Of a DNA stretch of 22,922 bases, positions 1 through 22,922 are shown piece by piece. The notes under the pieces are model-generated. The model saw only the letters and a list, made by a program, of their open reading frames with translations. It made no database searches and was not told the origin of the DNA. The DNA comes from Elsinoe ampelina (Eukaryota). The translations under genes and the position numbers were made by a program. The stretch is from NCBI GenBank assembly GCA_010093995.1, contig ML992506.1, positions 1,479,617-1,502,538 on the forward strand. Reading direction: 5' to 3'. The first letter of the stretch is position 1, and each line of letters begins with the position of its first letter.

Positions 1-1185
1 ACCTTCGATGTATCGCGCAAAGAGATCACCAATATCTCGAAGCTTCTTGGGCTGACCCCAGAGCTTGCGGTTCTGCTCGTTGGTACCCCTCAGACCGATA
101 CCGTAAGCGTCAAGCTCTCCATACGCGGGAGATCGACTGTCTCCCCATCTGCCGTTCGGAAATTCATCCCACTCCTGGGTACGGGCAATGTATGATCGAT
201 TTCGATTGCGCCAGAAGATCGGTCGTACATTCTCCTCGCGACGCTTGAGACCAAGTGACTGCCGCCATGGCAGGGGCTTTTCTACCGGTGACTCTGCGCA
301 AGGCATGATTCCAAGTTCTTCAAGAACCATGCGTGAAGCTTGTGCCAGATTCATGGTGTAGAAATGGAGATGGTATATGCCGTTGTCGATCAGCTGCCGG
401 CACAAGTCCGCGATCAAGCCTTTACCCACCTCTCGTACCGCAGCATCGTCATTCTTGACAGGCTCAAGGGCTTTGATCCATGCCTCGGGGATGTGACATT
501 TGCTCCAATTGGCGCGACGCAAAAAAGCGGCATGGGTGTGAATTGGCATGATACCAGGGATGATTGGAACATTGATACCAGCAGCCCTGCATTTTTTGAC
601 CCAGTCGATGAAGATGTCGCCGTCGTAGAACATTTGGGTCACTACGAACGTGCCTCCGGCATCAATCTTCTCCTTCAAGTGCTCGACGAGCAATTCCTGG
701 TCGCGGTGGTCGTCACAGCCCTCGGGGTATCCGGCAACGCCAATGTCGAAGTGATCACCGTAGGTCTCTTTGATGTACTTGACCAGGTCCTTAGCATACC
801 TGAATCCACCAGATGCAGCTTCCCACTTCTCTTTCTCTCGAGGCGGGTCGCCTCTTAGTGCGAGAATGTTTGTGCAGCCAGCATTGTAAGCATCTCGGAG
901 TGCTTCGTCAATTTTGGACCTCGGCATGTCGGTGCAGGTCAAATGCATGCATGTCTCCAGGCCGTAGACTGACTGGGCAACTTTGACCATCTCGGTAGTG
1001 AGGTGGGAGAGGTGACCGCCGGCACCCCAGGTGACATCGATAAAGGTTGGGCCGAAGTCGTGCATACGGTCCATGCGGTCGTAGAGGTTCTGGACACCCT
1101 GAGCGGTCTTGGGAGGGAAGAATTCGAAGGAGAAGGTAGGTCGTTGCTCCTCGGCCGACTGGCGGAGCTTGGGTGAGATGTGCAT
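1..1185 (-). CDS. MET13: Methylenetetrahydrofolate reductase (Met13-type), 3' end outside the window
   Basis: The minus strand from the ATG at 1185 reads MHISPKLRQSAEEQRPTFSFEFFPPKTAQGVQNLYDRMDRMHDFGPTFIDVTWGAGG...LETCMHLTCTDM...NILALRGDPP, the catalytic barrel. Near the left edge it reads RTQEWDEFPNGRWGDSRSPAYGEL, the eukaryotic SAM-binding regulatory domain. It is missing from the ORF track, consistent with no stop codon falling inside the window. Confidence 0.95.
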   Translation of the reverse strand, partial: MHISPKLRQSAEEQRPTFSFEFFPPKTAQGVQNLYDRMDRMHDFGPTFIDVTWGAGGHLSHLTTEMVKVAQSVYGLETCMHLTCTDMPRSKIDEALRDAYNAGCTNILALRGDPPREKEKWEAASGGFRYAKDLVKYIKETYGDHFDIGVAGYPEGCDDHRDQELLVEHLKEKIDAGGTFVVTQMFYDGDIFIDWVKKCRAAGINVPIIPGIMPIHTHAAFLRRANWSKCHIPEAWIKALEPVKNDDAAVREVGKGLIADLCRQLIDNGIYHLHFYTMNLAQASRMVLEELGIMPCAESPVEKPLPWRQSLGLKRREENVRPIFWRNRNRSYIARTQEWDEFPNGRWGDSRSPAYGELDAYGIGLRGTNEQNRKLWGQPKKLRDIGDLFARYIEG

Positions 1186-1947
1186 GTTGAGTGAGTGACG
1201 TGAAGGGAGGGTTGGGTAGGTCGGTGATGTGCTAGGACTGTCAGTCAGCTGTTTCTCAGACTCGCTTGACCACGCTTGACCATAGCAGCATACCTTTGAC
1301 AATCTCGTGAATGTGCTTGCCGGTCAAGGGCGTCTCTGTCCTCGCTTGGGTGACACAAATCGAATCACCTCTCTGAGTGATGGCGGGGCAAAGAAAACCT
1401 CTTAACCAAAGTATCGCTTGCGGGCCCAACGATCTGCGAGATATCGCTGCATATGGGTACCGATGGAGTAAAGTCCAGGTGAGCAGGAGTGAGATTGAAC
1501 AATCAGAAATGATTGAACACCATGGGAAGGTTTGACAGGACGTTTGGCAAAGAGGCAGGTCCACAGTCGACTGTTCGGCGAATCGAGGCCAGCGTCGAGC
1601 CAAGGGATTTTCTGCCTCTTTGCTCTTCAAGCAGAAACCCCCACGTTTGCCTGTGGAAAATCGTCAGAGGAATCTCACTTCCGGTCCCTCTTTTCCCGTA
1701 GCGGCTCGCGCTAGAATCTCATAGCCGCGCACACGAAGATTCCGATTCGCCACATTCTCTCATTTCCTTCTCAAACTATCCTGATTGGTTCTAGCGCGAT
1801 TTGCAGCTGCCAGACGTCTGGGGTCCCGAAGTGACTTCTTCCACGCTGCTAAGCTGCTTCACATCCGTGTGCCACCGCACAAAACTCCCCTCGACCTGGT
1901 CGGACAATTTACGCAGACCACCCACTCCATTGTGCCGGTCCAGCGCC

Positions 1948-2715
1948 ATGCCTGCCTCGGCACCCGACCGCCGCCGCATCGTGGGCACGTCCCTGAAGAT
2001 GTACTTTGACCTGCCGGGGACACTCTCATACGTAAAATCAGTCGCCGAGTTGTCCGGCCTGGCGTCCCAGCTAAACGTCGACCTCTTCGTCATTCCCGAT
2101 TTCGTGTCACTCTTGCCATCGCAGGATCTGCTCAAGGACACAAAGGTCCAGCTTGGCGCACAGGATACCTTCTGGGAGTCGAGAGGGGCGTATACTGGCG
2201 AAGTCAGTCCGTTGAATTTGGCTCAAGCAGGGGTCAAGATCGTGGAGATCGGTCATGCTGAGCGCCGGCGGATCTTCCACGAGACGGACGAAGAGGTCGC
2301 TAAGAAGGCCGCTGCCATTGTGGCGAATGGCATGACGCCGCTTGTGTGTATCGGCGAGAAAAGCCATGGTCAGGTGGCGAGCCAAGCTGTCGGGATGGCT
2401 ATCAATGAATGCGGTCCGCAGATTCAAGCTGTGATCAAGTCAGTACCGGATGAAGCAGAAGTCATCTTTGCCTACGAGCCTGTCTGGGCCATAGGCGCAG
2501 CAGAACCAGCACCAGGCGACCATGTAGTTGCCGTCACGCAGCAGCTGCGCAAGCTCGTTGAGCACCGGAAAGGACTCACTCGGATTCTGTATGGGGGTAG
2601 TGCTGGACGTGGTACTTTTCTGAACCTCAAGGATGGTGTGGACGGACTCTTCCTTGGCAGATTCGCTCATGACGTGAACAACCTCGGGCAGGTCATCAAG
2701 GAAATGGCATTATGA
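1948..2715 (+). CDS. Triosephosphate-isomerase-family protein, non-glycolytic EryH/LerI-like (erythrulose-phosphate isomerase-like) subtype, 255 aa, intronless
   Basis: First ATG at 1948 (the track's TTG start at 1801 is unlikely). TIM motifs: GAQD, GAYTGEVS, GHAERR (catalytic His), CIGE, AYEPVWAIG (catalytic Glu), YGGS. It has GTSLKMY and DGLFLGRFAH where canonical TPI1 has GNWKMN and DGFLVGGASL. Confidence 0.88.
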   Translation: MPASAPDRRRIVGTSLKMYFDLPGTLSYVKSVAELSGLASQLNVDLFVIPDFVSLLPSQDLLKDTKVQLGAQDTFWESRGAYTGEVSPLNLAQAGVKIVEIGHAERRRIFHETDEEVAKKAAAIVANGMTPLVCIGEKSHGQVASQAVGMAINECGPQIQAVIKSVPDEAEVIFAYEPVWAIGAAEPAPGDHVVAVTQQLRKLVEHRKGLTRILYGGSAGRGTFLNLKDGVDGLFLGRFAHDVNNLGQVIKEMAL

Positions 2716-2866
2716 TTGCACCGCGCTGAAGTCGGATGCTGCACATGTTGACGAGAAACGGCCGAGCACTACTGAAATGGTAGTTGAGATTACGCCTGAG
2801 TTCAGGCTGTCCATTTTGTACAGTATTTACAATACAGCCCAGTTCCCTTCCATGTCACTCATGATA

Positions 2867-5709
2867 CTACTCAGTAACACTTTGTTCGTGCCTTGCGCTT
2901 GGCAGCGAACCGTCGCCGGAGCGGTGCTTTCCACCACGTCCTGCGGTGGCAGGCTGCAGCAGCGTCTTCTCGGCTTTTTGCATAACGATCTCGTTCCATT
3001 GAGTGCTACCAGTCCTGTGAGGACTTTTCAGAGGGTTTCGAATCCAGCGGTCCTCCTGGCGCTTTGGTGTCTTGTCTTCATCACTCGATTGGGCGGACTT
3101 CGCATTGTAGAGCGGTCTGACTGGTCCTTGATTGGCCAACGAAAGAAAATTGGCCATCGATAATGCTCTTCGAACGAAGCCTAGCAAATTGTCGCTCCTG
3201 GAGCCTTGCCGCAAACTGAAATCGAGGCGCTTGCCTCCCGTCGTGCCGGCTTCTACGTCTTCCATGGTCCAGATGTCGGAGTCGTTGACTATCGGCTCTG
3301 GCAGCTCGCGGCTTGGTCCGACTTGTCTTGTCTCGCGCATCTCGAAGCCGGCGAAATAGTAGAGGGCCTCTTGTTCGTCCACTGTCAACTTGACCGTTTC
3401 TGTCTTGGGATTGGGCCTTCCGCTGGATTTGTCGGGCTTTCCCTTCCCTTTCCTGGGCTTTTCGGCACTCGAAGGTGTATCTAATGGCCAGAGGCTCGGA
3501 ACTGACAGCGATAGGAATTTTGGTGCTCGCAAATTTGCCTTGCCTTTCATGCTGTTCGCAATCGCCTCGACATAACCTCTCGAGTGCTCAAGTGCCATAA
3601 ATTGATCTTTGTCGACAGTAGCCCTGACTGACCGGGAGAACTCGAGATCCACAGGACTTTTCGGCAGACAAGGAACGACGAGATCTTGTCGAAGGACTGC
3701 ATCGATCGAGGACAGCACAAGCCGTTTATTCCCTGGTATAGCGTAAGAATATTTTTCCATCCCTTGTTCATTCGAAGGCAATCCTAATCCTACTTCTACG
3801 TCCGAAGACTTTCGGACATCAAAGCATATTTCGAGATCGGGGTAGGAAGAGCGCCTCGAAGCGAAGTTCTCAGAATGAGGTGACGGTATCAGCTTGACAA
3901 TCAGTCGATCTTTGACGTTTGTCAAGGGCGCTATCTGGTCAGGCGATAGCTTGTCGAACCATGTTGAAACAGTAGGCAGTCTCGGTATTGTGGAAGAAAA
4001 GTATTGCTGGGCCTTCTCTGGCTCCTTTTTGGTCTGACTTTCTTCTAGCTGAGTGCCGAATCTGACACGCCAGAGTGATGGCTGTTGCGGTATCATCCAC
4101 ATTTTGGCGCGCGAGACGGGGTCGATGCGCTGCAACTGTTGCTGAAGTGCATGGTCCGATTGCTCCAGTAATTTGTGTACACGCGCATCTTGGTGTTTGA
4201 AATCCGAGACCTGTGCGACAAGTTGTTCTCCAGAGATGCTTTGACCGTTGCCGCTCGACTTGTCAAATTTCTCAGACGCTTCGTCATATCTACGGGCCTT
4301 TGTTACTTCACGCCTTAGTGAAAGATGTCGCAAGTGCAAAGGAACATCGGAGGGTTGGCACACAAGCTTTCCGTGCCCATCGTTTGGCTTGTCAATTGTC
4401 AGGTTGCAAGGCGTTTGCAAACCAAGCATCATGGTAACCATGCGCAGTGCTTCGTCAAGTGCAGCGCCCTTGAATGCTGCGACCCATATCTAGTGAGGTC
4501 AGCATGGTTGACCAAGTAGTGAGCTGCGAATAGCCTTACCATCGATCTCTGCATGCTGTGAGTCACGGAAGCGCCAGTCAGCAGCTCGATCTCTTGCTTT
4601 GCTCTTGGGGTAAACTTTGCGATCGTATCCTCGATAGAGGTAGGCAGTACATCCTTTAGCGGCTCCAGGTTGACTCGATGAACTAGACTGCTGCTGAAAG
4701 CCGACTGGAAATGCTGTGCGAGTGCTTCGGCTTCTTGACGTGGGCCTCGAACTCGCAAAGCTCCTCGCTTTGAATCGTGCTCCAGCCGAACACGTCTGAA
4801 GAAGACGCCCTTCCTCAGTATCCCGAACAAGTCTCTGGCAGCCCTGGTATGTAACATCTTCCATTGTGGCCGGGTCAGCAGAATTTCCAGCTCGCCTAAC
4901 GTGTCTTGCTCTTCAATGATTTGCAGATTCCAGGCATTTCGGAAAACCTGGTCGACCAAGTCCCATTTCTTGAATGGCAGCTTCTCAGGGGGTTCCTCAA
5001 GTTGCGTGGGGAGTGGCTCGTGGACACTAGTAGTCGACTTGAACCACGGGGTGACGGTGATGAAACTCGGGTTGTTGACTTCGTCTTTGGTATGCTTCCG
5101 TGATGTGGTCCGCGATTTGTCTAATATTGAAAGCTGCTGTTTATGTTTCTTCAAATACTTCTTGAGCTGCGGTGCAGTATGGGCGCCCGCCAAGGCCTTT
5201 TGTTTTGCGTTCCATACTGGTTTAATGAGCTCGCGCTCTTCCGGCCGGTGCTGTTCGATCGCGGCGAAGATTTCGGATTCTCGAGGGTTGGCCCCTTTCA
5301 CCAGCAGCCTCTCAATGTCCACAGTAGTTTCTGCCGCCTTTGACTCTGCATCGTCATCCTCCTCCACAGTTTCCCTAGAATCGTGCCGGGGTTCTGATGG
5401 ATCCTCCGCTACGTCTCGCAAGACGATGATGTCCGACTCTTGGTCAAGGGACTTGATCTTCAGGCGTTCGGCATCTGCTCGCTGGCGTCGACCTTTCTTG
5501 CCAATTAAGTTTTGATCAGGTCCCAAGTTCCTCCAATAGTACCCATGCGCATCTGCCTTAGCTGCATTTCGTGGTCGTGGAAGCTCAATTTCGGTCGACG
5601 CGAAGCGACGATTGGTTTTCGTCGAGAGTGCAAGGAGATCACGCCGTAGACGTTGATGGAACCTGCATCGTGCACAAGTAAATGCGCTTCGAGCGGCAGG
5701 TGCACTCAT
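2867..5709 (-). CDS. Mitochondrial inner-membrane-bound regulator SLS1-like protein, about 930 aa; exons 5709-4540 and 4489-2867
   Basis: Track ORFs 4429..5781 and 2867..4441 are joined in frame by a 50-nt intron at 4539-4490 (GTAAGG...GCTGAC...CTAG). The ATG at 5709 gives an Arg-rich presequence-like N-terminus (MSAPAARSAFTCARCRFHQRLRR). The motifs IIVLRD, HTAPQLKKYL and VFRNAWNLQIIEE..GELEI resemble fungal SLS-domain proteins as I recall them. Confidence 0.75.
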
Positions 5710-6017
5710 GTACAAATATCCGATGTGGGAGACAGCAGGTCGATCACCAGAAGAGGTGGCTCGAAGCAGAGAAGACGACACTCCCGAGTGACATTTTTCG
5801 CAGCTGTCGATCGCAGGTGGATCTCGCGCTACCCCAGATTACTTGGCAACCTTAATTTGTGGAGCGGCTGCAGCCTGTCATCATCCCGAGCCGCTTCCGT
5901 CCTGTCCCTCTCTGCCATCTCATCTTTGACTTTAACATCGTTGCATATGAACCCATTGCTATGCAAGTGGGACACGGGCCGTCAACCATGTTGCGATAAC
6001 AGAATCCTGTGACCAAC
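5710..6017. promoter_or_regulatory. Short divergent (probably bidirectional) promoter region between the SLS1-like and NT-C2 genes
   Basis: 308-bp gap between two head-to-head ATGs (5709 on minus, 6018 on plus). No specific binding site was identified. Confidence 0.5.
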
Positions 6018-7329
6018 ATGCAGTCTTTCGGTGAGTACTCTTTCTTCCATGTCTAGGAGACGCTCCTCTTTCTTTGAAACCCTGATCGGTGCTGATCTTC
6101 CAGTCCCTAAGAACAGGAGGGTATAATCGCATTCCTTCACGTCTTTCGAGCCCAACATCTGACACATCCTGCAGCCGAAGTTTGATCTAGTCTTCCGAGT
6201 GCACGATCTCAACAATGTTCCCCTCGTGTCCGGCACATCGCTAATCAAATGGCACTTGCCCTCTTCCACATCCGCGGAACATCGAGGCAAGACGCCCAAG
6301 TATACGATCAAAGATCACAAAGTCGTATATGACTATGAGAAGTCAATACAAGTACGACTGGTGATTGGCAAGGATGGGCACTTGCAAGAGTCGATCATAA
6401 ACTTTGAGGTATTGCAGGAGTACCAGTCATCTGGCCGGAGCGAGCGTATCACCCTTGGAATCATCAAGCTGAATCTGGCCGAGTATGTCGACACTGGACA
6501 ACATGATCAGACCGAAGGGGGTTCGATCACTCGGCGATACCTCATGCAAGAGAGCAAGATCAATAGTACCTTGAAGATTGAGATATCCATGAAGCATCTC
6601 GAAGGAGACAAGAACTATACCGCGTAAGCATTTCTCTGGAAACATCCACGAGTCTCCTACTGATACATTTGAAGCCCACCGCTCCGTACAGCGCCAGTAT
6701 TTGGCGGCATTGCTGGCATCATCTCTACCGAGGCCGCTGACGCCCCGGAAGAAGGAGTGCACATGCCGTCATTGTCCAGCAAGTCCCGTGAGAATGGCGA
6801 GCTACAAGATATGTATCGCCGCACTCTTGCAGCATCGTGGTCAGCTCAGCCGGGGGAACCACGAGCCGATGAGTGTATCGAAGACATCTTCGCTGGTGGC
6901 GATGGTTGGGGATCGCGAACACCCAAGAACGACTCTAGCAGAGCAGTCACGCCAACACAGAGCCGAATGAATATACGGGACGATAGTGATGACGAACATG
7001 GAGGTCTGAGCCGCGATAGTAGTACCAGCAACCTCTCCAGCGTTTTCGGTAGGCACAGGCACAAGTGGAGTCCGAGCAAGCATCACAGCAGGAAAGCCGC
7101 GTCGCCCAGCATCTTCGGCAGCAGGGATCTCAAGGAGAGACATTCGGCAAGCATGCTCAAGCCAGCTGGCGTTAGTGGGCGCACGAGTCTGGAACAGCAG
7201 GTGCGGAAGATGGAAAGGGCAGGAGGGGTAAATCTGGGCGCAAAGAAAAGAAGGCACGAGATCGACGAGTTTGACAATCCATACAAAGAAGATCTCAGAA
7301 GCTGGAGGATAAGGGGTAATGTGGTATGA
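6018..7329 (+). CDS. NT-C2 (EEIG1/EHBP1 N-terminal C2) domain protein, about 377 aa; exons 6018-6030, 6104-6120, 6175-6623, 6675-7329
   Basis: Three GT-AG introns (GTGAGT..CAG, GTATAA..CAG, GTAAGC..AAG) give one frame: MQSFVPKNRRPKFDLVFRVHDLNNVPLVSGTSLIKWHL...LGIIKLNLAEYV...RRYLMQESKINSTLKIEI...YTAPPLRTAPVFGGIAG...ADECIEDIFAGGDGW...EDLRSW. This matches the conserved fungal NT-C2 family. Confidence 0.9.
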
Positions 7330-7820
7330 TGCTATGAAAAACGAGTATCCATCTCACTTCCAGAACGAGTTGGTGTCGATGTTGGAAGCGATGCTGATGA
7401 TGCCTTTGCTGTCCTTTCCGGCAGTGACGTTTTTGATGGACTGGTTCCTGCATTCTGCCAAACTCCAATGTGGCGCTCGGACAACGGCCGGGGGGATTGC
7501 GGTGATCTGGTAGCTCATGACGGTTGGGAAGGGCTGAATCATGACAGCAGTACAAGCCTTTTCAGGCGCCTTCCATTCCGCGTCTCTCATCAAGACATGT
7601 ACGGCCCTTGACTCACTGCCGAACGTAGCACATGTTTCCCCCCTTCGTCCCTCTGGCACGACATCACTGAACTAGGAACCATCATCACCTGGACGGCTTC
7701 CTTTAGACAGGAGTGTATCGCCATCAAGAAATTAGGGTGAACAGCAGGATATCTTCTTTTTGAAGACGACATATGAAGTCGCCCCTTCGCATCAGAATAG
7801 GGTATGGAGGCAAGGGAAGA

Positions 7821-7874
7821 TACCATAGAAGGACTTGTTACCATAGAAGGACTTGTTACCATAGAAGGACTTGT
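7821..7874. repeat. Perfect tandem repeat, 18 bp x 3 (TACCATAGAAGGACTTGT)
   Basis: Three identical head-to-tail copies start at 7821, 7839 and 7857. Confidence 0.95.
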
Positions 7875-8005
7875 ATCAGCTTGCTGCTTAGACTTGTTGG
7901 GAAGCCGCCGACAACTTTGATACCAATGCTGGACTATGCGTTATCCTTCTGCCCTATTCTGCGCGGCTGTGCCATTCTCCTCTGATGTCGAGGAATAGTG
8001 TCCTT

Positions 8006-8801
8006 TCAGGATTCGCTAACCTGCGCTCTGTCCAACAATTCAACCAGCGTTTCTGTCTCCGCCTTTGCGTCCGAGCCACCCTGCTGTGCTTGAGCGATTG
8101 GTGGCGCTTCGAGAATGTTATATCCCTCGAGAGCCGAAAGAGCGACAGCGCTGTGGTCATGTCAGCGGATTCCTGAGCAAGTTCCGGTCATGAGCAAAAT
8201 AGACCTTGACATCACGTCGCGCTTCATCACTCTGGACAGCTCCCGCAAGTGAGCTTCGTACATATCTCTAGACCAATTCACTTGATCCCTGGTCATGTAA
8301 GTGACTCCGCATATCAGGGGGCGGGGAGTGGATACATCTTGTTGACGGCAAACAGACATGCCGTGTGCTCATTGACCTTTTCAAGCTGCGTGGAAGACTC
8401 TACAAATTCTGCGGAGCTCTGCGGGCTTGAGGTAGCGTCGAGGACGAATAGTGTCGTGTCGCATGGAGACGAGTCTTCAAATCATGAGCAGTGATGGATT
8501 GAGCGGCTAAGACCAATTCTCCTTCTTACCTGTGATCCGCCAAACCATAGATTTGGTTTCAAATCCTGCTTCGACGCCCTGTGCTTCCAAAAAAGGGGGT
8601 ATCTGTTCGTATCTCTTCGCTCCATGTTTCTCTAATTTACCAAGTAGTGACAGATCCATGCCCAGCTATCTCGTGTCAGTCCGGCTAAAAGTTGACAACC
8701 CGTCCTCTGAGCCGCACCTTATACACTAAGCATCCTTGCAGAGTCTTCTTTCCGGAACCAGAAGGCCCAACCAGCAGCAAGTCGTTAATTTGTCGGGTCA
8801 T
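8006..8801 (-). CDS. Degenerate eEF1A/HBS1-like G-domain-only protein (putative pseudo-GTPase), 195 aa; exons 8801-8718, 8665-8530, 8474-8336, 8288-8205, 8150-8006
   Basis: Four GT-AG introns (52, 55, 47, 54 nt) give one open frame: MTRQINDLLLVGPSGSGKKTLQGCLVYKLGMDLSLLGKLEK...GFETKSMVWRITDSSPCDTTLFVLDATS...LFAVNKMDQVNWSRDMYE...VALSALEGYNILE...TLVELLD. By eye it is colinear with eEF1A ([33 protein letters not shown]...FETPKY...AINKMD..WS...PISGWNGDNMLE...TLLEAID). The intron 4 donor (GTCTAT) is the weakest splice site. Confidence 0.8.
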
Positions 8802-9040
8802 TTTGAGCCTGGTGACAAGGAGCAGCACTGAAGAGCTGTAATAAGAAGCAAAGAAAGTGGAGGGAAGCTAAGATGATAAATTGGCGTCGAACGTGGGGCG
8901 GACAGATCATTTCACGTGATGAGCGCCGGATCAAATATTCTAGAAGGTAGCAGAAGGTGGTTCATGAAACTTCCTATACGTTTTGCGTTATAACATGATG
9001 ATCATGTATTTGCCTGGTCTATTGAACACCCATTCCTCGA

Positions 9041-12000
9041 TCAATCATTCTTGCCGACCAGACTCCGCACCTCCGCAAGAATTTCTGTATTTCCATGTGC
9101 TTCTGCAACAGTGACCATCGCGGAGACGTCATGCGAACTGAGAGGCCCATGGCTTCGGCTGATAAGCTGTCTCACAATGTCGACGGCGCCGACTTTCACG
9201 GCATGGAACAATGCTGTGTGGCCATCGAGATCTCTGGAATGCACATCCACGCCAGTGTGATCCAGGAGCATCTTGACCATGGCTGTTTGGCCCCACAATA
9301 CAGCAATAGACAAGAGCGTACGGCCACTGTAGTCAGTACAAGCCAGCGTCTCAGCAGACGCATACTGCAGGAGCACTTCCAAACAAGCAGGGAATCCTGG
9401 AGGCTCAAATGTCCATGCTAGTGGGGACCAGCCACTTATATCTCGAGAGTTCGCAGTGTCCGGCGCCCGGGCAAGTATGACCCGCAGCATGTCTACATTT
9501 CCCAGAGAGGCAGCCAAGGAAGCTGCGTTGCGGCCGCTAGTATTCCGATGGAGGATATCGACAGTCGGGTGACTCGTCAATATCTTAACAACATCTGTTC
9601 GACCCTCGACGACAGCGCGTAGCAACGGGGAATTGCCTTCACTGTCAACATTGTTGACGTCGATTTCCACTCGTCTTAGCAACATCTTGACTGTCCTTGT
9701 AGGACCAAATGCACAAGCCCATGAGAGTGCGTTCCATCCCGTATTGTCCTTTCGACTGACATCAACTTTAGAACAGCTCAGGAATGGATCAACGGCTCTG
9801 TTTGAACGATCCGTGCAAGCAAGGAAGAACGGTGAGACTCCTCGCGGATCGGTAATATTTGCGTCCACTCTTTCGTCCTTGAGCAGGATTGAGATTATCT
9901 CAGTGTGGCTTCTAGCGGCTGCAGTGGCAAGGGGAGTGCGTCCATCAGCCCCAGGCCTGTTGGGATCCGCTCTGTCTCCGCAGAGCAGGATGCTGACCGT
10001 GTCCCGGTGGCCCCTGTCTACGGCTACGGCTAGGGCAGAGCCGTAACAAGTGGTGCTCTCATTGACTCGCCCATGTGGGGACTCCTCGAGATGCCATGAT
10101 AAGGCCTGCAGACAAGTTGTGCAGTTGTTCTGGGCACTCCAATAAATAGCGGATGCAATATCGTAGTCACCGAATGCAGCCATCAGAGTAGGTATCATGT
10201 GAGAGTGGCCGAAGTATGCTGCCATGGTGAGCTTGTCCGGATCAGGTGGAAACTGGCTTCCATCTATCGCTTGCATTCGCACATAGTGATACCACGACCG
10301 AGACTCTTGGGAGTACAGTGTCAAGGCGAGGGCGCTGAGGGCATCGAACTCGGGCTCTGTGCATTTTGAGAAGTGAAGCGTCCAGTACCGAGCGGCATAA
10401 TCAAAGCAGTCATCGTCCTTCGCATACATATACTGTTCCTCCCGCACGCGGTCGGCTGGTTCCCGGAATAGCATTTCCATGTCGCTGAGATCGAAGTTAC
10501 CGGAATATTGGTACTTCTCACTGGCGCAAGATCTCCGCGCTGCGTCTGAACAATCACTGTCGGGCGTGATCGAGCTGGTTCGACTGTTCGAGTCTTCCTC
10601 CAGCAACAGATACCTCATGGTTGCGGCGGCAATGAGCTGATGTGATCCAGGATACGTGATGAATGGGCGGTCATGGGGGCACAGAAAGGTATGCCAGTTA
10701 TTCAGGAGATATTCTCTCAACGTAGCGTGTATCAAGCTGATATTCGATCGTCCAGATTTTGGCACTGTGACGAGAGCACCCAGAATCATGACGGCGGATT
10801 GCGGCCCGGAAACAGGGTATTCTTGCTGCAAATCTCTGCGCGATATCATTGAATGGTCAACGCTGCAAAGGGCATTGATCTCGAATGCGTTCAGAGGTCT
10901 GCCAGAAGTCATCAGGATCTTTAGCATTTTTCTGGCAGTGTCCTGATCCTCGATGGAGATGGCGTCTATCATTCGGGCGTAGAATTCGTTCAAGTCTGCG
11001 GGAATAGAGGTGGTGAGCGTCTCCAAATCTTTGATCCGGAATGAACGCTGCGATTGCAATCGCTTGACCGCGAGAGAAGCCCATAGGAACGAGTTGCCGG
11101 CTTGTTTGCGAAGCCTGTCGTAGACCGCATCGTGCACTTGAGTGTTCTGCGCAGACTTTGGAATGATCTGCTCGAGGGCCCGCTTCAGGTACGTTGCAAT
11201 GTCGTCCTCGATATTGTGGGAACGAAGGTCGAAACGGCGGTATGTACAGAGCGACGCAGCTTGGCCCTCCTCGAAAGCAAGAGTATGAATGGGACGGCTA
11301 CTGAGCAAAATCTGCACCTGTTCAGCCGCAGGGTTATTCAAGAGCCCAATCAACCACTCGAACAGGTACTGCTGAGCTTCGCGGTCGCATTCGTCCAGTC
11401 CGTCGATGACCAGCCAAACTTGGCCGGTCCGCTGATGACACAGGAGATCAGTGAGGAGGGCTTGTAAGTGATCCGTATTTTTCAAGAATCCCATTCCGTA
11501 CGACACGAGGGCTTTCCTCACTCGGGGCATCAAACGGACTCTCTCCATGACAAGCTGACAAATCAAGCCTCTCAATAGGTCCACAATACTCGTGCCTTGT
11601 GTGTCCCTAGCGCGACCACTGATGAAATACTGACAGATGAGCCGTGGAGAATCTCGGGCATTCAACTGTTTCACCATGTCGTTCAACAAGACAGACTTCC
11701 CTGAACCTGGTTCACCCGTGATATGCAGCATGCGATAGCGGCCGCTTCTCCATGATCCGAAATCGTCGTCTTGGTTAATCCATTCCAGAGTTCCGGCTGC
11801 CTTCCGAGATATGCCTGGATCTGACCCGTAGAGATAATCTGGACGCATTGCTTCGTAGCTTAGCTCATCTTCCGGGCCTGGTTCCCAATGATTAGCATGG
11901 ACAGCCAGCACGTTTAGGTGTCCATACTGAAACCTGCTGGATACCCTACCGGGCTCATCAAACCCCGAGTGAGCCTGCTCCTGTCATTGGCGATCAGGAT

Positions 12001-13436
12001 TCGTTCAGGGCAATGCAATCATAGGGTACCTTTGGAAGTGATCGCAGTCAGCTGTCGCATCTGATCAGCTGAGACTTCTCGGCCTGGCTGGGTCTCACAC
12101 CGTCTCACCTGTGCCGGGTATCTGTCTGAGCTGTGAAGGGCGAGACTGGGCTTTATGAGCCATACGACCGGTGCCACTCACAGAGAGCTTACCGTGAACG
12201 ATCCCGTGATGCCCGGGGAATGGGGATCTGTAGAATTCAATTCATGAACTATGCAAAATCCTCAATGTACACACTTTGTTTCCTATGCATGTTCGCCACA
12301 CAATCCCTTACTCGTAGCATCTGACTGGTATGCTTCAAGTACCCTTCCGTGGCAGCTTCTATTGTGCCGATTTTGTCGTGCTCATCGAGAGATATACCTT
12401 GCAGGCCTTGCTCGACGTTGAAGCGAAAGTATCGGCGTTCATCGTACTGCTTTGCCCACCTCGCGATGAACTTTCTTTCCGTGTTGTCCGTTTCGGTCGC
12501 AATCTGCACCATGGTCTCTGTGAGGAATTTCAGAAGGCCATCTCTGAATGCTTGCTTTCCTGGATTGCCGGTGCCTATTGAGATGAAACATTTGACCAAT
12601 GGTTTGAGCTCGCCAGTCTCCGGGCACCATATGTTTCCTGCTTCGCCTTCAACTTCATCCACAGGATTGTTAGCACCGAAGCCGCCATCCGCAAATGTAC
12701 GATTGTTTATGACGACGGGCGCGAAGAACGTTGTGGCTGCTGCGGTCGCCAGGCAGGCTTTGCGAATCGTCGTGTGGATAGATGACTCGTGCGGCAGTTT
12801 GTAGTCCCGTAACCGAACCATATCTTTCGTTGCTCTGTCTATCGTGCAGACAAAACTGCAAGTGTTATCCTCTGCATAGTCTCAGCCTATCAAAGAACTC
12901 TGCTCACGTTCTACAACCACGCTCTTCTCCGTCTTCGAGAAGGGCATCGTCAGATACACCTTGGCTTGTCATGACTTCTTGTATGGCTCGATCTAGTGTG
13001 GCAGAGTCGAACATTGGCTTGATGCCACCGAAGAACCCAATCCGGGACTTGTGCAGTGGTTTGGCGAAGACTGAAGCGGCGAGCTTAGTATAGGCGCCAA
13101 TGCATTCATCGACATCCATTTGCAAACGACCGAGCATGATGGCGATCAGCCTGTATCACATCGAATCAGTCATTGTTCCTCGACTTGTGATGATACGTAC
13201 CCTCCTGTGCTGGTACCTCCGATCAAATCAAACACCTCGCAGGGTTTCACGGCGGACAAGTTGTGCTGGCGCCGTTGGTGGTTCAGTCTGTCCATGATGC
13301 CCTTCAAGATGAACAATGATGATAGGCCGCGCACACCCCCGCCATCCAGCGACAAAAGGCAAAGGCCAGTGCTGTCCAGCGCATCGCTTCTGTCGCAGCT
13401 GCTCCCTCCTGAAGACTGGATGTTGGCTTCTGCCAT
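9041..13436 (-). CDS. Patatin-like phospholipase - NACHT - ankyrin repeat NLR, about 1347 aa; exons 13436-13201, 13150-12908, 12855-12275, 12227-12193, 12145-12109, 12051-12030, 11980-11928, 11877-9041
   Basis: Patatin motifs LSLDGGGVRG, GGTSTGG (catalytic Ser) and FADGG (catalytic Asp). NACHT Walker A GEPGSGKS and Walker B LVIDGLDEC, plus ILLSSRP and FLWASL. Roughly ten C-terminal ankyrin repeats (e.g. GRTPLATAA, GNSPLLRAV, GHTALFHAV). Seven GT-AG introns of 47-57 nt join all parts in frame. The domains are secure; the single-gene linkage through micro-exons is a manual prediction. Confidence 0.82.
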
Positions 13437-14390
13437 GGTTTGACGTTCTGCACAACAACCGGCGGAACTGTGATTGATACCCAGCGAAAATTTATGATCT
13501 TACGGTCCGAAAACAAGAGCGCCTATTGAGCCCTCTGATGGCGCCCTGCAGCCCGTGCTACAATCGGTTCAATCAGCTACGAGGTGTAAGCGCTGGCTTC
13601 GACCAATCCGAGCGTGCCATGTGAACTACCATTTATTCTTCAGATGAATGTTCATTCTCCGGCGGCACGGTTCCCCCCACCCAAGTTGAACCCCCACTCG
13701 GCCCGCTGTTGAATGAGCGCCATGGACGGACGGCATTGCGATGTAGTCGGCAAACGCCAGGCGACGAATCAGATGAGCGCTGAGATTTGTCCAACCGCGT
13801 TCCGACCGCGTAGAAAGAAGTCTCGTTGGGTCTTACCAGAGACTTGAATGATCGTGGATGGGGTGTATCTGGCGCTGGGGCGATGTCGTCCGACAGGATT
13901 ACACAAGCATGTCCCCAGGATCTGCCGAAAGTGGTCTCGCGCGTTGATTGCACTGGAAGTGCCTTTTTGGTCCTGATTGCCTTAACGCACGCAACGCCGT
14001 CGCGCGCCGTCCCGATCGCCCGAAGTGATTACAAATACTGTACCCCGCATTCATCATTGCGGTCCAAGTACTGTAACTTAGTGAGAGGCCTAGCACGACA
14101 GCACAGCGGTCTCGAACAGTGAAGATTAGGTTGCGAAATGGTGAACAACAACTCCGTTCAGAGCCTACACGCATCTAGCGTAATGGCTGAACAACGCACA
14201 ATGATTACTAGAACCTTAGCATTGCAATCCATATCTGAAGCGCCAGAAATCGTGACACCTCTACGCCAGATGTCCAACCAGAGCTTGTTTGGGTCCCCCC
14301 ATCAGCTTTGTGCCTCCGAGGTACGACTGACCACGTTAAGATCTTAGCACAGACTCAGCCCGCGACTCAATGCTGGCGAGAAAAGCATGG

Positions 14391-15347
14391 TCATGCGTGC
14401 CCAATTTTCCAGTCGCCGCCAAGAGCAGCACACCTCCCTCCGATCATCCCTCTTGTACGGTAACGCAAACCCTCGGACTCAATCCCGTCCCAACCATCCT
14501 TTCCCCACCTCGTCCCCACCATGTACTGATGCGGAAAGCTCAACCCCAGCCACACCAGCTCGCTCTTCATATACAGTAACGTCGCCCCGATAGCATCAAG
14601 AAACACAAGGTCATTCTCCCCAGTCCTCTTCTGGAGATCTGTCAACATAAGCTGACCCTGCAAAGCTAGCTCCCTATTCTCAATCTCCTTCGGATCCAAG
14701 TCCCAGTCTCGCGGCCCCTTCCGCGTGCCGGCCCAGCAGTTCAGATCGTAATTTGAGCCCGTAATGTTACCCAATTCAGTACGAGCGGTGAGGATGCCCA
14801 CGTCCTCGCGGTCTTGAGCGTGACGCAGCATCCGTGTGACCAGTCCGGCGTCGATGCGGTAGATGTCGGCGTCCATCCAGATGATGTGCTCCTCTCCGCG
14901 TAAGGTCTGTAGCATGAGGAAGTTGCGGAGCTTGGCCATTTCTGAGCGGCGAGCTGTTTGAGCTTCCTCATCATGGCGGTGCTCGCGCTCGATCTCGTCG
15001 CTGGGGAGGTAGCCTGGGTGGCGGAAGATGGTGACGCGGCTGTAGTTGTGGTTGTAGGCACTGTGTTTGTAGAGTTCATATTCGGAGTCGGAGCTGGTGA
15101 GGAGGCCGAGAGAGATGGAGGATGGATCGTGTTGGAATTTCATGAGCTGGTGCATATCGTCGATGGTGCGCGGGCGGTCATCATCGTCGAGACTGTCGGC
15201 GAAGGAGCTCTCGTCTTTGGTCATGACCAGCCAGAGGAGTTTGGGCTGTGCATTGGCGAGGCCGGTGTCATATCTGAGGGTGTCATTGCGCAGGATGACT
15301 TCACTTGTGAGCCGTCCATTGCCGCTTGCTTCTCTGAATAAAGACGT
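14391..15347 (-). CDS. Glycosyltransferase family 62 (Anp1/Mnn9/Van1-like); 5' end unresolved, possibly degenerate
   Basis: Motifs ISLGLLTS, RRSEMAKLRNFLMLQTL, HIIWMDADI (DxD), YDLNCW, LDAIGATLLY, GLSFP and GIESEGL. The frame stays open upstream of the ATG at 15224 up to a TGA at 15348-15350, with no in-frame ATG or membrane anchor. A possible acceptor (TTCAG) ends at 15334. Confidence 0.72.
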   Translation of the reverse strand, partial: TSLFREASGNGRLTSEVILRNDTLRYDTGLANAQPKLLWLVMTKDESSFADSLDDDDRPRTIDDMHQLMKFQHDPSSISLGLLTSSDSEYELYKHSAYNHNYSRVTIFRHPGYLPSDEIEREHRHDEEAQTARRSEMAKLRNFLMLQTLRGEEHIIWMDADIYRIDAGLVTRMLRHAQDREDVGILTARTELGNITGSNYDLNCWAGTRKGPRDWDLDPKEIENRELALQGQLMLTDLQKRTGENDLVFLDAIGATLLYMKSELVWLGLSFPHQYMVGTRWGKDGWDGIESEGLRYRTRGMIGGRCAALGGDWKIGHA

Positions 15348-15766
15348 TCAATCATTGGATTGGTGGGCAAACATGCAGACTCCAACCTCCGCCATCTTCA
15401 CGAAAATTCCTCAATCAAAAGAACACGCATAACAAAGCTCCATCCCGAAAGTGTCCTAGCGGTGTGAGTCACGCTGGCCAGGAAGATGTGCGGCGCAGAC
15501 GTTACGGCATAGATACCCAGGGGTAGCGTCAGGAGGTGCTGCCTCAGAAATCTTGTACGTAGAACCCAGCATCTAACGAGCAGGCTCGCACGGCGATGGT
15601 TCTCTGAGCAACGGCCAGCGGAAAACATCTCAGCTTAAGATTGAGGCGGCGGCCCAAAGGTGTGAAGAGGGAAAAGAGGTTCTTGGTGCACAGCACGATC
15701 GGCCTCCTTGCGAGCGTGTGTACGCTAAAACTGACTAACATATTGTTTGAACACGCGTCTTTGAGC

Positions 15767-15885
15767 AGATACGGCCACAGACAGTTGAAAGCAAGGCATC
15801 CCGTCAGATCTGCCATATTTAAGCAACTGATCGCCTGATTAGTAATGCGGTGGGTGACCACGTGTGAATCCCAGGTGCTGTATCT
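15767..15885 (+). rRNA. 5S rRNA gene (dispersed copy)
   Basis: 119 nt, AGATACGGCCACAG...GCATCCCGTCAGATCTGCC..TAAGC..TTAGTA..GGTGGGTGACCAC..GAATCCCAGGTGCTGTATCT. The 5' AGATACGGC pairs with the 3' GCTGTATCT (helix I), the typical 5S motifs are present, and T-runs follow. Confidence 0.95.
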
Positions 15886-15896
15886 TTTGCTTTTTT
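15885..15896 (+). terminator. RNA polymerase III terminator (T4 plus T6 runs) of the 5S gene
   Basis: TTTTGCTTTTTT directly at the 5S 3' end. Confidence 0.8.
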
Positions 15897-17189
15897 GCCC
15901 CTTCGTCCTGCGGAACTGCATGTTGAATGGAATATTCGCTCCAAGGAATGGTGTTTTTTTTTTTTACACAAGACTTGGTGGATGACGAGTTGGCTGCGAC
16001 CGGAAAGAAATGTCAACTTGATCTCTTCTCTCCTGCCTGCTCCTTATCTCCTTGTTAGCGAGATCTGCTTATACCAACAGTGTTACGTTCATTCGAGTCT
16101 CGTCATGCAGCCGGAGTGCCCGTAAAGTCATAGGTGTTTCCCACATCTCCTGATTCCAAACAATGCCTCCCATTTTGTGTGCCTTTATCATCACCATGAT
16201 CACCGCCACTGACACAACCCTCCAGAGTCAAACGGGACCTTAATATAGTAGAGATCACGCTGCATGGGGTGTTTTGGGCTTCTTTCTGGTAACTTGCTTG
16301 GACGCTCGACTCTTGCCGAGCTCCGCCGCGCAGGCCTGAAACCACGACCGGCCAACTACAGCCCTCCCGAAAATGACTGGCTTTACCACAGCCTACGACT
16401 GCTAAGCGGCACAGCGCTTTTCGCCATGGCTGGCGCCTTAGGTCACTCACGTGCAGTGATCTCTTGTCGGGTCACAATTGCAGCTCGCAGCTGATTTACG
16501 CATAGAGTACGACAATGACATAGTCGTTACGTATTCTTGCATTGCAAGGTCGTTTCCAAGTCTCTTACGAGGACACTCGATTTTCTGCTCGGCATAAGTC
16601 GTCTATCAGGTGCGCAGACACTGCTGAAGGGGTCATGAACTTCTGCACTTGAGTACAGGAATTTCGTGACGGTGGAGACTGCAACTAGAGAGCTCTTGTT
16701 ACGAATGGACATAACGGAGATCGGCACACGTAGTGAGCTGAGTGGATCTGAGATTTGTCGTCATTGAGCGGGCTTCGACGTCGAAGGGTGGCGTACGGTA
16801 ATGTGATCACGGTCGCCCAGAGCTCGTCTCGTCGGCGACCTCACAGTATGCCTTGAGAGGTTGGGATGAGATCTACAACTTCTTCTGTCAGGCTCACCGA
16901 TGCAACACCTCACCTGGAAAGGCCGCAGAGCAGAGGCTGGGCACTGCTGACTTCTCGTGAACAGCGGCCAAAGCTCAGCTTCATAAAATCATGGTTCGAA
17001 GGTTCGACTTCTGCCCAATTTTTTGGGTCGCCACCTCACAATCGGGAATCCAGGACACATCAGACTCAAGCAATCGATTCACCCACCTTGGGGCTGCGGC
17101 GTGTGTTGTTGGGGAGAATGCCATACACAAGGGCAACGTGGTCAAATGAGCATTTGATCGGTTGTGATTACGGATCGTATTAAGCTGAA

Positions 17190-20100
17190 TCATGACGAAC
17201 AAGATGTAGCTCGGCTCTTCAAACTTCCCATGAATCCGAGCCGGCCTTTGAAGGCGCCGCTCAATGCATCGATTTCCCGGGTAGACATGTTTCTCCTTGC
17301 ACTTGCCGCATTTTTGAAGCCCTGACTTCCCCTGATGCCTGTCAGAGCACCAAGGATGGCAAAGATAGCACTCTCCGGCTCATTTACCACCTCATAGGTA
17401 GTGTAAGCGGCGCTTCCTGTGGCTGTGATAACCTTCAGCACTGTCGCAAGAGCTGTCAGGCCTGCCAGACTCGCTGCGTGACCTGCGACAGGGATGAAAA
17501 ATAAGAGTGCAGTAATGAAGCCGAGTATCATCTGCTTCCTTTTCTCCTCCTCGATATCCTCCGCGGTTTCCACGACCTGCTCCATCCCCTTGATAGCTTC
17601 CTCAACCATGAAGACAGGGATCTCTGCTCCATCGACAACATCTGCGGGGTCGACATTGAGAAGTCCTATTTCGGCAGCGGAGAAGGAAGTATCAAGCCCG
17701 CTCTCAATAGTGCGCAACGATTGGAGACCTTTCGAGATACTCTCTTTGGGATCTGGGACTTGTACGCCATTCGCTGGGACGGGATAACCAACGTGGTTGA
17801 CCATGCACTGTTCATTGCGACCGCAAAAGCCACCTTGGCGGTATCTTTCACCGAGGACGTACCAATTCGCAGGTATGCCTTTCTCGGCAATGGCGGATTC
17901 AAATCCGGCTCTGTCTCGTAGCGTCCACCGAATCGTGCCTTGGAGCTCGGACGGGTCGTTGTTGCATACAACCACTTCCCCATACTTGGTGCAGTCGAAG
18001 TATCGAGGCGCGTTCTGAGCCAGAAACGTGTCGAGTTGCGTCTGAAGACTTCCGCGAATATAATCTGCGTAAACTTTGAACTTGCTGTCATAACCATTGT
18101 TCATAAGCGTGGCATAACGATCCAGGGCTCTTCTCAATGCGATTAAAAGGCCCCCAATAAGATACTGGCTCATGCATCTGCCGGGTATTGTATCCCTTTG
18201 CAAATCGAGGACTTCTAAAGTCTCAAAGCGCGATGGACAGGGCGGCGGTGAGGGTGGGATTGTAGGCGCAACTCGACTGCTGCCTTCCGATTGTAGGTCT
18301 ACAGCCCAGTCTGACACCCCACCAAAATTCAAACCCTGGTATTTCTTGACTCGATTGCTTTTGTTGAGATCGCTCATGTAAGCTACCCATTCAGTGTTGT
18401 TATAGACCAGTACCTGAGAGTCAGCGGGACCGAAATAGAGCTGCCGAGCTGATGGATTAGTAGCGTAGATTTCGTCAATTTCGGCCTGAGCAATATAGCC
18501 AGCTGTCTGTGTACAGCTACCAGGTAATGCTCCAGATGCAGGTCCAGTAAAGGGGCAGAAATTATCCGTGCAACCTGCCTGTGCCATTTTAAATGATCGC
18601 CCGTAGCTAGAGATGCCCACAATGACTTTGTTACTCGGCATACCGGCCTTAGTAATCATGACTAGTGCATTCATTGTCTCAGTCATGTTGATATGCGAAC
18701 GAAGACAGTTTCCAGTAGGACATCCAGACGATGCCCATTTGTTCCCGTAATCCCATTGGCCATGGAGATCATAGGTCATGTAAATCATGTAGTTGATGAC
18801 TGGCGCAAGGTCTTTGATAGGATGGAAACCAAGAAGATACCAATACGAAGCTGGCGCGGCAATCGAAACTGATTTCTCGGGAGGTAGGAAAGATCGGACC
18901 ATTTGAAGGAAGCGTAAGTAATTCGCACCATCATTCTTGCCGCCTGCAGGAATACCCGGAATATCAGGAGCACTGTAGCACGATCAGCTTTGTGAAGAAG
19001 CGTTGGATGTGCTATAACACCTACCCAGGGTATTCCCAATCGAAATCAACTCCATCCAGGTTGTGAGCAAGGACAAAGCTAGACACTTGCCGTGCGAATT
19101 CCAAGCGGTTAGCATCAGTGACACCCTCCCGAAAGATCGGATATGTATCGACTTCGGTAGAGAATGACCAGCCACCAAACGAAATTATTCTTTTGATACC
19201 TGACAATTGTTTGAAATCTTCAAACTGCCATGGATACTGTGAAATATCAACTCGGAAGTCGGGGGTAATATCGGCAAAGGCATAGTGGACATGTGTGTAT
19301 TTCGTCTTATCGATTTGATTTGGTGTCATCCGTAGACATCCTCGATCGTAATTCCAGGCAGAGAAGTAAGCGACACTTATGAATTCTGAGGGTGGGTTTC
19401 CATTGTTTACAATATCCATCCCACAATTCGAGATACACCCATTTTGGCCTGGGAGTGAAGTTCCAGGATTTCCAGAGGCCGCAGTCGACCTTGTACAAAA
19501 TTCAGAGGTTGTACCACATTGTCCCCATTTGTTGCAGCATGCGTTCAACTTGCAAGGATTTAGCGTTGATAAGTCGAGTCCGAGCGTGGGTAAATTCGGG
19601 TTGGTCGTTCCTGGAACTTGTGGACCACATACCGCATTCGATACCGGAGCTGGCATTGGGGGATATCCTTCACTAAGACACATACGTATGCCGAGTAGAA
19701 GATTGTCGCAGCCAGTCCAGGCCCAGGTCTTTGTATTGAAACGCAACAGCTCTTCGATCGTGAGGGAGTTAGAGGCTGCTATCTTGGCGCAGTAGTCTCC
19801 GGAGACCACTGTGTATGGCGCGCAGTCGCCGTTTTGATTCGGGCGGGGTCTGATGTCTGGTAATGTACCGCTAGAGCAGCACACGGGTTGTCCAACGGCC
19901 AGTGTCGCACAAAGATTGTTCTTCGTGTTGTACGACATGAATTGGTTGCCTGAGATGCCGCATGCAGAAGCCAAAGAAGCACAACTGTCCCCGGATACCA
20001 CACGTATGATACGGCAGTCTGCCCGAGGCAGTAAACGCAGCGGGACTGAGCTGTTCGCATTGTTCGAGTTGCTGCTGGAAGGAGTTTCGAGATCTGGCGA

Positions 20101-22922: not shown

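What the first reader, a model, noticed from the sequence alone, without database searches (positions are those of the whole stretch)
8006..13436. Candidate guard/decoy pair: patatin-NLR immediately upstream of a pseudo-eEF1A
Seen: the patatin-NACHT-ANK gene ends at 9041 and the pseudo-eEF1A ATG is at 8801, on the same strand 239 bp apart. Known: in Neurospora plp-1/sec-9 and Podospora het-z, a patatin-domain NLR is encoded next to the essential-protein gene it monitors and triggers cell death through its phospholipase. eEF1A is a common target of antagonist effectors and toxins (e.g. Legionella Lgt glucosyltransferases, ternatin, nannocystin). Inference, speculative: the dead eEF1A domain may be a decoy or allorecognition partner sensed by the ankyrin repeats, which would be an undescribed fungal immune module. 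The adjacency could also be chance.
Basis: inference. Interest (0 to 1): 0.75.

Follow-up and report, generated by a model that had tools for sequence, protein, structure and literature searches.

The report
Fungal NLR paired with eEF1A-derived pseudo-GTPase
A fungal immune-type receptor gene sits next to a small, expressed, stripped-down copy of the GTP-binding domain of translation factor eEF1A, and a similar pairing recurs in several distantly related moulds, which points to an undescribed receptor-partner unit whose trigger is unknown.

Summary
A 195-aa gene starts 239 bp after the stop of a patatin-NACHT-ankyrin NLR, on the same strand. Its four introns are spliced in 4 of 4 runs. It belongs to a Pezizomycotina family of stand-alone eEF1A-like G domains (49 clusters). 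All 55 aligned members lack switch I, switch II and Ser53; most keep the P-loop lysine, NKMD and G5.

The pairing recurs. An ankyrin-ended NLR lies one or two accessions from the family gene in 4 of 5 informative genera (Fusarium, Rhynchosporium, Hyaloscypha, Cercospora; miss: Dactylellina), against about 1% background. On a metagenome contig the ankyrin gene 85 bp away best matches this very NLR. The N-terminal effector varies (patatin, SesB-like lipase, none), so the link is to the NACHT-ankyrin part.

The named antagonists do not fit: the Lgt target Ser53 and domain III are gone. The four runs show no divergent haplotypes. The full-length fusion needs a 49-nt intron that three runs retain. 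Binding is untested. Best reading: a dedicated guard/decoy-type partner (0.45); linked function of some kind about 0.8.

The parts
8006..8801 (-). Gene for a 195-aa eEF1A-derived pseudo-GTPase; exons 8801-8718, 8665-8530, 8474-8336, 8288-8205, 8150-8006
   Evidence: Model equals annotated P0002; four introns spliced in 4 of 4 runs; AlphaFold2 model pLDDT 91.7, top five Foldseek hits are yeast eEF1A
8718..8801 (-). Exon 1 with altered P-loop GPSGSGKKT (Lys in place of the Mg-binding Ser/Thr)
   Evidence: Sequence; at eEF1A Ser21 the family has K in 22, A in 13 and S in 3 of 51 rows
8289..8350 (-). G4 motif NKMD, split by intron 3 (8335-8289)
   Evidence: same intron position and phase in L036
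8802..9040 (.). [quoted passage not shown]
9041..13436 (-). Patatin-NACHT-ankyrin NLR gene, 1347 aa when fully spliced; exons 13436-13201, 13150-12908, 12855-12275, 12227-12193, 12145-12109, 12051-12030, 11980-11928, 11877-9041; a 5' UTR intron at about 13577-13629
12275..13436 (-). Patatin-like phospholipase domain with DGGGVRG (31), GTSTG (74-78) and DGG (216)
   Evidence: Pfam PF01734; motif positions; the catalytic roles of these motifs are recalled
11981..12029 (-). 49-nt GT-AG intron; retained it gives a 392-aa patatin-only product, removed it gives the full NLR
   Evidence: inferred from contig piece lengths, the joint itself was not displayed
11294..11794 (-). NACHT (NPHP3_N-type) ATPase with Walker A GEPGSGKS and Walker B LVIDGLDEC
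9044..10402 (-). Post-NACHT helical region and ankyrin-repeat sensor
   Evidence: Pfam Ank; 30% identical over 410 aa to the ankyrin ORF next to the family gene in L036

Best explanation
The two genes form a conserved two-gene immune module. The small gene is an old, single-origin copy of the eEF1A G domain that lost domains II and III, both switch regions and the catalytic His, so it cannot translate or cycle GTP. It has become the dedicated partner of one subfamily of NACHT-ankyrin NLRs. Most likely the ankyrin region binds it and reads its state, in guard or decoy fashion. When a foreign factor aimed at eEF1A-like G domains, or an ill-fitting allele, changes or removes it, the NACHT domain oligomerises and the N-terminal lipase (patatin here, SesB-like elsewhere) kills the cell. 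Shown: gene structure, expression, fold, family-wide loss of the switches, recurrent adjacency to ankyrin-ended NLRs, intact patatin and Walker motifs. Inferred: binding, the direction of control, the trigger, and cell death.
For: Adjacency by accession in the NLR list of PMC9815663 (S1 Table): CZR46611 beside CZR46612 and KLP06831 beside KLP06830 (Fusarium, SesB-like-NACHT-ANK), CZT41634 beside CZT41635 (Rhynchosporium, short N-terminus, ANK), PMD46365 beside PMD46366 (Hyaloscypha, SesB-like, ANK), PPJ52932 two from PPJ52930 (Cercospora, SesB-like, ANK). All five NLRs end in ANK. Background: 5 other NLRs in the 500 surrounding accessions; binomial p 1e-5 for 4 of 5 genera, 2e-4 if all 15 queried neighbourhoods are counted. 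Physical check: on L036 the family gene and an ankyrin ORF lie tail to tail 85 bp apart, and the ORF's best match among 31 in this genome is this NLR (149 bits, next 75). The pairing survives a change of orientation and of effector domain. Controls: no family gene in the 9.5-kb regions of the two other patatin-NACHT loci or within 1.5 kb of 9 other ankyrin matches. All 4 introns match L036 in position and phase. Known fungal NLRs respond to small endogenous proteins encoded nearby (PMC10197012, PMC12881547, passages), including a lipase-NACHT-ANK case, Bcvic1/Bcvic2.
Against: Dactylellina haptotyla, whose member P0003 is the sister of P0002 in the tree (97/82, long branches), has no listed NLR nearer than 54 accessions. 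L034/L035, one locus with about 490 bp upstream and 440 bp downstream, show no NLR sequence in those short flanks. Nine of 15 queried neighbourhoods gave no row and could not be judged. A decoy should keep the surface of its model, yet identity to eEF1A is only 46 of 192 aligned residues and the known target sites are gone. The best-kept positions are the nucleotide pocket and core, which suits a ligand sensor or scaffold as well. Three of four runs retain the intron that separates patatin from NACHT-ANK. Accession neighbours are a proxy for physical neighbours and give no orientation.
Confidence: 0.45

Rival explanations
1. The small protein is not bait but a guanine-nucleotide sensor or structural cofactor of the NLR. 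It binds GDP, GTP or a guanine-derived signal without hydrolysis and licenses or tunes NLR assembly.
For: G4 (N 41, K 47, M 45 of 52; D 39 of 47), G5 (S192 39 of 43) and the P-loop G19/K20 (43 and 41 of 51) are among the best-kept positions, while the switches are deleted in 55 of 55. Precedents: EF-Tu as a structural part of bacterial Avs7 (PMC13581612, passages); a PII-like nucleotide-sensor fold as partner at Podospora het-B (PMC10890737, abstract).
Against: Avs7 binds EF-Tu through domains II and III, which are absent here. The Mg-binding Ser/Thr is lost in 48 of 51 rows. Conserved pocket residues may simply hold the fold together.
Confidence: 0.2
2. The pair is a heterokaryon-incompatibility locus: matched alleles are tolerated and mismatched ones from another strain trigger death, with no present role against antagonists.
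For: Same layout as plp-1/sec-9, het-z, Bcvic1/Bcvic2 and A. fumigatus hetE (passages). The family diverges fast (mean column identity 24%).
Against: Four runs from three studies, laid at 80% likeness, show no variant in the small gene and one substitution in the NLR (11121, Y655S, outside the ankyrin region). Fusarium and Colletotrichum members cluster at 90% or more across species. The sample is small, the runs were chosen by near identity, and a divergent allele would be missed.
Confidence: 0.13
3. The two genes travel together as cargo of accessory DNA without acting on each other; the small protein has a job of its own, such as a scaffold in translation or stress control.
For: Patchy spread: no close relative of P0002 was found among 463 candidates, none of the 27 E. 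australis NLRs listed is patatin-labelled, and the family tree does not follow the classes. The locus lies between a housekeeping block and a chitinase/LysM cluster.
Against: The flanking genes differ between this window and L036, the orientation is reversed, and only these two genes are shared. Members are only about 25-35% identical, so the link is old.
Confidence: 0.17
4. The adjacency is chance.
For: Every NLR has two neighbours; this genome has 46 NACHT loci over the cut-off. One genus is a clear miss.
Against: 4 of 5 genera within two accessions at about 1% background, all ankyrin-ended, and the best-hit relation on L036.
Confidence: 0.03

Closest known systems
Neurospora plp-1/sec-9 and Podospora het-z (seen in review passages PMC10197012 and PMC12881547; the primary paper was not held)
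   Same: Patatin-headed NLR with a neighbouring small partner gene; death depends on the patatin and P-loop motifs there, and both motifs are intact here.
   Different: PLP-1 is NB-ARC-TPR, this is NACHT-ANK (20 patatin-ANK rows against 244 patatin-NB-ARC-TPR rows in the held part of the table). SEC-9 is the essential gene itself; here the partner is a degenerate extra copy. No allelic series was seen.
Botrytis Bcvic1/Bcvic2 (10.1101/2022.04.03.486892, passages) and Aspergillus fumigatus hetE (PMC11138114, passages)
   Same: Lipase/esterase-NACHT-ankyrin NLR next to a partner gene; this matches the SesB-like versions of the present pair.
   Different: The partners are a syntaxin and a Boi1 homologue, working trafficking proteins. 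Those loci have strongly divergent alleles.
Podospora het-B, Bh/Bp (PMC10890737, abstract)
   Same: A cell-death gene paired with a small protein derived from a nucleotide-binding fold.
   Different: Bh is a HET-lectin protein, not an NLR; Bp is PII-like.
Bacterial Avs7 with EF-Tu (PMC13581612, passages)
   Same: A STAND receptor that uses an elongation factor of the EF-Tu/eEF1A family.
   Different: It uses the intact host factor through domains II and III; no dedicated gene. Here only domain I remains and it has its own gene.
eEF1A, Hbs1, eRF3 (translational GTPases)
   Same: Same G-domain fold; the family profile scores this genome's eEF1A 120 bits, Hbs1 91, eRF3 51, mitochondrial EF-Tu 13.
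   Different: No domains II and III, no switch I or II, no catalytic His95.
Plant decoy pseudokinases such as ZED1/RKS1 with ZAR1 (recalled, from no call)
   Same: A catalytically dead copy of a host enzyme serving an NLR as a separate protein.
   Different: Different kingdom, fold and NLR class; those are proven by experiment.

Membership tests
Functional eEF1A | Three domains, about 460 aa | tested here: not met
   195 aa; 47 of 49 hits are 223 aa or shorter, longest 361
Functional eEF1A | G1 GxxxxGK[S/T] | tested here: not met
   GPSGSGKK; Ser kept in 3 of 51 rows
Functional eEF1A | Switch I with G2 Thr72; G3 DxxG with His95 (motif roles recalled) | tested here: not met
   eEF1A 70-77 and 93-104 are gaps in 55 of 55 rows
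eEF1A-derived G domain | Fold and closest GTPase are eEF1A | tested here: met
   Foldseek ranks 1-5 yeast eEF1A; profile scores; G4 and G5 kept. In the tree the family is set apart from all four GTPases (100/100), so the tree alone does not name the donor.
PseudoGTPase | No GTP hydrolysis; nucleotide binding present or absent | not testable with these tools
   Predicted from the missing motifs only
Fungal tripartite NLR | Effector, NACHT or NB-ARC, and repeat domain in one frame | tested here: met
   1347-aa frame with Patatin, NPHP3_N/NACHT and Ank; six of seven introns seen as joints, the seventh inferred for run X4 only
PLP-1/HET-Z1 type | Patatin domain with catalytic motifs | tested here: met
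   DGGGVRG, GTSTG, DGG
PLP-1/HET-Z1 type | NB-ARC and TPR domains; neighbour is sec-9 | tested here: not met
   NACHT and ANK; the neighbour is GTP_EFTU-like
het/vic allorecognition locus | Divergent, linked alleles under balancing selection | tested here: inconclusive
   One substitution in the pair across 4 runs; sample small and biased to near-identical holders
het/vic allorecognition locus | Cell death on co-expression of unlike alleles | not testable with these tools
   Needs a bench test
Guard/decoy pair | Conserved genetic linkage of NLR and partner | tested here: met
   4 of 5 informative genera plus L036
Guard/decoy pair | Physical contact between sensor domain and partner | not tested
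   No complex model was obtained
Guard/decoy pair | Decoy keeps the site attacked on the real target | tested here: not met
   For the antagonists named: Ser53 kept in 0 of 55, domain 3 absent. Other sites (helix 25-43, F80-P83, NKMD) are kept and may be targets of unknown factors.
Integrated-decoy NLR | Decoy fused into the NLR | tested here: not met
   Separate frames and no listed bridging contig; no hit longer than 361 aa among 49 in a search without length limit

The most novel reading that the evidence does not exclude
Filamentous ascomycetes carry an undescribed family of stand-alone eEF1A pseudo-GTPases that evolved as dedicated baits or nucleotide sensors for NACHT-ankyrin NLRs. This would be a fungal decoy encoded beside, not inside, its receptor, and would show that fungi watch attacks on the translation machinery. 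The effector end is exchangeable, and retention of one 49-nt intron may set how much full receptor is made.
Probability: 0.4. Interest if true: 0.88.

Novelty: new variant of a known kind. Interest (0 to 1): 0.72.

Why it matters
What fungal NLRs sense outside self/non-self recognition is an open question; the reviews read here (PMC10197012, PMC12881547, passages) call the guard model unproven. In the known pairs the partner is a working housekeeping protein, so guarding cannot be told from co-option. Here the partner is a dead copy of an essential translation factor, kept beside the same kind of NLR in three fungal classes. It has no evident housekeeping role left, so it gives a small, deletable, two-gene system in which the guard, decoy and sensor models make different predictions. 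It also names a pseudo-GTPase family that databases label as EF-1 alpha, ADP-ribosylation factor or hypothetical protein.

Tried and rejected
Complex prediction of the ankyrin region with the small protein: no verdict, the job was not folded; this says nothing for or against binding. Single exons found no GTP_EFTU match. Word-indexed protein searches with P0001 and P0002 returned only P0002; the family appeared with the full HMMER search. Broad alignments A1 and A2 were too variable for locus scans. The one metagenome scan (A7, Leotiomycete and Pleosporales members) gave 3 loci from 33 candidates; only L036 had useful flanks. Viral contigs: A7 gave 49 loci, whose best-scoring ORFs are 337-860 aa (47 of 49 at 458-495 aa), so full-length GTPases and not family members; A5 gave none of 180 candidates. 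Supplements of PMC12258605 held no match for three JGI id stems; 5 of 17 files were not searched and the largest table cannot be read. Neighbour tables of PMC9815663 held none of six member accessions; 3 of 11 files were not searched. The S1 Table is held to about 73% of its size. Nine neighbourhoods gave no row: four KAF (no KAF row in the held file), CCT7252/3 (no CCT72 row), KLP1779 (no KLP177/178 row), EDU5147 and KAA861549 (that species' rows start at PWO) and QGI6817 (coverage not checked). No RNA holder was on record; the lay showed all four runs spliced. Contig depths differ between patatin and NACHT-ANK parts in three runs but cannot rank parts of a gene, so they were not used. The ESM Atlas gave only generic GTP_EFTU and ankyrin clusters. 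Earlier findings by sequence, relatives and words were empty. Rejected: pseudogene (open frame, spliced, family-wide shared deletions); assembly or annotation fragment of eEF1A (own stop and introns, real gene elsewhere); read-through fusion with the NLR; decoy for Lgt, ternatin or nannocystin. Rows left out: the tree used 42 family rows of 140 aa or more, with P0044 and P0049 trimmed at the N-terminus; the conservation count used 55 rows and left out P0044, P0049, P0066 and the extra cluster members.


Full report
Observation. Both genes lie on the minus strand of contig C6 of G000. The small gene has five exons and encodes 195 aa; the database holds the same sequence as P0002, labelled Elsinoe ampelina BDZ85DRAFT_262301. 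Its ATG is 239 bp after the NLR stop. Four runs from three studies were laid on 3500-22900; all four carry all four introns of the small gene as GT-AG joints. The listed NLR contigs end at 8956-9004 and those of the small gene begin at 8807-8822, so the two seem to be separate transcripts (153 pieces were not shown).

The NLR. Pfam finds Patatin, NPHP3_N/NACHT and ankyrin repeats. An open frame of 1347 aa joins them through eight exons, with the patatin motifs and both Walker motifs intact. Six introns are listed joints in 4 of 4 runs. The 49-nt intron 12029-11981 is not among the 15 joints shown. A 4204-letter contig of X6 runs from patatin to the ankyrin end with 197 letters between two mapped pieces, which equals the retained form (148 if spliced). 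X3 and X10 fit retention too. In X4 a contig ends two letters past the acceptor and a joint has a 23-letter side, which fits splicing. Retention gives a 392-aa patatin-only product. So the full receptor is probably one isoform among several; this is inferred from lengths.

The small protein. A search of 1.84 billion representatives found 49 clusters at E up to 0.001; 47 are 223 aa or shorter and none is over 361 aa. Of 30 looked up, 25 carry species names, all filamentous ascomycetes: Dactylellina, Patellaria, Cercospora, Alternaria, Pyrenophora, Fusarium, Colletotrichum, Podospora, Xylaria, Cadophora, Rhynchosporium, Hyaloscypha and others. The family profile scores this genome's eEF1A highest (120 bits; Hbs1 91, eRF3 51, EF-Tu 13), and a branch of 100/100 sets the family apart from those GTPases. 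The AlphaFold2 model is confident (pLDDT 91.7) and its first five PDB matches are yeast eEF1A. Against eEF1A, 55 of 55 rows lack residues 70-77 and 93-104 (switch I, switch II, His95) and 54 of 55 lack 50-53; none keeps Ser53. The P-loop Gly and Lys, NKMD and the G5 Ser are kept in about 80-90% of rows, while the Mg-binding Ser21 is kept in 3 of 51. The four introns of the window gene match those of the L036 member in position and phase. This is an old, single-origin, expressed pseudo-GTPase family, not a decayed pseudogene. The genome has one copy by two protein searches; true eEF1A lies 1.15 Mb away.

Does the pairing recur? The metagenome scan gave three loci. L036 (8.7 kb) holds a member 86-91% identical in its first two exons to the Hyaloscypha protein P0067, and 85 bp beyond its stop, on the other strand, the end of an ankyrin ORF that runs off the contig. 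Searched against G000, that ORF's best of 31 matches is this NLR, over residues 1-407, at 149 bits against 75 for the next. L034 and L035 overlap, have under 500 bp of flank on each side, and show no NLR sequence. I then looked up accessions around 15 family accessions in the S1 Table of PMC9815663, a list of fungal NLRs, held to about 73%. Five had an NLR within two numbers: F. proliferatum, F. fujikuroi, R. secalis and H. variabilis at one, C. berteroae at two. All five end in ankyrin repeats; four start with a SesB-like lipase and one has a short unannotated N-terminus. D. haptotyla is well covered (110 rows) and is a miss, nearest NLR 54 numbers away. Nine could not be judged. H. variabilis also has a NACHT gene three numbers on, as L036 has behind two glycoside hydrolases; this supports reading accessions as gene order, and it means L036 and H. 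variabilis count as one lineage. Background is 19-104 NLRs per 10,000 accessions and 5 others in the 500 nearest. Four of five genera within two numbers gives p about 1e-5 at a rate of 0.04; counting all 15 queries gives 2e-4. These genera may share one ancestral pairing, so the number measures retention, not independent origins. Within G000, the two other patatin-NACHT loci and nine other ankyrin matches have no family gene in the fetched flanks.

How it may work. What stays constant is the small G domain and the NACHT-ankyrin half; orientation, effector domain and flanking genes change. That points to a link at the sensor end. In described fungal systems an NLR responds to a small endogenous protein encoded nearby, and for PLP-1 death needs the patatin and P-loop motifs (PMC10197012 and PMC12881547, passages). 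I therefore favour a guard or decoy-type partner (0.45). Low identity to eEF1A (46 of 192) also counts against close mimicry. The kept guanine pocket allows a sensor or cofactor role (0.2), with Avs7/EF-Tu and het-B as loose precedents. Pure allorecognition (0.13) finds no support in four runs, which differ from the window by one NLR substitution, Y655S, but those runs were selected for near identity. Co-travel without interaction (0.17) is not excluded, since the family is patchy and its tree does not follow the classes. Chance is unlikely (0.03). Binding and cell death were not tested.

Novelty. NLR-plus-neighbour modules are known in fungi. I found no description of this family or pairing: five full-text searches returned no paper, one returned 26 papers of which the 15 listed concern plant immunity or effectors of plant pests by title, and the word 'elongation' is absent from six papers on fungal NLRs or incompatibility. 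The library lacks most subscription journals, and unread supplements may list such neighbours. Papers seen: passages of PMC9815663, PMC12258605, PMC10197012, PMC12881547, PMC13449251, PMC11138114, PMC13581612, PMC5119991 and 10.1101/2022.04.03.486892; supplement rows of PMC9815663 and PMC12258605; abstract and outline of PMC10890737; search listing only for PMC3245282. GTPase and patatin motif roles, class assignments of some genera, and the plant ZED1/RKS1 comparison are recalled.

Verdict. Real, expressed, and paired beyond chance in three fungal classes; a new variant of a known kind, with an unusual partner and an unproven mechanism. Interest 0.72.

Noticed in passing
L012 (G000:C6, about 332.7 kb), fourth intron of the real eEF1A gene: The frame YYVTVIDAPG is open only if this 52-nt intron starts with GA and ends with AG: a rare GA-AG intron or a sequence error.
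   Followed up: no
P0049: A G-domain-only protein much closer to eEF1A (98/86 with it in the tree) that already shows a deletion near residues 48-53 and a decayed switch II; perhaps a second, younger origin of the same design. Species and neighbours unknown.
   Followed up: partly
window 12249-12274: Retention of NLR intron 3 would end the patatin frame cleanly at 361 aa; introns 4, 5 and 6 also give short patatin-only products (369, 381, 392 aa). Stand-alone patatin het genes exist in A. fumigatus.
   Followed up: partly
window 17190-22037: GH18 chitinase with LysM and chitin-binding domains, facing away from a small secreted-looking ORF at 21507-22037 with no Pfam match; the layout recalls killer-toxin-like chitinase clusters (recalled).
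   Followed up: no
window 15767-15886 (+): A dispersed 5S rRNA gene (Rfam RF00001, 85.3 bits).
   Followed up: yes
window 7812-7870: An 18-nt unit repeated about three times between the NT-C2 gene and the small gene; run X3 lacks one unit. One X3 contig joins the 3' ends of these two convergent genes.
   Followed up: no
window 22500-22760: Many other letters and loose ends in three runs, which suggests a short multi-copy element; ARAGORN and Rfam found nothing there.
   Followed up: partly
L036:2-1699 (+): A second NACHT-type gene with DUF7791 lies about 5 kb upstream of the family gene.
   Followed up: partly
L047-L095: 49 viral contigs encode eEF1A/eRF3-like GTPases, 47 in frames of 458-495 aa; not members of the short family.
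   Followed up: partly
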